Assembly (NCBI GenBank): GCA_050251055.1
Contig: JBFWNL010000001.1
Span: forward strand, 299,825 to 363,824
Length of the DNA: 64,000 nucleotides
DNA from: Bacteriovoracia bacterium
GTDB taxonomy: Bacteria > Bdellovibrionota > UBA1018 > JBFWNL01
Reading direction: 5' to 3'
The notes beneath the pieces are model-generated. The model had not been told where the DNA came from and did no database searches. It was given only the letters and a program-made list of their open reading frames with translations. Positions 1 through 64,000 of this stretch are shown here, one piece after another; position 1 is the first letter of the stretch; each line of letters starts with the position of its first letter. The translations under genes were made by a program, and so were the position numbers.

Positions 1-279
1 CCGCGGCTCGCGCAGGACCACGCCTTGGCACAGGCGATCGCCCACGGCGTGCGTAAAATGAAACGCTTTCAACTCGCGATCGACACGGTGGAGACCAACA
101 TCGTATTCGTGAAAGTTTCCGGGGGAAAGGCCGCCGACGTCACGGCCGCCTTGGCGCGCGAAGGACTCCTCGCCATCGACACGGCGGCTGACCAGTTCCG
201 TATCGTCACGCACAAAGATGTAGGACCCGCCGACGGAGAGCGTCTCCTCGCCGTACTTACGAGTCTCGACCAAGCTTAG
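1..279 (+). CDS. ltaE: Low-specificity L-threonine aldolase, C-terminal part (5' truncated by window)
   Basis: Frame open from base 1: PRLAQDHALA...VETNIVFV...RIVTHKDV matches the RLxxDH, TNIVF and RxVTHxDV motifs of threonine aldolases. Confidence 0.8.
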   Translation, partial: PRLAQDHALAQAIAHGVRKMKRFQLAIDTVETNIVFVKVSGGKAADVTAALAREGLLAIDTAADQFRIVTHKDVGPADGERLLAVLTSLDQA

Positions 280-1756
280 GACGAACCCCCTTGGCGGCCT
301 TCTGGCTGTGGGACTCGAGCGCTAACCCATTGAGCGCGAACTGAATAAGCCCGCTGATACCGCCGCGGAATAGCCCCACCATCATCTTCGTGAAGAGTTC
401 GTATTTGCGGCGGGAAAAGGGATACCAGTTCGCCTCGATCTTGCGGCTATCGGCGTCGATGAGCACCGATTTGATATTGGAGAACGAATAGAATCCAAAC
501 TCCCCTTTGTAGCGCCCAATCCCGCTCTGTTTGACGCCCCCGAATGGAAGCGCGTGGTTGCCTTCCGAGAGCATCACGTTATTGATCGACACGTTGCCCG
601 TCTCCAAAGCCCGGGCAACGCGGGTGGCGCGCTTTAAATCCTTGCTCCAGACGCTGGCCGACAGCCCGTAATCAGAATCGTTGGCGGCGGCAATCACTTC
701 TGCCTCTGTCTTAAAGGGAATGATGGGAAGAATCGGCCCAAAGGATTCCTCGCGAACGACGTCTTGCTCGGGGCCTGCCGCCTCGATCAGGATGGGCGGG
801 ACCCGCCGGGACTGCCGGTCCCAGTTCTTTCCCGTGAGCACGCGCGCTCCGGCTTTTTCGGCGCGCTCCAGCTGGCGGGCCAGGATTTCCGTCTGAAAGG
901 GTACCGTCATCTCCCCGAATTCCGCCTCGCCCTCCTGATCCACGCCCAATCGACAGGCTGACCAGATTCGCGTTAACTCGGCCTTAAATGGTGCGTAAAT
1001 CGATTCGTGCACGTATAGGCGCTCAACTGAAGTGCACGATTGGCCCGAGTTCGTAAGCTTGCCCCAGGCCGCGCCGGCGGCGGCGCGCTCGATATTCACG
1101 TCTTCAAATACGATCATAGGATCTTTCCCACCTAGCTCTAGCTCAACGGGAATGAGATGCTCCGATGCCTGCGCCAGGATTCGTTTGCCGGTTTTCACGC
1201 TGCCGGTGAAGAAAATCTTCTGGGGTTTCTCCGCGATCAGCGCCGAGCCCGTGGCGCCGTCCCCATAGACGACCTGAATCCAGTTTTCGTCAAATCCTGC
1301 GCGTTTGAGCAAACCCTCTACCAATCCCTTCAGCGGCGTATGCTCGGAGGGCTTATAGATCGTAGCATTCCCGCATATAAAGGAGAGGGTGCAGGGAACG
1401 ACGGCCTGATAGAAAGGATAGTTCCAGGGAGAAATCACGAGCACGGTCCCCAGCGGCTCGAAATATACCCAAGACTTTTTACCCATCAGCGCGAGCGGCG
1501 TGGACGCTTTACGATCCTTGAGTATCTGAGTGGCACGGGTTTCTAAGTAATGAAGGTGCTCGAGTACGGGAAAAATTTCGGACATGAGCGCATCGGTTCG
1601 GCATTTTTGGGTATCGGCCTGGATGCGATCCATGATCGCTTCGCGCTCTTCCAAGACCAGCTCGCGCAAGCGACGAATATAGGCCAGCCGCTCTGCGACG
1701 GGCATGGACTTCAAGCGCAGGCGCGCCGTCTGGGCGTGGGAAAATACGGTTTTCAC
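257..1756 (-). CDS. Aldehyde dehydrogenase family protein
   Basis: ISPWNYP, KPSEHTP, FTGS, ELGGKDP, catalytic Cys in NSGQSC, EESFGP, PFGGVKQSG. Confidence 0.95.
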   Translation of the reverse strand: MKTVFSHAQTARLRLKSMPVAERLAYIRRLRELVLEEREAIMDRIQADTQKCRTDALMSEIFPVLEHLHYLETRATQILKDRKASTPLALMGKKSWVYFEPLGTVLVISPWNYPFYQAVVPCTLSFICGNATIYKPSEHTPLKGLVEGLLKRAGFDENWIQVVYGDGATGSALIAEKPQKIFFTGSVKTGKRILAQASEHLIPVELELGGKDPMIVFEDVNIERAAAGAAWGKLTNSGQSCTSVERLYVHESIYAPFKAELTRIWSACRLGVDQEGEAEFGEMTVPFQTEILARQLERAEKAGARVLTGKNWDRQSRRVPPILIEAAGPEQDVVREESFGPILPIIPFKTEAEVIAAANDSDYGLSASVWSKDLKRATRVARALETGNVSINNVMLSEGNHALPFGGVKQSGIGRYKGEFGFYSFSNIKSVLIDADSRKIEANWYPFSRRKYELFTKMMVGLFRGGISGLIQFALNGLALESHSQKAAKGVRPKLGRDS

Positions 1757-1889
1757 GCGGGCCTCCTCCTCAGTTAAAACTCTTCACCTGTCAAAAGACT
1801 AGACACGATTCTAAGGAGATCTCCCCTTTAATTCCAGGAAAACCCCTGGTTATACGAATATGTACGACCATGGCCAAGCGTGTCAGTTA

Positions 1890-1905
1890 TGGCACCTCTC
1901 TTGCT
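1890..1905 (+). promoter_or_regulatory. Sigma54 (-24/-12) promoter
   Basis: TGGCAC-CTCTC-TTGCT matches TGGCAC-N5-TTGCW, 30 nt before the ATG at 1936. Confidence 0.75.
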
Positions 1906-1935
1906 TTATGTCGCTTCAGTAGGAGTCTATTTTTT

Positions 1936-2997
1936 ATGCTGCGTAATCTTGCTGTACTTGCGGTTTCCCTGAGCTTGGCCAACCCTCTCGCATTCGCGGG
2001 GGATAAGGCGCCCGTTTTCACGATCAAGGGCGTAGGTGCACGAGACCAAGTACGCGGAACCCTCCCTGCTCAGGATTTGCGCGATCTCATGGGCAAGGAA
2101 GAGCAAGTGATGGGACTCCAGAAAGACTACCTGAAAAAGCGCGAATGCAAGATCGACTCGAAGTACACGACGTTGATTCCTTACTGGGATGCCAAAGAGC
2201 AAGCCAAGCGAGACTGGGAGGCGACCATCGATCCTGAACTCGCCGACTTACTTGCCCAGTACTCCGGAAATCTGACTCGCATTGCTTCGGAACTCAAGGG
2301 ACCGAACAATCCTTCCGCGGCTCTCACCGTATTCACGCGGGATTTCGCCGCGTACGCTAAGACGGTGCGTGAGCTGGAAAATTTTGAAAAGTCCGATGAA
2401 GCCGAAGGCAACTGGTTCGACCATTCCCACAAGCGCAAGCGTAAGGGGCATACGGAAAAAGCCGATATCGAGCTCCAAACGCTGGTGAACAATAACCGAG
2501 CGAACCTGGCTAACCTCATCACGATCCACACGGCCGCGAAGACAGCGATCGAAAACGACGGCCGTAATCCTGACTTGCTGGATAAGGTGGAAGAACTTTA
2601 CTACCACAGCCGCGTGCTAGCGGTGCTGAACTACGCGCTGAAGAAACTCGATCACGCGGAAGCGCAAAACGCCTATCGCATGCAGGTGCTTCGTAACTTC
2701 AACGGCGACCTGATCAACACCGCCGGTTTTGACGACGCCTGCGCGGTGGTCAGAAAAGTCGGCCAGATCGACGCCTTGCTCACCGCCCTGAGCGGTGGGA
2801 TCAACGATCTAGACAACGCCATCGCCGCCGCTGACGGTAGCTCGCGACGCCCCACCTTGAACAACGTGGTGGGAGACGAGCCTACCCGCGAATCCATCAC
2901 CGACGCCTACCTAAAGGCCCGTACGTTTATCTTGAACACTACCTTGCCCGACACCGTGCTCGAGAACGAAAATCTTCGCTCTTGGGTGGGCAAGTAA
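1936..2997 (+). CDS. Secreted hypothetical protein, probably helical
   Basis: AGGAG RBS at 1921 before ATG 1936; signal peptide MLRNLAVLAVSLSLANPLAFA; no family recognised. Confidence 0.75.
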   Translation: MLRNLAVLAVSLSLANPLAFAGDKAPVFTIKGVGARDQVRGTLPAQDLRDLMGKEEQVMGLQKDYLKKRECKIDSKYTTLIPYWDAKEQAKRDWEATIDPELADLLAQYSGNLTRIASELKGPNNPSAALTVFTRDFAAYAKTVRELENFEKSDEAEGNWFDHSHKRKRKGHTEKADIELQTLVNNNRANLANLITIHTAAKTAIENDGRNPDLLDKVEELYYHSRVLAVLNYALKKLDHAEAQNAYRMQVLRNFNGDLINTAGFDDACAVVRKVGQIDALLTALSGGINDLDNAIAAADGSSRRPTLNNVVGDEPTRESITDAYLKARTFILNTTLPDTVLENENLRSWVGK

Positions 2998-3093
2998 GCC
3001 CGCACGGTTTAGTCACCCTGCTTAGTCCGTCATGGATTTGACATCCCGCTTTGACCTCCAGCTGGGGCGTGTCTTCGCCGATACGCCTGGTAT

Positions 3094-3696
3094 ATGTGGG
3101 ACTTCATATCGCATAGCGCGCGCGCTAAACGTAATCGAGCCATTGAACAAAAGAAGAAGGAAGCAGCCGCCAAGCTGATCTCCAGCTTCCACTTGAAGCG
3201 AGTCCCCGCCCAGATTCGCATCTCCGGAGGCTTAGGTGGAGTCACGCAGGTCGTGCAGGCCCGGATCGTGTCGACGGATCTTGCCGAAAAGCGCGTCCGC
3301 ATCTTCACGCCGGTCGAGCTCCCCGAAGGCTTGGAAGTATCGATCACTTTCGCCGACCCCCAGCAGTTTTACATCAAAGGCAAGGTCCGCTGGAGCCGCG
3401 AGCACAACTTGCATCGCACGGTCATGTCGTCGGTGAATTACCCTTATCGATCTGAAATTTCGTTCGTGATGGAAACGGAAGCCGAGCGCGAGCGCGTGCG
3501 GGAATTCGCCCATAACTTCGCTCGCCGCTTTATCGCCAACGAAGAGCCGACGGATGCCCCTGCCCCAGCGGCGGCGACCGCCCGGGGAATGCCGAAGCCC
3601 GCGACCACATCTCAACGCGTTGAGATGCCACAGACCGAAATCACGCCGGAAAACGTGGCCGAGCTGGCCGCGCGCCGCCCGGCGAAAATCGCCTAA
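3094..3696 (+). CDS. PilZ-like domain protein (degenerate)
   Basis: Beta-strand pattern ARIVSTDLAEKRVRIF...LEVSITF...IKGKVRW resembles PilZ; Pro/Ala-rich tail. Confidence 0.55.
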   Translation: MWDFISHSARAKRNRAIEQKKKEAAAKLISSFHLKRVPAQIRISGGLGGVTQVVQARIVSTDLAEKRVRIFTPVELPEGLEVSITFADPQQFYIKGKVRWSREHNLHRTVMSSVNYPYRSEISFVMETEAERERVREFAHNFARRFIANEEPTDAPAPAAATARGMPKPATTSQRVEMPQTEITPENVAELAARRPAKIA

Positions 3697-3701
3697 TTCG
3701 A

Positions 3702-5264
3702 CTAGAGGGCTTTGAGCACGGCTTTCGAAGCCAATGCGCCCGGAGCACAGGTCAGGCCTCCGCCCGGATGCGCGCCACTTCCGCATAGGAAGAGCCCCGC
3801 CACGGGCGACCCGTACTGCGCCACTTCGGGCGACGGACGGGTGAAGAACTGATCCGGCGCGTGCTCGCCGTGGTGGATGTGCCCACCGGCGATGCCGTAA
3901 CGAGCTTCGAGGTCCGGCGGCGTAAGCACTTCCACGCCGACCACGGCCTTGCCGAAACCGGGAGAGTAGCGCTCGAGTTCGCGCACGACGGTGTCCTTGA
4001 GCTTGGCGCGAGTTTCCGCCGTCCACTCCCCTTTTGCCCCACCCTCGCGACAGACATAAGGCACGAAGTTCGCGAGCACCGACACCGACGCGTGCCCTTG
4101 GGGAGCGCAAGCGGCATTCGAAACGCTCGGGACCGAGATGTCGAGCACCGGGCGCTCGGGCATGCGGTCGTACTTCACGCCGTCAAAAGCCTTCTCGACG
4201 AAATCGAGATCCGATCCCGTACGGGCGAACTCAATCTGGTCGTTACCCCACTGCTTGAGGCGGAAAGGCTGGTTGAGGGCGAAGCGCAGCTGCGCGGTCG
4301 TCCCCCGCATGCGGAAGTTCTGGACGCGGCCCGCGAAGAGCTGTGGCAGATGGCGCGGGTTAACCCACTTCAAGAACGTCGTACGCGGATCGCAGCTCGA
4401 GGCTACCGCACGGGCGCTCAGCTGCTCACCCGATGCGAGCTTCACGCCCGTAACCTTACCCTGCTCGACGCAGATCTCGGCGACTTCCGCTTCGGTGCGA
4501 ATCTGCACGCCCAGTGAGCGTGCCGCCTTCTCGAGCGCCGTGGTCAAGGCGCCCGATCCACCCTTCACAAAGGTCTGGGCGCCAGCCTCCCAGAAGAGCA
4601 CGTTCAAGTTGCTCGTCGGGGACCAGGGGCCCATGTAAGTTCCAAACAGCCCCGGACCGCAGATCGCGGCCTTGAGCGGCTGAGACTCGAACCATTCGTT
4701 CATCCAGTCCGCCGCACACATGGGGCCGATGCGCAGGAACTCGAGCATGTCACCCTTACCTAGCCGGCGCAGGGACAGTGCGGTGTTCATGAGGCTCCAG
4801 ATATTGCCCAGATTCAGGTTCACGAGGTCCGGAGGTACGTCGTTGACCAGACGGTCAATAAACGGACGCAGGCGCGTGATAAAATCCTGGTACTTCAGGT
4901 ACTGGTCGGCATCCTTGGGGGAAAGCGCGCGAATCGACTGCGCGGCTTCCTGCGGCGTTCCGCCCAATACGAAGCCCGGGCCATTTTCTTTAGGCACGTA
5001 AACATGCGGACGCGTAGAAGCCAGCTGCAGGCCGTGGCGCTCAAGCCCCAGCTCCGCCACGATGTCCTTGCGTACGCCCGAGCTATCCTGGTGCACGCCC
5101 AAGGAGCGATATCCCGGATGGAACTCTTCGGTCGAGGCCAAGCCGCCCAGCTGGGCGCGCTTTTCCAGGACGAGGACTTTCTTGCCGGCCTTCGCCAGGA
5201 AAGTCGCCGTGGTTAAGCCGTTGTGTCCCCCGCCAATGACGATCGCGTCGAATTGCGTGCTCAT
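3702..5264 (-). CDS. Phytoene dehydrogenase-like (COG1233/PYROXD2-type) FAD oxidoreductase, copy 2
   Basis: GGGHNGL Rossmann motif, LEKR..LGG, LTPPDLE, GGHIHHGE, LFLCGSGAHPGGG; 4-nt overlap with the upstream paralog. Confidence 0.9.
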   Translation of the reverse strand: MSTQFDAIVIGGGHNGLTTATFLAKAGKKVLVLEKRAQLGGLASTEEFHPGYRSLGVHQDSSGVRKDIVAELGLERHGLQLASTRPHVYVPKENGPGFVLGGTPQEAAQSIRALSPKDADQYLKYQDFITRLRPFIDRLVNDVPPDLVNLNLGNIWSLMNTALSLRRLGKGDMLEFLRIGPMCAADWMNEWFESQPLKAAICGPGLFGTYMGPWSPTSNLNVLFWEAGAQTFVKGGSGALTTALEKAARSLGVQIRTEAEVAEICVEQGKVTGVKLASGEQLSARAVASSCDPRTTFLKWVNPRHLPQLFAGRVQNFRMRGTTAQLRFALNQPFRLKQWGNDQIEFARTGSDLDFVEKAFDGVKYDRMPERPVLDISVPSVSNAACAPQGHASVSVLANFVPYVCREGGAKGEWTAETRAKLKDTVVRELERYSPGFGKAVVGVEVLTPPDLEARYGIAGGHIHHGEHAPDQFFTRPSPEVAQYGSPVAGLFLCGSGAHPGGGLTCAPGALASKAVLKAL

Positions 5265-6880
5265 ACTTCACCTGATTTCAGAAGGGTTTTCGCCGCGAGC
5301 TCGCCCGGGGCGCCCATGAGGCCTCCGCCCGGGTGCGTGCCCGAGCCACACATCCAAAGGTTCTTGATCGGCGTTTTGTACCGAGCCCAGCCCGCGGCCG
5401 GGCGCAGGAACAGAAGCTGCTCGAGCGAGAGCTCACCGTGGAAGATATTGCCTTCCGTGAGACCGAATTCCTGCTCGAGATCCCAAGGCGTCAGCACCTG
5501 TTTGTGCAGGATGGACTCCTTGAGAGTCGGACAGTACTCCGCCAACGTGTCGATGACGGCGTTGCCAAAGGCTTCGCGCTTCTCGGGCCACTTCGAGGCG
5601 CCTTCCTTAATGTTATACGGGGCATACTGAACGAAGATTGACATCACGTGCTTGCCCGGAGGCGCGACCGAAGGATCGGTCAGCGACGGGATGACGACGT
5701 TGAGATAAGGGCGCTTGGAGAAGTCGCCATACTTAGCTTCATCATACGCCTTCTCGAGGTATTCCATGTTCGGCGCGATCGCGATATCGCCACGCACGTG
5801 CGGGCCGTCACCTGGGCGGCACGTGAACTCGGGGAAGCGATCGAGCGCGAGGTTAACCTTGCCCGAGCTGCCTCTGAGTTTGTAGCGCTTGATCTGGGTC
5901 GTGAACTCGGGATCCAGATGCTCCTCGCCTACGGCCTTGAGGAACGTACGGTTCGGATCCATGGAAGAGATGACGACCTTGGCTTCGATTTCTTCACCGG
6001 TCGTCAAAACGACGCCGCTCGTGGCGCCGTTCTTCACCAAGATACGTTCAATCGGAGCCTGAGTGCGGATCTCGGCGCCGTAGCTGCGCGCGGCGGAAGC
6101 CACAGCATTGCTCACGCCGCCCGTGCCACCTTTGGAAAGCCCCCAGGAGCGCATCGCGCCGTCGATCTCGCCCATGTAGTGATGCAGGAGCACGTAAGCC
6201 GTACCCGGCGAGCGCACGCCCAGGAAAGTCCCGATGATGCCGCTGACGGACATCGGGCCCTTGAGCACGTCGCTTTCGAACCACATGTCGAGGAAGTCGG
6301 CGGCCGACATCGTCATCAATTTAGAATTGACGTACATGAGATCGGGTTCGAAGTCCTTGAAGTAGCGGCCAAGCCTGAGCAGATTCCACAACTCTTTCGG
6401 ATTCACGGAAGCCGGATCCGGCGCCGGCGAATCAATGATGTTCTTGGCGAAGCGCGCGAGTTTGTTCATCGCGATCGCGAACTCGGGGTAGTTTTCGGCG
6501 TCCTTCTTACTGAAACGCGAGATCTCCTGACGCGACTTCGAGGAATCCCCCCAGCGCGCCAGGGAATCGCCGTTCGGCAGCGGCAGGAAGGCACAGTCAA
6601 GCGGCATGATCTCCATGCCGTGCTTGGCGAGCTCAAGCTCCCGGATAATATGAGGCCGGAACAGGCTCACGACGTACGAGCAAACCGAGAACGTGAAGCC
6701 CGGAAAGACCTGCTCGCTGACGGCCGCGCCACCTAAGACGTGCCGACGCTCGAGCACCAGCACCTTCTTGCCGGCCTTAGCGAGATACGCGGCGCTAACG
6801 AGGCCGTTATGACCGCCGCCGACGATGATGGCGTCGTACTTATTCGATTTCGTGCCTAAAGCTTTAGATGTCGCGCTCAT
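5261..6880 (-). CDS. Phytoene dehydrogenase-like (COG1233/PYROXD2-type) FAD oxidoreductase, copy 1
   Basis: GGGHNGLV, PGTAYVLLHH, LTPWDLE, GNIFHGEL, CGSGTHPGGG. Confidence 0.9.
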   Translation of the reverse strand: MSATSKALGTKSNKYDAIIVGGGHNGLVSAAYLAKAGKKVLVLERRHVLGGAAVSEQVFPGFTFSVCSYVVSLFRPHIIRELELAKHGMEIMPLDCAFLPLPNGDSLARWGDSSKSRQEISRFSKKDAENYPEFAIAMNKLARFAKNIIDSPAPDPASVNPKELWNLLRLGRYFKDFEPDLMYVNSKLMTMSAADFLDMWFESDVLKGPMSVSGIIGTFLGVRSPGTAYVLLHHYMGEIDGAMRSWGLSKGGTGGVSNAVASAARSYGAEIRTQAPIERILVKNGATSGVVLTTGEEIEAKVVISSMDPNRTFLKAVGEEHLDPEFTTQIKRYKLRGSSGKVNLALDRFPEFTCRPGDGPHVRGDIAIAPNMEYLEKAYDEAKYGDFSKRPYLNVVIPSLTDPSVAPPGKHVMSIFVQYAPYNIKEGASKWPEKREAFGNAVIDTLAEYCPTLKESILHKQVLTPWDLEQEFGLTEGNIFHGELSLEQLLFLRPAAGWARYKTPIKNLWMCGSGTHPGGGLMGAPGELAAKTLLKSGEV

Positions 6881-8178
6881 ACGGAGGTCCTCTCTAAGCC
6901 GCGGTCGGCGCCTTTCGGCGATCCCATCGTCATTCCAGCGGTCGCGCCTTTAGCGGCGCCGACAAAAGCCGGAGTAAAGGTTTTTCGGGCGGGGTTGAAG
7001 AACGGTGTCTTCGTCACCGTCGCGCTCACTTGGCGGCGCTTATGCTCCACCGTGATCTCGAACTTCAGCTGCGTGCCGGGCTCCGCGTGTTCGGGTGAGA
7101 CGGTGGCTAACGCCAAATTCTTCTTGAGGGTTGGCGACCAGGCGCCACTGCTCGCGTACCCCACCTGTTCGCGGCCGTCGAAATCATAAACCGGGATCGA
7201 CGTGCGCCAAGCCGCCGTCGGCACTTCGGGCGGCAGGTGATACTCGCCGAAGAGCGCTTCTATCTCTTCCCAGCTGATATCCAAGCCCACGAAAGCCTTC
7301 TGCGAGCCTTCGCGCTTTTCTTTTTGAAGGGCGGCTTGTCCCACGAAGAGATCACGCTCGAGCTGCACGGTCCAACCCAGGTTGGCCTCAAACGGCGTCG
7401 ACATGCGGCGCTCGACCAGGCAGTGATTCGCGCTCGTGTAATCCACGCCGTTCATGATGAAGCCCGCTTCGATGCGGGTGATGTCCATGGCATCCAAGCC
7501 CGCGGCTTCAATGCCGTGGGCGCGGCCATTGACCATAAGGCTATCCCAAAGCTTTAAAGCGTCCGCGCTATCCACCCAGATTTCGTAACCCAGATCGCCC
7601 GTGTAACCCGTACGGGAGATAATCGCGGACATGGGTCCCCCCTTGCCTTCGATCTTCGTCTTGGTGAAGCGGAAGAACTTCAGCTCGTCCATGCGGGCAT
7701 CGGAAATCTTCTTTAAAATCTCGCGCGAGTTTGGACCTTGCAGCGAGAGCGCGGCGTTTTTTTGACTCACGTCTTCGATCGTGACGTTGAAGCCGCGCGC
7801 GTAGCGGGTGAACCACCCGTAAGAAGGCTCGGCGGCGGTCACGCGGAATTCGTTTTCACCCAAACGAGATACCGTGCCGTCGTCGATGAGCTTACCGCGA
7901 TCATCGCACCAGCAAGTGTAGGTCACCTGCCCGATCGCGAGTTTGGACGCGTCCTTCACCGTCAGGAACGAGAGGTAAGCCGCGGCGTCGGGGCCCTTCA
8001 CGTCATACTTAAAGAGCGGCGTAACATCGATGAGACCAGCGGCGTGGCGAAAAGCAAAGTACTCGCGATCCGGGTTCGTATCGTACGCACAGACGGTGTA
8101 ATAGCCCGCCCAGTTCTTCCAACGATGGCTCACGCAAAGCTCCGCCATGCGTGGATAAAACGGTGTTTGTATTGGCAT
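6877..8178 (-). CDS. GcvT-family aminomethyltransferase (folate-binding), stand-alone
   Basis: DVTPLFKY, GKLIDDG, LQGPNSR, SRTGYTGDLGYEIW, RIEAG, WSPTLKKNLALA, PFFNPAR. Confidence 0.9.
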   Translation of the reverse strand: MPIQTPFYPRMAELCVSHRWKNWAGYYTVCAYDTNPDREYFAFRHAAGLIDVTPLFKYDVKGPDAAAYLSFLTVKDASKLAIGQVTYTCWCDDRGKLIDDGTVSRLGENEFRVTAAEPSYGWFTRYARGFNVTIEDVSQKNAALSLQGPNSREILKKISDARMDELKFFRFTKTKIEGKGGPMSAIISRTGYTGDLGYEIWVDSADALKLWDSLMVNGRAHGIEAAGLDAMDITRIEAGFIMNGVDYTSANHCLVERRMSTPFEANLGWTVQLERDLFVGQAALQKEKREGSQKAFVGLDISWEEIEALFGEYHLPPEVPTAAWRTSIPVYDFDGREQVGYASSGAWSPTLKKNLALATVSPEHAEPGTQLKFEITVEHKRRQVSATVTKTPFFNPARKTFTPAFVGAAKGATAGMTMGSPKGADRGLERTSV

Positions 8179-8228
8179 AACCCCCAGGGGCTACCACAAT
8201 GCCGGAAAAAGGGAACGGAATACCTTTG

Positions 8229-9011
8229 CTAGAGTACTGACCGTATTGACTGGGCGCGTGAGGCATCCAACGCCGCGCCGGCGCGGCCGCCCTCGCGGAT
8301 CGCGGAACCGATGATTACGCCGTCCACAAATGCCCGCCATTCCGACACGTTCTGAGGGGTGGCGCCGCTTCCTAGATAGAGTGGGATTCTGTGCACACGG
8401 GCCACCTCGGAGGCACGCTTCAAATCAGCAGATGCTGCGCTGCGGCCCGTGGTTTCGCCCGTGACGATCACCCCGTGAGCGCCGCCCCTTAAAGCGGTTT
8501 CTTCGACCGCGAGGCCAATGTCTTTGCTCGAAAGGCTTTGGGCATGCTTCACGTGAACATCCGCCAGCACTTGAACGTCCGGGCACAAGCGCTGCTTTTC
8601 CCGCATCAATTCAGCCGCATTGCCTTCAATAATTCCCTGGTCGGTGGCGGCCACCCCCGAAAGCACGTTGACGCGAATGAATCGGGCGCCGCAGGCGGCG
8701 GCGATGCCCAGGGCGGCGCGGCCATCGTTGCGCAGGACATTGATCCCGAGCGGGAGCTTCACGGCCGAGCGGACGGCTTGAGCCACGATCGCCATGGAAG
8801 CGATCGTCTCTGCGGGGACGTTCGTTTTGTAAAAAGGGGTGTCGCCGAAGTTTTCGAGAATCAGGGAATCGAATCGGGTCTTTTCCAATACGCGAGCTTC
8901 TTCACAGATTCGTTCCACGATTCCGGACAAGCCGCCGTTATCTAGACGAAATCCCGGAGCTCCGGGAAGCGGCGGCAAATGCAATACGCCAATCAGCTGA
9001 ATCGAACTCAT
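8229..9011 (-). CDS. BtpA/SgcQ family protein
   Basis: GVLHLPPLPGAP, ENFGDTPF, GINVLRND, DQGIIEG, ADVHVKH, VTGETTG. Confidence 0.9.
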   Translation of the reverse strand: MSSIQLIGVLHLPPLPGAPGFRLDNGGLSGIVERICEEARVLEKTRFDSLILENFGDTPFYKTNVPAETIASMAIVAQAVRSAVKLPLGINVLRNDGRAALGIAAACGARFIRVNVLSGVAATDQGIIEGNAAELMREKQRLCPDVQVLADVHVKHAQSLSSKDIGLAVEETALRGGAHGVIVTGETTGRSAASADLKRASEVARVHRIPLYLGSGATPQNVSEWRAFVDGVIIGSAIREGGRAGAALDASRAQSIRSVL

Positions 9012-9016
9012 GAAGT

Positions 9017-9640
9017 CTACTTACCGAAAATCTTGCCCCACAAGCCCTTCTTCTTGGCCGTGGAGTCGGAGGCTTCCGCAGGGGCCGCGCCAGGCGCGGG
9101 TGGGGCGTCGGCGCCCTTAAGCAGCTCGGCGGCTTCGGTTTGGGAGATCTTGCCGGCCTTGACCGCCTCTTCGATCGTCTTGCGGGCTTCGTCCATGCTC
9201 ATGCCTTCGGGCGCGCCCATCCCACCTTGAGCCATCTGCTGCAACATCGGGCTCATGGCGATCAAGCTTTGGAATTCCGGTGGGAGATAGCGCTCAAGCT
9301 CTTGGGCTTCCCGCGATACGTCCTTACCCGCCATCGCCTTCTGCACCAGCTGCTGGATCCGATGAACTTGGGCTTTAGGTAAGCGGCGCATGGCCTTTTG
9401 AATATTGGCCATCCAGGAAGGATCGATCTGCGAAGGATCGAAGCCGGCCATGCCTGCGCGCTCGGCTACGGCCTTGGCGGCGTCCGCGTTCTGTGCCCCA
9501 ACCTTCGGGGTCGAAAGCATCGGCTGCGCGTCCACTCCACAACAGCGCTTGTATTTCTTGCCGCTTCCGCAAGGGCAAGGCTCATTGCGACCGATCTTGG
9601 CCGTTGAAGTATTACTTGAACTTTCGGTGATGTCGGACAT
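9017..9640 (-). CDS. SEC-C motif protein with Met/Gln-rich helical region and C-terminal amphipathic helix
   Basis: [20 protein letters not shown] near the N-terminus; C-terminus [12 protein letters not shown]. Confidence 0.85.
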
Positions 9641-9667
9641 CGGGGTGCTCCTGGGTTTTCGGGGCGT

Positions 9668-10078
9668 CTATCGCTTGGCAGAACGAAGGCGCATGATGAC
9701 GCAATCGATGCCGCCGATGACTCCGGTTACAACAAGGCCCAGTCCGGAGTAAAGCGCGAAGCCGTAGGGATTGGGCCCCAGCATCATCGCAATGAGCCCA
9801 GCTGCGATCAAGCCTAGACTCATTCCGCAGACGGATCCGCCGCGCGAACGGTCCCAGCGCCGGGCCAGGAGCAGAATGGACGGCACCGCGAAGACGGTTC
9901 CGGCGAACTCATCGTAGAACGGAGCGGCGGCCATCACGAGGGATATGAAAACCAAAAACAAACGAGGTTTGGATTCACGAATGCGGAACGCTAGTAGCAA
10001 ATCCGCCAAGCGCGTGACGAGAATGACCCCGAACGTCAGCTGCACTGCGTGATCCACAAAGAAAAACAGCGGCCCCAT
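9668..10078 (-). CDS. Small hypothetical membrane protein
   Basis: 136-aa ORF with several hydrophobic segments filling the gap between genes. Confidence 0.5.
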   Translation of the reverse strand: MGPLFFFVDHAVQLTFGVILVTRLADLLLAFRIRESKPRLFLVFISLVMAAAPFYDEFAGTVFAVPSILLLARRWDRSRGGSVCGMSLGLIAAGLIAMMLGPNPYGFALYSGLGLVVTGVIGGIDCVIMRLRSAKR

Positions 10079-10089
10079 AAGGCTCGAGT

Positions 10090-11748
10090 ATGACGGAACT
10101 TTTTAAAAACAACCAGTTGTTATTTCCTGAGTTGTTTGGGATCCTAATAGGGAGAATGCAGCCCCTCAAAGGCGGAGCAGTTGTAATCATCCTGATGCAG
10201 TTGATCCAGCCCACCGGCTTGCAGGCGGCGGAGTCCAAGCCACGCGCCACGTCTCGACCTCGAACCTCCATTCCGCCTTCCAAGACGAACTCCGCGAGAA
10301 CCCGCCCGACGGCGCCGACCGCCAAGGCGACGCCCGCCCCTAAGGCGCCGAGTAAAAACGCGGCGAAACCTGCGGCGCCCGTGAAGCTAGAACCTTACGT
10401 GCCACCGGAAAACTTTCCGGATCTGCCGAAGTTCAACATCAAAACTGTCGACGCCAAGGGAAAGGTCGTAACCCTGCAGTGGAAACAGCGAGGCCAATGG
10501 ATTTGGGAAAAAACGCCCCAGCTCTATCTGCTACTGCAACTCCCCCTAGGCTATACGCTCTCCAAGCTCAAGCGGGCATCGACCGTGCTCAAGAAAAACC
10601 CCGTTTGGGCCAAAGGGGAAAAAGACGGTGGAGACATCGCGGCGTTTCAGATCGAGGCGCCGCTTCAGACGGCGACACTCGAGATTCTCGACGCCAAGAA
10701 ACAAGTGCAGGAAGTTAGCGTCATCGTGGAAACGAGCAGCGAAGGGGGCATCGTGCAGATGGACCCCACCTGCGCGGAAGCGGGTATGGTCATGAGCCCG
10801 ATCGGCAAGCCCAAGGAGGACGAGCATCCCCTCTTCCTCGTCGGCACCTGCCAGATGATCAACGATACGCAGGCGGAGTTGACGCTTCATTTTCCTAAAA
10901 CCCAGGAGATCCCCAAGCACACTTTTCGCAGCCCGCGGGAAAAGGGTACCGGCTTTCACAAGTTCTTTGTGAACAAAGAAACGGATATCAGCAAGAACGA
11001 GAAGCTGCCGCACTATAAGTTCATCCTCCGCGACACGAACACCTCGGACGCCTACCGCTACCAAATCGTCTGGGGAGCGGGCTCCTCGCGCAAACGCCTC
11101 TCCTTCAGCGCGGCCCTCTCCACGACTTATCTGCACTACACCGAGACCACCAACGTGAGCACGGTGAACCTCACCGAGTTCGCCATCACCGCGAAAGTGG
11201 GCGCCGCCTACCCGCTTTACAAAGACGCGCTCGATTTCGGGCTGAACTTCTTCATCAATGCATTGCCGGTCTACAAAAACGTTTACAACGGCACGGCCGA
11301 GCTCAGCCCCGCCGTGCGGTTTTACGGCATCAACACGCGCTTCGGATGGCGCCTACCCATCAAGTCACAGCGAATCGCCGTCCGCCTGAACGCGGGCTAC
11401 TATTTTTGGGGCATGATCATTCCTCCCGGTCCGAATGGCGAAGAGCCCACGTTCGGCATCCGCGCGCTGGGGGGACCGCAAGTGCTTCTCAGCACGAAGA
11501 TCGATCCGGGCAACGGCCATCCCTTCTGGTTCTACTTCAAGTTCGCGCCGATCTCGTCCGGGTTCGCGCTCGAGAACATCGCCAACCGCGAGATCGCCGG
11601 GGGCATGGGGTACCTCGTCAGCCCGCGCACCAGCAAATGGACCTGGTCGATCACCGCGGATATCTCCGACTTCAAATTCCAGCCGCCGGAGTTCACGAAC
11701 CAAATCAGCCTTTTCACCACGAGCCTGGGGTTAGAAGTTGGATTTTAG
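10090..11748 (+). CDS. Exported hypothetical protein with Pro/Thr/Ser/Ala-rich N-terminus and C-terminal outer-membrane beta-barrel (start uncertain)
   Basis: Low-complexity linker after a hydrophobic segment; alternating aromatic strands ending GLEVGF (BAM-type terminus). Confidence 0.7.
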   Translation: MTELFKNNQLLFPELFGILIGRMQPLKGGAVVIILMQLIQPTGLQAAESKPRATSRPRTSIPPSKTNSARTRPTAPTAKATPAPKAPSKNAAKPAAPVKLEPYVPPENFPDLPKFNIKTVDAKGKVVTLQWKQRGQWIWEKTPQLYLLLQLPLGYTLSKLKRASTVLKKNPVWAKGEKDGGDIAAFQIEAPLQTATLEILDAKKQVQEVSVIVETSSEGGIVQMDPTCAEAGMVMSPIGKPKEDEHPLFLVGTCQMINDTQAELTLHFPKTQEIPKHTFRSPREKGTGFHKFFVNKETDISKNEKLPHYKFILRDTNTSDAYRYQIVWGAGSSRKRLSFSAALSTTYLHYTETTNVSTVNLTEFAITAKVGAAYPLYKDALDFGLNFFINALPVYKNVYNGTAELSPAVRFYGINTRFGWRLPIKSQRIAVRLNAGYYFWGMIIPPGPNGEEPTFGIRALGGPQVLLSTKIDPGNGHPFWFYFKFAPISSGFALENIANREIAGGMGYLVSPRTSKWTWSITADISDFKFQPPEFTNQISLFTTSLGLEVGF

Positions 11749-13003
11749 ACAAGTCACGCAGGCGTGCGTGATCGCACTCGTGGGTTTTTTACTTTTCATC
11801 GTCAACATCCAGTTCCCGCGGGGCCATAATTTCGACGAGTTCCACTACGTGCCCGCGGCCAAGGAGTTCTTAAAACTCGGTACGAACCGCAACTGGGAGC
11901 ATCCCCCGCTACCAAAATACTTCATCGCGGCCGGCATGGCCCTCGACGAAGACCGCCCCTTCGGCTGGCGTTGGGTGAGTTGCGTATTCGGCGCGATTAC
12001 GCTGGCCGGGATGTACTTCTGGGCGCTGGCGCTGTTCAGGCAGGAGCGCCTGGCGCTCTTCGTAACCTTCATCACGCTCTGCAACCACATGCTCTATGTC
12101 CAGTCGCGCATCGCGATGCTGGATATTTATATGATGGCGTTCCTGGTGTGGGCGCTGGCTTTCTTTACCCGGGCGGCCGATCCTGCGACGCCGGCGCGGG
12201 CGGCCAAACGTGCGCTGGCGGCAGCAGGGGTTTTGATTGGCCTCACGACGGCCTGCAAGTGGTTCGGGATGATTCCTTGGCTCGCGATCCTGGGTGTAAT
12301 CGTGGCGCTGAAGCTTCAGTTCAGTGATCGCAAGAGTTTCTGGCGCAAACTCGGCTACGGCTGGATCGCGGCGTGGTGGCTACTTATTCCGGCTGGGATC
12401 TACATGGCGACCTTCCTACCGCTACTGTTGCTCAAGGGAACGCATTACGGTTTTTGGGACCTCTTCCTACTACAAGGACAGATCTGGTCCGCGCAAAGCG
12501 CGCTGAAAAACACGCATCCCTACCTGAGTAGCTGGTACCAGTGGCCCCTGATCTCGCGGCCCATTTGGTACGCGTTCGATCACGAGCCTGGGCCAGCAGG
12601 GTGGGTGCGGGGCGTGCTCTTTCTGGGCAATCCCCTCGTCATGTGGTCAGGGCTCGTGGCCCTGGGATTCTGCGCTTGGAACTGGTTTAAGGAAGGCTCA
12701 CGGGTGGCACTGCTGATCCTTTTCTTTTACGGCGTCCTTTACCTGAGCTGGGCCGTCATCCCGCGGCACGTGAACTTCTACTACTATTACTTCCCCGCCG
12801 GTATGTCGCTGAGCCTGGCGGTCGCCTATGTATTCTCGCGCTACGACCAGGAATCCAGCCGTCGCCGAACCCTCTCCCCTTACCTGTTGGGCTACGCGGC
12901 GCTTTGCCTCGGGATCTTCGTCTACTTTTTTCCGGTGCTCGCGGCCCTAAGGATCCCGACGGAACACTTCAAGCGGTTCATGTGGTTTTCGAGCTGGGTT
13001 TAA
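11738..13003 (+). CDS. PMT-family (GT-C) protein O-mannosyltransferase-like glycosyltransferase
   Basis: FDEFHYV, EHPPLPKY, FGWR, SRIAMLD, CKW, HPYLSSWYQWP, LGNP; multiple TM helices. Confidence 0.85.
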   Translation: MDFRQVTQACVIALVGFLLFIVNIQFPRGHNFDEFHYVPAAKEFLKLGTNRNWEHPPLPKYFIAAGMALDEDRPFGWRWVSCVFGAITLAGMYFWALALFRQERLALFVTFITLCNHMLYVQSRIAMLDIYMMAFLVWALAFFTRAADPATPARAAKRALAAAGVLIGLTTACKWFGMIPWLAILGVIVALKLQFSDRKSFWRKLGYGWIAAWWLLIPAGIYMATFLPLLLLKGTHYGFWDLFLLQGQIWSAQSALKNTHPYLSSWYQWPLISRPIWYAFDHEPGPAGWVRGVLFLGNPLVMWSGLVALGFCAWNWFKEGSRVALLILFFYGVLYLSWAVIPRHVNFYYYYFPAGMSLSLAVAYVFSRYDQESSRRRTLSPYLLGYAALCLGIFVYFFPVLAALRIPTEHFKRFMWFSSWV

Positions 13004-13892
13004 GCGCGGCGTTGGCCGCGAAAAGCACTTCGTAGGTACGGAACGCGTAACGTGTCTTCAGCCCCAGCCGGCGCTGGATCTCGTCCAAATCCACGCCTTG
13101 TTGCTGCCAGTGACAAACCACCGAATGCCGAATGATCCGCGGCGTGAGTTTGGCGAACCCCAACCGTCGAGCCATGGCTTTGACCAGCAGCTCGACACCT
13201 CTTGGACTCATCGGTCCCGAAAGCGGCCCGTGCCGCGTGTGCCCAGAAAATAACCACTTTCCCACTAGCCCCCGCTTACGGGCGAAAGCCTGCAGATCCG
13301 CGTGGGCCCGGGGGGAAAGCGGCACCTCGCGGGGGGACTTGCCACCGAAGGAAAGGCGATTAGGGGCGCTGCCTACCCCTTGTTCTGTCGTCAACTGCCC
13401 CAGCTCACTCACCAAGCAGCCGGTTTCCAGCAGCAAGGTCAGCACGAGACGATTCCGCTCGTCTAGCTCCGTCGCCACAGGAAGGCGCGCCACCTGATCC
13501 GCGAGCGGCATCACCGCAACCGTAAACGGGACCTTCTCTAGCTTGCCCGGCGCGGGCACTTTCAAAGCCGGATCCACTTCGAGTTTGCCCCGGCGGTTGA
13601 GGTAGCGAAAAAGCCGGCGGACGGTGAGCACCTTACGGCGCCGGGTATTGACCTTTAGCCCTTGGACCTTAAGAAACGCGTTGTAAGCTTCCAGGTCCTT
13701 CTGGCCGACTTTTTCCAAGACGATGGGACGTCCCCGGAAGCGATGCTCGAGGTAACGCTGGAAGCTGAGGAGATCGGAACGGTAGCTGTTAACCGTATGC
13801 AGGGCTTTTTCCGTGCCCTGTAAATACCCTACGAAGCTTTTCATGACATAGGCATAAGTCAGCGGGTTGGGCGCGGATTTCGTAGCCTTCAT
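12978..13892 (-). CDS. XerC/XerD-like tyrosine recombinase homolog with degenerate active site
   Basis: N-domain [16 protein letters not shown]; catalytic domain [38 protein letters not shown]. Confidence 0.8.
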
Positions 13893-13926
13893 TGACCTGG
13901 ATCCTACCATAGATTACAAGCATCCC

Positions 13927-14571
13927 ATGAAGATCTTTATTGATTCAGCGGAATTGAAAGAAATTGAGGCGGCCGCTAAGACTGGGCTGATCGACGGCGT
14001 GACCACGAACCCCTCCCTCGTCGCCAAGTCCGGGATGAAGTTTGAAGACTTGCTGCGGAGGATATGCGAACTAGTGGATGGGCCCATCAGCGCCGAAGTC
14101 ACCGCGCTCGACGCCCCCGGGATGATTGAACAGGGCCGCAAGCTCGCCGCCATGAACCGCAACATTGTCGTGAAGATCCCCCTCACCTTCGAAGGTCTGA
14201 AGGCCGCAAAGATTTTCGCGAAGGAAGGCATCCGCACGAACGTCACGCTTTGCTTCTCCCCCGTCCAAGCCATGCTTGCCGCCAAGGCGGGCGCGACTTA
14301 CATCTCCCCTTTCGTGGGACGCTTGGACGACATCGGGCACGTCGGGATGGACCTCATCCGCGATATCAAGACTTGTTACGACCACTACGGGTACTCCACG
14401 CAGATCCTCGTCGCCAGCGTTCGGCACGTGGAGCACATGGTGGAATCCATCCGCATCGGCGCCCACGTCGCCACCATCCCCTACAAGGTATTCAGCCAAC
14501 TCCTCGACCACCCGCTCACCGAAATCGGGCTCGCCAAGTTCATGAAGGACTGGGAAACCGCTAAGAAATAG
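13927..14571 (+). CDS. tal: Transaldolase / fructose-6-phosphate aldolase (short type)
   Basis: [42 protein letters not shown]. Confidence 0.93.
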
Positions 14572-14749
14572 CGAATTCCCCATTACCCGAGCCGTCAAAG
14601 TTTCGACGCTCTAGCCGTTTTGTTAAGGCATTTTTTCGACCACTAGTTCTTTTTTGCCTACCTACGGTTTATGATTTCGACATTGGTTTCAGTAGTAGTG
14701 AAATAACCGTGCTCCAAGGAAAGAGCACCCATTGCCAAAGGAAGGCCTA

Positions 14750-15643
14750 ATGTTGATGTCGAAAAAGCACCTGCTGCCGTTAGTGGCTCTACTCGTCGCC
14801 GTGACCCCGGCGTCCGCGTCGATTCTCCCGGAAAACAGCCTGCATCTCTACGACGATCCCGGAAAAGTCGCCGAAATTACCGAAGAACAGTTCAACCAGA
14901 TCATCGATCGCGTGATCGACCTTTATAAGCCGGTCGTCGCTTTGCACGGCGGCGAACTCTCCTGCGAGAAGAAGTGGAAGGACGGCACCGTGAACGCCTA
15001 CGCCTCCCGCGACGGCAAGGTATGGACGGTCTCGATGTTCGGCGGGCTAGCTCGCCGTAAGGAAGTCACTCCAGACGGCTTCGCGCTCGTCGTTTGCCAC
15101 GAGTTGGGGCATCACCTGGGCGGGTTCCCCTTCTATCCGGATGAAGACTGGGCCGCTTCCGAAGGCCAGTCCGACTACTACGCTACGCAAGTTTGCGGCC
15201 GTAAGCTCTGGCAGACCGACTACGTGGAAAACGCCAAGGCCGCCGAAACCGTAGACAAGACGGCGAAAGCCCAGTGCGATAAGAACTGGCTCTCGACCGA
15301 GTCCCGCAATCTTTGCTACCGCATCGCCAACGGTTCGCTTTCGCTCGCCACGCTCCTGGGCGTGCTCGGCGGCACCGGCGCGCCGAAGTTCGATACGCCG
15401 GATATGAAGACCGTGAAGCAAACGAACCCGAACCATCCCGCCGCCCAATGCCGCCTGGACACTTACATGGCCGGCGCCCGCTGCGGAGTCCGCATGGACA
15501 CCGTCATGATCCCGGGCGTGGCGCACGCCAAGGGCCAAGACAGCATGGAAGCCGAGAAGGTTTCGACCTTTCAAGCTTGCGTCGCGACCGAAGGCTTTGC
15601 CGACGGCGTCCGCCCGGCTTGCTGGTTCAAGACTCGCTACTAG
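14750..15643 (+). CDS. Secreted HExxH zinc metalloprotease
   Basis: Signal peptide; VNAYA, MFGGLAR, CHELGHHLGG, EGQSDYY; C-terminal RPACWF; start at 14750 or 14756. Confidence 0.8.
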   Translation: MLMSKKHLLPLVALLVAVTPASASILPENSLHLYDDPGKVAEITEEQFNQIIDRVIDLYKPVVALHGGELSCEKKWKDGTVNAYASRDGKVWTVSMFGGLARRKEVTPDGFALVVCHELGHHLGGFPFYPDEDWAASEGQSDYYATQVCGRKLWQTDYVENAKAAETVDKTAKAQCDKNWLSTESRNLCYRIANGSLSLATLLGVLGGTGAPKFDTPDMKTVKQTNPNHPAAQCRLDTYMAGARCGVRMDTVMIPGVAHAKGQDSMEAEKVSTFQACVATEGFADGVRPACWFKTRY

Positions 15644-15664
15644 TTAGATTCCGTCAAAAGTGAG

Positions 15665-15701
15665 AACGCCCGGTAAGCCATGCTTATCGGGCGTTTTTTT
15701 T
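15665..15701 (+). terminator. Rho-independent terminator
   Basis: 14-bp stem AACGCCCGGTAAGC/GCTTATCGGGCGTT (one G:U) running into a T tract. Confidence 0.85.
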
Positions 15702-15742
15702 CCTAAAAGCGTGGGTCGACCACCAGGGTAAGGTAGAATTTC

Positions 15743-15781
15743 GGGGACGCCCGGCACCTCTCGCGGCCGCCGGGCGTCTCC
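15743..15781 (-). terminator. Hairpin downstream of the small lipoprotein gene
   Basis: GGGGACGCCCGGC...GCCGGGCGTCTCC just past the stop at 15788; weak U tail. Confidence 0.4.
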
Positions 15782-15787
15782 CTTTGC

Positions 15788-16099
15788 CTAGAACTCGCAG
15801 TTGAGCCCGTTTTCTTGCGCGAGCGCCCCGCACTTTTCCGGGCTAATGCCGTACTCGCCGCAAATACGGGCGACCGTGCCGCAACAATCCGTAGAGGGGT
15901 TAGAGCCCCCATTATTCCATATATCTAAGGGATTATAGGGACCGCCGGAGGGATCCAACGTCGGCGTGCATGCCAGCGTCAACTCCAGCTTAACCGCTTT
16001 CGGCATCGTTTTACACCCGGTTGCCGTGCCCAAGGTAAGTGCGCAAAGAACTCCCAGTACGATTGCCCGACTTAGACTCAAACGCATGATTTGCCCCAT
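15788..16099 (-). CDS. Small Cys-rich lipoprotein, hypothetical
   Basis: Signal peptide ending TATGC; six further Cys including a CC pair. Confidence 0.6.
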   Translation of the reverse strand: MGQIMRLSLSRAIVLGVLCALTLGTATGCKTMPKAVKLELTLACTPTLDPSGGPYNPLDIWNNGGSNPSTDCCGTVARICGEYGISPEKCGALAQENGLNCEF

Positions 16100-16372
16100 T
16101 TCTCTCAGTAGTTGTTCCCGGTTCTCCCTCTTAGATTCTCAGATCCGAAGCGACCGCGCAGCAGAAGGCGCGCAAGCAGGGGGGCTTTGCGAAGACCCTT
16201 GTAAACAAAAGGCGGTGGGCGCGTGCTTCAAGGGTACCCCGAACCCCAGCAAAAGGGGGGCTATATCCTTGAATCAACACGGCCTTTTTGTTCACAGAGT
16301 TACACGGAACTTGACTTCGCAGAGGGTTTCGTACATTTACGACGGTATACCCTCACAAATCCTATTCCGTAT

Positions 16373-16457
<85 letters not shown>

Positions 16458-16494
16458 CTTTTCCTTTTCTCTTTTAAAAAATAAAAACCCAACT

Positions 16495-16552
16495 GGGGGA
16501 CGCGCTTCCTGCGCTCGGCCCCTCAGCGCCTTCCTGGCCCGCGGACACCCCC
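16495..16552 (+). repeat. Dispersed double-hairpin repeat, core copy A
   Basis: GGGGGACGCGCTTCCTGCGC...CTCAGCGCCTTCCTGGCCCGCGGACACCCCC; 54/59 identical (counted by eye) to the reverse complement of 59323-59381. Confidence 0.9.
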
Positions 16553-16603
16553 TACCCAGTCTTTGAAGTGTAACTTTTCGGCTCGGAAGCCGTATTAGCC
16601 CGC

Positions 16604-16981
16604 ATGTTAGTCCCTAATCCTTTGGAATTCGACAGCTACCGTGCGTTTATCATCGCCTGCGTGGAGCGGAATAAACAGATGAACCGGAAATACAGCTACG
16701 GCTTCCTGGCCCGCCGATTAGGCTGGTCCCGGACCTATATTTCGGATGTCCTGGGGCAGCGCAAGCAACTATCCATCAAAAAGGCCTTCGAGCTCGCCAA
16801 GGCGCTCGAGATGACCCTCGAAGCCACCAAAGATTTAATTTTGCTCGTGGCCAAGGACCTCGGAGGTCCGGAAGGGCTCGAGTTTTTTCGACGGCAGACG
16901 GCCGCCGCTTCGACCACCTCAACGCCCCCCGAAGGGGGCGACCGCGGCCCCCTAAAAGCGTCCCCGGCACTTTGGCCGTAG
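16604..16981 (+). CDS. XRE-like HTH protein resembling the N-terminus of TIGR02147-family proteins
   Basis: YRAFI...NRKYSYGFLARRLGWSRTYISDVLGQRKQLS...LAKAL. Confidence 0.65.
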   Translation: MLVPNPLEFDSYRAFIIACVERNKQMNRKYSYGFLARRLGWSRTYISDVLGQRKQLSIKKAFELAKALEMTLEATKDLILLVAKDLGGPEGLEFFRRQTAAASTTSTPPEGGDRGPLKASPALWP

Positions 16982-17016
16982 GGTTTGTCTCGCGCGCATG
17001 CTAGGCTCGAAAGCTC

Positions 17017-18093
17017 ATGAACTTCTTAGCGCGCGCACTCGAGCCCCCTCGATACGGTTATTCCCGGGAGGGGAAGCTGTATGTTCCCAGTCGGCCCGAA
17101 CTCTTCCGCGAGTTCTTTCGCGGCCTGAACGTATTTGGATCCCGAAAGCGATGGCTCCCCTTCCTTTCCTGGCTCACGACCTTATCGCTCGCATTTCCGC
17201 TCGCAACTTTCCTCGAGCGCTACTTCAGCTGGACGTTCATGCTCGTGGGCTTCTTGTTCGCGATGGTAGTGCTCGGTAGCCACGGTACGTTTTGGTTGCA
17301 TCGTTATTGCACTCACCGCGCATACAAATTCCGCAACCTTTTTTGGCTCCAGGTTTGCCGAAACTTGGTGCCGAAGATCATTCCTGAGGAAACTTACGTG
17401 GTCTCGCACTACGTGCACCATCAGTTTTCCGAGCAGCCGGGCGACCCCTACAATGTCCACGGTGGCGGATGGTACTGCTTTCTCGCCGACGTCAACCACC
17501 AGGGTATTCGCAAGGATTTGACCGAAGCGGAATACACGCAAGTCTCCCGGCTTTTGAAAAACTCCGGAGTACGCCTGAACTCTTACCGGCAATATCAACG
17601 CTGGGGAACGCTATGCCATCCCGCCTGGACGATCGCCCACTTCGCCTTGAGTTGGGCGTTTTGGTACGGGGCGTACTATGCCGTCGGCGGACACGCGCTG
17701 GCCACGTGCCTATTCGGGTGGACCGGCGTTTGGTCCATTGGCGTACGCACTTACAATTTCGACGGTCACGGCCGCGGGAAAGACCGTCGCCGGGATGGGG
17801 TCGACTTCAACCGCGAAGATCTCTCGGTGAACCAAATTTGGCCGGGCTATGTTTCCGGCGAGTGGCATAACAACCATCACCTGTACCCTTATGGCGCCCG
17901 CAGCGGTTTTCTACCCCACCAGCTCGACCTACCGTGGCTCCTGATTCGGGGATTAGCGAAACTAGGCGTGATCACGTCCTACCATGACTTCCGAGACGAG
18001 TTTCTCCGCGATCACTACCTCCCTTGGCTGGAAAAACAAAAGACGGAGAAGGGCGCGATCGCTCTGCCGGAACTCGCACCGACCGAGAGCTGA
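17017..18093 (+). CDS. Membrane fatty-acid (acyl-CoA) desaturase
   Basis: His boxes HRYCTH, HYVHH, GEWHNNHH; TM segments. Confidence 0.88.
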   Translation: MNFLARALEPPRYGYSREGKLYVPSRPELFREFFRGLNVFGSRKRWLPFLSWLTTLSLAFPLATFLERYFSWTFMLVGFLFAMVVLGSHGTFWLHRYCTHRAYKFRNLFWLQVCRNLVPKIIPEETYVVSHYVHHQFSEQPGDPYNVHGGGWYCFLADVNHQGIRKDLTEAEYTQVSRLLKNSGVRLNSYRQYQRWGTLCHPAWTIAHFALSWAFWYGAYYAVGGHALATCLFGWTGVWSIGVRTYNFDGHGRGKDRRRDGVDFNREDLSVNQIWPGYVSGEWHNNHHLYPYGARSGFLPHQLDLPWLLIRGLAKLGVITSYHDFRDEFLRDHYLPWLEKQKTEKGAIALPELAPTES

Positions 18094-18244
18094 TTCGACC
18101 CCAGGAGGCCGGTTTTTTTGGCCCCAATTTCTCGCTTTTCTACCGGAGTCCAACGGACACCTCGCCTGCTGTTTCTTTCCCAATTCAAAAAAATCCCCCA
18201 GAGTTCTCTCATCATCCACGCACAGCTCTTTGCGTCAAAAGCTC

Positions 18245-18260
18245 CGGTATGGAACTTGCT
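18245..18260 (+). promoter_or_regulatory. Sigma54-type promoter
   Basis: CGGTAT-GGAAC-TTGCT (GG-N10-GC), followed by a GGAGG RBS and ATG 18293. Confidence 0.6.
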
Positions 18261-18292
18261 GAATTGCCCGGCAAATTCTCTAGGAGGGGACC

Positions 18293-19636
18293 ATGTTTCA
18301 AAAATCCAAACTGTTGGCAGGCATCGGTGCGTGTATCAGCGCATCGCTCATGATTATAAATTCCGGAAGCGCGGTGCGCGCGAGCGCCGATCGCAACTCA
18401 GAAACGATTGTCTTTGACGGAAGCACGCTGAATCTCACGCGTGACCTGCAAGACACGCTCTCGCATACCGTCTATGAAGACCGGCAGGTGCCGGATACCT
18501 GCTACGAACGAGTCGTAGTGGGTTACGAAACGCAGTGCCATACGGAATACGATCGGGTTTGCCACACGGAGACTCGCCCCGTTTGTCGCACGGAAACCCG
18601 ACGTGAATGTGACAACACCACCCGTCGCGAATGCTATCCAGAAACGCGCCGCGAGTGCGATCGCACCACTCGACGCGAATGCAGCCAGGAAACCAAATGC
18701 CACGACGTTCCCGATCAGATCTGCCATACGACGCCCAAAGGTGAACGCGAATGCCGGGACATCTCGCGCCGCGAGTGCAACTCGGAGACCGTATGCCGGG
18801 ACGTACCGGATGAGATCTGCCGTACCTATACCGAAAACGTCTGCCGCGACGTCCCTGACCAGATTTGCCGCACCTACGACGAACAGGTGTGCCGCGATGA
18901 AAGCGAGCAGGTTTGCGAAACCTATCCGCGCGAAGCCTGCGAAGAAGTCCCCGTCTACGAAGATCGTGCCTATGCCTGCACGCGTACCGAACGAGTGCCG
19001 GTAGGAACAGAGATCGATCTCGAGACCACCGCAAGCGTGCAAATCACTTTCAGCGGCGTCCCTACGGGCACAACCCCGAACGAGACGATGGCTCTGAGCC
19101 TTCGGGGGGATCAGCTAACGCTCGCGCAACTGAGCGGTAGCGGGCAATTGTTGCTACTCGTGGATAAGCGCATTGAAGTTCGCGATACGGGCACGAAACG
19201 CAAGCACATCGACGCCGTCTTTACGATCACAGTAATGAAGGTGGTGGATGTCACCGCTCCCCTCACCCGCGTCATCGAGGGACTGAACGCAAAGAAAGGG
19301 GTCATCAGCGCGACCCTGGGCGCGGTAAACCATCCCGAGACCTTGAGCCTGCAGCTCAAGATCACCAAGGGGCGCGATATCCTTATCGCTCGTGAGTTAA
19401 AAGACATCGAGTTCACGTTGACGGGCCTTAGCCCGTCGAAGCCGGGCTCCCCCGCCCTGACCCAGCTCACGATCGACGTAAGCCGGCTTGAATTGGCCAT
19501 GCCGGTCACCTCGGGCAAGCATGAGGTCACGTTAACGGCGGGGCTCAAGCCCGCGACGCGCGCACGCGCCCTCAACGCGAAGGTGCTGCCCGCGAAGCTC
19601 GAGCAATCTGCGAGCAAGAAGCTGTCGCTTAAATAG
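18293..19636 (+). CDS. Secreted protein with a 20-Cys mirror-symmetric repeat inserted in a beta-rich body
   Basis: GGAGG RBS, signal peptide, CX7 repeats at aa 70-229. Confidence 0.85.
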   Translation: MFQKSKLLAGIGACISASLMIINSGSAVRASADRNSETIVFDGSTLNLTRDLQDTLSHTVYEDRQVPDTCYERVVVGYETQCHTEYDRVCHTETRPVCRTETRRECDNTTRRECYPETRRECDRTTRRECSQETKCHDVPDQICHTTPKGERECRDISRRECNSETVCRDVPDEICRTYTENVCRDVPDQICRTYDEQVCRDESEQVCETYPREACEEVPVYEDRAYACTRTERVPVGTEIDLETTASVQITFSGVPTGTTPNETMALSLRGDQLTLAQLSGSGQLLLLVDKRIEVRDTGTKRKHIDAVFTITVMKVVDVTAPLTRVIEGLNAKKGVISATLGAVNHPETLSLQLKITKGRDILIARELKDIEFTLTGLSPSKPGSPALTQLTIDVSRLELAMPVTSGKHEVTLTAGLKPATRARALNAKVLPAKLEQSASKKLSLK

Positions 19637-20720
19637 AATAGTCATCCGCTCCGCCCGGGTTAGATCCATGCGGATTTTGAATCAGGCCGAGCTGCTCTTC
19701 GAGGTCGGAGAGCAGCTCGCGCCAATAGCGGGGATCCCCATACTGGGGAAACGCGCGCGGAAACGCCGGGTCTTCCCAACGCTTGGAGATCCAAGCCGCG
19801 AAGTGAACGAAGCGCAAGGCGCGCAATGGTTCCACCAGGCGAAGGCTCGCCGGATCGAAAGCCCGTAGCTGCGAGTAGGCTTCGAGCAGGATCGAGAACT
19901 GAGCCCGCGCCTCGGCATCGCGGCCCGGCACCACCATCCAAAGATCCTGGACCGGCGGGCCGTTCACCATATCGTCAAAGTCTAGGAAGAACGGCCCTTG
20001 GTCATTCCACAGCAAATTACCAAAATGACAGTCCCCGTGAATGCGCTGGATGACCGCATCTTCAAACCAAGCCTGGGAGACCCGGCAAATCTCGCGGACG
20101 ACTTGAGTGAATGGGGCTTCATACTCCGCCGGAATTTTTTTCTGGGCGAGCAGGAAATCGAGCGCATTTAGGGCATAGGCCTGAGGTCCGATGCGCACCC
20201 GGTTTGGCGCCGTACGCGTGGCTCCCACGGCATGGATACGCGCCAGCAGCCGCCCGATGCGCTCCAGCTGCTCGGTAGAAAGCTCGTCCGGCGAACGCCC
20301 ACCCACCTTGGGAAACAGGCAGTAATGGATTCCGCTCTCCGTGTCCGTCCGCAAAGTTTCGCCGTCCGGGAACCTCAGTGGCGCGATCGCGGGAATCTCG
20401 GCGGCCTGCAGATCGAGCAAGAATTGGTGTTCTTCTAGGATCTGCTCCGCGCTCCAGCGACCCGGCCGATAGAATTTCGCCACGCGAAAGCGCTCGCTCG
20501 GCGTGCGCGCCACCACCCCTTCCGGCAGCTCCAGCTCCACCTCGTAAACCCGGTTCTCCATGCTATTTAAGGAGAGGCACCGGCCAGTGCACACAAGCCC
20601 GGCGGATTCCACCGCACTCAAAACCCGCTCGGGCGTGAGTTCGAAGAAAAAGCGAGTGGCGGCCGAGCCCCAAGCGCTTGCGGTCTGTCCTGGTCCTCCC
20701 TTTGGAGGGGCTTTAAACAT
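19629..20720 (-). CDS. srkA: Stress-response Ser/Thr kinase SrkA/RdoA
   Basis: LNSMENRVY, KFYRPGRW, EEHQF, IHGDCHFGN, LDFDD, VQDLWM, RWEDPAFP. Confidence 0.93.
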   Translation of the reverse strand: MFKAPPKGGPGQTASAWGSAATRFFFELTPERVLSAVESAGLVCTGRCLSLNSMENRVYEVELELPEGVVARTPSERFRVAKFYRPGRWSAEQILEEHQFLLDLQAAEIPAIAPLRFPDGETLRTDTESGIHYCLFPKVGGRSPDELSTEQLERIGRLLARIHAVGATRTAPNRVRIGPQAYALNALDFLLAQKKIPAEYEAPFTQVVREICRVSQAWFEDAVIQRIHGDCHFGNLLWNDQGPFFLDFDDMVNGPPVQDLWMVVPGRDAEARAQFSILLEAYSQLRAFDPASLRLVEPLRALRFVHFAAWISKRWEDPAFPRAFPQYGDPRYWRELLSDLEEQLGLIQNPHGSNPGGADDYSI

Positions 20721-20914
20721 GGGGTCAGTCTAACGCATCCACCGGGCAGGGTCGCGTCAAAGTTATAGGAAAATGGCTCAGAATTGTAATTTTTACTCCG
20801 CTTCGATGGAGAGAAAGCGGTGTCATTTAAGTGGGTGGTGCGGAATAGCCCCAAAAGTTTTAGAATTTGTTCAGTTTTTCTCAATTATTTCCTTAGGTGA
20901 TCCGCGTCACATTA

Positions 20915-20930
20915 TGGCATAGGTCCTGCT
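20915..20930 (+). promoter_or_regulatory. Sigma54-type promoter
   Basis: TGGCAT-AGGTC-CTGCT (GG-N10-GC) downstream of an AT-rich tract. Confidence 0.6.
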
Positions 20931-20986
20931 CTACGGCACAGCGCGGCTTGCCTTGGGTTAGGGCGAGCCGGCGAAGTGTGTGAGGT

Positions 20987-21847
20987 GTGATTGTGGGGAT
21001 AGCAAAAATCCGCGACTTGGGCCGGGGGCCTGGGTTGTCGGTATTCGTATTACTTTTGTGTTTGAGCGTCATAAACGCGGAAGCCGCGACGGAAGCGACC
21101 GCGCAGCCTTCCATGTTCTCGCTCGATGCTTTGCTCTCCGCTAGCACGAGCCTGCATACGGGTGAGCAAGCCGCGAGAGCCTCTGAAATGCAACTCTGGC
21201 TCACGCCGGGCATACGGATTTCAGAGAACTGGAAGCTCACCGCGCTCGGGATCATCACGCAAAATCTTGAAAACGAGATGGGCGTCACGATGAGCGACGT
21301 GGAAATCGGCGCTCGCCGCAAAGGCTGGGAGCTCAACCCCTTCTTAAAATTCTCGCCGGGAATCGGCATGAAGGTTCCGGGCAGCAAGACCTCCGTCGTG
21401 GGCCGCGGCTTCCGTACCTCGATCGCGGTTAAGCCCCGCTTGATGTACGATCTTTCCGCCCTCAAGATCTGGGGTCTGCGCGCGATCTCGGGCTACTACC
21501 AGGCTTCGGGTACGCGTAACTTCCACGAGTTTAATACTTCCATCACCGGCGTCTCCAACTCGCAGTACTCCTTCGTGAACACGCTGCGCGTGAATGTCGC
21601 CTTCACGGAGAAGCTCAGCCTCACCCTCGATCAGCTCTTCACCGCGGCCTGGACCTACGAAGGCACGCCCAAGAGCACCTTCGAGATGGGGCAAGAGCTT
21701 AGCTACGAATTTACGGAAAGTTTTGCGTTAGGGGTCGGACATAATAACTCCGGCAATATGTACAAAGAAAACGGCCTGGATTCGAACCTCCAGTTCTTCA
21801 ACCAGGACCACTCGACCGTGTATATGAGCGCGGCGTTTAAGCTTTAA
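20987..21847 (+). CDS. Outer-membrane beta-barrel protein, hypothetical (GTG start at 20987 or 20993)
   Basis: Signal peptide, alternating strand pattern, ends VYMSAAFKL; 14 nt from the next gene. Confidence 0.7.
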   Translation: MIVGIAKIRDLGRGPGLSVFVLLLCLSVINAEAATEATAQPSMFSLDALLSASTSLHTGEQAARASEMQLWLTPGIRISENWKLTALGIITQNLENEMGVTMSDVEIGARRKGWELNPFLKFSPGIGMKVPGSKTSVVGRGFRTSIAVKPRLMYDLSALKIWGLRAISGYYQASGTRNFHEFNTSITGVSNSQYSFVNTLRVNVAFTEKLSLTLDQLFTAAWTYEGTPKSTFEMGQELSYEFTESFALGVGHNNSGNMYKENGLDSNLQFFNQDHSTVYMSAAFKL

Positions 21848-21861
21848 AAGGGGATAGAGAC

Positions 21862-24800
21862 ATGAAAACGAACCAGCTTTTTTTCGCTTCGGCCACGGTA
21901 TTGGCGCTAGCCATCTCGGGCTGCACTAAGCCACGTCCATATAAAGAGGTCTATAAGGAAGAGGTGCTCGATCGAGGGCTCTTCGACACGAAGTCCCTCT
22001 ACCTCTACGCGCCGTCGGTCGTGGATTCCGCACGGACGTCGACCGCTTCTCGTCCTTACTGGATGGGAGAGCAGAAGCTCGTAAAGCTGAAGTTCGCCGA
22101 AGACGGGCTGAAGCTCGTGGAAGTCGAAGGCGACGCACGCTTTACGGACAATCCGACCAACGAAAAACCGGTGCTAACAATTCCCGGGGAGTACCTAGAA
22201 TACCGCTGCGCCAAGAACGAAGTGGACGAGTGTTCCAACAAGGAAGAAGTAAACAACGATCTGCCTTGGAGCGCTCGGTCGAAATTCAAGCCCAAGCTGG
22301 CGAAGCTCGAGGTTCAGGAAACCAACCTCATGCCCACCCAGCTCGCGAACCTGGTCATCGGCTGCTATAAAGACCAGGGTTTCGAAGTCGTAAGCGCCAA
22401 GTGGGAAAACGACGCCATCAACTTTGAACTCGAACACTCGTACGGCGTGAATGTGATGTGCGCGGACTTCGATCAAGCCGCCACCGAGCACGAGCTCTTC
22501 TCAGGCCTGACCGTGAAGGTACGCGAACACTTCTCGATCGTGAAACGCGACTCGCTCGTCACGAAGGGCTACGAGCCGGTGAAGTATCCGGAAGCCGATA
22601 GTAATACGTTCGGCTTCTTCGAGACCGAGCAGCATAAGCTCGACGTCGATAACCGGGACCAAGAAAAAGGCATGACCAAGCTCATGAACCGCTGGAACCC
22701 GCAGGCTAAGGAAGTCGTGTACTACTTGAGCGCGGCCTACCGAAAACCCGAGCTAGCTCACATTCGGGAAGCGACGCTCCAGTCGGTGAAGATCATCAAT
22801 GACGGCTTAGCGCAATCGGGCGCGAACCTTCGTTTGGTGGCCAAGGACATGACCGAATCCACGCGCATCGGCGATCTACGCACGAACGCGCTCGTGCTGG
22901 TGGAAGATCCGATCGCGGGCGGGCTCTTGGGCTACGGCCCGACGATCGCCGACCCCCTCACGGGCGAGATCATCCATGGCCGCGTGGTAATGTACTACGG
23001 CAACCTCGTCAAATACATCAAGCTGACCTACGACGACATTGTCGCTGAACGTCGTCGTGAAGCGGGAGCGCCGCCGGCCCAGCCTCCGGTGGACGCGCCT
23101 AAGGAAGAGCCGAAAGAAGAACCCAAGGACGACGCCGGTTTGCTGATGGCGCTGAAGGCCACCCCCGCCGCGAGCGGCTTGGACGCGGAAGTCCGCAAGC
23201 TCACGCTCGAATCCGCGACCGACCTGAGGGACAAACCGCGCCAGAAGATGAATCTCGGCCAAATGCGCGAGCTCGTCCGTGCCCAAGGGTACGACATGAC
23301 CCGGATCCAGGAGCGCTATCGAATTGCCCAAGCCAAGGCAAATGACGCCGGCAAGGCTGAAGATCTGCTGCCGATATCCGAGGTCAACGAAAAAGCCGAT
23401 CGCCTCTCCACGCTTTCGGAACACTGCGGTTACCCGGGTGAAATGGCTAATTTCCAGGGCGCCGTGGGATCCGCGATCGACGACGTATTGCCCAAGGGTG
23501 AGTTAAAGCCTTGGGAAGAGCTGACGGACGCCGAAAAGGTCCAGATCACGCGTCTCATTCTGCCGACGACCTGGGTCCCGACGCTCATCCACGAACTCGG
23601 TCACAACCTGGGCCTGCGCCATAACTTCGCCGGCAGCATGGATAAGGCGAATCATTATACCGCCAAGGAAACGGAAAAATTGGGCCTGAAGCGAATCATG
23701 CCCTACTCCTCGATGATGGAATACCCCAATAAGGAGATCAATGCGCTCCAGGTGATGGGTAAGTACGACATCGCAGCCCTACGCTTCGGTTACACCCGCA
23801 CGGTGGAGCAACTCGATATCGAGCGCGACGCCGACGGCAAGCCGAAAGTTGACGACGAGGGCGAATACGTGATCAAAACGGCGAAAAACGACGCCGGCGA
23901 AGAAGTACCCGTGACGGTCTCCGTAGCCGTGCCCGGCACATTAGCGGAGCTGAAAGCCAAAACCGATCCAAAACTCACGTTCACAAACTACGAGTATTGC
24001 ACGGACGAAGGCGTGGGCGCGAACCCCACCTGTAACCGTTTCGACGAAGGCACGACTATGGCCGAAGTCGCGCAAAATCTCATCGACAGCTACGACGAGA
24101 TGTATACGCGGCGTAACTTCCGCTCCGGTCGCCGCGATTTCAGCCTGATGAATGATGGCGATTACGCGATTTCCATCAACCGCACCTTCCGCGGCCTGCG
24201 CCTGTTCTTCGAAATGTACGAAACGCTGGTCACGCGCTTCAACATTCCGGCGGAAGCCTGGGAGGAAGAGCCGTTCCTGGCCGATCTGAACTCGGCCGTG
24301 GAAAAAGCCGGCGACTTCTACTTGAGGGTGATGCGCACGCCGGACGTCTTCTGCTCGCTCGCCTCAATTGACGAGCCGAACGAACCGGTCGGTCTGCAGA
24401 TGCTCTATGCGATCAACAAGCGATCGGTGAGCTGCTTCGAGCCGGCCATCATCGCGCTCGCGGCGCAGAACGGACTTGTGGTTCACGGGCAAGGCGGACG
24501 GTCTTTCCGTTCGCTGAAGGCCCCCGGTAGCGAGAACCCATACGCTGACCAAATCGACGTACGCGGGATCTGGATCGATAAGCTCCTGGCCGAACAGAGC
24601 CTGCTCGCCCGGCGCATCGGCAGCCCGCTGTTCGACGGCGAAACCCTGAACTTCCTGCAGAAGCCAGGATTCGCCGATAAGGCGCTTAAGGCGTTCGAGG
24701 AGATCCTGGACGATCGCCTCACCGGCGAGCTCGTGGTGACGACTGCCCAAGGCAAACAGGTTTCGCTGGGAGCAGGCGGTTGGCCGCTCTCGGTCACGCA

Positions 24801-25671
24801 CAAGATTGTACGGCCGATGGATCCGTTCATTCGCCGGGCGTTCTCGCTCCCGCAAGGCGACAACACGACCTTCGTCAACGAGCTCGTCTTCAACGTGAAT
24901 GCGTGGATGCCGAGCCGCGAGCACGACTGGGCGGCTCGGCCGTTCATCCGGCTGTTTGACGTCTGGGAAGTGTCGCTCACGGACAGCCAAGACTACGACA
25001 AGAGCCTGCGCGTGCTCGACCTGGGAACCCGCCGTTTCTTGGCGGGCCCGCAGCAGGCGTTCGCGCGCAAAATCATGAACGAGATGGATCAAGTCCGCCT
25101 CATGACTCAGGTCAAGCCAGCGGATCTGGCGAAGATTCTCGCGGACCTGAAGAAACCGCAGCCCCCGGGCCCGGCTCCGGAGCCAAAGCCGGATCCCAAA
25201 CAGAATGAGGATCGCGCGGCGAAGCAACAGCGCATCGCCATCGCGGGCCTGAGCTTGGAGACGTTCCGTAAACGCGTGGCGGACGCGAAAGACTGGACGA
25301 TCGAGCAGCTGCTGGAGATTCTCAAGCAGGCCGGCGCCGAAGGCGAAATCAAGGAGCGGGAACTCGCCCGCGCCGTGATCGCCGTTAGCGACGCGCTCGA
25401 GATCGCGCGGGCCGCGAAGCCAGGCGAGGAACAAGACGCCAAAATCCTGGAAGTCGTGAAAGCTTCCAAGAAAGAAGCCGTGGTCAAGCTCGTGATCGAG
25501 AAGGTCATTAGCGAAGCCATCGTGCCGGCCGAACCCGTGCCGACCGAAACGATCGAAGCCAAGGTCCGCAAGCTCGGCCCGGCCCCGATCGAGAAGTTCC
25601 TCAAGAATGGATTCAAGTCGGAGCGCGTTTACTCTGACTTATTGATGGTTCTCACTAAATCCGGCCGCTAG
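21862..25671 (+). CDS. Large zinc-dependent metalloprotease lipoprotein (metzincin, EcxA-like)
   Basis: Lipobox LAISGC; GYGPTIADPLTGEI; HELGHNLGLRHNFAGS; Met-turn SSMMEY; GKYDIAALRFGY. Confidence 0.9.
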   Translation: MKTNQLFFASATVLALAISGCTKPRPYKEVYKEEVLDRGLFDTKSLYLYAPSVVDSARTSTASRPYWMGEQKLVKLKFAEDGLKLVEVEGDARFTDNPTNEKPVLTIPGEYLEYRCAKNEVDECSNKEEVNNDLPWSARSKFKPKLAKLEVQETNLMPTQLANLVIGCYKDQGFEVVSAKWENDAINFELEHSYGVNVMCADFDQAATEHELFSGLTVKVREHFSIVKRDSLVTKGYEPVKYPEADSNTFGFFETEQHKLDVDNRDQEKGMTKLMNRWNPQAKEVVYYLSAAYRKPELAHIREATLQSVKIINDGLAQSGANLRLVAKDMTESTRIGDLRTNALVLVEDPIAGGLLGYGPTIADPLTGEIIHGRVVMYYGNLVKYIKLTYDDIVAERRREAGAPPAQPPVDAPKEEPKEEPKDDAGLLMALKATPAASGLDAEVRKLTLESATDLRDKPRQKMNLGQMRELVRAQGYDMTRIQERYRIAQAKANDAGKAEDLLPISEVNEKADRLSTLSEHCGYPGEMANFQGAVGSAIDDVLPKGELKPWEELTDAEKVQITRLILPTTWVPTLIHELGHNLGLRHNFAGSMDKANHYTAKETEKLGLKRIMPYSSMMEYPNKEINALQVMGKYDIAALRFGYTRTVEQLDIERDADGKPKVDDEGEYVIKTAKNDAGEEVPVTVSVAVPGTLAELKAKTDPKLTFTNYEYCTDEGVGANPTCNRFDEGTTMAEVAQNLIDSYDEMYTRRNFRSGRRDFSLMNDGDYAISINRTFRGLRLFFEMYETLVTRFNIPAEAWEEEPFLADLNSAVEKAGDFYLRVMRTPDVFCSLASIDEPNEPVGLQMLYAINKRSVSCFEPAIIALAAQNGLVVHGQGGRSFRSLKAPGSENPYADQIDVRGIWIDKLLAEQSLLARRIGSPLFDGETLNFLQKPGFADKALKAFEEILDDRLTGELVVTTAQGKQVSLGAGGWPLSVTHKIVRPMDPFIRRAFSLPQGDNTTFVNELVFNVNAWMPSREHDWAARPFIRLFDVWEVSLTDSQDYDKSLRVLDLGTRRFLAGPQQAFARKIMNEMDQVRLMTQVKPADLAKILADLKKPQPPGPAPEPKPDPKQNEDRAAKQQRIAIAGLSLETFRKRVADAKDWTIEQLLEILKQAGAEGEIKERELARAVIAVSDALEIARAAKPGEEQDAKILEVVKASKKEAVVKLVIEKVISEAIVPAEPVPTETIEAKVRKLGPAPIEKFLKNGFKSERVYSDLLMVLTKSGR

Positions 25672-25724
25672 TTTCCGGCCGGATTCACACTCGCAACGAG
25701 GGACCCGCACTCGCGGGTCCCTCG
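25658..25724 (+). terminator. Two tandem hairpins at the metalloprotease 3' end
   Basis: AATCCGGCCG/CGGCCGGATT spanning the stop, then perfect 12-bp CGAGGGACCCGC-ACTC-GCGGGTCCCTCG; no U tract. Confidence 0.45.
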
Positions 25725-25784
25725 GAAGCGAACGGCCGCGAAATTTCACGTGGCGAAGATGGGGATTCGTGAGAAGAACACCCC

Positions 25785-26393
25785 ATGCCCCGAATTCGTT
25801 GGCTGCCCGCTCTGCTGCTCGTCGGTTTCGTCCTCGCTCCCCCTACTTCCGCCCACGCTGCCCTGGGTTTTTCTCTCTTCGGTGACTTGAACTTCGCCAA
25901 TCTGAACGCCAAGGACGCGGTCACCGGGGCGGATCTCAACAATCACGCCAAGCTCGGTTTCGGGGGCGGGCTCGGAATCGACTTGCCGTTGGGTTCGCGC
26001 GTCGCCATCGGCATCGGGCTTCAATACGACCGCCTCACCTATCACGACCCTCGCCGCGCCCTGGATTTCACGTTCACGCGCTTCAATGTCCCGGTGCTGC
26101 TAAGAGTTTTCCTGGCACGTCCGGTGTTCATCAGCGTGGGGGGTTACTATAATGTGGGCTTGGGCGGCATCCGGGACAGCCAGGGCGATACCTATACTTA
26201 CGCTCCCCTCAACCGTATCTACGATTACGGCCTGGTTACCGGCGTAGGCTTCCACCTGGGCCGGATCCTCCTCGAAGGGCGATACTACCTGGGCCTGGCG
26301 GAAAACAGCGCCAACCTCAACATCGCGGCCAGCCAGAAGTGGACGAATATTCAGATCCTTTTCGGCATCCTCCTAGGCGCGCAGTCCAAGTAA
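25785..26393 (+). CDS. Small outer-membrane beta-barrel (porin-family) protein
   Basis: Signal peptide ending AHA; GFGGGLG, VPVLLR, DYGLVTGVG, EGRYYLGL. Confidence 0.8.
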   Translation: MPRIRWLPALLLVGFVLAPPTSAHAALGFSLFGDLNFANLNAKDAVTGADLNNHAKLGFGGGLGIDLPLGSRVAIGIGLQYDRLTYHDPRRALDFTFTRFNVPVLLRVFLARPVFISVGGYYNVGLGGIRDSQGDTYTYAPLNRIYDYGLVTGVGFHLGRILLEGRYYLGLAENSANLNIAASQKWTNIQILFGILLGAQSK

Positions 26394-26440
26394 TTCCCTT
26401 TTGCCATATCCTCAAAATTACGCTAAAAGTCTGCGTATTT

Positions 26441-27463
26441 ATGTCAGATATTTTATCGCCCTGGAGCCCCTTGATGAAGACCGCGCTCGAAGCCGCGGCT
26501 GCATTCGAAGGCGCCACTTCGCCGAACCCACCCGTAGGCGCCGTCGGCGTGGACGCGTCCGGTAATGTCTTGTCCGTCGGTGCCCACGTGCGCGCCGGGG
26601 AGCCCCACGCGGAGCAAGTGGTCATCGCGGATTGCCGAGCCCGGGGTATCGATGGTCAACTACACACGCTGGTCGTCACGCTCGAACCCTGTAACCACGT
26701 CGGCCGCACTCCCGCCTGCAGCGAAATCATCTTGTCGATTCCTTCCCTCCGTCGGGTCGTCTACGGCGCCGGCGATCCCAATCCACGCGTAGCCGGTGGT
26801 GGCGGCGAACGGTTGCGCGCGCAGGGTCTGGAAGTCATCGAAGGTGTCGAGCGCGCAGGCTGCGAAAAACTCATCCGTGCGTTCTCCCATCATACGCGGA
26901 CGGGCTTGCCTTGGATCACGATGAAGGTCGCGCTCGATCCCCACGGATCGATGATCCCACCCACGGGACAGAAAACCTTTACGAGCGAGGCTTCGCTTAA
27001 GCTCGCGCACGAACTTCGACGCCGAGCCGACGCGATTCTCACCGGCAGCGGCACGGTGCTCGCCGATTCGCCCGAGTTCACCGTCCGCCACGTGCCTGAT
27101 TTCACCCATAAACGCCGGCGGCTGATCGTGATGGATCGCCGCGGCCAGGTGACGGAAAAAAGTGACTGGTTCGTGCTGGCTCGGGAACGAGGGTTTGACG
27201 TGCAATGCGAAGCACGCCCTCTTCCCATCATTCTCACGGAACTAGGCCGGTCCGGAGTAATGGAACTGCTCGTGGAGGCCGGCCCCACGCTCTCCCGCGC
27301 CCTGCAGCGCGCGGGACTCTGGAACGAGCGCGTGACGATTCAAAGCACGGAAGGCAAAGATGATGTCGTGCAGATACAGTACAATCCGGCTGCGCCGCTC
27401 ACGATTGCCGAAGGGAACGCCACGCCGAACGCCACGGAGGACGAATGTTTACCGGCATCGTAG
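26441..27463 (+). CDS. ribD: Bifunctional riboflavin deaminase/reductase
   Basis: PNPPVGA, HAE, TLEPCNHVGRTPAC, DPNPRV, HELRRRADAILTG, LLVEAG. Confidence 0.93.
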   Translation: MSDILSPWSPLMKTALEAAAAFEGATSPNPPVGAVGVDASGNVLSVGAHVRAGEPHAEQVVIADCRARGIDGQLHTLVVTLEPCNHVGRTPACSEIILSIPSLRRVVYGAGDPNPRVAGGGGERLRAQGLEVIEGVERAGCEKLIRAFSHHTRTGLPWITMKVALDPHGSMIPPTGQKTFTSEASLKLAHELRRRADAILTGSGTVLADSPEFTVRHVPDFTHKRRRLIVMDRRGQVTEKSDWFVLARERGFDVQCEARPLPIILTELGRSGVMELLVEAGPTLSRALQRAGLWNERVTIQSTEGKDDVVQIQYNPAAPLTIAEGNATPNATEDECLPAS

Positions 27464-28056
27464 AGGCCTTGGGCACCGTCACGCAGGTGGAGCGCGGCGC
27501 GGACTTTACCCGGGTTACCCTGAGCACCGGCTGGGAAGACCTTGCCTTGGGCGAGAGCGTTGCTCTCAATGGCGTCTGCCTCACCGTCGCGGCGGGCTCT
27601 AGCCCCAGCCACACGCTCTTTTTCGTGAGCCCCGAAACGTTGGCTAAAACGAATCTGGGCGAACTGACGAGCGGGACCCGCGTGAACTTAGAGAGGGCGT
27701 TGGCCTTGGGCGCCCGCCTTTCGGGACACTGGGTGCAGGGCCATGTGGACGGGGTTGCCCATTTTCAAGGCGCAGATAAAGACGCGGAAAGTTATCGAAT
27801 CACCGTCGAGTTGCCAGCCGAACTCTCCCGTTATTGTGTCGAAAAAGGCTCGATTTGCCTCGACGGAGTAAGCTTGACCCTCAACCAAGTCGCCCCCCCT
27901 CGGGGAAACGCATTTTCCGTCGGCATCACCCTCATCCCCCACACCTGGGAACACACCCGTTTTCATGCTATGAAGCCGGGCGACCCCATCAACGTGGAGG
28001 TGGATGTGCTGGCCAAGTACGTGGCCAAGAACATGGAGATCCTATGTCGCAACTAA
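27445..28056 (+). CDS. ribE: Riboflavin synthase
   Basis: MFTGIVE start, NGVCLTV, VNLERA, GHVDG, DGVSLT, LIPHT. Confidence 0.97.
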   Translation: MFTGIVEALGTVTQVERGADFTRVTLSTGWEDLALGESVALNGVCLTVAAGSSPSHTLFFVSPETLAKTNLGELTSGTRVNLERALALGARLSGHWVQGHVDGVAHFQGADKDAESYRITVELPAELSRYCVEKGSICLDGVSLTLNQVAPPRGNAFSVGITLIPHTWEHTRFHAMKPGDPINVEVDVLAKYVAKNMEILCRN

Positions 28057-29303
28057 AACTGGCGCTCGAACACCTGCAGCAAGGAAAAATGGTCATTCTC
28101 GTCGACGACGAGGACCGTGAAAACGAAGGAGACCTGGTGTTGCCCGCGCAGCATGTGACGCCCGAGGCGATCAACTTCCTCGCCAAGCACGCCCGCGGCT
28201 TAATCTGCTTGTCGCTCGAAGCAAGCCGCGTGGAAGAGCTACAGATCCCCATGATGACCACGCGCAACCAGTCTCAGCGCCAAACCGCCTTCACCGTCTC
28301 GATCGAGGCGCGCGATGGGATCAGCACCGGCATTTCGGCCGCCGACCGTGCTCACACGGTCAAAGTCGCGATCAACCCTCGCTCCACCGCCAGCGACATC
28401 ATCACTCCCGGCCATGTATTCCCACTGCGCGCGGTGGAAGGCGGCGTGCTCGTGCGCGCTGGGCACACCGAGGGCTCCCTAGATCTCATGCGCATGGCCG
28501 GCCTGCAGCCGGCGGCCGTGATCTGCGAAATCATGAACGAGGACGGCACCATGGCGCGCATGCGCGACCTGCGCGAATTTGCGGCCCGGCACGGGGAAAT
28601 CCCGATCGTGGCAATCAAGGAGCTCATCTCCCACCGCATGGAGAATGAATCGCTCGTCAAGGAAGTCGCATCCTCCAAGCTACCCACCGCTTTCGGTGAA
28701 TTCACGATGCATGCGTTCGTCAGCTTAATCGACGGGGCCGAACACCTGGCGCTCGTACGCACGAAAACAGCAGGGTCGGATCTCAAGCCGGGCCAGGAGA
28801 AATTCCAGGGTCCCGCGCTCGTGCGGGTGCACTCGGAGTGTCTCACGGGCGATGCACTCCTTTCCGCGCGCTGTGATTGCGGCGAGCAGCTGAAATCGGC
28901 GTTGAAGCAGATAGCCGAAAGTGAAAACGGCGTGCTCGTCTACATGCGCCGCCACGAGGGTCGCGGCATAGGACTGCTCAATAAAATCAAAGCCTACGCC
29001 CTGCAAGATCAAGGCATGGATACGGTCGAGGCGAACCGCCATCTGGGTTTTCAGCCCGATTTGCGTCATTACGGAATCGGCGCCCAGATCCTGCGTACCC
29101 TCGGAGTGAAAGAACTGAAGCTGCTTACAAATAACCCGAAGAAGGTCGTCGGGCTCGATGGTTACGGCTTGAAAATCGTCGATCGCGTAGCGATCGAGGC
29201 CTCGCCAAATCCCCATAACTCGCAGTATCTGACGACGAAGCGCGAGAAGCTGGGCCACCAGCTTTCGCTCGTGAACGAAGTAAAACCCGGGAGTTCTAAG
29301 TGA
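28044..29303 (+). CDS. ribBA: DHBP synthase / GTP cyclohydrolase II
   Basis: DDEDRENEGD, TGISAADR, PGHVFPL, RVHSECLTGD, CDCG, EGRGIGL; start MSQLK at 28044. Confidence 0.97.
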   Translation: MSQLKLALEHLQQGKMVILVDDEDRENEGDLVLPAQHVTPEAINFLAKHARGLICLSLEASRVEELQIPMMTTRNQSQRQTAFTVSIEARDGISTGISAADRAHTVKVAINPRSTASDIITPGHVFPLRAVEGGVLVRAGHTEGSLDLMRMAGLQPAAVICEIMNEDGTMARMRDLREFAARHGEIPIVAIKELISHRMENESLVKEVASSKLPTAFGEFTMHAFVSLIDGAEHLALVRTKTAGSDLKPGQEKFQGPALVRVHSECLTGDALLSARCDCGEQLKSALKQIAESENGVLVYMRRHEGRGIGLLNKIKAYALQDQGMDTVEANRHLGFQPDLRHYGIGAQILRTLGVKELKLLTNNPKKVVGLDGYGLKIVDRVAIEASPNPHNSQYLTTKREKLGHQLSLVNEVKPGSSK

Positions 29304-29728
29304 AGTTCGCGATCGTGATCAGCCGCTTCAACGAGGAAGTGACCCGTGGGCTGCTCGCCGGCGCGAAGGCCTACCTGGCGGAAAAGGGCGTCGAGCTCGC
29401 CGACAGCGACGTTACCTGGGCGCCGGGCGCGTTCGAAGCACCCCTTTTGGCTCAGCGCCTTGCGCGCACGGGACGCTTTGACGGCGTGATCTGCCTCGGG
29501 TGCGTGATCAAAGGCGATACTGCCCATTTCGAGTTCATCAGCCTAGGCGCGACCATCGGCATCCAACAGGCGATGCTCACCACCGGCGTGCCGATCAGTT
29601 TTGGCATCCTCACCACCTACACGGACGAGCAGGCCGAAAAGCGCGCCCAGCCCGGCGCCGAAAACAAGGGACGCGAGGCCGCCGCCGCTTGCTTCGAGAC
29701 CGCGCTCACCCTGAAATCGATTTTGTAA
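29300..29728 (+). CDS. ribH: Lumazine synthase
   Basis: SRFN, PGAFEAP, GCVIKGDTAHFE, FGILT, NKGREAA. Confidence 0.97.
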   Translation: MKFAIVISRFNEEVTRGLLAGAKAYLAEKGVELADSDVTWAPGAFEAPLLAQRLARTGRFDGVICLGCVIKGDTAHFEFISLGATIGIQQAMLTTGVPISFGILTTYTDEQAEKRAQPGAENKGREAAAACFETALTLKSIL

Positions 29729-29735
29729 GAGCCGC

Positions 29736-30356
29736 TCACTGACCGAAGCGCCAGCCCAGGGAGATCAGCGGCAGGATCGTACTTTGCCCGTAGCTCACGT
29801 TAGACTGTACGTTCGCCGTGTTGGTCGAAGTGCTGTAGCTCGCCCGATCGTATATAAGTTTGATCCCGACATACATGTGCTTTCCCACCTGAGGCGTGTA
29901 GCCCAGCTCAACCTGGATGCTGTAGCCGCTCCACTTTTCCTCACTCCCTCCGGCCGGAGTCACCGTAGCGCGAGCCAAGGGATTAAATGCGAGCGCCAGC
30001 GAAAAAGCCTGGGCTTTGCCGATATAAACCCCGAACTTCGGGCCGGTAACGAGCGTACTCATACTGCTCGTGCCGGCCGACGTGGTATTGCCCCGCGACT
30101 GCAGTCCTAGATTCCAACCGATGAAGTAAACCTTCGGAATGGAGGCGCCCACGAAGAGGCTTTCGTAGAGCCGGTTGACCTTGTCCTCGCTCGAGCTAGA
30201 AAGAGTGTTGGTGTAATAGAGGAGGTCATTCGTGAAGACGAGCCCCGCTTGCGCCGAAGGCACGGTGAGCAAGCAGGCCACCGTGCCTAAGCTAAGCCCA
30301 CGGGCGAGATTTCTGATTTTCGGGAAATTCATTTCCAACCGCACTTTCTCCACCAT
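29736..30356 (-). CDS. Small outer-membrane beta-barrel protein, hypothetical (start may be 30332)
   Basis: Signal peptide ending SAQA; alternating strands; ends ISLGWRFGQ. Confidence 0.7.
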   Translation of the reverse strand: MVEKVRLEMNFPKIRNLARGLSLGTVACLLTVPSAQAGLVFTNDLLYYTNTLSSSSEDKVNRLYESLFVGASIPKVYFIGWNLGLQSRGNTTSAGTSSMSTLVTGPKFGVYIGKAQAFSLALAFNPLARATVTPAGGSEEKWSGYSIQVELGYTPQVGKHMYVGIKLIYDRASYSTSTNTANVQSNVSYGQSTILPLISLGWRFGQ

Positions 30357-30456
30357 CTCTATAACTCAATTAGAACATACAGTTACGGGGATGAACAAGC
30401 CTCGACATAATTTGGCATTGCCGTGCGTCGTGGGGCTGTTTTATGACTGGCAGACT

Positions 30457-31170
30457 TTGAAAACCCTGACGCCCATCCAAATCATCCAACTGCTCGACCC
30501 TTATTTAAGTTCGGAGCGTAAACGACGGATTTCAGAGGTAATTCAAGGGCGCACGCGAACTGTGGTACCCGTACTGGATCGAGTTTGCGACCTCGGTAAC
30601 ATAAACGCGGTCTTAAGAAGTGCCGAAGCCCTGGGTTTCGACCAAATCGAGATTATCGAATCCGGCGACGGTTACAAGACCTCCAATCGCGCCAGCCAAG
30701 GCACCGATAAGTGGCTAACCATGCGTAAGTGGCAAGATCCCGCGCGCTGCCTAGAGCAGTTGAAGCAGGACGGGTATCGCATCTACGCGACTCACCTTTC
30801 ACCGACGGCGGTGCCTATCCATGAACTCGATTTTACGCAAAAGTGCGCCGTGGTGCTCGGCAATGAAAAAGAAGGAGTAGGCGCCGAGGTCCTGCAACGT
30901 GCGGATGCCACTTTCATGATCCCCATGTATGGCTTCGCCCAAAGTTTCAATATCTCGGTGGCGGCGGCGCTTTGCTTTAATCACATCGCGTCCGATCGCA
31001 TGCGGCGGCAAGGACGGCACGGAGACCTGAGCCCGGAAGCCCGAGAAGAGTTGCAAGCAAGATACTTCGAACTCTCCGTTCCTTCGGCAGAGCCGATTCT
31101 TGAGCGTCTTGTCCGCGACGGCGCAGCGCCCAGGAGACAAGACACGGCGGAATCTCCGAACTCCCGATAA
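30457..31170 (+). CDS. trmH: TrmH/SpoU tRNA 2'-O-methyltransferase (start uncertain)
   Basis: GNINAVLRSAEALG, GTDKW, VLGNEKEGV, IPMYGFAQSFNISVA. Confidence 0.88.
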   Translation: MKTLTPIQIIQLLDPYLSSERKRRISEVIQGRTRTVVPVLDRVCDLGNINAVLRSAEALGFDQIEIIESGDGYKTSNRASQGTDKWLTMRKWQDPARCLEQLKQDGYRIYATHLSPTAVPIHELDFTQKCAVVLGNEKEGVGAEVLQRADATFMIPMYGFAQSFNISVAAALCFNHIASDRMRRQGRHGDLSPEAREELQARYFELSVPSAEPILERLVRDGAAPRRQDTAESPNSR

Positions 31171-31181
31171 AATAATCTTCC

Positions 31182-32108
31182 ATGCATCCCGAGACCATTA
31201 GCACGCCGATTTCGAACCTGCTCGCAGGCCTGGGCGCTTCCATCACCTTCGCCGCAGCCGCAATTTTGTTTCGAGAATACGCGCTCCGTGTCTCCACCAT
31301 CTGGATGAACGCCTTCAAGGCCACCGTCGCGCTGACTGCGTTCATCGTTGTTTCGATTTTCGTTTCCGATTGGCGGGCGTTCATCACCCACCCACAAGCG
31401 CCCACCGTAGTCGGGGCTTTTCTTCTAAGCGGACTGGCCGGCTTGAATATTGGCGACTTTTTTCTGGTGCAGGCGTTCACGCGCCTAGGGTCCTCGCGTA
31501 CGCTGATGATTTTCAGTTTCCAGCCGCTACTACTGGCATTGGGCGGGGCGGTGCTGCTCTCTCAAGCCTTAACGGGTCACCAGCTCGCCGCGATCCTCTG
31601 TCTGATCGGGTGCGTACTTATCCTGAGCTACGAACGCTACCGGATCGCCGGCCGCTGGGAAATCCGCGGGCTATGCGAAGCCTTTGCTGGCGTAACGCTC
31701 GACGGCGTGGGCGTTTTGATCTCGCGCTGGGCCTTTGAGCAAGGTACGGGCGTCGACGTACTGCAAGGCAGCCTCTTTCGCTGCGTAGGCGCCTGCTTGG
31801 GTTTCGCGGGTCTTGGCTTTTTCCGTCGAAGCACCTTTCGCGCTAAACCTTTTCTGAAAAGTTTTGTGAATCTCAGCACGCGTGACCGCGGGATCGTCCT
31901 CATCGCTAGTTTTATGGGCACGTTCATGAGCCTTTGGCTCTGGACCTACGCCATTAGCTCGGGACATTTGGCGAGCGTCGTGGCTCTGGGGGGAACGGGT
32001 CCCCTCTTTGCCGCGCTAATCGAATGCCTGGTTGCCAGGCGCCTGCCCTCCCACTACCTGTGGGGAGCCCTTCTCTTTTTCGGGGTGGGATTCGCCCTCA
32101 TGCTTTAG
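31182..32108 (+). CDS. DMT/EamA family transporter
   Basis: About 10 TM helices in two repeats; LSGLAGLNIGD motif. Confidence 0.85.
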   Translation: MHPETISTPISNLLAGLGASITFAAAAILFREYALRVSTIWMNAFKATVALTAFIVVSIFVSDWRAFITHPQAPTVVGAFLLSGLAGLNIGDFFLVQAFTRLGSSRTLMIFSFQPLLLALGGAVLLSQALTGHQLAAILCLIGCVLILSYERYRIAGRWEIRGLCEAFAGVTLDGVGVLISRWAFEQGTGVDVLQGSLFRCVGACLGFAGLGFFRRSTFRAKPFLKSFVNLSTRDRGIVLIASFMGTFMSLWLWTYAISSGHLASVVALGGTGPLFAALIECLVARRLPSHYLWGALLFFGVGFALML

Positions 32109-32117
32109 CGATAGCTA

Positions 32118-33074
32118 CTACTTATCGATGAAGATCGGGCCCGCGGGAGTCGGCACATCGCGACGATCGAGCAGCAAGCCTTTGGCTTTACCGCGCGTGA
32201 CGACGCCGAAGCGGCGCTCGTTCACCCCTCGCGCACGCTCGGCCTTCCAGGTATCCACGATCCAGTGGTGCCACTTGTCGGGATCCCAATAGAAAATCGC
32301 GTGATGGGGTTCGTTCGCCCGCGCCCAGCGCGACGCCTTTAGCGGAAACAGCAGCTTCCCCGCGTCCACCGGATGATTCGTCCAAGGCCCCCCCAAGAGC
32401 TCGTCTGGGAAGCGCACGTAGTTCGCCCACCCCTTTTGGAACTCCTCGGTCATCAGGCCAGCCACTTCGATGAAGCCAGCGCCGTAAGCGGTGCAGCCCG
32501 CGCCCTCCCGGTAGAGCGGCCGGTTGGGCAACCCGTAGTGCAGGTCATAGCCTTGCTTTTTGTACTCGTCGTAGAACTCCAGCAGGCGCGCGCAAGTTTT
32601 TTCGCTCACTTGGAAGGTGATGAAGCTCATGGTTCCGCGGCGCGCGCGATCCTTGAGTTGTGGCTCGATCTCTTCCGGCGTATCCTCTCGGCCACGGAAA
32701 TCGTGCAGCAAAATACTGAAGCCATATTTTTTCTTGAAGAGCAGATCCCACTGCTCGCCACGACCATCGGACGTCATCCCGGTCAGCACCCGGCGGTCTC
32801 CGCACTTAAGCTCCACTTCCAAATGCCCGATCCCGTGCAACGTATCCGGATTCTTAAGCGTCAGATGATTCCAAACGGCGCTCCAAGCCAGCTTCACCGG
32901 CGAGCGCCAATCGATGCCTCTGGGCGATGGAAAGAGAAAAACAGTAAGCTCGGAGGGTGACGCCGAGGAAGACTCGGCACGAACAACTGGGGTCATGAAT
33001 ATACTCCCGCCGACCAACGCCCACATGAAGGTCCGCGCTACAATGCCATGTAAACCGGATCGCCGATTCCCCAT
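32118..33074 (-). CDS. Secreted hypothetical protein, possible permuted papain-like hydrolase
   Basis: Signal peptide ending VRA; GIGHLEV precedes GAGCTAY. Confidence 0.7.
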   Translation of the reverse strand: MGNRRSGLHGIVARTFMWALVGGSIFMTPVVRAESSSASPSELTVFLFPSPRGIDWRSPVKLAWSAVWNHLTLKNPDTLHGIGHLEVELKCGDRRVLTGMTSDGRGEQWDLLFKKKYGFSILLHDFRGREDTPEEIEPQLKDRARRGTMSFITFQVSEKTCARLLEFYDEYKKQGYDLHYGLPNRPLYREGAGCTAYGAGFIEVAGLMTEEFQKGWANYVRFPDELLGGPWTNHPVDAGKLLFPLKASRWARANEPHHAIFYWDPDKWHHWIVDTWKAERARGVNERRFGVVTRGKAKGLLLDRRDVPTPAGPIFIDK

Positions 33075-33197
33075 TCACTACCCCTTCCTTGGGTGTCCAC
33101 TTCGTTTGCGACCTACTCTATAAAGGAGTGCCACCGGCACGGGCGAGTGTCAAGCCACCGACTTGCTGCAACGGCCAACCTATGCCAGCATGGCCGA

Positions 33198-35039
33198 ATG
33201 CATAATTCACTTCGTCCTTTCCTAGCCTGTGCGCTCATTCTCGTGGTTGCGGCCCCGAGCTGCGCCACTTCCCAAAAATCCGCGCCGTCCGCTCCGGCGG
33301 CGAGCCAAACCGTGGTCCCGCTCGATACGAGCGATTTAAAAAACTCTCGTTATCGTCCCGTGGCCGGCACCCGCGGCATGGTCGTCTCCGACGACCGCGT
33401 GGCTTCCGAATGGGGAGCCGAGATCCTGCGTCGCGGAGGCAATGCCATTGACGCCGCGGTGGCCACAGGCTTTGCGCTCGCGGTCACCCGCCCGCACTTT
33501 GGTTCGCTCGGAGGAGGCGGCTTCCTCCTCTACTGCCCTGCGCCCAAAAGCAGCCAAGCCCAGAAATGTCAGATCATCGATTACCGCGAGACCGCGCCGG
33601 CCGCGGCCTCGCCTGAGACCTACCGAAAGAACGGCAAGGCGGATCCCAGACTCGCGCAAGTCGGGGCGCTTGCTTCTGGCGTGCCCGGGGTCACCGCCGG
33701 ACTTCTCTCCGCGCTGGAGAAGTTTGGCTCGAAACCGCGGAAACAGCTGCTCGAGCGGCCGATCGCGCTCGCCCGACAGGGCGTGCTCGTGACTCATTAC
33801 ATGGAAAAGAATGCCGTGGAGAGCTGGGACGATTTTAACTCGGCCACTCAACGCATCTTGGGCTGCCCAGAAAAATCCGGACGCGGCAAGTCCGGAATCT
33901 TGAAACCCTGCGTGGCGGGCGAGAAAATCACGCAGCCGGATCTAGCCCGTACCCTAGAAGCGATTTCTGCCCGTGGGCGTGACGGCTTCTACCGGGGCGC
34001 CGTCGCCCGACAGTTGGTCCACGGGCTGAGTGAAGCCGGTGGCATCCTCACGACGGCCGATCTAGCAAATTACCAGCCTCAAGTGCGCGCTCCGATTACA
34101 ATGTCTTACGAAGGCCCTACGGGAAACTGGGAGATCGTCTCCATGCCTCCGCCTTCCAACGGAGGCACCGGCATCCTGCAGATGTTCAGCTACGCTACCC
34201 AAGCGGCACTTTCTGGTGAGTTTCGAGATGGCTACTGGAGCCCGCGCTCGCTCCACGCCCTCACGCACGGCATGTCGCTCGCCTTCGCGGATCGCGCCGC
34301 CTATTTCGGCGACCCGGGGTTCACGCCGGTCCCGATGGACCAACTCCTTTCGCGTGACTACCTGGCGCGCCGCTGGACGAGCACGTTCAAGTCCAGCCGC
34401 GCGAACATTCCCTCGGAAGGAGGGTTGGGCCCGGCTCCCGGCGCCCCTCCCGCCGGGCAGCACACCACTCACTTTAGCGTCATCGACGCCCAAGGAAATG
34501 CCGTCGCCGTCACGACGACTATCAACGGGGTCTACGGTTCTGGGTTCACACCTCCCGGAACCGGCGTCATTATGAACAACGAGATGGACGACTTCAGCCT
34601 TGAACCGGGCGTCGCCAACCAGTTCGGCTTGGTGGGTTCCCATGCCAATGCGGTAGCTCCAGGCAAGCGCCCGCTATCTTCGATGTCACCCACAATTGCC
34701 CGCGACGTTCAAGGGAACAACCGCGTGGTGATCGGCGCGGCCGGCGGCCCCCGCATTACTACCTCCGTGTTTCAAGCTCTCTTCAATCGCCTGTACTTTG
34801 GCCTGCCATTGCCAGAAGCCATGCACCTGCCGCGCATCCACCACCAATGGAAGCCCGCGCGCGTGCTCTTCGAGAAAGGGGCCTACCCCGCCTCGATTCG
34901 AGAGTCCCTGCGCGATATGGGGTATGCGGTGGAGGAATCCGCTGGCTCAGGGATTATTCACGCATTGGAGCGCCAACCCGGCGGGCGGGTTTGGGGCGTG
35001 CCCGAACCTCGTGGGGAAGGCGCCGCCGTTTCGGAGTAG
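33198..35039 (+). CDS. ggt: Gamma-glutamyltransferase
   Basis: GGNAIDAAVA, DYRETAP, GVPG, autoprocessing TTHFSV, NNEMDDF, KRPLSSMSP, GGPRI, PRIHHQ. Confidence 0.95.
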   Translation: MHNSLRPFLACALILVVAAPSCATSQKSAPSAPAASQTVVPLDTSDLKNSRYRPVAGTRGMVVSDDRVASEWGAEILRRGGNAIDAAVATGFALAVTRPHFGSLGGGGFLLYCPAPKSSQAQKCQIIDYRETAPAAASPETYRKNGKADPRLAQVGALASGVPGVTAGLLSALEKFGSKPRKQLLERPIALARQGVLVTHYMEKNAVESWDDFNSATQRILGCPEKSGRGKSGILKPCVAGEKITQPDLARTLEAISARGRDGFYRGAVARQLVHGLSEAGGILTTADLANYQPQVRAPITMSYEGPTGNWEIVSMPPPSNGGTGILQMFSYATQAALSGEFRDGYWSPRSLHALTHGMSLAFADRAAYFGDPGFTPVPMDQLLSRDYLARRWTSTFKSSRANIPSEGGLGPAPGAPPAGQHTTHFSVIDAQGNAVAVTTTINGVYGSGFTPPGTGVIMNNEMDDFSLEPGVANQFGLVGSHANAVAPGKRPLSSMSPTIARDVQGNNRVVIGAAGGPRITTSVFQALFNRLYFGLPLPEAMHLPRIHHQWKPARVLFEKGAYPASIRESLRDMGYAVEESAGSGIIHALERQPGGRVWGVPEPRGEGAAVSE

Positions 35040-35415
35040 CCCGTGACCCCGGCGGGATGGCTGCCGCATAGGATATGCGAACTTAATTATGCCCTGCGCC
35101 GTCATGAGGGCAGAACTTCAAGGGTTAAGCTTTTCTTCGACAAAGCGACTTAAGCGCTTGGAGCAAAAGGCGAAACTCCCCGGCAGGCAACTCGTTGCCT
35201 TATAGGCGCCCGCCTACCGCAGCGATCCGGCCACGGAAATCGCCGCCCCTTCTGACGATTGAATATTTGAAAACACTCTAATATCATTAAGAGTGTTCCG
35301 CTTTCAGATCTCTAGAGCATGCTCACGGTTCTCGTAGGCGGGTTGAGTAGAAGTACTGGTAGCCGTACGAATGCATTTGATCGATGTTAGCGCCTAAGCC
35401 TTCAGGAGGACTTCA

Positions 35416-35805
35416 ATGGGCAAGAAACTGTATGTCGGGAACCTACCCTTCTCGACGGATGATGCGTCACTTCAACAAATCTTTTCGGAATGCGGAACGG
35501 TCACGTCCGCGAAAGTGATTTCGGATCGCGAAACCGGCCGCTCCCGCGGCTTTGGTTTCGTGGAAATGTCCAGCGACCAGGAAGCGGCAGATGCCATTTC
35601 TAAGATGAACGGAAAAGAAGTCGATGGCCGGGCGCTGAAAGTCAGCGAAGCCAATGAGTCGCCCGGCGGTGGCGGTCGTGGCGGCGGTGGTGGTCGCGGC
35701 GGATTCGGTGGTGGTCGCGGAGGTGGCGGTGGCTACGGCGGCGGTCGCGGAGGTGGCGGCGGCTACGGCGGTGGTCGCGGAGGTGGCGGCGGAGGCCGTT
35801 ACTAA
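35416..35805 (+). CDS. RRM RNA-binding protein with Gly/RGG-rich tail
   Basis: RNP2 LYVGNL, RNP1 RGFGFVEM; AGGAGG RBS; GGG(Y/F)GGGRGG repeats. Confidence 0.95.
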   Translation: MGKKLYVGNLPFSTDDASLQQIFSECGTVTSAKVISDRETGRSRGFGFVEMSSDQEAADAISKMNGKEVDGRALKVSEANESPGGGGRGGGGGRGGFGGGRGGGGGYGGGRGGGGGYGGGRGGGGGGRY

Positions 35806-35830
35806 CCCACTGGCTATCTAAAAATTTTCG

Positions 35831-35868
35831 GCCCGAGGCTTCTTTGCGGAACCCTCGGGCTTTTTTTT
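35831..35868 (+). terminator. Rho-independent terminator
   Basis: GCCCGAGG...CCTCGGGC followed by T8. Confidence 0.88.
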
Positions 35869-35909
35869 GTCCCGCTTTGCAAACTGTAGTCCTGTGATAC
35901 ACTAATCGG

Positions 35910-37043
35910 GTGGGGACTCGGCATGGAAGCCGTCAGCTGAAGTTTTGCTTGAGCGTATTGGCCGCCGCGGCGGCCATCACCGGCCTGATGCGGCTTCTCC
36001 CCGCACCCCTTCCCGCTCACCCACCTCTGGCTAAAACCTCGGTAGTGAAATCCCCTACGCAGCGTGTTCCCGCCGTGGCTGTGCGTCAGCCGACACCTGC
36101 AATAGGAGATGCGGAACGGACCTGTCGAGAACTTCGATCCAACACCCTGGACCATCGCCCTCTTCGCGAACTAGCCGAAACATTACTGGCCGCCCCCGAC
36201 CTACTCGCCCACACCGGCCAAGAAGACGAAGTCTTTGGGCGCCTACTGCGGGGGCTCACCGCAAGCGACGAATCGGAACTCCGGCAGGAACTAGACGACT
36301 CGCATCCGGCGCTCATCTTCATGCGGGCGCTGGCGGAGGGTAACGCGCTTTACGAAAACCCTCCGCTGTCCCCCAACCCCCGCGCGGCGATCGCAAGTCT
36401 CGAGGGACTGGTCGAAGACGATCCCCAGAACGCTGCCTATTCCCTACTCCTCGCGCACTTTCAAGATCAGGTCGGCACGCCGCCTGAACAACTCGCCTCG
36501 ACGATGGAGCGAGCGCTCAACTCCCAACGCTACGACACGCATATCCGCGCGCTTTTTCAACGCATTTACGAACGGGGCCTCAGTTCGATCGAAAACAGCG
36601 TGGTCGCCGCCCATCTCATTTCCCGCTTTCCGACGATCGACTACAGCCACCCCCATAGCTTGGTGAAACTCTTCGTCGGCCAAGGTGATCCTGCTTTGGA
36701 CGCCGCCGCGATGAGGTTGGGCCGGCTGCTGATGAAAGAAGGGAATGAACAAGGCTTCCGGCGTGAAACCGTTTACTGGTCCGCGACGGAGTATAACCTC
36801 GGCCTGAACTTATTCCAGCGCGGCTGGAAGGAGACCCACCCTGACGAGGAGCTCACTGCGGAAGCTCGCGACGGATACGGAAAGTTCTTCACGGAATCGC
36901 CCGCCACCCAAGCCCGTTACGCTATCTGGGCGCAGGCCGCCGACCAGAATGCCGCGTGCCCCGTCGACGCGATGACCGCCGACTACGCGCGAGAGTACGA
37001 AGACTTCCTTCAATACCAGCAAGCGCAAGCCGAACGCGACTAG
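35910..37043 (+). CDS. Hypothetical membrane-anchored helical protein
   Basis: 377-aa ORF with N-terminal hydrophobic anchor, Pro-rich linker and TPR-like segment DPQNAAYSLLLA. Confidence 0.65.
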   Translation: MGTRHGSRQLKFCLSVLAAAAAITGLMRLLPAPLPAHPPLAKTSVVKSPTQRVPAVAVRQPTPAIGDAERTCRELRSNTLDHRPLRELAETLLAAPDLLAHTGQEDEVFGRLLRGLTASDESELRQELDDSHPALIFMRALAEGNALYENPPLSPNPRAAIASLEGLVEDDPQNAAYSLLLAHFQDQVGTPPEQLASTMERALNSQRYDTHIRALFQRIYERGLSSIENSVVAAHLISRFPTIDYSHPHSLVKLFVGQGDPALDAAAMRLGRLLMKEGNEQGFRRETVYWSATEYNLGLNLFQRGWKETHPDEELTAEARDGYGKFFTESPATQARYAIWAQAADQNAACPVDAMTADYAREYEDFLQYQQAQAERD

Positions 37044-37516
37044 TGGTGGTGACCGCCCGGGCCGTGCACGTGTCCGTGCGACATCTCTTCCTTGGTGGCT
37101 TCGCGAATTTCCATCACTTCGATATCGAAGGTGAGGTCTTGTCCCGCCAACGGGTGATTCGCGTCTAGCGTCACTTGTTCCGGCGTGAGCGCCGTCACCG
37201 TGAGGAGCTGGGTTTCCCCGCCCTGGGTGTCGGCTTCGAACTGGTCGCCAACCGTGAGATCGCCGCTGTTCGGCAACTCGGCGCGAGACATGTTAATTAC
37301 CAAACGATCGTCGCGTTCGCCGTAAGCATCGGCCGCTTTCACTTGGATCACTTTTTTCTCGCCCTTTTTTAATGGCGAGAGCTGGCGCTCCAGACCCGGG
37401 ATGATTTGGCCTTGGCCCTCGAGGAAGCTCAGTGGCGCGCCGCCTTCGGACGAATCGAGGGTTTCCCCCTGGCTGTTGGTCAGCTTGTAATTAAAGGAAA
37501 TAACCCGAGTTTTCAT
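37040..37516 (-). CDS. slyD: SlyD-type FKBP peptidyl-prolyl isomerase
   Basis: GQIIPGLE, AYGERD, DANHPLAGQDLTF, His-rich tail. Confidence 0.95.
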   Translation of the reverse strand: MKTRVISFNYKLTNSQGETLDSSEGGAPLSFLEGQGQIIPGLERQLSPLKKGEKKVIQVKAADAYGERDDRLVINMSRAELPNSGDLTVGDQFEADTQGGETQLLTVTALTPEQVTLDANHPLAGQDLTFDIEVMEIREATKEEMSHGHVHGPGGHHH

Positions 37517-37616
37517 CTATGGCCTCCTGCGCCGAAAATACGTTCCGCCCAGATCATCATACCCCTGCTAAAAATACCAGAGAAATGCTAAGGTGCGGCT
37601 ATAGGGTTTAGATACT

Positions 37617-38450
37617 ATGTTAAGTTCGCACGGAATTCCCGTATACCCCCTTTGGCTCGCCATCCCGCTGATGTTCTTCATCGTGGGTGTCCGCTACCTG
37701 ATTTTCGCCGGCGGCGCCTATCTCTACTTCTACGTATGGAAACGGGAAGCCCTCCATCGCTATAAAATCGATCCCGTCTTTCCGAACCCCAAGCTGCTCA
37801 AAGCCGAGTTCAAGTGGTCGGTGGTCACGTCCCTGCTTTTTGGCGTGGCGGGCGCCCTCGTTTCCGAAGCCTGGGAAGCCGGCTACACCCGTATCTACTG
37901 GGACATCGCCGAATACGGGTGGTTCTATCTTTTCTTCAGCGTGTTCCTGATGATGTTCATTCACGACACGTATTTTTACTTCACCCACGTCCTCATTCAT
38001 CACCCCAAACTCTTTAAGCGCGTGCACAAGGTCCACCACGATTCGGTGAACCCGTCGCCCTGGGCCGCGTTTTCGTTTCACCCCTGGGAAGGCTTGATCG
38101 AGGCAATCGCTTTACCGCTCATCATTTTCATCGTGCCAGTGCACCCTATCGCGTTCGTCAGCTTTCTGATGATCATGACCGTGCTCGGCGTGATCAACCA
38201 CATGGGGTATGAAGTCATGCCCAAGTGGTTCGCCACCCACTGGTTTGGAAAGTGGTTCATCACCGCGACCCACCACTTCCAACACCACCGTCTCGTGAAA
38301 TGCAACTACGGCCTTTACTTCACGTTTTGGGATCGGCTGCTCGGCACGGAACGGGCCGACTACCCAAAGTTTTATGCCCAAGTGAAAGCCAAGGGAGAGG
38401 CCCCCACGCCCGGGGGCGGCGCAACTCTCAATCCCCAAACGCTGCGGTAG
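37617..38450 (+). CDS. Sterol desaturase / fatty-acid hydroxylase family protein
   Basis: His boxes HDTYFYFTH, HKVHH, HPWE, NHMGYE, HHFQHH, NYGLYFTFWDR. Confidence 0.9.
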   Translation: MLSSHGIPVYPLWLAIPLMFFIVGVRYLIFAGGAYLYFYVWKREALHRYKIDPVFPNPKLLKAEFKWSVVTSLLFGVAGALVSEAWEAGYTRIYWDIAEYGWFYLFFSVFLMMFIHDTYFYFTHVLIHHPKLFKRVHKVHHDSVNPSPWAAFSFHPWEGLIEAIALPLIIFIVPVHPIAFVSFLMIMTVLGVINHMGYEVMPKWFATHWFGKWFITATHHFQHHRLVKCNYGLYFTFWDRLLGTERADYPKFYAQVKAKGEAPTPGGGATLNPQTLR

Positions 38451-38460
38451 TCGTTTCATC

Positions 38461-39330
38461 ATGGAAGTACTGAACGTCTCCGGATACCGCTTTACCCCCC
38501 TCGACGAGTTAAGGTCGAAGCGGGATCGCCTGCGTCGGGATACCCGCGCCCTAGGCCTGCGCGGCACGGTGCTACTAGCCGAAGAGGGAATTAATTGTTT
38601 TCTCGCGGGTTCGCGCGAGCAGATCGATGCCTTCCGTCAGGTGGCTTTTGGCGAGTTGGGGATCCCAGAAGTCACGTTTAAGGAAAGCTGGTCGCCGAAG
38701 CAGCCGTTCCGGCGCATGCTCGTGAAAATCAAGCGGGAGATCATCCCGCTCGGCCGCCCCGAAATCAATCCGGGCCGACGACCGGCTCCGTTCGTGGCCG
38801 CCCGCGAGTTGAAACGGTGGCTGGACGAGGGCCGCCCGGTCGTCCTGCTCGATACACGAAACGACTACGAGGTGAAAGTCGGCACCTTCCGGGGGGCCGT
38901 GGATCCGGACGTACGGACCTTTCGCAAGTTCCCCCAGGCGATCGCGGAACTCGAGAGGAACCTCCCCGATTTAAGGAACCGCACCGTCGTTACGTTTTGC
39001 ACGGGTGGGATCCGCTGCGAGAAAGCGGCGCCGTATCTCGCCCAGCAAGGGTTTCGTGACGTCTACCAGCTCGAAGGCGGAATCTTAAAGTATTTTGAAG
39101 AATGCGGCGACGCCCACTACGATGGAAACTGTTTCGTTTTCGACCAGCGCGTGGCGCTGAACGGGCGCCTCGAGACGGCCGAGTTCAAGCAGTGCTTTCG
39201 ATGCCGGGAGCCACTCAACCTCGAAGACCAGGCATCCCCTCACTATCGACTGAATGAAAGCTGTCCTTACTGTTTCGGTAAACAGATAGGGGCGGCATCT
39301 GATTTATCCGCCGATCCCCTGGAACCCTAG
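38461..39330 (+). CDS. trhO: Rhodanese-domain tRNA U34 hydroxylase (UPF0176/YceA)
   Basis: EEGIN, KIKREI, DTRNDYE, FCTGGIRCEK, LEGGILKY, CFVFDQR, C-terminal Cys cluster. Confidence 0.9.
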   Translation: MEVLNVSGYRFTPLDELRSKRDRLRRDTRALGLRGTVLLAEEGINCFLAGSREQIDAFRQVAFGELGIPEVTFKESWSPKQPFRRMLVKIKREIIPLGRPEINPGRRPAPFVAARELKRWLDEGRPVVLLDTRNDYEVKVGTFRGAVDPDVRTFRKFPQAIAELERNLPDLRNRTVVTFCTGGIRCEKAAPYLAQQGFRDVYQLEGGILKYFEECGDAHYDGNCFVFDQRVALNGRLETAEFKQCFRCREPLNLEDQASPHYRLNESCPYCFGKQIGAASDLSADPLEP

Positions 39331-39333
39331 CAT

Positions 39334-41007
39334 TTATTTCTTGGTGTATTTGCAGGCGGTCGGATTGGATGCCTTCAGGCGAAGGGCCACGAACCCCGGG
39401 CGGACCATCCGGCGTTGCGTGCGGGGGTCGCGTTGCGAAAGTACGAGATTCCGCTCGCGGACCGTGCCGGCGGTCTGGGACGCATCAATGAACTGGATCT
39501 CGTCGCGATGCGGATCATACTTTTTCACGAGCGCCACGTGGCCGATGACTTCTTTGGGATCGCGGTGCACGATGATGTCGCCGGTGGCGAGCGCCTCGCC
39601 GCGATAAATATCCACGGGAATAAAGCTCTCGGCCACCTTCTTTATCAAGCCCGCGCGCTCGCGCGGATAATGCGGCGGGGTCATGAACTTACCTTGCCGC
39701 TTGTATTTCCACATCTGGACGAAGTCGAGGGTCGTAAACCGGGTTTTACGGTCGTCGACCTCGAGCAGCGAGCCCACGAAGGAAGAGCAGTCGACGGCGT
39801 TTGTTTCATTTGCGCCCAAGATGTACCCGTTGTGCAGCAGTGGCAAGCTGATCGTGCCGCCGCCCGCGAGCTGAAGTTTGGGCTGGTAGAGCATACCGAG
39901 CTGGGGCGCGATCGCGGCCTGTCGAGCGGGCGCCAGACCGTGGAACATGACCGCACGATTCGTGAGCGCTTCTTCGGATACGGGCGATACGGGCGATACG
40001 GGTGAGGTCGCCGACCCTGCATTTCCGCCCCCTAACTTCGCCGGGCGGAATAGGCTCACGACTTCTTCAAGCTTCTCCGAAAGCTTCGGCAAAGCCCCCA
40101 CCGGGGGATTGAAAATGTTCAGCGGGAGCTTCATCATGGGCAAATCGGCCTTGGCCTTTTCTTCCTCGATGATGTCGGCGGCATAAGCGGCTTTGTCGGC
40201 GGCGTTCATATAGATATTACGAAAGCGCGCGTTCTCTCCCGAAGGCAATCCGTTCTGAACCCGATCCAGCTTCGCCACCGTTTCGTTGAGTTGGCGGGAC
40301 GCCTGTTTCAGCATCGTGGGATAGTCGGTCAGGCGCGTGTCTGTATAAGCTTCCGTCAGAATCTCCTGATCACGCTGGGCGGTGCTCAGGATCTCCCTTC
40401 GGCGGGCCATGGCCGCGTCGATGAGCTCCGTGCCGCGCGCATTTTCGGTGATGCGGATCGAGTCACGAATCAGACTCGTATCTTGATTGCCGACGAGGGT
40501 GCGAATCCAAGCGTCGTTGCTTCCTCCACCACTGGGTGCCCCCGATTCGACGATCGCCACGGAGGGCGACGAAGGCGGCGGCAGATTCGCCACCGTCGGA
40601 GGCTTGCCGGGCGCCGGCGGCACCACGGGAGTCGGGCTCACGCCTTCCGCGACCGTGGTCGACGGATTGGGAGCCGGCTCGCCGGACTGCCGCGGCGGAG
40701 AAAGGAGGAAACGGCCGACCTCTTCAAACGGGTTCGTGGCAGGGCAGGACTGGGGCTCCGAGGCGAGTCCCATGAAGCGCCCGTGGGCCTCGGAAGGCGC
40801 AGCCGCGCCCGCGCCCGTGCCCTCCACGTCGTCGGCGGCATCGCCTTGGCAACGCGTGAAGAAGCCCGGATCCCAGCCCAGTTTCCGACAGTCATCGGGA
40901 CCATCGGCCACGACATACAATCCGGCGGCCGCCAAGCACGCGGTCAAGCCCATCAGTTTTCTAGATAACGACGTTCTATCCAATTCACCCGCCTTACGTC
41001 CAAACAA
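39334..41007 (-). CDS. Exported protein with C-terminal NlpC/P60-like catalytic domain
   Basis: N-terminal hydrophobic segment, Pro-rich linker, VDCSSFV...GDII...GHVALV...IDAS. Confidence 0.7.
   Translation of the reverse strand: MFGRKAGELDRTSLSRKLMGLTACLAAAGLYVVADGPDDCRKLGWDPGFFTRCQGDAADDVEGTGAGAAAPSEAHGRFMGLASEPQSCPATNPFEEVGRFLLSPPRQSGEPAPNPSTTVAEGVSPTPVVPPAPGKPPTVANLPPPSSPSVAIVESGAPSGGGSNDAWIRTLVGNQDTSLIRDSIRITENARGTELIDAAMARRREILSTAQRDQEILTEAYTDTRLTDYPTMLKQASRQLNETVAKLDRVQNGLPSGENARFRNIYMNAADKAAYAADIIEEEKAKADLPMMKLPLNIFNPPVGALPKLSEKLEEVVSLFRPAKLGGGNAGSATSPVSPVSPVSEEALTNRAVMFHGLAPARQAAIAPQLGMLYQPKLQLAGGGTISLPLLHNGYILGANETNAVDCSSFVGSLLEVDDRKTRFTTLDFVQMWKYKRQGKFMTPPHYPRERAGLIKKVAESFIPVDIYRGEALATGDIIVHRDPKEVIGHVALVKKYDPHRDEIQFIDASQTAGTVRERNLVLSQRDPRTQRRMVRPGFVALRLKASNPTACKYTKK
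39977..40003 (+). repeat. 9-bp in-frame tandem repeat (3 copies) encoding SPV repeats
   Basis: GATACGGGC GATACGGGC GATACGGGT. Confidence 0.8.
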
Positions 41008-41056
41008 CCCTACAACTCGACGGAAAAAATAACCCTAGTTTATAAAAGCCAAAACT

Positions 41057-41968
41057 TTATATCGCCACCTCGGCCGCCGCCCGGCCCGAGGCTTGCGACG
41101 GCGCGGACTCGCCCGTCGCCGGATCGGCGGGCTTCGTTTCGCGACGGTTACTGAGCGCCGTGGCGTCCGACGCCGCTGGACGGCGGTCGGCGATCCCGCC
41201 GGCCCGGATATCGGCGATCAAGGCCTGCGCGGCCTGCGTACCCCAGGCATCGCAGCCCAATACCGCTTGGTCGGCTTGCGCCAGATCGGCGGGCTTCGCG
41301 TGCTCCAATACGCAGTCTTTATGATCAGGACCGTGCGCGTGCTCGGCATCGTACGACGAGTCAGGCGAAGAATCATGGCCCGCGTGGCCAATGAGCTCAA
41401 AAAAGCGTACTTTCAAATTGGAGATCCAGGTACGGCCCAGGCGAGCGACCTCTAATCTCATCTTCTCGTTCAATGCCTCCGCGTGGCAGGCGTCCACGCG
41501 GGCGTCGTCGATCGTGCGCGTGAAACCCTGATTGTAGGCGGCCACGCATTGGGTACTGCCCGCCGGCGCGTTCGACTTGAGTTCGGTTAAAATTTTCGCG
41601 ACGGTATCGCCGTAGGCTTTTACGCAGCATTCGGCGAGCGGCTGACGGCCCCCCCGATCACACGCGGACTGGGCATCGCCAATGCGCAAGCCCGTGGCCG
41701 CAGCCACCCCGCGCTCAAAATCACGGCGACTCTCGCCGGTGCGGCAATTTTCCGGAATCGGGTTCGGAGACTTGGCATCCCCGCCGGCGTAGCGAGTGGC
41801 AAGACGTCCGGAGTAAGCCGCCGTATCGGCGAGCATTTGATCCAGCACTTGCTTCGCGCGGGCCTGCAGGACCATCAGCGCGGCAGGATTCATGGGAAAG
41901 GCATAAAGCTGACCGGCAAAGGTCACGGCCGTAAGCGCGATGCCCAAAGTCCAATACGTTTTCTTCAC
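41057..41968 (-). CDS. Secreted Cys-containing hypothetical protein
   Basis: Signal peptide MKKTYW...LYA; 8 Cys; preceded by a sigma54 site. Confidence 0.7.
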   Translation of the reverse strand: MKKTYWTLGIALTAVTFAGQLYAFPMNPAALMVLQARAKQVLDQMLADTAAYSGRLATRYAGGDAKSPNPIPENCRTGESRRDFERGVAAATGLRIGDAQSACDRGGRQPLAECCVKAYGDTVAKILTELKSNAPAGSTQCVAAYNQGFTRTIDDARVDACHAEALNEKMRLEVARLGRTWISNLKVRFFELIGHAGHDSSPDSSYDAEHAHGPDHKDCVLEHAKPADLAQADQAVLGCDAWGTQAAQALIADIRAGGIADRRPAASDATALSNRRETKPADPATGESAPSQASGRAAAEVAI

Positions 41969-42011
41969 GTTGCACTCTCCGCTTCTAAACTCTCTCAGTA
42001 CATGAATTTAG

Positions 42012-42027
42012 AGCAAGGGATGTGCCA
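42012..42027 (-). promoter_or_regulatory. Sigma54 (-24/-12) promoter
   Basis: Minus strand TGGCAC-ATCCC-TTGCT, 43 nt upstream of the start at 41968. Confidence 0.78.
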
Positions 42028-42148
42028 ATAAAGAGCTTGAATTCCTTGGGTTTTCCCGGGGTCCGCAGCGGCAAAAATGTCGAGAAACTCCGCGCTGTCA
42101 ATAAGTTCGACAGGCGCGCAACCGTTCGTAGAAAACTCAGCGGAAAGC

Positions 42149-42778
42149 TCAGCGGCGAACGTGATTGGAGAGCTCGTTCCGGTCGTCGGCGGAAGGCGGG
42201 AAATGCTCGGCGAGCTTGGTGCCCATCTGCTCGATCGCCTCGCAAAGCGCGGGAGTCGCCCGGTTCGCATGAATACCTCGAACCACGTGTTGAACCTGGT
42301 CATTCCAGTAGCCGACCGGCGTTTTCGCGTAAATCCCCTTATCGGCCAAGATCTCCACCGTTTTTTCCAGCTCGGACACGTAGATCAGAATGCCCGTACG
42401 ATCCCGAGTTTCCGTGAGACCTTGCGCAATGAAACTCGCCATGCACTTCTCATGGACCGCGCGCCGCACGGACTCACTTCCTAACAAACGAGCCCGTATT
42501 CCGTCGAGTCGAGATGCCCACGCGCCAAGCCACACGCCGACGAGCTGCAGTCCCGCGAGACCCCAAAGCGGACAAACCCCAGCGCTCCGAAACTCCCAGG
42601 TCGCGACCGCTCCCGTGGCGAGGAGCCAACCCACGACGGCTCCCGCCACCGTCAATCCGAAATATTCCGAACTCGCGGGCACGACGAGCGCGACGATTTC
42701 GCCCGCGGTTTTTTGCTCCGCGCGCGCGATCGCCTCTTCGATCGAACGAAAATCGGCCGGACCAAATAACTTGCTCAT
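42149..42778 (-). CDS. TPM-domain membrane protein
   Basis: AEQKTAGEIV, TRDRTGILIY, ILADKGI, NELSN. Confidence 0.88.
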   Translation of the reverse strand: MSKLFGPADFRSIEEAIARAEQKTAGEIVALVVPASSEYFGLTVAGAVVGWLLATGAVATWEFRSAGVCPLWGLAGLQLVGVWLGAWASRLDGIRARLLGSESVRRAVHEKCMASFIAQGLTETRDRTGILIYVSELEKTVEILADKGIYAKTPVGYWNDQVQHVVRGIHANRATPALCEAIEQMGTKLAEHFPPSADDRNELSNHVRR

Positions 42779-42797
42779 AAGCTCCTACCTTGATTCG

Positions 42798-43595
42798 TCA
42801 CCATCGCGAGGACGCCCCACCGCCACCAAAACTCCCCCCGCCTCCCGAGTATGAGCTTCCACCGGAACCAAATCCACCGAACCCGCCGCCGCCGAAGCCG
42901 CCGCGCCGACCGCCGCCGCGATAGTAATGCCGCCGTCCCCCGCCCATTCGGTTCAAGGCGGACAATATAAGAAACAACGCCACGAGCGCGAACCAAAGCC
43001 CGGGGCCGCCGCCGTTTGCCGAGCGCGAGCGCTCGGGTTTCCGCGGTGGCGAAGCGCTCTCCGCCAGAGCGATCTCCACGTTCAGCTTCTTAGCGATCGC
43101 CTGCACGCCCGCCATCAGACCCATGCCAAACTGGGCCTTGCGGAAATAGGGAACCATCACGTCATCCAACACCTGTTTGCTAAAAGCGTCGGTGATGTCA
43201 CCCTCAAGACCGTAGCCTACCTCGAGCCTTGCCTGACCGTCCTTCGGCGCCAGCACCAGCAAAAGGCCCCGATCCGCCCCCTTGCGCCCCAGCTTCCACT
43301 TTTCCGCCACGGCCAGCGAATAAGACTCGATGTCGCGCCCTTCGAGCGATGGTGTGATCAGAATGCCGAGCTGGGCGTTCGCTCGCGAACCAAATTCGCG
43401 AATCATCCCTTCTAAGGCCGCCACCTCGGAAGGCGGAATGCTCTGGGTAAGATCGTGCACGGGCCGAGAAAGCTCGGGAATTTCGGGGGCAGCTCCCGAG
43501 GCCGCGGGGTCCGCCCCCGCGATAGGAGCCAGGCAGGCAAGTGCCCACGCTACCGTAGCCAACCGAAATGAAAAAAAACTTCGCTTAGAATTCAA
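42798..43595 (-). CDS. TPM-domain protein (YgcG-like) with Gly-rich tail
   Basis: SLEGRDIESY, WKLGRKG, RLEVGYGLEG, GGGSFGGGGASSRW. Confidence 0.92.
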   Translation of the reverse strand: MNSKRSFFSFRLATVAWALACLAPIAGADPAASGAAPEIPELSRPVHDLTQSIPPSEVAALEGMIREFGSRANAQLGILITPSLEGRDIESYSLAVAEKWKLGRKGADRGLLLVLAPKDGQARLEVGYGLEGDITDAFSKQVLDDVMVPYFRKAQFGMGLMAGVQAIAKKLNVEIALAESASPPRKPERSRSANGGGPGLWFALVALFLILSALNRMGGGRRHYYRGGGRRGGFGGGGFGGFGSGGSSYSGGGGSFGGGGASSRW

Positions 43596-44169
43596 CCTTG
43601 GGAACCTCTTTTTGCTCCGCGGACGCCGTGAAGGTCTCGCGGGGTTTCATCCCGAGCAGGAATTTTGCCGTCAGATTCGTGGGAAAATGACGTACGCCCA
43701 GATTGAACTGGGCGACCTGGTCAATATACCGCTTCCGAGCCACGGCGATGCGATTCTCGGTCCCTTCCAGCTGGGCCTGCAGGTCACGAAACTGGGTGTT
43801 AGCCTTGAGATCGGGATACTTCTCCACAACGACCATTAGGCGCGAGAGGGCGCTGCTGAGTCCCGACTGCGCATTCTGGAAATTTTCGAACGACTTGGCA
43901 TCCGAGTCCACGTTCACCGTGGTCTGGGTGGCCTTGGCACGCGCCTCGACCACCGATTGGAGGGTTTGCGCTTCGTGCTTGGCGTATCCTTTCACCACAC
44001 TCACCAGATTCGGGATGAGTTCGTGGCGCCGGGTGTATTGGTTTTCCACTTCCGCCCAGGCCGCCTTCACCTGCTCGTCCGCCGTCTGAAGACTATTGTA
44101 CCCACAGCCATTGGCGGAAACGGCAATGAACGTCAAAAAAATGGCTCTTGAGACAAACGCTTTGGTCAT
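43585..44169 (-). CDS. lemA: LemA family protein
   Basis: CGYN, RRHELIPNLV, YPDLKAN, LEGTENRIAVAR. Confidence 0.95.
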   Translation of the reverse strand: MTKAFVSRAIFLTFIAVSANGCGYNSLQTADEQVKAAWAEVENQYTRRHELIPNLVSVVKGYAKHEAQTLQSVVEARAKATQTTVNVDSDAKSFENFQNAQSGLSSALSRLMVVVEKYPDLKANTQFRDLQAQLEGTENRIAVARKRYIDQVAQFNLGVRHFPTNLTAKFLLGMKPRETFTASAEQKEVPKVEF

Positions 44170-44334
44170 AAATTCTATCCAGACTCCTTTTTCGCCAGTT
44201 TAGGAAACGAGAAGCACAGGGTCAAGCACGGAGCGATCTAGTCAACGACATGTAAATTTGCGCCAAAGTTTTTCTGGAAAGAATAATGTCAATTCCCCCC
44301 GCCCCCCGTCCGATGTTAAATTACGAGAATAGCT

Positions 44335-46416
44335 ATGAAAAACTCCCTACCGTTGGCGAAGCGACTCCTGAACCTGCTCCCGGGACTCCCGGCGATCGTG
44401 ATCTCACTCGCGCTCCTGGGGCCTGCGAGTGTACCGAGCTGGGGAGCGCTCACCTCCAACTCATCGCTACGCTGCGAGAATATCCCGCAACTCTTCAAAG
44501 CATTCCTAGTGCACCACGTGAAGTCCAAGGACATGAACGAGGACCTAAAGAAACGCACGGTCGATCTTTACATCAAGAGCATGGATCCGTCGAAGACGCG
44601 CATCCTGGAATCCGATCTCCCAAAAATGCGCGCGGACCTGTTGGCGCTTTTCGATTCTATGAATCGCGCCAATTGCGAAGTGCTCAGCACCCTTCACCAC
44701 GACATGGTGAAACGCGCGAAGGAGATCGAGGATTTCGTACGCAAGACCGTCACCGACAAAAACTACAAGCTCGACGAAACGGTTGAACTCGTCATCGATC
44801 CCGACAAGCGCGGCTACCCGAAGTCCGCGAAGGAACGCAGCGATCTCCTGCTCAAGCTGATTCACTTTCAAGTCACGAACTACCTGAGCGCGGGGACGAA
44901 GCTCGAAGACGCCAAAACCCAGCTCGTCCACCGCTACGAGCTCTTCACCAAGCGTACCGAGGAGGAAGACCTGGGCGATCTATTCTCGCTGCTCGTCGAC
45001 GCTTTCGCCAACGCGATGGATCCACACTCGAGTTATCTTTCACCCGAGGTGCTCGAGGATTTCCAGATCAGCATGGGACTGTCACTCGAAGGGATCGGCG
45101 TCTCGCTCACTTCCCGGGACGGCTACACCGTGGTCGAGGAGATCATCCCCGGCGGCGCGGCCCATAAGCTGCAAATCCTAAAACCCAAAGACAAGATCAT
45201 GTCCGTGAAGCAGGAAACCGGCGAGCCGGTGAATATCATGGACATGGCGTTGCGCGACGTCGTGCGCATGATCCGCGGAAAGAAGGGCACGAAGGTCACC
45301 TTGAGTATCCTCCGCCAAGGCGAGAAGACGGAGCGACTGAGCGCGACCATCACCCGCGACAAGATCGACCTCACCGAGCAAGCCGCGAACGTGAAGTTCG
45401 AGAAAAAGGCCATCAATGGCAAGAACTACAAGTTCGCCCTCGTGGACCTCCCTTCCTTTTACGGGGACAAGGATCCCGCGAAGCGCTCCTCGTATAAAGA
45501 CATGCTCGAGATCATGCGCAAGATCAAAAAAGAAAAGGTGGACGGTGTCGTGCTGGACCTTTCGCGCAATGGCGGTGGCCTCTTGACCGACGCCGTGAAG
45601 ATCTCCGGCCTGTTCGTGAAGACGGGCGGCGTGGTCGCGACCAAGGACTCCCAAAACCATGTCGAGGTCCTGACCGATACCGACGAGGATATTAACTACG
45701 CCGGCCCCCTCGTGGTGCTCGAGAGCCGCTTGAGCGCCTCGGCATCCGAGATCGTGGCGGGCGCCTTGAAGGATTACCGACGCGCGATCATCGTGGGCGA
45801 CGACCACACTTTCGGCAAGGGCACGGTGCAGTCCGTGCTTCCGCTCCCGAACGGGTTCGGCGCCCTGAAGGTGACGAGCGGCTTATTCTTCCGCCCGCAG
45901 GGCATGTCCACTCAGCACGAAGGCGTGCGCGCGGACATCGTCATCCCGTCGCTCTACAACATGGATGACCTGGGCGAAAAGTCGCTCGATTACTCCCTCC
46001 TTCCGGAAAAGATCCCGCCCTTCGTGAACCTGAGCGACGCGGCCCGCATCGGCTCGGACAAGTGGACGCCGCTCACCGACACCGTGATCGCGGATCTGGC
46101 GAAACGCTCGGAAGCCCGCGTGTCCCAGAGCAAGGAATTCAAGGAGCTCAAGGAAAAGCTCGAGAAAGCCAAACGCAATAAAGGCACGGTGAAGCTCTCG
46201 GACGTCCGCAAGGAGAGCGAAGAAGAAGAAAAGAAGACCGTGTGGAAGACCGGCCCTAAGAAGAACAAGGAAAAGACTTTACGCGAGCAGGCCGAGGAAG
46301 CACGCGCGCCTCAGATCAAGGAAGCGATGAACATCTTAGCCGACTACGTAGGCGCGCACCTCACCGCCCCGAAGCTCGTGCAGGGTGAAGGCGCCGCCGC
46401 CGGACGTAAAAACTAA
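44335..46416 (+). CDS. prc: Carboxy-terminal processing (tail-specific) protease, S41
   Basis: DPHSSY, LEGIG, PDZ domain, DLSRNGGG, SASASEI, TFGKGTVQ. Confidence 0.92.
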   Translation: MKNSLPLAKRLLNLLPGLPAIVISLALLGPASVPSWGALTSNSSLRCENIPQLFKAFLVHHVKSKDMNEDLKKRTVDLYIKSMDPSKTRILESDLPKMRADLLALFDSMNRANCEVLSTLHHDMVKRAKEIEDFVRKTVTDKNYKLDETVELVIDPDKRGYPKSAKERSDLLLKLIHFQVTNYLSAGTKLEDAKTQLVHRYELFTKRTEEEDLGDLFSLLVDAFANAMDPHSSYLSPEVLEDFQISMGLSLEGIGVSLTSRDGYTVVEEIIPGGAAHKLQILKPKDKIMSVKQETGEPVNIMDMALRDVVRMIRGKKGTKVTLSILRQGEKTERLSATITRDKIDLTEQAANVKFEKKAINGKNYKFALVDLPSFYGDKDPAKRSSYKDMLEIMRKIKKEKVDGVVLDLSRNGGGLLTDAVKISGLFVKTGGVVATKDSQNHVEVLTDTDEDINYAGPLVVLESRLSASASEIVAGALKDYRRAIIVGDDHTFGKGTVQSVLPLPNGFGALKVTSGLFFRPQGMSTQHEGVRADIVIPSLYNMDDLGEKSLDYSLLPEKIPPFVNLSDAARIGSDKWTPLTDTVIADLAKRSEARVSQSKEFKELKEKLEKAKRNKGTVKLSDVRKESEEEEKKTVWKTGPKKNKEKTLREQAEEARAPQIKEAMNILADYVGAHLTAPKLVQGEGAAAGRKN

Positions 46417-46428
46417 GCTGCGTCCCGC

Positions 46429-46698
46429 CTAACCCGATTTGCGAGTGGCGAGTTTACGGACGGGAGCAGAAGGCGCCGGCGCTTGAGCGTTGGCTTCCGC
46501 GAAAATCTTCCTTACGGTTTGATTCAGCGACGTGATGAGCTTTTGATAGTCTTCCTTAATATCCTGCGACATCAAGGCGGTGGTTTCGTTCAAGTCGAGA
46601 AGCGCTTCCGGCAATACTTTAACCGGCGCGGCGACCGCCGGCAGCCCACAAACCCAAGACATACTCATAGCCACTAACGCGATCAGGATGGTCTTCAT
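46429..46698 (-). CDS. Small secreted hypothetical protein
   Basis: GAGGGG RBS; signal peptide MKTILIALVAM. Confidence 0.55.
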   Translation of the reverse strand: MKTILIALVAMSMSWVCGLPAVAAPVKVLPEALLDLNETTALMSQDIKEDYQKLITSLNQTVRKIFAEANAQAPAPSAPVRKLATRKSG

Positions 46699-46913
46699 GC
46701 TTGAATCCCCTCTGCATTCCCTGTTTCGGTGTCACATCATGTGACGACTCCGGTGGGCGAACTCGCGTAAACTTCAACTTCTGCGGCTTGAATAGGAGTA
46801 GGAACTGCGACCACTCCCCCCGGAAAGAAACGGTAACAGTGATCCCGAAGGCGGTCAAATTTCCCGCCCCAAAAAAAGAAATATTAAGCAATTTCTAGCG
46901 CTTGGCGCGCAGC

Positions 46914-48137
46914 CTAAAAGCTGAATCCGAGGCCTGCCCGCAGGCAATACGAGTTACTGGTGTTGGTGGAACCCGTCCGGACCGAGGCCAACAGCAGATC
47001 GCCGCCGACGAAGACGCGGTCGATGATGCCCACCAGGGGGCTACCAAAGCGGGCCCCGAGATTCATGGACAGTCCCCCCTGCGTCCCCTGCCCGCTCCAG
47101 ACCTGGAGCGTAGGCCCCAGCTCCACCAGTATGGGCGACAGAAACTGGAGACTGGCGAGAAACTTCAGGTCGATGCCATACACCGACGTCACCGGCAGAT
47201 CCGGCTTGCCGTAGAAAAACGAAATCCATCCCCGAAGCTCGAGCGAGTCCGGCATCACGCTGACCGTCGGATTCCAGCTCAAGCCAAAGCCGTTGTACTG
47301 AATCTCGGGCGTAGCTTGGCGAAAGTACGCGCGCTGCCAATAGGCCTGGAACGCGTTCATCCGGGTCGCGCCGGTGAATTCTTGCGCCGGGGCTGGATTA
47401 TTCTTGCCCGCATAACCCTTGGATGAGTCGATCGGCGGTGACGGATCGTCATTCTCGACCGGCGGCACGTCGCCCCCAACCGCGAAAAACTGATCGAGGT
47501 TTACCCCTTGCACCGGCAACTCCGCGCCCTGACCCGTAGTCGGCGAGGAAATGCCGCCCTTATCGACCTGGACCTGGAAGCCCGCGGCCACCGAAGTGCC
47601 CTGGCCCGAAAAAAGCACATTCTCCGTCTTCGCTACTTCGACCGCTCCGTCCACCACGAAAACCTGAGTGGCGACGTCCGCGCTCGTGACCTGAAGCTCC
47701 GTCCCCCGCACGCCGACCACGGCCTGCTTGGTCTTTATGACTAAACGAAAGGCGCGTCTGCGAGCACCCTCGTCCGTCCCTTCGGACTTCCTGCCAAGTA
47801 CGCGGAGGCGGCCCCTCTGAAGGCGGATCGCGTGGGAAACCTGGGACGTCTTGCCGAACTGAACCGCGGTATTTTCGTCGAGGATCAAAACGAAGCGATT
47901 GGAGAGCGTCAGCGTCAAGCGCTGACCCTTTCCCGAACTCATGCTATCGCCGGGATTGATCTCGTCACCACGGGTGAGCGACCGGGCAAAGCCCGCATTC
48001 TCAACCTCCAGCTTGGGATCGCCGCCATCCACGCCTTGCAGAACCGAATAGGGGTCCTGCGCGAAAGCACTTCCCAAGCTGGCCAGGGAAAGCTGGAAGA
48101 CGGAAGCAAAACTGAAGGCCAGTAAAGTTCGTTTCAT
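46914..48137 (-). CDS. FecR-domain protein fused to a C-terminal beta-barrel
   Basis: LDENT, LQRGRL, TKQAVVGVRGT, VVDGAVEV; ends AGLGFSF. Confidence 0.78.
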   Translation of the reverse strand: MKRTLLAFSFASVFQLSLASLGSAFAQDPYSVLQGVDGGDPKLEVENAGFARSLTRGDEINPGDSMSSGKGQRLTLTLSNRFVLILDENTAVQFGKTSQVSHAIRLQRGRLRVLGRKSEGTDEGARRRAFRLVIKTKQAVVGVRGTELQVTSADVATQVFVVDGAVEVAKTENVLFSGQGTSVAAGFQVQVDKGGISSPTTGQGAELPVQGVNLDQFFAVGGDVPPVENDDPSPPIDSSKGYAGKNNPAPAQEFTGATRMNAFQAYWQRAYFRQATPEIQYNGFGLSWNPTVSVMPDSLELRGWISFFYGKPDLPVTSVYGIDLKFLASLQFLSPILVELGPTLQVWSGQGTQGGLSMNLGARFGSPLVGIIDRVFVGGDLLLASVRTGSTNTSNSYCLRAGLGFSF

Positions 48138-48204
48138 GACGCGCCGATTCTCCCCTTGGATATAATTTCAGAAGTTACCAGCAAAACCATTATAATCAAA
48201 GGGA

Positions 48205-48924
48205 ATGTTCTCTTGGCTGAACCCCACCGGCGGGGCGCTTTATCACCTTCGAGCTTGGCGCTACCGCGAAACACTCTGGCGTGAGTTTCGAGAAACGCTC
48301 GCCGCTTGCTTAACCCAATGGCATCCCCCCGCATCGCGCCTGCTCCTGATCGGTCCCAGCGCGGGCTACTGCCTGGACGAAAATCTTCTTCGCCGCTTCG
48401 AGCAAATCGACGCGATCGAACCCGACCCGCTCGCGGGTTGGTTCTTGCGGCGCCGTTTCGCGCGGGTGCGCCCCATCCGGATCCACCGTACGAGCTTCTT
48501 CGAAGGCCCCGCACACGCCTACCGCACGCGACTCGCCGACTTTCCGGAGCACGCCGTGCTCTTTTGCAACGTGCTGGGCCAGCTCAAGTTCAGTCCCGAG
48601 TTCTGGGAAAACGACGCCGCGTTCGCGGGGTTTCGTAAAGCGCTAGCGCGGGATCTGAGCGCCCGGCACTGGGCGAGTTTTCACGACCTACTGTCTGGGC
48701 CCTCGCCCAAACGCGTGCCGCCGCCTTGGGAGCTTGAGCGCGCGCAGAGTAACCCGGAAATCGCCCGGCGCCTCTACACGAACCTTGAACCTGCGCCACG
48801 TACGCCGTCCGTCGAGCTAGTCGATCACTTCATGGAAGGGTTCTTTCCCGATCGCCCGCGCACGATATTACATTGGCCGCTCAAGCCGGGCACCTCGCAT
48901 TGGATCGAGTTCATTCAGTCTTGA
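48205..48924 (+). CDS. Hypothetical protein, possible SAM-methyltransferase-like fold
   Basis: LLLIGPSAGY followed by DAIEPDP; FCNVLGQL. Confidence 0.6.
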   Translation: MFSWLNPTGGALYHLRAWRYRETLWREFRETLAACLTQWHPPASRLLLIGPSAGYCLDENLLRRFEQIDAIEPDPLAGWFLRRRFARVRPIRIHRTSFFEGPAHAYRTRLADFPEHAVLFCNVLGQLKFSPEFWENDAAFAGFRKALARDLSARHWASFHDLLSGPSPKRVPPPWELERAQSNPEIARRLYTNLEPAPRTPSVELVDHFMEGFFPDRPRTILHWPLKPGTSHWIEFIQS

Positions 48925-48926
48925 GC

Positions 48927-49712
48927 TCAAGTCTTGAGCTTATAGCCCTTGTGCACGAGCACGGCCGCCCAAGTCGCGAAAACCGTGGCAAGCGCTAGCG
49001 AAACCGTCACGGAAAGCAGGGGATCCGCCTCACGAATACCGAGCGTCCCGTACCGAAAGCCGTCGTTGAGATAGAATATGGGGTTCAGCCGCGAAAGGCT
49101 GCCCCATATTCCCGGCAGCACCGAAATCGGGTAAAAAACCCCACCCAGAAAAATCATCGGGAGGATCAGGAAGTTGTTCCAAACCGCAAGGTGATCCCAC
49201 GAGTTGGAGTAGATCGCGGCGACGATTCCCATTACCGAAAAGAGAAAGCTCGCCACCACGATCATCAACAGCGCGTATAGCGGGTGTGCCCAAGGCATGC
49301 CCGAGAAGGCGAGCGAGATTAACCAAACCGCCACGCCAACCAGCAATCCCCGCAGCATGGCCGCGATGGTGAACGCCAATATGAACTGATTCGCGGAAAC
49401 CGGCATCACGAGAAAATCGACGATATTACCGATATAGCGGGAGAAGAAAAGCGACGAGGACGTGTTGGCGAAGGAATTATTCACGACGCCCATCAGGATC
49501 AGGCCTGGAATAACAAATTGCAGGAAGGAAATCTCCACGCCTTCGACTTGAATCTGGCGCCCCATCCCAATCCCAAAAACGAACAGGTATAAGGAAGCGG
49601 TGATGGTCGGCGCGATTAGGGTCTGAACGGAAACCGCCCAGAAGCGCAGCACCTCTTTTTTGACGAGCGTCTGAAAAGGCAACCAGTTCGCCCTCGTCAC
49701 CCCGTTGATCAT
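48927..49712 (-). CDS. ABC-2 type transporter permease (YadH-like)
   Basis: QTLIAP, FVIPGL, NTSSS, FLGGVFY, LNPIFYLNDGFRYG. Confidence 0.92.
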   Translation of the reverse strand: MINGVTRANWLPFQTLVKKEVLRFWAVSVQTLIAPTITASLYLFVFGIGMGRQIQVEGVEISFLQFVIPGLILMGVVNNSFANTSSSLFFSRYIGNIVDFLVMPVSANQFILAFTIAAMLRGLLVGVAVWLISLAFSGMPWAHPLYALLMIVVASFLFSVMGIVAAIYSNSWDHLAVWNNFLILPMIFLGGVFYPISVLPGIWGSLSRLNPIFYLNDGFRYGTLGIREADPLLSVTVSLALATVFATWAAVLVHKGYKLKT

Positions 49713-50653
49713 GGTCGGGCGGCCTCCGCACGAGCACGAGTTCCGGTGAGCTTCAGGAAGACGTCCTCTAGACTCACCTCTTCCGTGCGGATATCACTCA
49801 CGCCCACGCCGTGCTTTTGGCAAAGCTTTAGGAAATCCCCAATCAGCACGTCCTTGGGCAGCGTCACGTTCCAACGTTTGCCATCCGCCTCCACCGCCAC
49901 GGGATAGGCGCACCATTCGGGACGCGCGGCGATGGCGGATTCGAGGGTAAGCAAGAGCTTCTTTTCATTTAACTGGCGGATGAGATGCTCCGTACGCTCC
50001 AACGTGACCAGACGCCCATGATCCATGATGGCGATGCGACCACACATCTTCTCGGCCTCTTCCAGATAGTGGGTCGTCAGCAGCACCGTGGTTCCCTGCT
50101 GGTTCACTTCCCGCACGAACTCCCAAAGCGTGCGCCGAAGCTCCACGTCCACCCCCGCGGTTGGCTCGTCGAGGATCAAGAGCTTTGGGCGATGGATCAA
50201 CGCCTTAGCCACCATGAACCGTCGCCGCATCCCGCCCGAGAGCGCCAACATCTTTTTTTCCAAGTGCGGCCCAAGATCCAATCGATCAATCAAGAGCCCT
50301 CGCCACTTTGGATCGTCGGCTACGCCGTAGTACCCGGCGTGCATTTTCAGCGCGATTCCGATCGGAAAAAAATTGTCGACGACGATTTCCTGGTGCATCA
50401 CTCCGACGGCGCGGCGGGTGATGAGATAGTCCGTCACATTGTCGTGCCCGTAGACTTCGATCTTGCCCCCACCCAGACGGGTCACGCCGGAAATCATATT
50501 GATGATCGTGCTCTTGCCCGCGCCATTTGGGCCTAGCAAGCCGACAATCTCCCCGGGCGCGATATCGAGGTTCAAATCACTTACGACCGGCTGCAATACC
50601 CCGTTTTTTTTAAAGCTCTTGGAGAGATTCTGGATCTTCAGCGCCGACGTCAT
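49709..50653 (-). CDS. ABC transporter ATP-binding protein (YadG-like)
   Basis: GPNGAGKS, LSGGMRRR, LDEPTAGVD, TTHYLEEAE. Confidence 0.95.
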   Translation of the reverse strand: MTSALKIQNLSKSFKKNGVLQPVVSDLNLDIAPGEIVGLLGPNGAGKSTIINMISGVTRLGGGKIEVYGHDNVTDYLITRRAVGVMHQEIVVDNFFPIGIALKMHAGYYGVADDPKWRGLLIDRLDLGPHLEKKMLALSGGMRRRFMVAKALIHRPKLLILDEPTAGVDVELRRTLWEFVREVNQQGTTVLLTTHYLEEAEKMCGRIAIMDHGRLVTLERTEHLIRQLNEKKLLLTLESAIAARPEWCAYPVAVEADGKRWNVTLPKDVLIGDFLKLCQKHGVGVSDIRTEEVSLEDVFLKLTGTRARAEAARP

Positions 50654-50700
50654 CCAAATGACTATAGCCCAGGGAAACCTGCGTGGTAAGATCATTCCAC

Positions 50701-51735
50701 ATGAAAGTCCTGATTGTCGCCGACCCCATCACGGGCCTCCTTCCCCGTTCCGACACCGGATTGATCCTCCTGCGAGAATCGCTCGCGCGCGGACACGAAA
50801 CCCATTGGGCGCAAGCCACGGACGTCGGTCTGGCCGGAACTCAGGTCATCGTGCGATCAAAACGGGTCCTCAGCTGCGCCGAAAACAAGAAACCCCTCCT
50901 AGATAAAGCCGGTGCGGTGCGACCTGTCGCTGAATTCAACTCCGTGTGGATCCGTAAGGATCCTCCGTTCGATGATAGTTACGTTTCCCTTTGCTGGTTA
51001 CTTCAACTCGCGGCGGCGCCGCCTCCGGATGGTCCTGAAGCGCGCGACGTGCGCTCCTCGTTACCCGTCATGGTAAACCACCCCGGATTGCTTTTGCGCT
51101 ATCACGAGAAGACCCTGCCTTTTCTCGCCCTGCGCACCGGGTACCTGCGCGAGGCCGATCTCGTGCCGACCTTGCTGAGTGGATCGATTCAAAGCGCAAA
51201 GGACCTCCCCCCTAGCGTGCGTACCACTTTTAGTGACGTGGAAATCGTGACCAAGCCCTGGCTCGGACACGGTGGAGGCGGCGTTCGACAACACCCCAAG
51301 CTCGAGACCGCGCTCAAACACGCGGCGAAAGCCGATCGAGGGGGCGACCGACAAATGATCCAGCCGCTCGTTTCGGAAGTCACGACCGCCGGAGACCGGC
51401 GCGCGTTTTTCCTTAACGGGCAATACCGCGGCGGCTTCATCCGGCTGCCGAAAAAAGGCGGCATTATTTCCAACCTCGCCGCCGGCGGATCGGCCGTGGA
51501 CAGGCCGCTCACCCCGCGCGAAAAGGAACTCTGCGACCGCCTCTCGCGTTTCTTCACCGAAATCGGCCGACCTCTAGGATTGTATTTCGCGGGCGTGGAC
51601 CTGCTCGCCGGGCGTGTTTCCGAGATCAACGTCACCGCACCCACGGGGCTCGCGAAGTTAAACGAGCTGACGGGAGCCGCATTGGCCCCCGCCTATCTCG
51701 ATTTCGTCGAACGGCTGGTCGCACGCCGTCCGTAA
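50701..51735 (+). CDS. gshB: Glutathione synthetase-like ATP-grasp ligase
   Basis: RKDPPFD, HEK, KPWLGHGG, GDRR, NLAAGG, EINVTAPTG. Confidence 0.75.
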   Translation: MKVLIVADPITGLLPRSDTGLILLRESLARGHETHWAQATDVGLAGTQVIVRSKRVLSCAENKKPLLDKAGAVRPVAEFNSVWIRKDPPFDDSYVSLCWLLQLAAAPPPDGPEARDVRSSLPVMVNHPGLLLRYHEKTLPFLALRTGYLREADLVPTLLSGSIQSAKDLPPSVRTTFSDVEIVTKPWLGHGGGGVRQHPKLETALKHAAKADRGGDRQMIQPLVSEVTTAGDRRAFFLNGQYRGGFIRLPKKGGIISNLAAGGSAVDRPLTPREKELCDRLSRFFTEIGRPLGLYFAGVDLLAGRVSEINVTAPTGLAKLNELTGAALAPAYLDFVERLVARRP

Positions 51736-51752
51736 GACGCGTACGGATCCGG

Positions 51753-53108
51753 TTACTGAAAGCAAGCCGCGGTTTGAAATGGAAATCCTCCGGGCGATTC
51801 CGCGTTGACATCAAAGCAGCTGCCGGAATTCACGGTCAGGCTGAGCGAGAAATCACCCGTCCCCTCGAAGGTGACGGAACCCGAGTCCACTGCGATCGCA
51901 CCGTTCACGGGCGTGAGGATAGTCCCCGCCGCGGCCGAAATCTGGCGCGCACCGGTTTCGCCAAGCGCGTCTCCGTCGTCGTTGAACACTAACCCGACGC
52001 TTAGGTTCGATAGGACCTGCACCTGGGGTACGCCGCCGGGAATCACGATCTTCGCATCAAAGCCCGGAATACTCAGGGCCGCGGTCGATCCCGCAAACGC
52101 CAGGGTCAAGTCCGCTCCGCGCAAGCCGACTCCCGTAAATGAGATCTCACGCGCCAAATCGTCCAAGCGTATCTCACCCGCGAGGCCGGGCGCGATCCAA
52201 TGCGAAGGATGTCGGACATCGTTGCGATCGTACATCGGAAGCTCGAGCTCAACGCCAAAGACATCCAATGCTGCGGACACCTGTTTCAATGCCCGGTCTA
52301 AACGCACGACCACCATGGCCGGGGCAATCGCTACTTGAATATCCGCGTGATCGTCACCGGCTCCACCCGAAACATGCACCGCCTCCGCGACACCCACGGC
52401 AATGCTGCCTGATTGATCACTCTCCCTGGCTAAACGGAGCCGGACGCGCCCTTCCATAACGGAGGGCAATCCTTCTCCAGGCACGACGCCGGGGTCCGCC
52501 GACGCAATTTGGATGCCCAGCAAGGTTTGGCGTAGATCGGAGAGCGCGACGTCCATCGTAAACTCATTCTCCGCGTACGTGAGTACGAGCGGCGTATATC
52601 CGTCGAACCTTACGCTCAAACTTCCGGCGGTTTCCCCGCGAGGCGTCTGCGCGAGCGTGAAATGACCGACCACGCTTACACACGGTCCGGGATTATTTCC
52701 CGCGAGCTTTGCACAGATCGCCGAAGCATCGGGAGTATAACGAATCTCTCCCGTCGCGGAATCAAGGACGGGATTCGCAAGGAAGAGCCGCAGGAGAGAC
52801 TCCAAATCATCCGCCACTTCATCCAACGACGTCTCACGTGTGCGAAACGCTTGTCCCCTCACCACCCGCGTGTTTTCGTTATCCGCGTTCCCAGAAAAAT
52901 AGTCGCCCACCCCATGGAGAGTCTCGCCGTTAATGATCAGATCGCTCACGCCCCGAAGCAGGACGCTACCCGTGATACCTACGGACTTTTGAATCGCCTC
53001 GGCAGCCGTGCTGAGCTGCTCTTCCGCCGATTTCTTCGCACAGCCCCCAGCCAAGACGGCAAGCACTCCAACCCAAACCATTGCGTTCATTGTATTTTTC
53101 ATCCCCAT
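51753..53108 (-). CDS. Hypothetical beta-rich lipoprotein
   Basis: GGAAGGAG RBS before ATG 53108; lipobox LAGGC. Confidence 0.7.
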   Translation of the reverse strand: MGMKNTMNAMVWVGVLAVLAGGCAKKSAEEQLSTAAEAIQKSVGITGSVLLRGVSDLIINGETLHGVGDYFSGNADNENTRVVRGQAFRTRETSLDEVADDLESLLRLFLANPVLDSATGEIRYTPDASAICAKLAGNNPGPCVSVVGHFTLAQTPRGETAGSLSVRFDGYTPLVLTYAENEFTMDVALSDLRQTLLGIQIASADPGVVPGEGLPSVMEGRVRLRLARESDQSGSIAVGVAEAVHVSGGAGDDHADIQVAIAPAMVVVRLDRALKQVSAALDVFGVELELPMYDRNDVRHPSHWIAPGLAGEIRLDDLAREISFTGVGLRGADLTLAFAGSTAALSIPGFDAKIVIPGGVPQVQVLSNLSVGLVFNDDGDALGETGARQISAAAGTILTPVNGAIAVDSGSVTFEGTGDFSLSLTVNSGSCFDVNAESPGGFPFQTAACFQ

Positions 53109-53403
53109 TCCGTTGCTCCTTCCGGAAGATTCAGATTTCACTTTTGATGCCGAATTAACTATTTGAATTTAAAGCCTTTATCAGGCACTCGGCTGACCTG
53201 GCCTGGGTACACGGCGACCTCGCGTTGCGATCCTGACCCAGTACGCGTCCTCCCGGTTGTCTGTCTTTTTTTATCAAGTACTCTACCCAGAAGGTTTTTT
53301 GGCGTGGGGCTAGTCAGGCCGGTCGGATTCGTTTAAAAGCTTCCCATTGCGCCCTGCATACATATGGATTCGCGGCTGACGCGACGAAGGAGACGAGATC
53401 GAT

Positions 53404-55050
53404 ATGCGAAATGGAATTTCGAAGTTTTTCATTGGGGTAGCGGCCCTTGCGCTCATTACTGCCTGCACCAAAAAGGAAACCGCGGTTCAAAAAGGAACCC
53501 AGAATCAAGTATTCCACAAGGGTAACGGCACCGAGGTTCAAGAGCTCGATCCGCATATCGTGACGGGCGTGCCCGAGCACAACATTATATCCGCGCTTTT
53601 CGAAGGGCTCGTGGACGAGGATCCCGTCGATCTCCATCCGGTTCCCGGCATGGCGGAGAGCTGGACCATTTCTCCCGATAAAAAAACCTATACGTTCAAG
53701 ATCCGCAAGGGCGCCAAGTGGTCCAACGGCGACGCCTTCACCGCGCACGACTTCGTTTACGGATGGAAGCGTGTGCTCTCGCCCGCGCTCGCCGGCGAGT
53801 ACGCGTACATGCTTTTCTACGTGAAGAACGCGGAAGCCTATAACCAGAAAAAAATCACTGATTTCTCGCAAGTCGGCGTGAAAGCGCTCGACGACCACAC
53901 CTTGCAGGTCGTCCTTCATAGCCCGACGCCGTTCTTTCTCTCGCTTCTGCAACACTACTCGACCTTCCCGGCGCACCAGAAGACGATCGAGAAGTTTGGC
54001 GCCATCGATGCGCGCGGAACGAAGTGGACGCGCCCGGAGAACATGGTCAGCAATGGTCCGTTCACCCTCAAGACGTGGGAACTCAACAAGATCATCACCG
54101 TCGTGAAGAATCCCAACTACTGGGACGCCGCGGTGGTGAAGCTCAACGAGATCAACTTCTATCCGACCGAGCAGATCCAGACCGAAGAGCGCATGTTCCG
54201 CTCCGGCGATCTGCACGTCACCGAGCAGGTGCCGCTCAACAAGATCGAGGTCTACAAGAAGGATGAGCCGAACCTCATCCGCATCGATCCTTACCTCGGC
54301 ACTTACTATTACCGTTTCAACGTGACCAAGGCGCCGTTCGACAACGAAAAGGTGCGTCGCGCGTTCTCGATGTCGATTGACCGCAAGCTCATCGTGGAGA
54401 GGGTAACCAAGGGCGGCCAGATGCCGGCGAACGCTTTTGTTCCCCCGAACACCGCGGGCTATACTTCGCGGGCCCGGGTGCCGGACGACATCGAAGCGGC
54501 GAAAAAGCTCATGGCCGAAGCAGGCTACGCCGACGGCAAGAACTTCCCCAAGGCGGAAATCGTGTACAACACCAGCGAATCCCACAAGATTATCGCCGAG
54601 GCATTGCAGCAGATGTGGAAGAAAAACCTAGGCGTCGACGTACAACTCACCAACCAGGACTGGAAGGTGTACCTGAACTCGCAGAAGACGCTCGCCTATA
54701 ACCTTTCGCGCGCGGGCTGGATCGGCGACTACCCGGATCCGAATACGTTCATGGACATGTTCGTCACCAATGGTGGCAACAACCAGACCGGTTGGTCCAG
54801 CAAACAGTACGACGATTACATCCGGCAGGCCGGCCTGACGGACGACCAGGCCAAGCGCTACGAGATCTTCCAGAAGGCCGAGGAGCTCTTGATGAAGGAA
54901 TCCCCCATCCTCCCGATCTACACGTACACCAGCGTGTACTTGCTCTCTCCGGACGTGAAGGGCTGGAATCCTACGATCGTCAACCACCACCCGTGGAAAC
55001 ACGTGTACTTGGAAGCTTCGGAAAAAAACACGAAGCTCTCTAGCAACTAA
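53404..55050 (+). CDS. oppA: Oligopeptide ABC transporter substrate-binding lipoprotein
   Basis: Lipobox LITAC; LDPH, LFEGL, KWSNG, SNGPF, GWIGDYPDP. Confidence 0.95.
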   Translation: MRNGISKFFIGVAALALITACTKKETAVQKGTQNQVFHKGNGTEVQELDPHIVTGVPEHNIISALFEGLVDEDPVDLHPVPGMAESWTISPDKKTYTFKIRKGAKWSNGDAFTAHDFVYGWKRVLSPALAGEYAYMLFYVKNAEAYNQKKITDFSQVGVKALDDHTLQVVLHSPTPFFLSLLQHYSTFPAHQKTIEKFGAIDARGTKWTRPENMVSNGPFTLKTWELNKIITVVKNPNYWDAAVVKLNEINFYPTEQIQTEERMFRSGDLHVTEQVPLNKIEVYKKDEPNLIRIDPYLGTYYYRFNVTKAPFDNEKVRRAFSMSIDRKLIVERVTKGGQMPANAFVPPNTAGYTSRARVPDDIEAAKKLMAEAGYADGKNFPKAEIVYNTSESHKIIAEALQQMWKKNLGVDVQLTNQDWKVYLNSQKTLAYNLSRAGWIGDYPDPNTFMDMFVTNGGNNQTGWSSKQYDDYIRQAGLTDDQAKRYEIFQKAEELLMKESPILPIYTYTSVYLLSPDVKGWNPTIVNHHPWKHVYLEASEKNTKLSSN

Positions 55051-55079
55051 GCCGGGCCAGAAGTTGAGAGTGGGGGCCC

Positions 55080-56012
55080 ATGCTTAAGTACGCCATCAAA
55101 AAACTCCTGGAAGTCATCCCGGTGCTGTTCGCGGTAGCGACGATGACCTTCTTCATGTGCCGGTTCGCGCCGGGGGGGCCTTTTGATACGGACAAGCGCG
55201 TGCCCGACGAAATCCTCAAAAACCTAAACGAGAAATACCACCTGAACGATCCGCTCTATAAGCAGTACTTCGACTACATGACGGGACTGCTGCACGGCGA
55301 TTTTGGCCCCTCGTTCAAGTACCCCGGCAAGAGCGTGAGCGAGATTATCCTTACGGGATTGCCGGTGACGGCGGAGCTGGGCTTTTACGCCTTGATCGTC
55401 GCGTTGGTCATCGGATTAGCGGCGGGGGTAAACGCCGCGATCAAACCCAACTCGCTTAGGGATTACGCCCCAATGTCAGCGGCAATGATCGGCATCTGCA
55501 TGCCGGCGTTCTTGCTGGGCCCCACGCTCGTGCTTTTCTTTTCCATCTATCTCGGCTGGCTACCCGTCTCCGGCTGGGATTCGTTCGCGCATAAGATCCT
55601 ACCCTCGATCACGCTGGGCACGGCGTACGCGGCGTATATCGCCCGCCTGAGCCGCAGCGGCATGTTGGAAATCCTCTCGCAGGACTTTATTCGCACCGCC
55701 CGCGCCAAGGGCGTCTCGGAAGCAGTGGTGATCATCCGTCATGCTTTGCGCGGCGGCCTCACCCCCGTCGTTTCATTCCTGGGTCCCGCCATCACCGGAC
55801 TACTCTCCGGCTCGTTCGTCGTGGAAACCGTCTTCCAGATCCCGGGCCTGGGGCGCTTCTTCGTGCAAGGCGCGTTCAATCGCGACTATACGATGATCAT
55901 GGGCACGACTATCTTTCTCGCGGGCTTGATCCTGATCATGAACGCGGTCTCCGATGCCATGCTCGTCTGGATGAATCCCCGCCTGAGCTTCGGCGGCAAG
56001 GGGGGCAAGTGA
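55080..56012 (+). CDS. oppB: Oligopeptide ABC permease
   Basis: APGGPF, GDFGPS, FIRTARAKG, GSFVVETVF, NRDY. Confidence 0.95.
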   Translation: MLKYAIKKLLEVIPVLFAVATMTFFMCRFAPGGPFDTDKRVPDEILKNLNEKYHLNDPLYKQYFDYMTGLLHGDFGPSFKYPGKSVSEIILTGLPVTAELGFYALIVALVIGLAAGVNAAIKPNSLRDYAPMSAAMIGICMPAFLLGPTLVLFFSIYLGWLPVSGWDSFAHKILPSITLGTAYAAYIARLSRSGMLEILSQDFIRTARAKGVSEAVVIIRHALRGGLTPVVSFLGPAITGLLSGSFVVETVFQIPGLGRFFVQGAFNRDYTMIMGTTIFLAGLILIMNAVSDAMLVWMNPRLSFGGKGGK

Positions 56013-56929
56013 TTTCCACGAAGAGCGTAAGCCCCCTTACTAGCGAGCAAGTTCTAGCCGGTCCACCCAATGACGTGGAACAAGGGACCTCCCTTTGGGC
56101 GGACGCTTGGTTGCGGTTACGCAAGAACAAGCTCGCGGTCTTCGGGGCAGGCGTCATCATTTTCATGACCGCGATCGCGATCCTCACCCCGTGGATTGCT
56201 CCCTACGCTTACGACGCCCAGGATTTGCAGCTCGGCTACGCCGCCCCCAGCTGGGAGCACTGGATGGGAACCGACTCCCTCGGACGCGACTTGCTCACGC
56301 GCATCATGTACGGCGGGCGCATCTCGCTGATGGTTGGCTTCCTTGCGACTTTTGTATCGCTCGTGATCGGAGTGCTCTGGGGCACGATCGCGGGCTACCT
56401 GGGTGGACGCGTGGACGCATTGATGATGCGAATCGTGGATACGCTCTACGCCCTCCCTTTCATCATTTTCGTGATTCTGCTGATGGTATTCTTCGGCCGT
56501 AACCTAATCCTGCTCTTCATGGCGATTGGCGCGGTCGAGTGGCTCACCATGGCTCGTATCGTCCGTGGACAGGTTCTGTCGTTACGCCGTCAGGAATTCA
56601 TCGAGGCCACCGTCGCCATGGGCATCCCCCAGCGGCAGATCATCCTCAAGCACTTGATCCCGAACGCGCTCGGCCCCATCATCGTCTACACGACGCTGAC
56701 CATCCCAAGCGTGATGTTGCTCGAAGCGTTCCTGAGCTTCTTGGGCTTGGGTGTGCAGCCGCCCATGAGCTCCTGGGGTTTATTGGTCGCCGACGGAGCG
56801 GCTTTGATGGAAGAGGCCCCTTGGCTGCTCGTCTTCCCAGGCTCGGTACTTGCCGTAACCCTTTTCTCGTTGAACTTCCTGGGCGACGGATTGCGTGACG
56901 CCCTCGACCCAAAGGCGTCGAAGGATTGA
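56009..56929 (+). CDS. oppC: Oligopeptide ABC permease
   Basis: GTDSLGRD, ARIVRGQ, HLIPN, EAFLSFLGLG, GDGLRDALDP. Confidence 0.95.
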   Translation: MISTKSVSPLTSEQVLAGPPNDVEQGTSLWADAWLRLRKNKLAVFGAGVIIFMTAIAILTPWIAPYAYDAQDLQLGYAAPSWEHWMGTDSLGRDLLTRIMYGGRISLMVGFLATFVSLVIGVLWGTIAGYLGGRVDALMMRIVDTLYALPFIIFVILLMVFFGRNLILLFMAIGAVEWLTMARIVRGQVLSLRRQEFIEATVAMGIPQRQIILKHLIPNALGPIIVYTTLTIPSVMLLEAFLSFLGLGVQPPMSSWGLLVADGAALMEEAPWLLVFPGSVLAVTLFSLNFLGDGLRDALDPKASKD

Positions 56930-56942
56930 TGGGAGCGACGCG

Positions 56943-57920
56943 ATGGCACTTTTAAGCGTTCAAGACTTGCGTACATATTTTCATACCCGCAACGGGGTCG
57001 TGAAGGCCGTGGACGGCATTTCCTTCGACCTGGAAAGGGGCGAAACGCTTGGCATCGTGGGCGAGAGCGGCTCCGGCAAATCAGTTTCGAATTACTCGAT
57101 CTTGAGCCTGATCCCCATGCCGCCTGGCCGCATCGAATCGGGTTCGGCCGTGTTCGACGGAGTCGACTTACTGAAATGTTCGAAGGATCAGCTCCGCAAG
57201 ATCCGCGGCAACCGAATTTCCATGATTTTCCAGGATCCCATGACCTGCCTAAATCCCTACCTCAAAGTAGGCTTTCAGATCATGGAGCCCCTACTCCTGC
57301 ATAAGCAGATGAACAAATTCGATGCCAGCAAGAAGGTGGTCGAAGCGCTCCGCCAAGTTGGGATCCGGGATCCCGAGGCACGCATGAATCAATACCCGCA
57401 CCAGTTCTCGGGCGGGATGCGGCAGCGCGTGATGATTGCCATGGCCCTCATCACCGAACCCGAGCTTCTAATCGCCGACGAACCGACGACCGCGTTGGAT
57501 GTGACCGTCCAAGCGCAAATCCTCGACCTGATCCGCAAGCTCCAGCGCGAAAAGGGCACCGCCGTCATCTTCATCACCCACGACTTAGGCGTAATCGCGA
57601 GCATGGCCAAGCGGGTCCTGGTCATGTACGCCGGCCGGGTGGCCGAAGCCGGAACGACGATGGATATCTTTAAGCGCCCTAAACACCCCTATACCAAGGC
57701 TCTCATGGCCTCAATTCCCGCGACCCATGCGCGCGGCGAAGAACTTTATACTATTCCGGGCATGCCGCCGGACGTATCGAAGAAAATTAATGGCTGCGCT
57801 TTCGCCCCCCGCTGTTCGTTCGCGCTCGCGACCTGCCGGGAGCGCGACCCCCGCGCGCTCGAGGTTGAAACCGCGCATCTTTCGGCCTGCTTACGTGTCC
57901 AGGAAGGAGCGGTGCTATGA
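56943..57920 (+). CDS. oppD: Oligopeptide ABC ATP-binding protein
   Basis: [31 protein letters not shown]. Confidence 0.95.
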
Positions 57921-58939
57921 GTATCCCTACGGACGGCACGGCCAATCCCAACTTCTTGCAGCTCAAAGACGTCAAGACCTACTTCCCGATTACCTCCGGA
58001 TTATTCGTCCAGAAAGTCCGCGCAACGGTCAGGGCCGTCGACGGGGTCAATTTGACCGTCGCCAAGGGTGAGGTTCTGGGTTTGGTCGGGGAAAGCGGCT
58101 GCGGTAAATCCACCCTGGGCCGCACGATCATGCAGCTCATCCCCCCAACTGCGGGCAACGTGGAACTGGCGGGCGTTACCCTGAACACCTTGCCGCCGGA
58201 GCGACTCCGCACCGAACGGCCGCGCTTCCAGATGATCTTCCAGGACCCCTACTCGTCGCTCAACCCGCGCATGACGGTTTTCGACATCCTGGCCGAACCG
58301 CTGCTTTACCACCGCCGCGCTACCTCGGCTAACATCGCCGAAAAGGTTTCCACGCTCATGACGGAAGTGGGCCTGGCCCCACGCTTCATGAAGAAATACC
58401 CGCACGAGTTTTCGGGCGGCCAGCGTCAACGCATCGCTATCGCGCGGGCATTGGCTTTGGAACCTGAAGTAATCGTTGCCGACGAACCTGTCTCCGCTCT
58501 TGATGTCTCGATTCAATCGCAAATCCTGAACCTGCTCGTGCAGCTGACGCGCAAGCGCAACCTCACGATGATTTTTATTTCCCACGACCTATCGGTGATT
58601 AAGCATATCTCCGACCGTGTGGCCGTAATGTACCTGGGCAAGATCGTGGAGCTTGGGCGCACCGAAGAGATCTTTGCGGCCCCCAAACACCCGTACACCC
58701 AGGCCCTGCTCTCGGCGATCTCGCTGCCGGACCCGGAGGCAGAATCCAAGCGTAAGCGGATTCTCTTAGAAGGCGACCCGCCGTCGCCGATCAACCCACC
58801 TTCAGGGTGCGCCTTCCATCCCCGCTGCCCGCACGCGCGCGATTTCTGCGCGAAGCAGACGCCGAAGCTTGAAAACTTCCCGGCGCCCACGCACCACGAA
58901 GTGTCGTGCCTGCGCGCGCACGAAATCAATCCAGCCTAA
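57917..58939 (+). CDS. oppF: Oligopeptide ABC ATP-binding protein
   Basis: GESGCGKS, SLNPR, SGGQRQR, DEPVSALD, PSPINPPSGC. Confidence 0.95.
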   Translation: MSIPTDGTANPNFLQLKDVKTYFPITSGLFVQKVRATVRAVDGVNLTVAKGEVLGLVGESGCGKSTLGRTIMQLIPPTAGNVELAGVTLNTLPPERLRTERPRFQMIFQDPYSSLNPRMTVFDILAEPLLYHRRATSANIAEKVSTLMTEVGLAPRFMKKYPHEFSGGQRQRIAIARALALEPEVIVADEPVSALDVSIQSQILNLLVQLTRKRNLTMIFISHDLSVIKHISDRVAVMYLGKIVELGRTEEIFAAPKHPYTQALLSAISLPDPEAESKRKRILLEGDPPSPINPPSGCAFHPRCPHARDFCAKQTPKLENFPAPTHHEVSCLRAHEINPA

Positions 58940-58953
58940 TAACTCTCCGCTCA

Positions 58954-59013
58954 GACGGGGGACGCCCATCCGTGGGCTCAATTGTTCAGCGCCCTCGTGG
59001 CCCGTGGATGCCC
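58954..59013 (+). repeat. Dispersed double-hairpin repeat, diverged core copy B
   Basis: 46/60 ungapped identity (counted by eye) to the reverse complement of 59325-59384. Confidence 0.8.
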
Positions 59014-59192
59014 AAATAAGTCCGCTTTTAGAAAGGACGATAGCCCTATGTTTGGCTACGGTTTTTATGACTTCAGAGTCGTGCGCGACGTGAGCAATTG
59101 TGCAGATGGTTAGTGGAATGGGGTTTCCCAAGGCCACAAATATTTTGCTGCACTTGTGGCCGGCGTATAAGACGGCACTAGCCACTGAAAGC

Positions 59193-59232
59193 GAGATTAG
59201 AGAGACCGCTGAAAAGCGGTTTCTCTAATCTC
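59193..59232 (+). other. 18-bp hairpin with GAAA tetraloop
   Basis: GAGATTAGAGAGACCGCT-GAAA-AGCGGTTTCTCTAATCTC (17 Watson-Crick pairs + 1 G:U). Confidence 0.8.
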
Positions 59233-59290
59233 AATTGCAAGCCGAACCTGGACAGCATATCCGTCCACGCTTCACATAAATCTGGGTATG

Positions 59291-59413
59291 CAGGATTCCC
59301 TGCTTTAAAAACTCGGACCGGCGGGGGTGTCCGCGGGCCAGGACGGCGCTGAGCGGTCAAGCGCATGGAAGCGCGTCCCCCGTCGGTCCGAGTTTTTAAA
59401 GGAGGGAATCCTG
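59291..59413 (-). repeat. Full-length palindromic element (copy C): 37-bp inverted arms enclosing two small hairpins
   Basis: Arms 59291-59327 and 59377-59413 give 35 Watson-Crick pairs, 1 G:T and 1 G.G; inner hairpins GCC-AGGAC-GGC and GCGC-ATGGAA-GCGC on the + strand. Confidence 0.9.
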
Positions 59414-59424
59414 TCCAGCTAGAT

Positions 59425-61206
59425 TCACGCGGGAAAGCGGCAGATAAAGACGCTCCCCTGACCGGGAGTGCTCTCGACGGAGATGCTCCCACCGTGCCGT
59501 TGCATGATATGCTTGACGATCGCGAGCCCCAGCCCCGTGCCTCCCATCTCGCGCGAGCGGGCCTTGTCGATGCGGTAAAACCGCTCGAACAGGCGCCCTT
59601 GGTGCTCGGCCGGGATGCCGGGTCCGGTGTCGGACACCTTTAGAACCACGTCGCCCCGGATGCCCTCTTCCCAGCTCACGGAAATTTTTCCGCCACGTGG
59701 GGTATACTTCTTGGCGTTATCCAGGAGATTCACCAGCACCTGCTCCAAGCGACCGGGATCGGCATGCACCGTGGCCACGGGAATGTTTACATGCACCTGC
59801 TGGGCTTTCTCGCTAAAGCCCCCGCGAAGTTGCTCTAACACCCGGGAGGTTACCTGCTCCGTACTGACTTCGGCGCGATTCAGCGCTTCCGAAGACTCTA
59901 ACGAGGAAAGGTCGAGCAAATCGTTAATTAATGTCATGAGGCGGGCAGAATTTCGCGCCACGGCCTTCAGGTGATCGGGATCCAACGGCCGCCCGTCGGC
60001 CAGATCCTGGTTCAAGGTGTCCGTATATCCTTTGATCGCCGTCAGCGGGGTGCGCAGCTCATGGGAAACGTTAGCCACGAAGTCGATACGCATCTGCTCG
60101 GCGCGCTTGAGTTCGGTCACGTCGTGGAAGACCCCGACGGCGCCGTATACCTCACCACGGGAGCGGCGGAGCGGGGAAATCGCCACCGAGAAATAAAGCG
60201 GGTCATCCCCGCGGGGGCCCCGATTAAAGAACATCGCTTGGATAATCTGCGGCTGCCCCAGCCGCAGCGCCGAACGGAACGCGTCCAGCACCGCGGGCTC
60301 GCGAAAAGTCTCCCAGATCCGCTTTCCTTCCGTGAGCCCGTTTTCAGCCAAGATCGCCATGCGGCTGTTATAGAAAAGCGGGTTGCCTTCGAGGTCGATG
60401 GCCAAAATCGCGTCCGAAATAGCGCTCATGAGGGTCGCTTGCTGCTCGCGCTCCAGACTCAAGGCCTCCACCTTGGTCTGCAGATCCTTGCGAATACTGT
60501 CGATGGAGGTCTCGAGATCCGCCCACTCCCCATAAACGTCCCGCCGGAACTCCCGTTCGACGCCTTCCGACGCCAAGCTAGGATCGGCTTTCAATATGCT
60601 TTGGACCTGGCTGAAAACGTTATTCAGCGGCAACACCCAGGCCCGTCCCGTCCAAATAGCAAAGCCAAACAACGCCAGCGCAACGGCGATCAGGAAAAAG
60701 AAAAGTGAGGTGTCGTATACCCGCAAGGTGGCATCCAGCCTCGTCAACGGCGCGGCGACGCGCAAGACGGAAAGCTCATTACGCGCCTGCCGTTGGGCGC
60801 TGTACATCATGGGAAGGCCCAGCGTCTGGCTCTCGCGTACGTCCTGTCCGTAGCCATCCGTGAGCGCAGCTTGCACCTCGGGACGAGTCCCGTGATTCTG
60901 CATCTGTTCCGCTTTCTCGTGAGAATCACAATATACGCGCCCGTCCACGCCGATAACCGTGACACGCAAACCGGTGCCCTGGGTGACCGTCGTGCACCAC
61001 TCCAACGGCAGTGGCCAAGGCATCTGGTTGGCCACTCCCTGCAAGGTATCTTTGAGTTGGCTCTGAAACTGAATCGTGAACTGTTTCTTAAAGAAATAAT
61101 GCGCCGCCAGCCCTGACGCTCCCAAAGCCAGGAGCACCATGAAGGTCTGGGTCAAAACGACGCGGGAAAAGACCCGCCAGGAGAGCAGGGAGACCGTGGA
61201 TTTCAT
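59425..61206 (-). CDS. phoR: Phosphate regulon sensor histidine kinase
   Basis: Periplasmic sensor (NHGTRPEV), PAS, DFVANVSHELRTPL, NLLDNA, DTGPGI, GGTGLGLAI; pst/phoU context. Confidence 0.92.
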   Translation of the reverse strand: MKSTVSLLSWRVFSRVVLTQTFMVLLALGASGLAAHYFFKKQFTIQFQSQLKDTLQGVANQMPWPLPLEWCTTVTQGTGLRVTVIGVDGRVYCDSHEKAEQMQNHGTRPEVQAALTDGYGQDVRESQTLGLPMMYSAQRQARNELSVLRVAAPLTRLDATLRVYDTSLFFFLIAVALALFGFAIWTGRAWVLPLNNVFSQVQSILKADPSLASEGVEREFRRDVYGEWADLETSIDSIRKDLQTKVEALSLEREQQATLMSAISDAILAIDLEGNPLFYNSRMAILAENGLTEGKRIWETFREPAVLDAFRSALRLGQPQIIQAMFFNRGPRGDDPLYFSVAISPLRRSRGEVYGAVGVFHDVTELKRAEQMRIDFVANVSHELRTPLTAIKGYTDTLNQDLADGRPLDPDHLKAVARNSARLMTLINDLLDLSSLESSEALNRAEVSTEQVTSRVLEQLRGGFSEKAQQVHVNIPVATVHADPGRLEQVLVNLLDNAKKYTPRGGKISVSWEEGIRGDVVLKVSDTGPGIPAEHQGRLFERFYRIDKARSREMGGTGLGLAIVKHIMQRHGGSISVESTPGQGSVFICRFPA

Positions 61207-61883
61207 TCCAACTGAATACGATAGCCGACGCCGCGGATGGTTTCCACGAAATCCCCGCAGACTCCGAGTTTCTTACGCAAACCAAAGACGTGGGTGTCGA
61301 TGGCGCGATCGATGACTTTCACCCCCTCGCCCTGAACGCAGTCGATCAACTTTTCCCGCGAAAGGACCCGGCCTTGGTTTCGCAGTAAAGCCGTGAGCAG
61401 CTTGAATTCGGAGGGGGTCAGCTCGATTTTATCCTGGCCACAGGCCACTTCGTGACGCTCGATGTTCATTACGAGCTGCCGGTGCCGAAGCTCATTGGCG
61501 CTCTCGAGCGAATTCTCCGGACCTGTTCGCTCGCCGCGGCGTAACAGGGCGCGCACGCGCGCCAGGAACACCGGTATATCGAAAGGCTTGGTGATGTAAT
61601 CATCCGCGCCAGCTTCCAGGCCAACGATAATATCGGCCGAATCCGCGCGGGCCGTCACCATCAAGATCGGACAGCGGCCGCGGTATTTCTTGCAAAGTTC
61701 CAAGCCCGTCAATCCCGGCAACATCCAATCGAATATCGCTAGCTGAAACGTCCCTTCGGCGAAGGCGCGGACGGCGTTCTCGCCGTCCGAAACGGCCGTC
61801 ACGTCCAGCCCTTCCCGCTTCAGGTGTAACACCAATAAGTCCTGAACGTCTTTCTCGTCTTCGACGACCAGGACTTTCTTCAA
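61203..61883 (-). CDS. phoB: OmpR-family response regulator of the phosphate regulon
   Basis: VVEDE, DWMLPG, GADDYITKPF, TIRGVGY; between phoU and phoR. Confidence 0.88.
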   Translation of the reverse strand: MKKVLVVEDEKDVQDLLVLHLKREGLDVTAVSDGENAVRAFAEGTFQLAIFDWMLPGLTGLELCKKYRGRCPILMVTARADSADIIVGLEAGADDYITKPFDIPVFLARVRALLRRGERTGPENSLESANELRHRQLVMNIERHEVACGQDKIELTPSEFKLLTALLRNQGRVLSREKLIDCVQGEGVKVIDRAIDTHVFGLRKKLGVCGDFVETIRGVGYRIQLE

Positions 61884-62560
61884 GGCGAGGCCCCACTTCC
61901 ACCGACATCTTGGGCATGGCGGATGTCCCGGCCCGTTACCACGTAAATCACGTCCTCGGCGATGTTGGTGGCGTGATCGCCCAGACGTTCGAGATTGCGG
62001 GCGATCAGGATGAGCGCCAAACCCGCATCGATACCCGCGGGCTTCTGTTTCATGATCGCCACTACATCGTTAAACACCTTGCGTTTCAGCTCATCCACCT
62101 TATCATCACGCTTCAGCACTTCGCGGGCCTGGGCTTCGCTCGCGGTGACGAAAGAGTCGATCGCGACCCGGACCATGACCTTCACTTCTTCGAACATCTG
62201 CGCCAAATCGATCAAGGGCTTGAGCTCGGGCTGCTTGAGGTAAAATTCCGCATTGTGGGCAATGTTCACCGCCTGGTCACCCATACGCTCGAGGTCGGTA
62301 TTGATTTTAATCACCGATACGATGAGCCTCAGATCGATGGCCATCGGCTGGTGCAACGCCAAAAGCTTCACGCAAGCGTCGTCCACCGCAATATGATCCT
62401 GGTTCACCTTTTTTTCGATCTCAAAGACTTCTTGGATGACGGCTAGGTCGCGGGATTTCAAACCCCGGATCGCGGTATCGATGGCCCGCTCGACGTATCC
62501 CGCCATGCCCACTAAAAGCTCGCGCAGCTCTCGAATCGAGTGCTCGAAATGTCTTTCCAT
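61880..62560 (-). CDS. phoU: Phosphate signalling protein PhoU
   Basis: QPMAIDLR, DLERMGD, NLERLGDHATNIAE. Confidence 0.96.
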   Translation of the reverse strand: MERHFEHSIRELRELLVGMAGYVERAIDTAIRGLKSRDLAVIQEVFEIEKKVNQDHIAVDDACVKLLALHQPMAIDLRLIVSVIKINTDLERMGDQAVNIAHNAEFYLKQPELKPLIDLAQMFEEVKVMVRVAIDSFVTASEAQAREVLKRDDKVDELKRKVFNDVVAIMKQKPAGIDAGLALILIARNLERLGDHATNIAEDVIYVVTGRDIRHAQDVGGSGASP

Positions 62561-62562
62561 GC

Positions 62563-63366
62563 TTAACCAAACCTCCCGGTAATGTACCGCTCCGTGCGGT
62601 CATCCTTGGGGTTCGTGAAGATCTGCGAAGTCTCGCCGAATTCGACCATTTCCCCCAGTAGGAAAAAGGCTGTCTTATCCGAAATTCGCGCGGCTTGCTG
62701 CATATTATGCGTGACGATGACGATCGTCACTTCTTTCTTCAGCTCCGAAATCAGCTCCTCCACCTTCGCCGTCGAGATAGGATCCAGCGCGCTCGTCGGC
62801 TCGTCCATGAGTAAGACGCGGGGCTCCACGGCCAAAGCCCGCGCGATACAAAGACGTTGCTGCTGGCCACCCGAAAGCGAGGTTCCCGGAGCGTTTAGCT
62901 TATCTTTTACCTCATCCCACAGGGCGGCCATCTTTAAGCTCTTCTCGGCCACATCCTTTAGCACCGAGCGCCGGCGAACCCCGGCGAGCCTTAAACCAAC
63001 AACCACATTGTCCATAACGGAAAGGGCCGGGAAGGGATTGGGCTTCTGAAAGACCATTCCGATTTTGCGTCGCAGCATAACCGGATCAATTTGGCGGCCG
63101 TAAATGTTCTCATTCTCAAGCAGAACCTCGCCCGCCGCGCGCCCCCCTGGAACTTCCTCGTGCATTCGGTTCAAGCATCGAATGAAAGTGGACTTTCCGC
63201 AGCCAGACGGGCCGATGATGGCGCAAGCCGTATTCGCCTGGATTTTTAAATGAATATCGCGGACCGCCCGCACGGTACCAAAGTACGCATCCAGGCCCTT
63301 GGCCTCGAGAATGATAGGTCGGGAGGAGCCAGTTGGGGGGGAAGGCGCTTGCGAAGTAGGGCTCAT
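62563..63366 (-). CDS. pstB: Phosphate ABC transporter ATP-binding protein
   Basis: [40 protein letters not shown]. Confidence 0.97.
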
Positions 63367-63379
63367 AGTTTCCTCGTTC

Positions 63380-64000
63380 TCATCCTTCCGATATGCTGCC
63401 GGTCTGGCGGATCACTAGGCGCGTGAGCAGATTCAAGCTGAAAACCAGCGCCACCAAAACAAATGCGCCCGCCCAAGCTTGCCGATGCCAATCGTCAAAC
63501 GGACTAATCGCATAGTTGTAAATCTGCACCGGCAGAGAGGCGATCGGTTGATCCAGCCCCTGATGCCAAAACCGGTTACTGAGCGCCGTGAACAGCAGCG
63601 GCGCCGTCTCCCCCGCCACGCGCGCAAGCGATAACATGACGCCCGTGGTGATCGCGCCTACGCTTCCGCGCAGCACGATTCGCAAGATCACCTTCCAGCG
63701 CGGAAGCCCCAGCGCCAAACCCGCCTCGCGGATATGGACGGGAACCATCTTCAGGATTTCTTCCGTCGCGCGCGCCACGGTGGGAACCATCAGAATCCCC
63801 AACGCGAGCGCGCCGGCGAGCGCCGAGAAACGCTTCATCTGCACGACCACTAACGCGTACACGAAGAGACCAATGATAATGGAAGGAATACTGGCGAGCA
63901 TGTCGACGCTAAAACGCACGATCGTTCCGATACGGCCGCGGCCGTACTCCGAAAGGTAAATTCCGATCAACATTCCCCAGGGCACGCCCCAGGCCGCCGC
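63380..64000 (-). CDS. pstA: Phosphate ABC transporter permease (5' truncated by window)
   Basis: [35 protein letters not shown]; frame open to the window end. Confidence 0.95.

Follow-up and report, generated by a model that had tools for sequence, protein, structure and literature searches.

The window analysed here, a stretch of 64,000 nucleotides from the genome of a Bacteriovoracia bacterium, encodes a secreted protein, part of which very probably forms a single long ribbon of two strands with ten cross-links. The full explanation put forward is that of an exported protein in which a hairpin of the body is extended as a ribbon bearing a ladder of ten disulfides and growing by paired units; it is considered likely. 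The earlier note on this DNA had proposed a single antiparallel hairpin that stands out from a beta-rich body and lengthens through paired duplications in its two arms. The symmetry, the covariation and the AlphaFold2 register reported below support this reading, while its disulfides are deduced.

The gene, present in one copy in the source genome, occupies positions 18293..19636 of the + strand, on which all the features below are located, and specifies 447 amino acids (coding part 18293..19633, the stop codon being counted in the former interval). A Shine-Dalgarno-like AGGAGG is read from the sequence at 18282..18287, 5 nt upstream of the ATG. Residues 1-32 (18293..18388) form a probable Sec signal peptide ending in AVRASA before D33. 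Such a peptide had been claimed earlier and is plausible in view of the hydrophobic stretch followed by ASA at the N-terminus and of an AlphaFold2 pLDDT below 50 for residues 1-31. Of the 154 family members that begin with M, 132 contain at least 9 consecutive hydrophobic residues within their first 35. The N-side base of the hairpin within the body (aa 47-69; 18431..18499), delimited by the predicted strand 47-146 and the family consensus sequences, holds the best-conserved motif of the family, which terminates in VPDTC in these consensus sequences. It is followed by the ascending arm of the stalk (aa 70-146; 18500..18730; 10 Cys, with 8-residue units mostly rich in Arg), by the tip turn TPKGE (aa 147-151; 18731..18745), which fills the gap separating the two predicted strands and varies in length in homologs, and by the descending arm (aa 152-229; 18746..18979; 10 Cys, with units mostly of the acidic RDVPD type and of the RTY type). 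The C-side base within the body (aa 230-253; 18980..19051) belongs to the predicted strand 152-253. Residues 254-319 (19052..19249) supply the other strands of the first beta domain, as assigned by DSSP on the AlphaFold2 model, and a putative FN3/Ig-like beta-sandwich, suggested by VIA-align structure comparison, forms the C-terminus (aa 320-447; 19250..19633). The ladder amounts to a 160-residue insert in a two-domain protein of 447 residues, with 26 R+K versus 38 D+E.

Cys14 falls inside the signal peptide, and the translation contains 20 further cysteines spanning aa 70-229, at residues 70, 82, 90, 98, 106, 114, 122, 130, 136, 144, 154, 162, 168, 176, 184, 192, 200, 208, 216 and 229. The list of spacings given in the earlier note for 18500-18979 (12,8,8,8,8,8,8,6,8,10,8,6,8,8,8,8,8,8,13) was reproduced exactly from this translation. 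It is a palindrome save for the outermost pair, 12 versus 13; an outer pair of 12 (or 11)/13 is a conserved feature of the family, and this conserved offset points to one bulge at the base. Fourteen 8s, two 6s and one 10 make up the 17 inner spacings, which can be arranged in 2040 distinct orders, 8 of them palindromic, so that the chance of a palindrome given the spacing composition of the window protein is p ~0.004. The turn segment was retrieved as described, the tip reading C-HTTPKGERE-C (aa 144-154), and under mirror pairing Arg-rich units do face acidic ones three times (DNTTRRE/RDVPDQI, DRTTRRE/RDVPDEI and HDVPDQI/RDISRRE). The motif VYEDR, reported at both ends, is present at aa 60-64 and 221-225, but the two copies are not face-to-face in the hairpin register, where the copy at 221-225 faces roughly residues 74-78. 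Polar or charged residues occupy both faces of both arms, which are built of different unit types and are charge-complementary, not inverted sequence copies of each other. A tandem repeat of 48 nt is located at 18790-18897, within the coding region of the descending arm. Two-unit blocks of 48 nt are identical at 32/48 positions on the N arm and at 35/48 on the C arm, and these blocks pair in the hairpin register; such identities would fit a history in which a block of two rungs was duplicated on each arm.

A sequence search with the window protein retrieved 295 relatives at E<=1e-3. The symmetry was examined in 164 sequences (163 relatives and the window protein), 147 of which carry a conserved frame of 11-13/13-15 residues. 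Inner spacings are perfectly palindromic in 122 of these 147 framed members (123 with P0103, whose frame was misassigned automatically), the number of cysteines inside the frame is even in all 147, and between 2 and 18 rungs are implied, the counts being spread evenly without a favoured length. The symmetrical change of repeat number on both arms, which had been suggested as a test of the hairpin, is therefore observed. The other 25 framed members display one to three unequal mirrored pairs, mostly differing by one residue in one pair; three pairs are unequal in two proteins (P0048 and P0085), and large insertions break the symmetry in two (P0090, 8 versus 25; P0131, 14 versus 31). Perfect palindromes are also found in 90 of the 109 proteins with heterogeneous arms, and patterns can be irregular yet mirrored, as in P0021 (10,9,8,10,9,10,9,9,[10],9,9,10,9,10,8,9,10) and P0015 (8,7,8,7,8,7,4,[9],4,7,8,7,8,7,8). 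In 25 members taken from genome loci and inspected by eye, the inner spacings form a perfect palindrome in 20; L014 and L019 show one under a different frame, and a one-residue difference in one mirrored pair is seen in L015b, L020 and, under the standard frame, also L019. Seven members from one genus (L004-L010) share an identical Cys pattern, six of them adjoining the same neighbour gene. In the sub-families with odd spacings (7, 9), placing all the cysteines on one face is impossible in a regular ribbon and bulges must be assumed. P0004 is a tandem array of self-complementary modules, an arrangement that could just as well form several short hairpins.

The mirrored units also covary in charge. 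Position 5 was compared to position 5' in 411 mirrored pairs of 8-residue units from 107 proteins, and the charges obtained were (+,-) in 113 pairs, (-,+) in 111, (+,+) in 4 and (-,-) in 1. When both positions are charged, 224 of 229 pairs are therefore opposite, the two polarities being equally common. The mean charge product is -0.53, versus -0.16 +/- 0.03 for within-protein shuffles (minimum -0.26 in 1000 shuffles), and it falls to -0.07, -0.22, 0.00 and 0.01 when the register is slid by one or two rungs. All 7 position 5/5' pairs of the window protein are opposite, with the polarity swapped in two of them.

The AlphaFold check proposed in the earlier note, performed with 133 sequences, indeed predicts a single hairpin (mean pLDDT 87.3; 76-91 in the stalk), composed of strands 47-146 and 152-253 and of a turn at 147-151. 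This turn gives i+j=298, which equals the sum of every cysteine pair from C82/C216 to C144/C154, and the predicted register pairs the cysteines in this manner. AlphaFold2 may be biased toward hairpins for a repeat sequence. The ESM Atlas model of the window protein is poor (pTM 0.38, pLDDT 0.65); its matches in the Atlas consist of the protein's own unannotated cluster and of a weak structural row, a Planctomycetota YTV-repeat cluster at TM 0.23-0.28. The minimal homolog P0121, with 4 Cys, is predicted at a pLDDT of 94.1 and retains the hairpin (strands 35-71 and 80-117). Since the base of the hairpin is kept in this protein, the stalk appears as the extension of a pre-existing hairpin. The C-terminal domain of the window protein aligns with the gp130 FnIII domain 3l5j_B (Z 8.4, rmsd 2.7 A, 88 residues) and that of P0121 with 9eq7_A (Z 9.2, rmsd 2.6 A, 93 residues), Z values near 8 being common with VIA-align. 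The fold searches yielded generic matches to long hairpins and FN3-like domains; their results were dominated by the FN3-like domain, and the first beta domain (aa 33-69 and 230-319) matched no fold in them.

The same palindrome would be demanded by an antiparallel domain-swapped homodimer, in which intermolecular disulfides join the ascending arm of one chain to the descending arm of another, and both the mirror symmetry and the position 5/5' covariation are blind to the difference between intra-chain and inter-chain antiparallel pairing. We nevertheless regard this arrangement as quite unlikely. The central spacings of homologs can be as short as 5 residues, with tight tip turns of the PDG/NG type, and the symmetry is kept with tip loops of 5 to 255 residues. 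The AlphaFold2 monomer closes the hairpin confidently, and in P0121 the base of the hairpin is embedded in a compact domain. A homodimer prediction with two copies of aa 32-447 returned no answer, its score being 0.00 versus a mark of 0.42, and carries no weight either way. The longest tip loops are low-complexity inserts rich in Gly, Pro and Arg, which reach 123 aa in bacterial-type members (P0054) and 255 aa in L022; P0143, with 267 aa, has a eukaryote-like appearance. Long inserts at this place are as expected of a solvent-exposed tip. The tip of the window protein itself is a plain turn and not a binding domain, and neither end is anchored to a known structure.

Very unlikely in turn are local disulfides, joining each cysteine to the next or to the second next in loops or two-disulfide modules arranged as flexible beads on a string. 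Regular C-x7-C repeats could indeed close 8-residue loops, and the modules of avian CREMP pair Cys1-3 and Cys2-4 locally, according to PMC12723725. Such loops would leave without reason the mirrored irregularities, the equal Cys counts of the two arms in 147/147 framed proteins and the charge covariation of units located up to 130 residues apart; the arms moreover use different unit types and the AlphaFold2 strands are continuous.

In a further alternative, the hairpins of several subunits would together build a long tube, like the stems of the anthrax protective antigen, lysenin and aerolysin pores. Stems of this kind are the top Foldseek matches of both models, that of the window protein and that of P0121 (6psn_A at E 1e-5; 5ec5, 9jsg and 6o2n), with E values of 1e-5 to 1e-2, but the TM scores are only 0.07-0.21 with rmsd >20 A, and the matches reflect any long hairpin. 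Beta-pore stems (anthrax PA 6psn, lysenin 5ec5, iota Ib 9jsg, aerolysin) are the longest hairpins among solved structures; they are stable only within the oligomeric barrel and possess an amphipathic membrane tip and no disulfides. The window protein, in contrast, has no hydrophobic face and is not an amphipathic hairpin: its tip (TPKGE) and both faces are charged or polar, without an alternating hydrophobic stretch. The length of the stalk varies ninefold within the family, and low-complexity loops take its place in some members. A barrel stem is consequently highly improbable. Almost negligible is the probability that the cysteines are reduced or act as metal or cluster ligands and that the symmetry stems from an internal inverted duplication without strand pairing: His follows Cys at 82, 90, 136 and 144, but CxxC and CxxH motifs are absent from the sequence of the window protein, the arms are not inverted copies, an export signal is present, some family members are lipoproteins, and the source genome encodes a periplasmic oxidation system, comprising a VKOR-DsbA fusion and another gene of the DsbA family.

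Symmetry, covariation and predicted fold are computational observations; the oxidation state, rigidity, location and function of the single-chain ribbon are inferred. The protein would be exported by Sec and then oxidized by the periplasmic VKOR-DsbA system. The hairpin of the conserved beta domain would be lengthened by ~77 residues per arm, giving an antiparallel ribbon of two strands that would measure roughly 25 nm when extended. Ten cross-strand disulfides are predicted: C70-C229, C82-C216, C90-C208, C98-C200, C106-C192, C114-C184, C122-C176, C130-C168, C136-C162 and C144-C154. Each 8-residue rung may in addition contain one diagonal salt bridge, from position 5 to position 5 of the mirrored unit. 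The polar and charged faces argue for a free soluble rod and against a membrane-inserting or core-packed element, and this rod should resist proteases. Its length would be fixed genetically by the count of 8-residue Cys units, equal on both arms. A Foldseek search with the window-protein model found no similar solved structure, the best matches reaching a TM of 0.07-0.15, and a ribbon of 77 residues per arm that lacks a hydrophobic core is accordingly without precedent among solved structures.

The earlier note had offered a ruler, a probe or an adhesin stalk as possible roles. We tentatively suggest that the rod serves, in the periplasm or at the cell surface, as a rigid spacer, probe or reach element of defined length, setting the distance between the conserved body and its contact, with paralogs supplying differing reaches. 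A periplasmic ruler for one fixed distance was considered and set aside, since the broad and even spread of 2 to 18 rungs, without a preferred length, argues against it.

Theta-defensins, protegrins, tachyplesins and arenicin are free beta-hairpins of ~16-25 residues with 1-4 disulfides spaced by 2-4 residues. Like the stalk, these cystine-ladder peptides combine two antiparallel strands and a turn with parallel cross-strand disulfides and mirror-placed cysteines. The window protein shows the two strands and the turn in the AlphaFold2 prediction and the mirrored cysteines (k with n+1-k) in its sequence, but it is not a small free cationic peptide of the theta-defensin/protegrin class. It differs in its 10 rungs (up to 18 in relatives), its 8-residue spacing, its repeat of variable length, its putative salt bridge at each rung and its grafting on a two-domain protein. 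Provided that the connectivity is true, no known disulfide ladder and no known free two-stranded beta-ribbon would come near it in length. The series of 2 to 18 rungs would then be a natural one for the stiffness of an isolated beta-ribbon, would bear on how oxidative folding finds nested long-range pairs, and would provide a model for repeat expansion requiring a matched gain at least 100 residues away on the other arm. A design rule for rods of selectable length would follow, with Cys every 8 residues and opposite charges at position 5. The bovine ultralong CDR H3 (PMC5994613, PMC11229553) is another architectural parallel: like the predicted stalk, it has a beta-ribbon of two strands that is exposed to solvent, stands out from a beta-sandwich body and sets a reach. 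The bovine stalk is short (the whole CDR H3 reaches ~70 aa) and has no ladder, the disulfides being in the binding knob, in place of which the stalk-protein family carries a bare turn or a low-complexity loop. Avian CREMP shares with the stalk protein its Cys-rich repeats and an extracellular structural role, but its modules are self-contained (PMC12723725), with local Cys1-3/Cys2-4 pairing and flexible linkers, whereas the pairing of the stalk would be long-range and nested.

A further likeness is found in a family of arthropod-like marine transcripts, also unannotated, comprising P0126 (phmmer E 1.3e-12 against the window protein) and 279 further relatives. It shares with the window protein C-x7-C units with TEY and DVPxQ motifs, but has a low-complexity C-terminal tail and lacks the Bdellovibrionota-type body domain. 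The mirror-symmetric pattern 20,8x5,16,8,[20],8,16,8x5,20 was recognized by eye in 38 of the 60 members examined. The similarity may reflect homology or convergence. A broader proposal, possible but doubtful, is that of a length-programmable protein nanorod comparable to a nucleic-acid hairpin, spanning ~4 to >40 nm and providing predators with graded reach elements for the envelope or the prey surface, the module being common to the arthropod family by descent or transfer. The growth of such a rod would be restricted to complementary pairs of 8-residue units, with a disulfide and a salt bridge gained per pair.

The family of stalk proteins is unannotated and Bdellovibrionota-specific. The window protein matched no family in Pfam or NCBIfam at E<=1 and no relative among PDB sequences at the same threshold; a profile of 52 short members gave only chance-level matches to PDB sequences (E 0.57 and 0.65), the FN3-like C-terminal domain has no Pfam match, and no description of such a protein was found by full-text literature search. 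Among 301 genomes sampled from this phylum, whose members are mostly predatory bacteria, 79 (~1/4) carry the family, often with several paralogs. A search of the genome contigs with the window protein retrieved no relative, and one with P0006 yielded a single locus (L023), in the class Bdellovibrionia.

The sigma-54-type promoter proposed in the earlier note was not upheld. The sigma-54 consensus is TGGCAC-N5-TTGC (GG-N10-GC); the candidate elements TGGAAC (18250-18255) and TTGC (18264-18267) are separated by 8 nt instead of the canonical 5, and the consensus has no match with up to 2 mismatches on the + strand from 18094 to 18292. No conserved partner gene or operon was found around the window gene and the loci of its relatives, where the neighbours are housekeeping genes. 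The window gene is flanked by an upstream gene for a membrane protein without Pfam match and by a convergent APH-family kinase gene. Neighbours of the relatives identified by Pfam include tRNA synthetases of the GltX/CysS type, a DAP/ornithine decarboxylase, a phosphoribosyltransferase, an FMN oxidoreductase and a Ser/Thr kinase, and a RecO-like neighbour was recognized in one genus from its sequence by eye.

The stalk protein (447 aa) is encoded by an open reading frame at 18293..19636 on the + strand, with AGGAGG upstream, and the gene is present in a single copy in the genome. The translation displays Cys14 followed by 20 cysteines within aa 70-229 (window 18500-18979), and their spacings, 12,8,8,8,8,8,8,6,8,10,8,6,8,8,8,8,8,8,13, are identical to the list from which the earlier note proposed a disulfide-laddered hairpin. 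At fixed composition, 8 of the 2040 orders of the 17 inner spacings are palindromic (p ~0.004). E, R, T, C, V and D are abundant in this segment, and its descending arm contains a 48-nt tandem repeat equivalent to two 8-residue units. No match to the Pfam and NCBIfam models was obtained for the protein.

To see, as the note had proposed, whether repeat number changes symmetrically on both arms, relatives were collected by a word-indexed search (23 proteins) and by HMMER, run exhaustively against 1.84 billion cluster representatives (295 proteins at E<=1e-3, 143 of them at E<=1e-10); 163 returned relatives and the window protein were submitted to the symmetry analysis. A frame made of the outermost spacings, 11-13 for the first and 13 for the last (15 in a few), is common to 147 proteins. 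Inside it, perfect odd-length palindromes are found in 122 of the 147 (123 with P0103, which has extra N-terminal Cys), and the number of cysteines is even in all 147, including the remaining 25. An intermediate whose arms are unequal did not turn up in this set. The 25 asymmetric proteins mostly have one mirrored pair off by one residue; P0048 and P0085 are asymmetric in three pairs each, and large insertions occur in P0090 (8 vs 25) and P0131 (14 vs 31). The 17 proteins devoid of the frame include N-terminally truncated fragments (P0003, P0117 and P0142, for instance) and five with another frame in which the palindrome is retained (P0008, P0099, P0126, P0143, P0160). Symmetry is not confined to uniform repeats: 90 of the 109 proteins with heterogeneous arms are perfectly symmetric, and patterns such as 10,9,8,10,9,10,9,9,[10],... 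in P0021, 8,7,8,7,8,7,4,[9],... in P0015 or a run of 6s in P0043 are irregular yet mirrored. In bacterial-type members the central spacing varies widely (5 to 123 residues), and the implied disulfides number from 2 (the frame alone, 12,X,13) to 18 with no favored value. The same symmetric behavior was observed in 25 members taken from genome loci, a set overlapping in part with the previous one; seven of these, from a single genus (L004-L010), do not differ at all in spacing pattern, and in six of the seven the same neighbor gene lies alongside.

The structure predicted by AlphaFold2 from a 133-sequence alignment (mean pLDDT 87.3, pTM 0.65) supports a single antiparallel hairpin, in which a TPKGE turn connects two unbroken strands (47-146 and 152-253); the ESM Atlas model of the protein is poor. 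The predicted register, i+j=298, is exactly the sum of every putatively disulfide-bonded cysteine pair from C82/C216 through C144/C154. The outermost pair, C70/C229, sums to 299, so that the family-wide 12-vs-13 offset would amount to a bulge of one residue at the point of exit of the ribbon from the body. Since an extended strand covers about 3.3 A per residue, the ~77 residues of each arm are predicted to project roughly 25 nm, and stalks would range from ~4 nm in the shortest members to >40 nm in the longest. In P0121, a 300-aa relative with 4 Cys, the prediction retains a hairpin (strands 35-71 and 80-117; pLDDT 94.1; 52-sequence alignment); the stalk is therefore an elaboration of a hairpin belonging to the conserved body.

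Arginine-rich units facing acidic ones had been pointed out in the window protein, and this generalizes to a compensatory charge pattern across the family. For 411 mirrored 8-residue unit pairs, from the 107 perfectly symmetric proteins that have such units, all positions of the ascending unit were set against all those of the descending one, and a single cell stood out, position 5 of the ascending unit against position 5' of its mirrored partner: (+,-) 113, (-,+) 111, (+,+) 4 and (-,-) 1. Where both residues are charged, the charges are thus opposite in 224 of 229 pairs, and neither polarity predominates. The charge product averages -0.53, as compared to -0.16 +/- 0.03 upon shuffling of units within proteins (1000 shuffles; minimum -0.26) and to -0.07, -0.22, 0.00 and 0.01 when the partner is slid by one or two rungs. 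These counts are inflated by kinship among the sequences; that the two polarities are used equally, together with the slid-rung controls, speaks against a merely inherited signal. In the antiparallel register, residues 5 and 5' lie on one face, opposite to the cysteines, as diagonal cross-strand neighbors, a common site of side-chain contact in twisted hairpins. All seven eight-residue rungs of the window protein follow the opposite-charge rule, two of them with swapped polarity (HTEYDRV/ETYPREA and HDVPDQI/RDISRRE). The covariation is a second signal, independent of the spacing symmetry. The two copies of VYEDR remarked at both ends of the segment are indeed present, but are not partnered in the hairpin.

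Possible traces of paired growth are visible in the window gene. The ascending two-unit blocks CRTETRRE-CDNTTRRE and CYPETRRE-CDRTTRRE are identical at 32/48 nt, the descending blocks CRDVPDEI-CRTYTENV and CRDVPDQI-CRTYDEQV at 35/48 nt, and the two sets are partnered in the hairpin register; it looks as though both arms had undergone duplication of a two-rung block at about the same time. Another route would be that of P0004, in which a self-complementary module (6, acidic 8, tip-like 9/10, basic 8) is repeated three times in tandem; the resulting array is palindromic and charge-complementary whether a single long hairpin is formed or three short hairpins.

The best Foldseek matches are pore stems (anthrax PA, lysenin, iota Ib, CDTb and aerolysin), at TM 0.07-0.21 and rmsd >20 A, a result that we read as reflecting any long hairpin. 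Alternate-residue listing places polar or charged residues on both faces of both arms (T, P, Q, D, R on the Cys face; R, E, D, V, I, Y opposite) and reveals no hydrophobic face or amphipathic tip. As to function, a ruler for one fixed distance is argued against by the even spread of rung numbers, and presentation of a binding head by the plain tip. The reading preferred here, with low confidence, is that of an envelope spacer or reach element, rigid, resistant to proteases and graded in length. Tip insertions in relatives are low-complexity Gly/Pro/Arg sequences, which fit an apex exposed to solvent. Long low-complexity tip loops occur in some members (L022:6338-8176, - strand; P0054, P0080, P0047): that of L022 comprises 255 residues of PQPEP-type Pro-rich repeats, others have repeats of GGGDRRPDRPGN type or PEPPSRPEPPER type, and the shortest members carry a Gly/Pro/Tyr-rich loop where the stalk would be. 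The last 128 residues of the window protein resemble an FN3/Ig-like sandwich (Z 8.4 and 9.2, only at a level the tool calls common); structure searches gave no fold match for the first beta domain. In P0011, a complete stalk (12/13 frame, 12 implied rungs) directly follows a signal peptide and precedes Cu_amine_oxidN1 instead of the usual body; the stalk thus behaves as a portable module.

The principle of a beta-hairpin tied by a cross-strand cystine ladder is known among antimicrobial peptides of small size, and cow antibodies have free beta-ribbon stalks (PMC5994613, PMC11229553). The CREMP architecture, as outlined in PMC12723725, consists of tandem local 2-disulfide modules, which leaves the mirror symmetry of the stalk family unexplained. 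Full-text literature searches returned no description of a ladder and a free ribbon stalk combined at this scale or as a length-variable module, and neither a family model nor a solved relative was found; the family is unannotated.

The N-terminus resembles a Sec signal, in line with the earlier note, and a comparable hydrophobic stretch occurs in 132 of the 154 relatives starting with M; a lipobox-like pattern was detected in 8, of which ~4 were judged credible (P0009, P0012 and P0059 among them). The genome (93.5% complete) contains two DsbA-family genes and gave no match to DsbB. In one of the two, the DsbA domain lies in a single open frame of 417 aa with a VKOR domain (G000:C15:12192-13265, - strand), so periplasmic disulfides seem to be formed through a VKOR-DsbA fusion. 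The proposed sigma-54-type promoter finds no support: its two elements are 8 nt apart, not 5, and the intergenic region holds no near-consensus site. No sigma-70-like site was found upstream on the + strand. Sigma-54 matches with <=2 mismatches are not in excess in the window (47 vs 58 in shuffled expectation); the perfect consensus TGGCAC-N5-TTGC occurs elsewhere, at 1890-1904 (+) and 42013-42027 (-).

With a profile of short members, the family was detected in 79 of the 301 genomes sampled from the phylum, concentrated in three families (49/67, 10/12 and 9/35 genomes), with up to 8 matches per genome. Tandem paralogs differing in rung number occur in several genomes of the phylum (three members at L016, two each at L013 and L015). 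Hits that carry a name are all called 'hypothetical protein', in Bdellovibrionales, Bacteriovorax, Oligoflexia and Bdellovibrionia MAGs.

A large family in marine eukaryote transcript catalogues (P0126, P0189-P0307; also P0143, P0122) is built of the same C-x7-C units, with TEY and DVPxQ motifs. Upon reading of the Cys lists, 38 of the 60 members examined display the mirrored 20,8x5,16,8,[20],8,16,8x5,20, whose 16s look like cysteines lost at mirrored places on both arms; a few members, such as P0194, have lost a Cys on a single arm. P0143 carries a charged 267-residue tip insert, and unannotated look-alikes from Arthropoda are present in the ESM Atlas. The likeness to the bacterial module may be due either to homology or to convergence.

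The neighbors of family genes are unrelated housekeeping genes that differ between lineages. In the window, the upstream gene (17017-18093, +) encodes a 358-aa membrane protein without Pfam match at E<=1e-3, whose His-box-like motifs HRYCTHR, HYVHH and HNNHH are similar to the His boxes of membrane desaturases or hydroxylases. About 2 kb downstream, a 1269-aa frame with a Met-zincin (DUF4953/reprolysin-like) metalloprotease region (21862-25671, +) is preceded by a frame without Pfam match (20987-21847) and followed by an outer-membrane beta-barrel frame (25785-26393). A tyrosine recombinase frame (Phage_integrase and SAM-like N-terminal domain; 12978-13910, -) adjoins a transaldolase gene.

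Follow-up and report, generated by a model that had tools for sequence, protein, structure and literature searches.

We found that a 123-bp palindromic element at positions 59291-59413 of the window (the whole 64,000-nucleotide stretch analysed, contig C1:299825-363824) belongs to a family of about 28 copies in its genome, a 3.77-Mb assembly of 21 contigs with 57.8% GC and 93.5% completeness. Each copy carries a conserved Y-shaped tip whose helices covary, and nearly every tip caps a long, near-perfect inverted repeat whose arm sequence differs from locus to locus. Seventeen copies lie just behind tRNA genes in one uniform orientation, and related tips occur in other genomes of the order; the structured repeat is real and order-wide. 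New here are the tip that caps locus-unique arms, the anchoring at tRNA ends, the uniform orientation and the spread in the order, while the architecture, which resembles that of TwoAYGGAY RNAs, is known.

Direct reading, an inverted-repeat scan and folding gave the following anatomy of the element and its neighbour:

59291..59413, minus strand as the TCC-loop strand: complete element, Y tip on a 37-bp stem
59291..59327, no strand assigned: left arm, 37 nt, with an A-run at 59306-59310 and the G5 clamp at 59323-59327
59328..59376, no strand assigned: asymmetric tip interior, 49 nt, with the hairpin GCC/GGC, loop AGGAC, at 59337-59347
59331-59334 with 59353-59356: tip-interior helix CCGC/GCGG
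59361-59374: tip-interior hairpin GCGC/GCGC, loop ATGGAA
59377..59413, no strand assigned: right arm, 37 nt, with the C5 clamp at 59377-59381 and a T5 run at 59393-59397
59425..61206, minus strand: PhoR-like histidine kinase (PAS-HisKA-HATPase), 3′ end 12 nt from the element

By direct reading the inverted 37-nt arms contain 2 mismatches, and the inverted-repeat search extended them to 49 nt at 86% complementarity. On the + strand the interior reads GCC-AGGAC-GGC and GCGC-ATGGAA-GCGC; the TCC loops lie on the sense strand of the histidine-kinase gene, and the T-run of this copy is the T5 only. Folding of the 123-nt element yielded minimum free energies of −89.9 (+ strand) and −80.5 kcal/mol (− strand), with z of −11.5 and −10.6, and 0 of 200 shuffles were as stable on either strand. 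Isolated 68-nt tips folded no better than shuffles (z ~0), indicating that the extreme stability stems from the arms. The 123-bp element with 37-nt arms and two GGA-loop hairpins that the first-pass annotation had described was thus confirmed by reading and by folding. Its label 'phoR' for the neighbouring gene is based on PAS-HisKA-HATPase domains encoded beside an OmpR-type regulator; the nearest named relatives of this gene were Bdellovibrionota/Oligoflexia MAGs at no more than 56% identity.

The same annotation had reported two further copies of the core in the window, and both were recovered with covariance model R1, which scored the flagged copy at 91.8 bits (59316-59388):

16373..16457, plus strand: tRNA-Leu(gag), whose trailer bears the copy at 16488-16559
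16488..16559, plus strand: copy with decayed arms (6 nt), 63.6 bits, TCC strand sense
57917..58939, plus strand: OppF/DppF-type ABC ATPase gene (ABC_tran and oligo_HPY), upstream neighbour of the 58950 copy
58950..59022, plus strand: degenerate copy with almost no arms, 59.4 bits, TCC strand sense

The segment 16495-16552 matched the flagged element at 91.5% over 59 nt (54/59), its tip starting 38 nt behind the tRNA-Leu(gag) end (16457). The degenerate recurrence at 58954-59013 is 71% complementary to the flagged element over 82 nt, and its tip starts 15 nt behind the end of the OppF-type ATPase reading frame (58939); its helix 3 contains four G-U pairs on the TCC strand, which are A-C on the GGA strand. 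All three window copies therefore lie close behind 3′ ends (38, 15 and 12 nt), with the TCC-loop strand sense in each, as had been claimed. The other two, in contrast to the flagged element, have arms of just 4-6 nt. A separate hairpin was seen between the 58950 copy and the flagged element (window 59186-59239, 25-nt arms, 84% complementary, 4-nt loop); around it, 59096-59230 gave a sub-threshold match to the alphaproteobacterial sRNA ar35 (29.3 versus 45 bits, E 0.002).

Genome-wide, iterated nhmmer searches retrieved 22 full copies and 3 partial ones, 25 in all; 23 copies served to build covariance model R1, which gave 26 matches, and a palindrome scan added two divergent tips on contig C3, which brings the family to about 28. 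The prediction of many more copies was therefore correct, and the refutation by 'only three copies' fails. The tip is a conserved asymmetric Y of ~57 nt. Read on the TCC strand, it consists of a G4-5/C4-5 clamp, a hairpin with the loop (A/T)TCCAT, a short three-way helix and a second hairpin with the loop NTCCT or NTCGT; on the GGA strand the loop of hairpin 1 is AUGGAU or AUGGAA in most copies and that of hairpin 2 has 5 nt (AGGAN, ACGAN or ACAAC). Half copies arise through small deletions at short repeats.

Covariation, which the first-pass annotation had asked to be tested, was strong by pair counts. In the 23-copy alignment pairing was kept in 90.5% of 566 cells and both sides had changed in 17 of 25 pairs; none of 500 shuffles reached the observed values, and slid controls were 35-50% paired. 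One pair of hairpin 1, for example, alternates between C-G (13 copies) and G-C (10), and one pair of the three-way helix between G-C (12), A-U (8) and G-U (3). Wobble was rare, G-U making up ~3% of pairs overall. On the TCC strand, G-U outnumbered A-C by 15 to 5 in the tip helices of this genome, with 3 of the 15 being alignment artefacts, and by 8 to 5 in relatives; taken over arms and tips, in this genome and in relatives, wobble counts showed no consistent strand bias. Pairing is essentially Watson-Crick on both strands.

We found that the arms behave differently from the tip. They are 32-84 nt long with 0-12 mismatches, mostly in an outer 'bubble'. A genome-wide inverted-repeat scan (12-nt seed, spacer up to 120) detected 31 long inverted repeats, 25 of which contain the tip, so that long palindromes are a feature of the element and not of the genome's terminators. 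We also considered insertion of the tip into generic long palindromes that were already present; this idea is weakened, as only 6 of the 31 are without it. When isoacceptor paralogues were compared (Ser, Ala, Gln and Val pairs), the tips proved 85-93% alike, against 48-68% for the arms, yet within a single copy one arm departs from the other at only 0-3 of 32-47 positions. The tip is thus either constrained or homogenised, and the arms drift yet stay complementary. At four loci with unrelated arms the tips are 96-98% alike, which recent insertion fits as well as gene conversion. Mismatches in rows with an arm comprised 14 sense-wobble and 18 antisense-wobble changes and 21 transversions, so the arms show no RNA signature. 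Flanking direct repeats of the 25 palindromes reached 0-4 nt at most, the same as in a shifted control, giving no target-site duplication. Candidates for the making and symmetry of the arms are hairpin-templated correction, known as quasi-palindrome template switching, and fold-back copying at insertion.

The main partners of the family proved to be tRNA genes. The placement at gene 3′ ends proposed in the first-pass annotation held for 3′ ends as such, with protein genes as the lesser partners. ARAGORN identified 45 tRNA genes in the genome; 17 of these 45 are followed after 24-59 nt by a copy, which accounts for 17 of the 28; by position alone ~0.03 copies would be expected there by chance (45 × 70 nt / 3.77 Mb, × 28). 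Three further copies stand behind tRNA-like 3′ ends, one a tRNA-Ser fragment and two the ends of the M2 module described below, and the others in gaps between protein genes that are convergent or in tandem. All tRNA-linked copies (17/17) have their TCC loops on the sense strand of the tRNA. With two tandem-gene copies and two window copies added, the bias has no exception where the transcribed strand is evident, so that the non-random orientation suggested earlier was borne out.

Moreover, the proximal arm starts 5-14 nt within the tRNA acceptor/CCA end in 14 of the 17 tRNA-linked copies, and the distal arm consequently carries the reverse complement of the tRNA end. Using a criterion of at least 12 nt with at most 1 mismatch, we found an inverted copy of the tRNA-end/trailer junction within 320 nt downstream of 17/45 tRNAs and upstream, as a control, of 0/45; three of these 17 tRNAs (Arg-cct, Arg-acg and Pro-ggg) are without a tip. 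T-runs (at least 6 T in the 8 nt after the stem) follow the stem on the sense strand in 12/28 copies, on the antisense strand in 16/28 and on both in 11/28, and 12/28 copies have no such run on either strand. No sigma-70-like promoter was detected in locus L011 or in window 58600-59700 by a scanner that is blind to large-loop terminators. The sequence TTTATAAT behind the distal arm was tried as a U-tract, which only 4 loci fit, and is better read as a −10-like box for M2; no −35 was found for it.

M2 is an RNA-like module of ~110 nt that follows many tRNA-plus-hairpin units. It has 8 copies in this genome, none of them in the window:

C14:11990-12100, M2 copy
C8:134182-134292, M2 copy
C8:96441-96551, M2 copy
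C3:92190-92300, M2 copy
C3:91211-91321, M2 copy
C1:68047-68157, M2 copy
C4:155334-155443, M2 copy
C4:84227-84336, M2 copy

Of its 41 predicted pairs, 18 are compensated, and Rfam returned no match for it. The closing stem of M2 copies the T-stem of the neighbouring tRNA, followed by TTCGA, so that the module resembles a T-loop holding a 95-nt insert. A TAnAAT box and a small hairpin stand in front of M2, and in several cases the tRNA 3′ end and trailer are repeated behind it. M2 was present in 20/116 genomes of the order, host included, at up to 112 bits in the 19 others. In relatives, 6 of 7 inspected M2 copies lie behind a tRNA on the tRNA strand, and what separates the tRNA from M2 is either a Y-tipped palindrome or a 13-bp hairpin formed out of the 3′ end of that tRNA.

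Several other structures were observed at tRNA ends. Tipless palindromes start in the 3′ end of tRNA-Arg(cct) at C1:208365-208436 and, on C7, downstream of tRNA-Arg(tcg) at 150149; one of the two has 32-nt arms around 8 nt and the other 13-nt arms around 5 nt, and tRNA-Arg(cct) bears a tip in another family (L075). A different loop of 54 nt sits on a palindrome with 38-nt arms anchored in a tRNA-Pro 3′ end (C6:135576-135705 and downstream of tRNA-Pro(tgg) at C2:456209); next comes another T-loop-insert module, unrelated to the first, at whose end the tRNA-Pro 3′ end is repeated. One full Y-tipped palindrome on C2 is immediately preceded by a 63-nt fragment (C2:198295-198357) that matches the 3′ portion of the C7 tRNA-Ser(cga) gene at 98% identity; the fragment may have been left behind by an insertion or duplication targeted to a tRNA. 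A further repeated module, M3, carries two GGA-loop hairpins on the tRNA-sense strand and looks like an inverted armless tip, judged by eye and from shared homology. Its sites, each downstream of the tRNA named with it, are:

C6:190230-190330, M3 at tRNA-Ser(gga)
C4:265290-265375, M3 at tRNA-Ser(tga)
C2:198510-198600, M3
C9:105920-105995, M3 at tRNA-Val(gac)

The family had been proposed to be lineage-specific, which did not hold. Covariance model R1 gave matches at E ≤0.01 in 18/115 other genomes of the order (19/116 with the host, which is the sole member of its family among the genomes compared). In the 30 re-scored matches of relatives the stems covary, the arms are private and the loops are still ATCC(A)T and (A/T)TCCT, and in 29 distinct sequences from other genomes the same helices covary; GGAU loop cores are conserved in the 18 other genomes. 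Four of the re-scored matches stand directly behind a tRNA on the tRNA strand and a fifth behind a tRNA-like end. In a sample of the phylum, 6/151 genomes matched, host included, one of them from another order of the class with a copy behind tRNA-Ala(ggc). The Val-tac, Asp-gtc and Ala-ggc tRNAs carry the tip in other families or orders too.

These relatives were reached by the covariance model alone, as a plain DNA search matched 0/40 same-order genomes, and a 24-nt IUPAC pattern of the tip had 0 matches in both the genome-contig and the metagenome-contig collection. The tip was missing from all 80 PhoR-like loci of relatives, suggesting that at least the flagged copy was gained. Contigs from metagenome samples X1 and X2 span the site (58244-61969 and 58242-62344), filled and with 0 differences, so that there was no filled/empty polymorphism between the two samples; many read joints near the site in these samples fall in ABC-ATPase genes and derive from other organisms.

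Among known systems, the closest in architecture is TwoAYGGAY (RF01731), in which two GGA-loop hairpins stand on a basal stem that may be long (bioRxiv 10.64898/2026.09.22.753630; PMC2864571). The preprint describes it in Pseudomonas as multi-copy, highly variable in copy number and mobile-like, with Csr/Rsm binding as a proposal, and gives 5-6-nt upstream repeats and a 3′ pseudoknot as further features (bioRxiv 10.64898/2026.09.22.753630). Judged by hairpins, loops and stem, the Y tip shares the two successive hairpins on a common basal stem. It is likewise multi-copy, intergenic and repeat-like, and its hairpin 1 loop AUGGAU, present in many copies, fits AYGGAY. It differs in that its second loop has 5 nt (AGGAN/ACGAN), its first hairpin is nested in the three-way helix, its host phylum is Bdellovibrionota, and its copies are tied to tRNA 3′ ends and have the GGA loops on the antisense strand in every case. 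The RF01731 model matched 0/20 copies at E ≤10, had no match in the window at the gathering threshold and none in 58700-59700 at E ≤10; the best variant reached 28.5 bits (E 0.37, GGA strand) against a threshold of 43 bits. As RF01731 rejects the copies, we filed the Y tip as an architectural relative of TwoAYGGAY and not as a member. The Rfam search proposed in the first-pass annotation returned no family for the tip copies; their novelty is nevertheless lower than that annotation assumed, because a two-GGA-loop Y on a long stem is the TwoAYGGAY architecture. In the literature we found no description of a Y-tip family or of tRNA-end-anchored palindromes in Bdellovibrionota, although the per-order table of the preprint may cover the phylum.

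The Y-tip copies also recall REP/REPIN sequences, likewise short palindromes that lie outside genes, at their 3′ ends and in many cases between convergent ones. REP/REPINs of E. coli and Pseudomonas are mobilised by RAYTs and have been discussed as terminators, mRNA stabilisers and gyrase sites. The analogy, drawn earlier from Gammaproteobacteria, failed here. The host is an uncultured Bdellovibrio-type bacterium, represented by a MAG of Bdellovibrionota, and the search for a RAYT or TnpA-Y1 gene returned no Y1 transposase (PF01797, 0 matches in a genome 93.5% complete). The unit is an asymmetric 57-nt Y, whereas a REP is an imperfect palindrome or stem-loop of 20-40 bp, and REPIN doublets consist of two inverted unit copies, whereas the Y-tip arms are private to each locus. 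In contrast to MITEs, the copies have neither common terminal inverted repeats nor target-site duplications. Bidirectional intrinsic terminators share the GC-rich stem, the A-run and T-run flanks seen in part of the copies, and the position between convergent genes and behind tRNAs, but the Y-tip stems are 32-84 bp long, bear a conserved branched loop and reach with their arms into the tRNA 3′ end. A CsrB/RsmZ-type sponge was considered as well. The partner is encoded (one PF02599 match, 90.9 bits), but the GGA loops exist only antisense to the neighbouring genes. The antisense loops CAGGAUG and AUGGAU read as near-perfect CsrA sites and also match the CsrB repeat. CsrA was present in 108/116 genomes of the order and in 67/67 of good quality; with the tip in only 19/116, co-occurrence is uninformative.

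Based on these results, we favour, at just short of an even chance, a 3′-end hairpin that would act as a bidirectional terminator module, with a constrained tip and a symmetry kept at the DNA level, and that would have spread with tRNA duplicates and by copying between hairpins. In this genome the element is chiefly a hairpin placed behind tRNA genes, tRNA-mimic M2 cassettes and a few protein genes; its stem starts in or just after the gene 3′ end and often has an A-run on one flank and a T-run on the opposite one. It would end and insulate transcription from both directions and cap the 3′ end of the transcript. Its orientation is always such that the neighbour's own transcript displays UCC loops and only an antisense transcript would display CsrA-type GGA loops. 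Copies may multiply with duplicated tRNA genes, and copying at the DNA level may consist of tip exchange between hairpins and arm-to-arm correction, with no transposase. What we infer in this account is that transcription ends here, how copies are made and why they face one way; pairing with covariation, copy number, linkage to tRNAs, strand bias, matching arms and occurrence in the order were observed. The 12/28 copies with no qualifying T-run, and the bare T5 of the flagged copy, weigh against termination. Termination alone is insufficient for the design, since an ordinary terminator needs neither perfect arms of 32-84 bp nor a branched tip. If nothing but the sense strand or the DNA mattered, the near-perfect antisense CsrA sites would have arisen by coincidence.

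In an unlikely alternative, the GGA strand would be functional as a TwoAYGGAY-type small RNA, transcribed convergently to the neighbour's 3′ end and titrating CsrA, with the stem as closing helix and terminator. Such an RNA would present two predicted CsrA-binding hairpin loops ~26 nt apart, and the tip read on this strand is two successive hairpins with the loops AGGAN and AUGGA(A/U), the architecture of TwoAYGGAY. The GGAU cores kept in 18 other genomes, the encoded CsrA, the antisense T-runs of 16/28 copies and the weak RF01731 match of one variant (28.5 bits, E 0.37) are consistent with it. However, no promoter was detected for the GGA strand in L011 or window 58600-59700, and at the 8 M2-linked loci the distal-flank TAnAAT box and hairpin point the opposite way. 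Several copies have ACGAN or ACAAC and not GGA in the second loop, wobble favours the TCC strand where present (four G-U in the 58950 copy), RF01731 matches 0/20 copies at E ≤10, and the co-occurrence of CsrA and tip says nothing. It appears improbable that the sense-strand RNA is the functional form, its UCC loops in trailers and mRNA 3′ ends pairing with GGA RNAs (Shine-Dalgarno sites, CsrA sites or the adjacent GGA-rich M2/M3 RNAs as candidate partners) or binding a protein, and its duplex serving as an RNase III stalk that frees the tRNA. The transcribed strand always bears the UCC loops (17/17, and the tandem-gene and window copies), G-U exceeds A-C in the tips (15 versus 5, 3 artefacts), and GGA-loop hairpins and GGAAGG motifs lie just downstream on the same strand in M2 and M3; tRNA trailers act as RNA sponges in E. 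coli, as with 3′ETS-leuZ, which speaks for the same role. The wobble excess, though, is gone in relatives (8 versus 5) with G-U at ~3% of pairs, the loop-loop pairing was judged by eye only, and no protein is known to read UCC loops. If the inner T-run terminates, moreover, the outer half-stem is untranscribed and an RNA role leaves its perfection unexplained.

Very improbable, in our estimation, is selfish DNA, a non-autonomous hairpin whose arms would be built on landing by a trans-acting enzyme and whose position and orientation would reflect tolerated insertions. Tips 96-98% alike at four loci with unrelated arms, long palindromes found almost only with the tip (25/31), decay visible as half copies from small deletions and the missing tip at 80 orthologous kinase loci would all suit it, as would the strongly varying, mobile-looking copy number of TwoAYGGAY in Pseudomonas. 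Against it, there is no Y1 transposase, target duplication or common terminal repeat; the tips co-diverge with tRNA paralogues and evolve slower than the arms, the same tRNAs (Val-tac, Asp-gtc and Ala-ggc) bear tips in other families or orders, and the site is filled with 0 differences in both metagenome samples. A broader and rather improbable proposal would join the Y-tipped palindrome and M2 in one as yet undescribed system of non-coding cassettes anchored at tRNA genes, in which DNA copying from the tRNA 3′ end would write inverted and direct copies and keep arms of 30-80 bp symmetric, and UCC trailers, produced along with each tRNA transcript, would serve as growth-rate-coupled antagonists of GGA-loop RNAs and hence of the CsrA network.

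Because one strand is always co-transcribed with the tRNA, the family offers the orphan class of TwoAYGGAY-like Y-tipped hairpins a natural experiment on which form carries the function: GGA strand, UCC strand or the DNA itself. The private palindromes, long and kept near-perfect amid drift, point to arm-to-arm correction or fold-back copying in bacteria. In ~40% of the tRNA genes of this predatory-type lineage, the 3′ end of the gene is itself part of a terminal hairpin, which bears on tRNA 3′ maturation and on the evolution of terminators.
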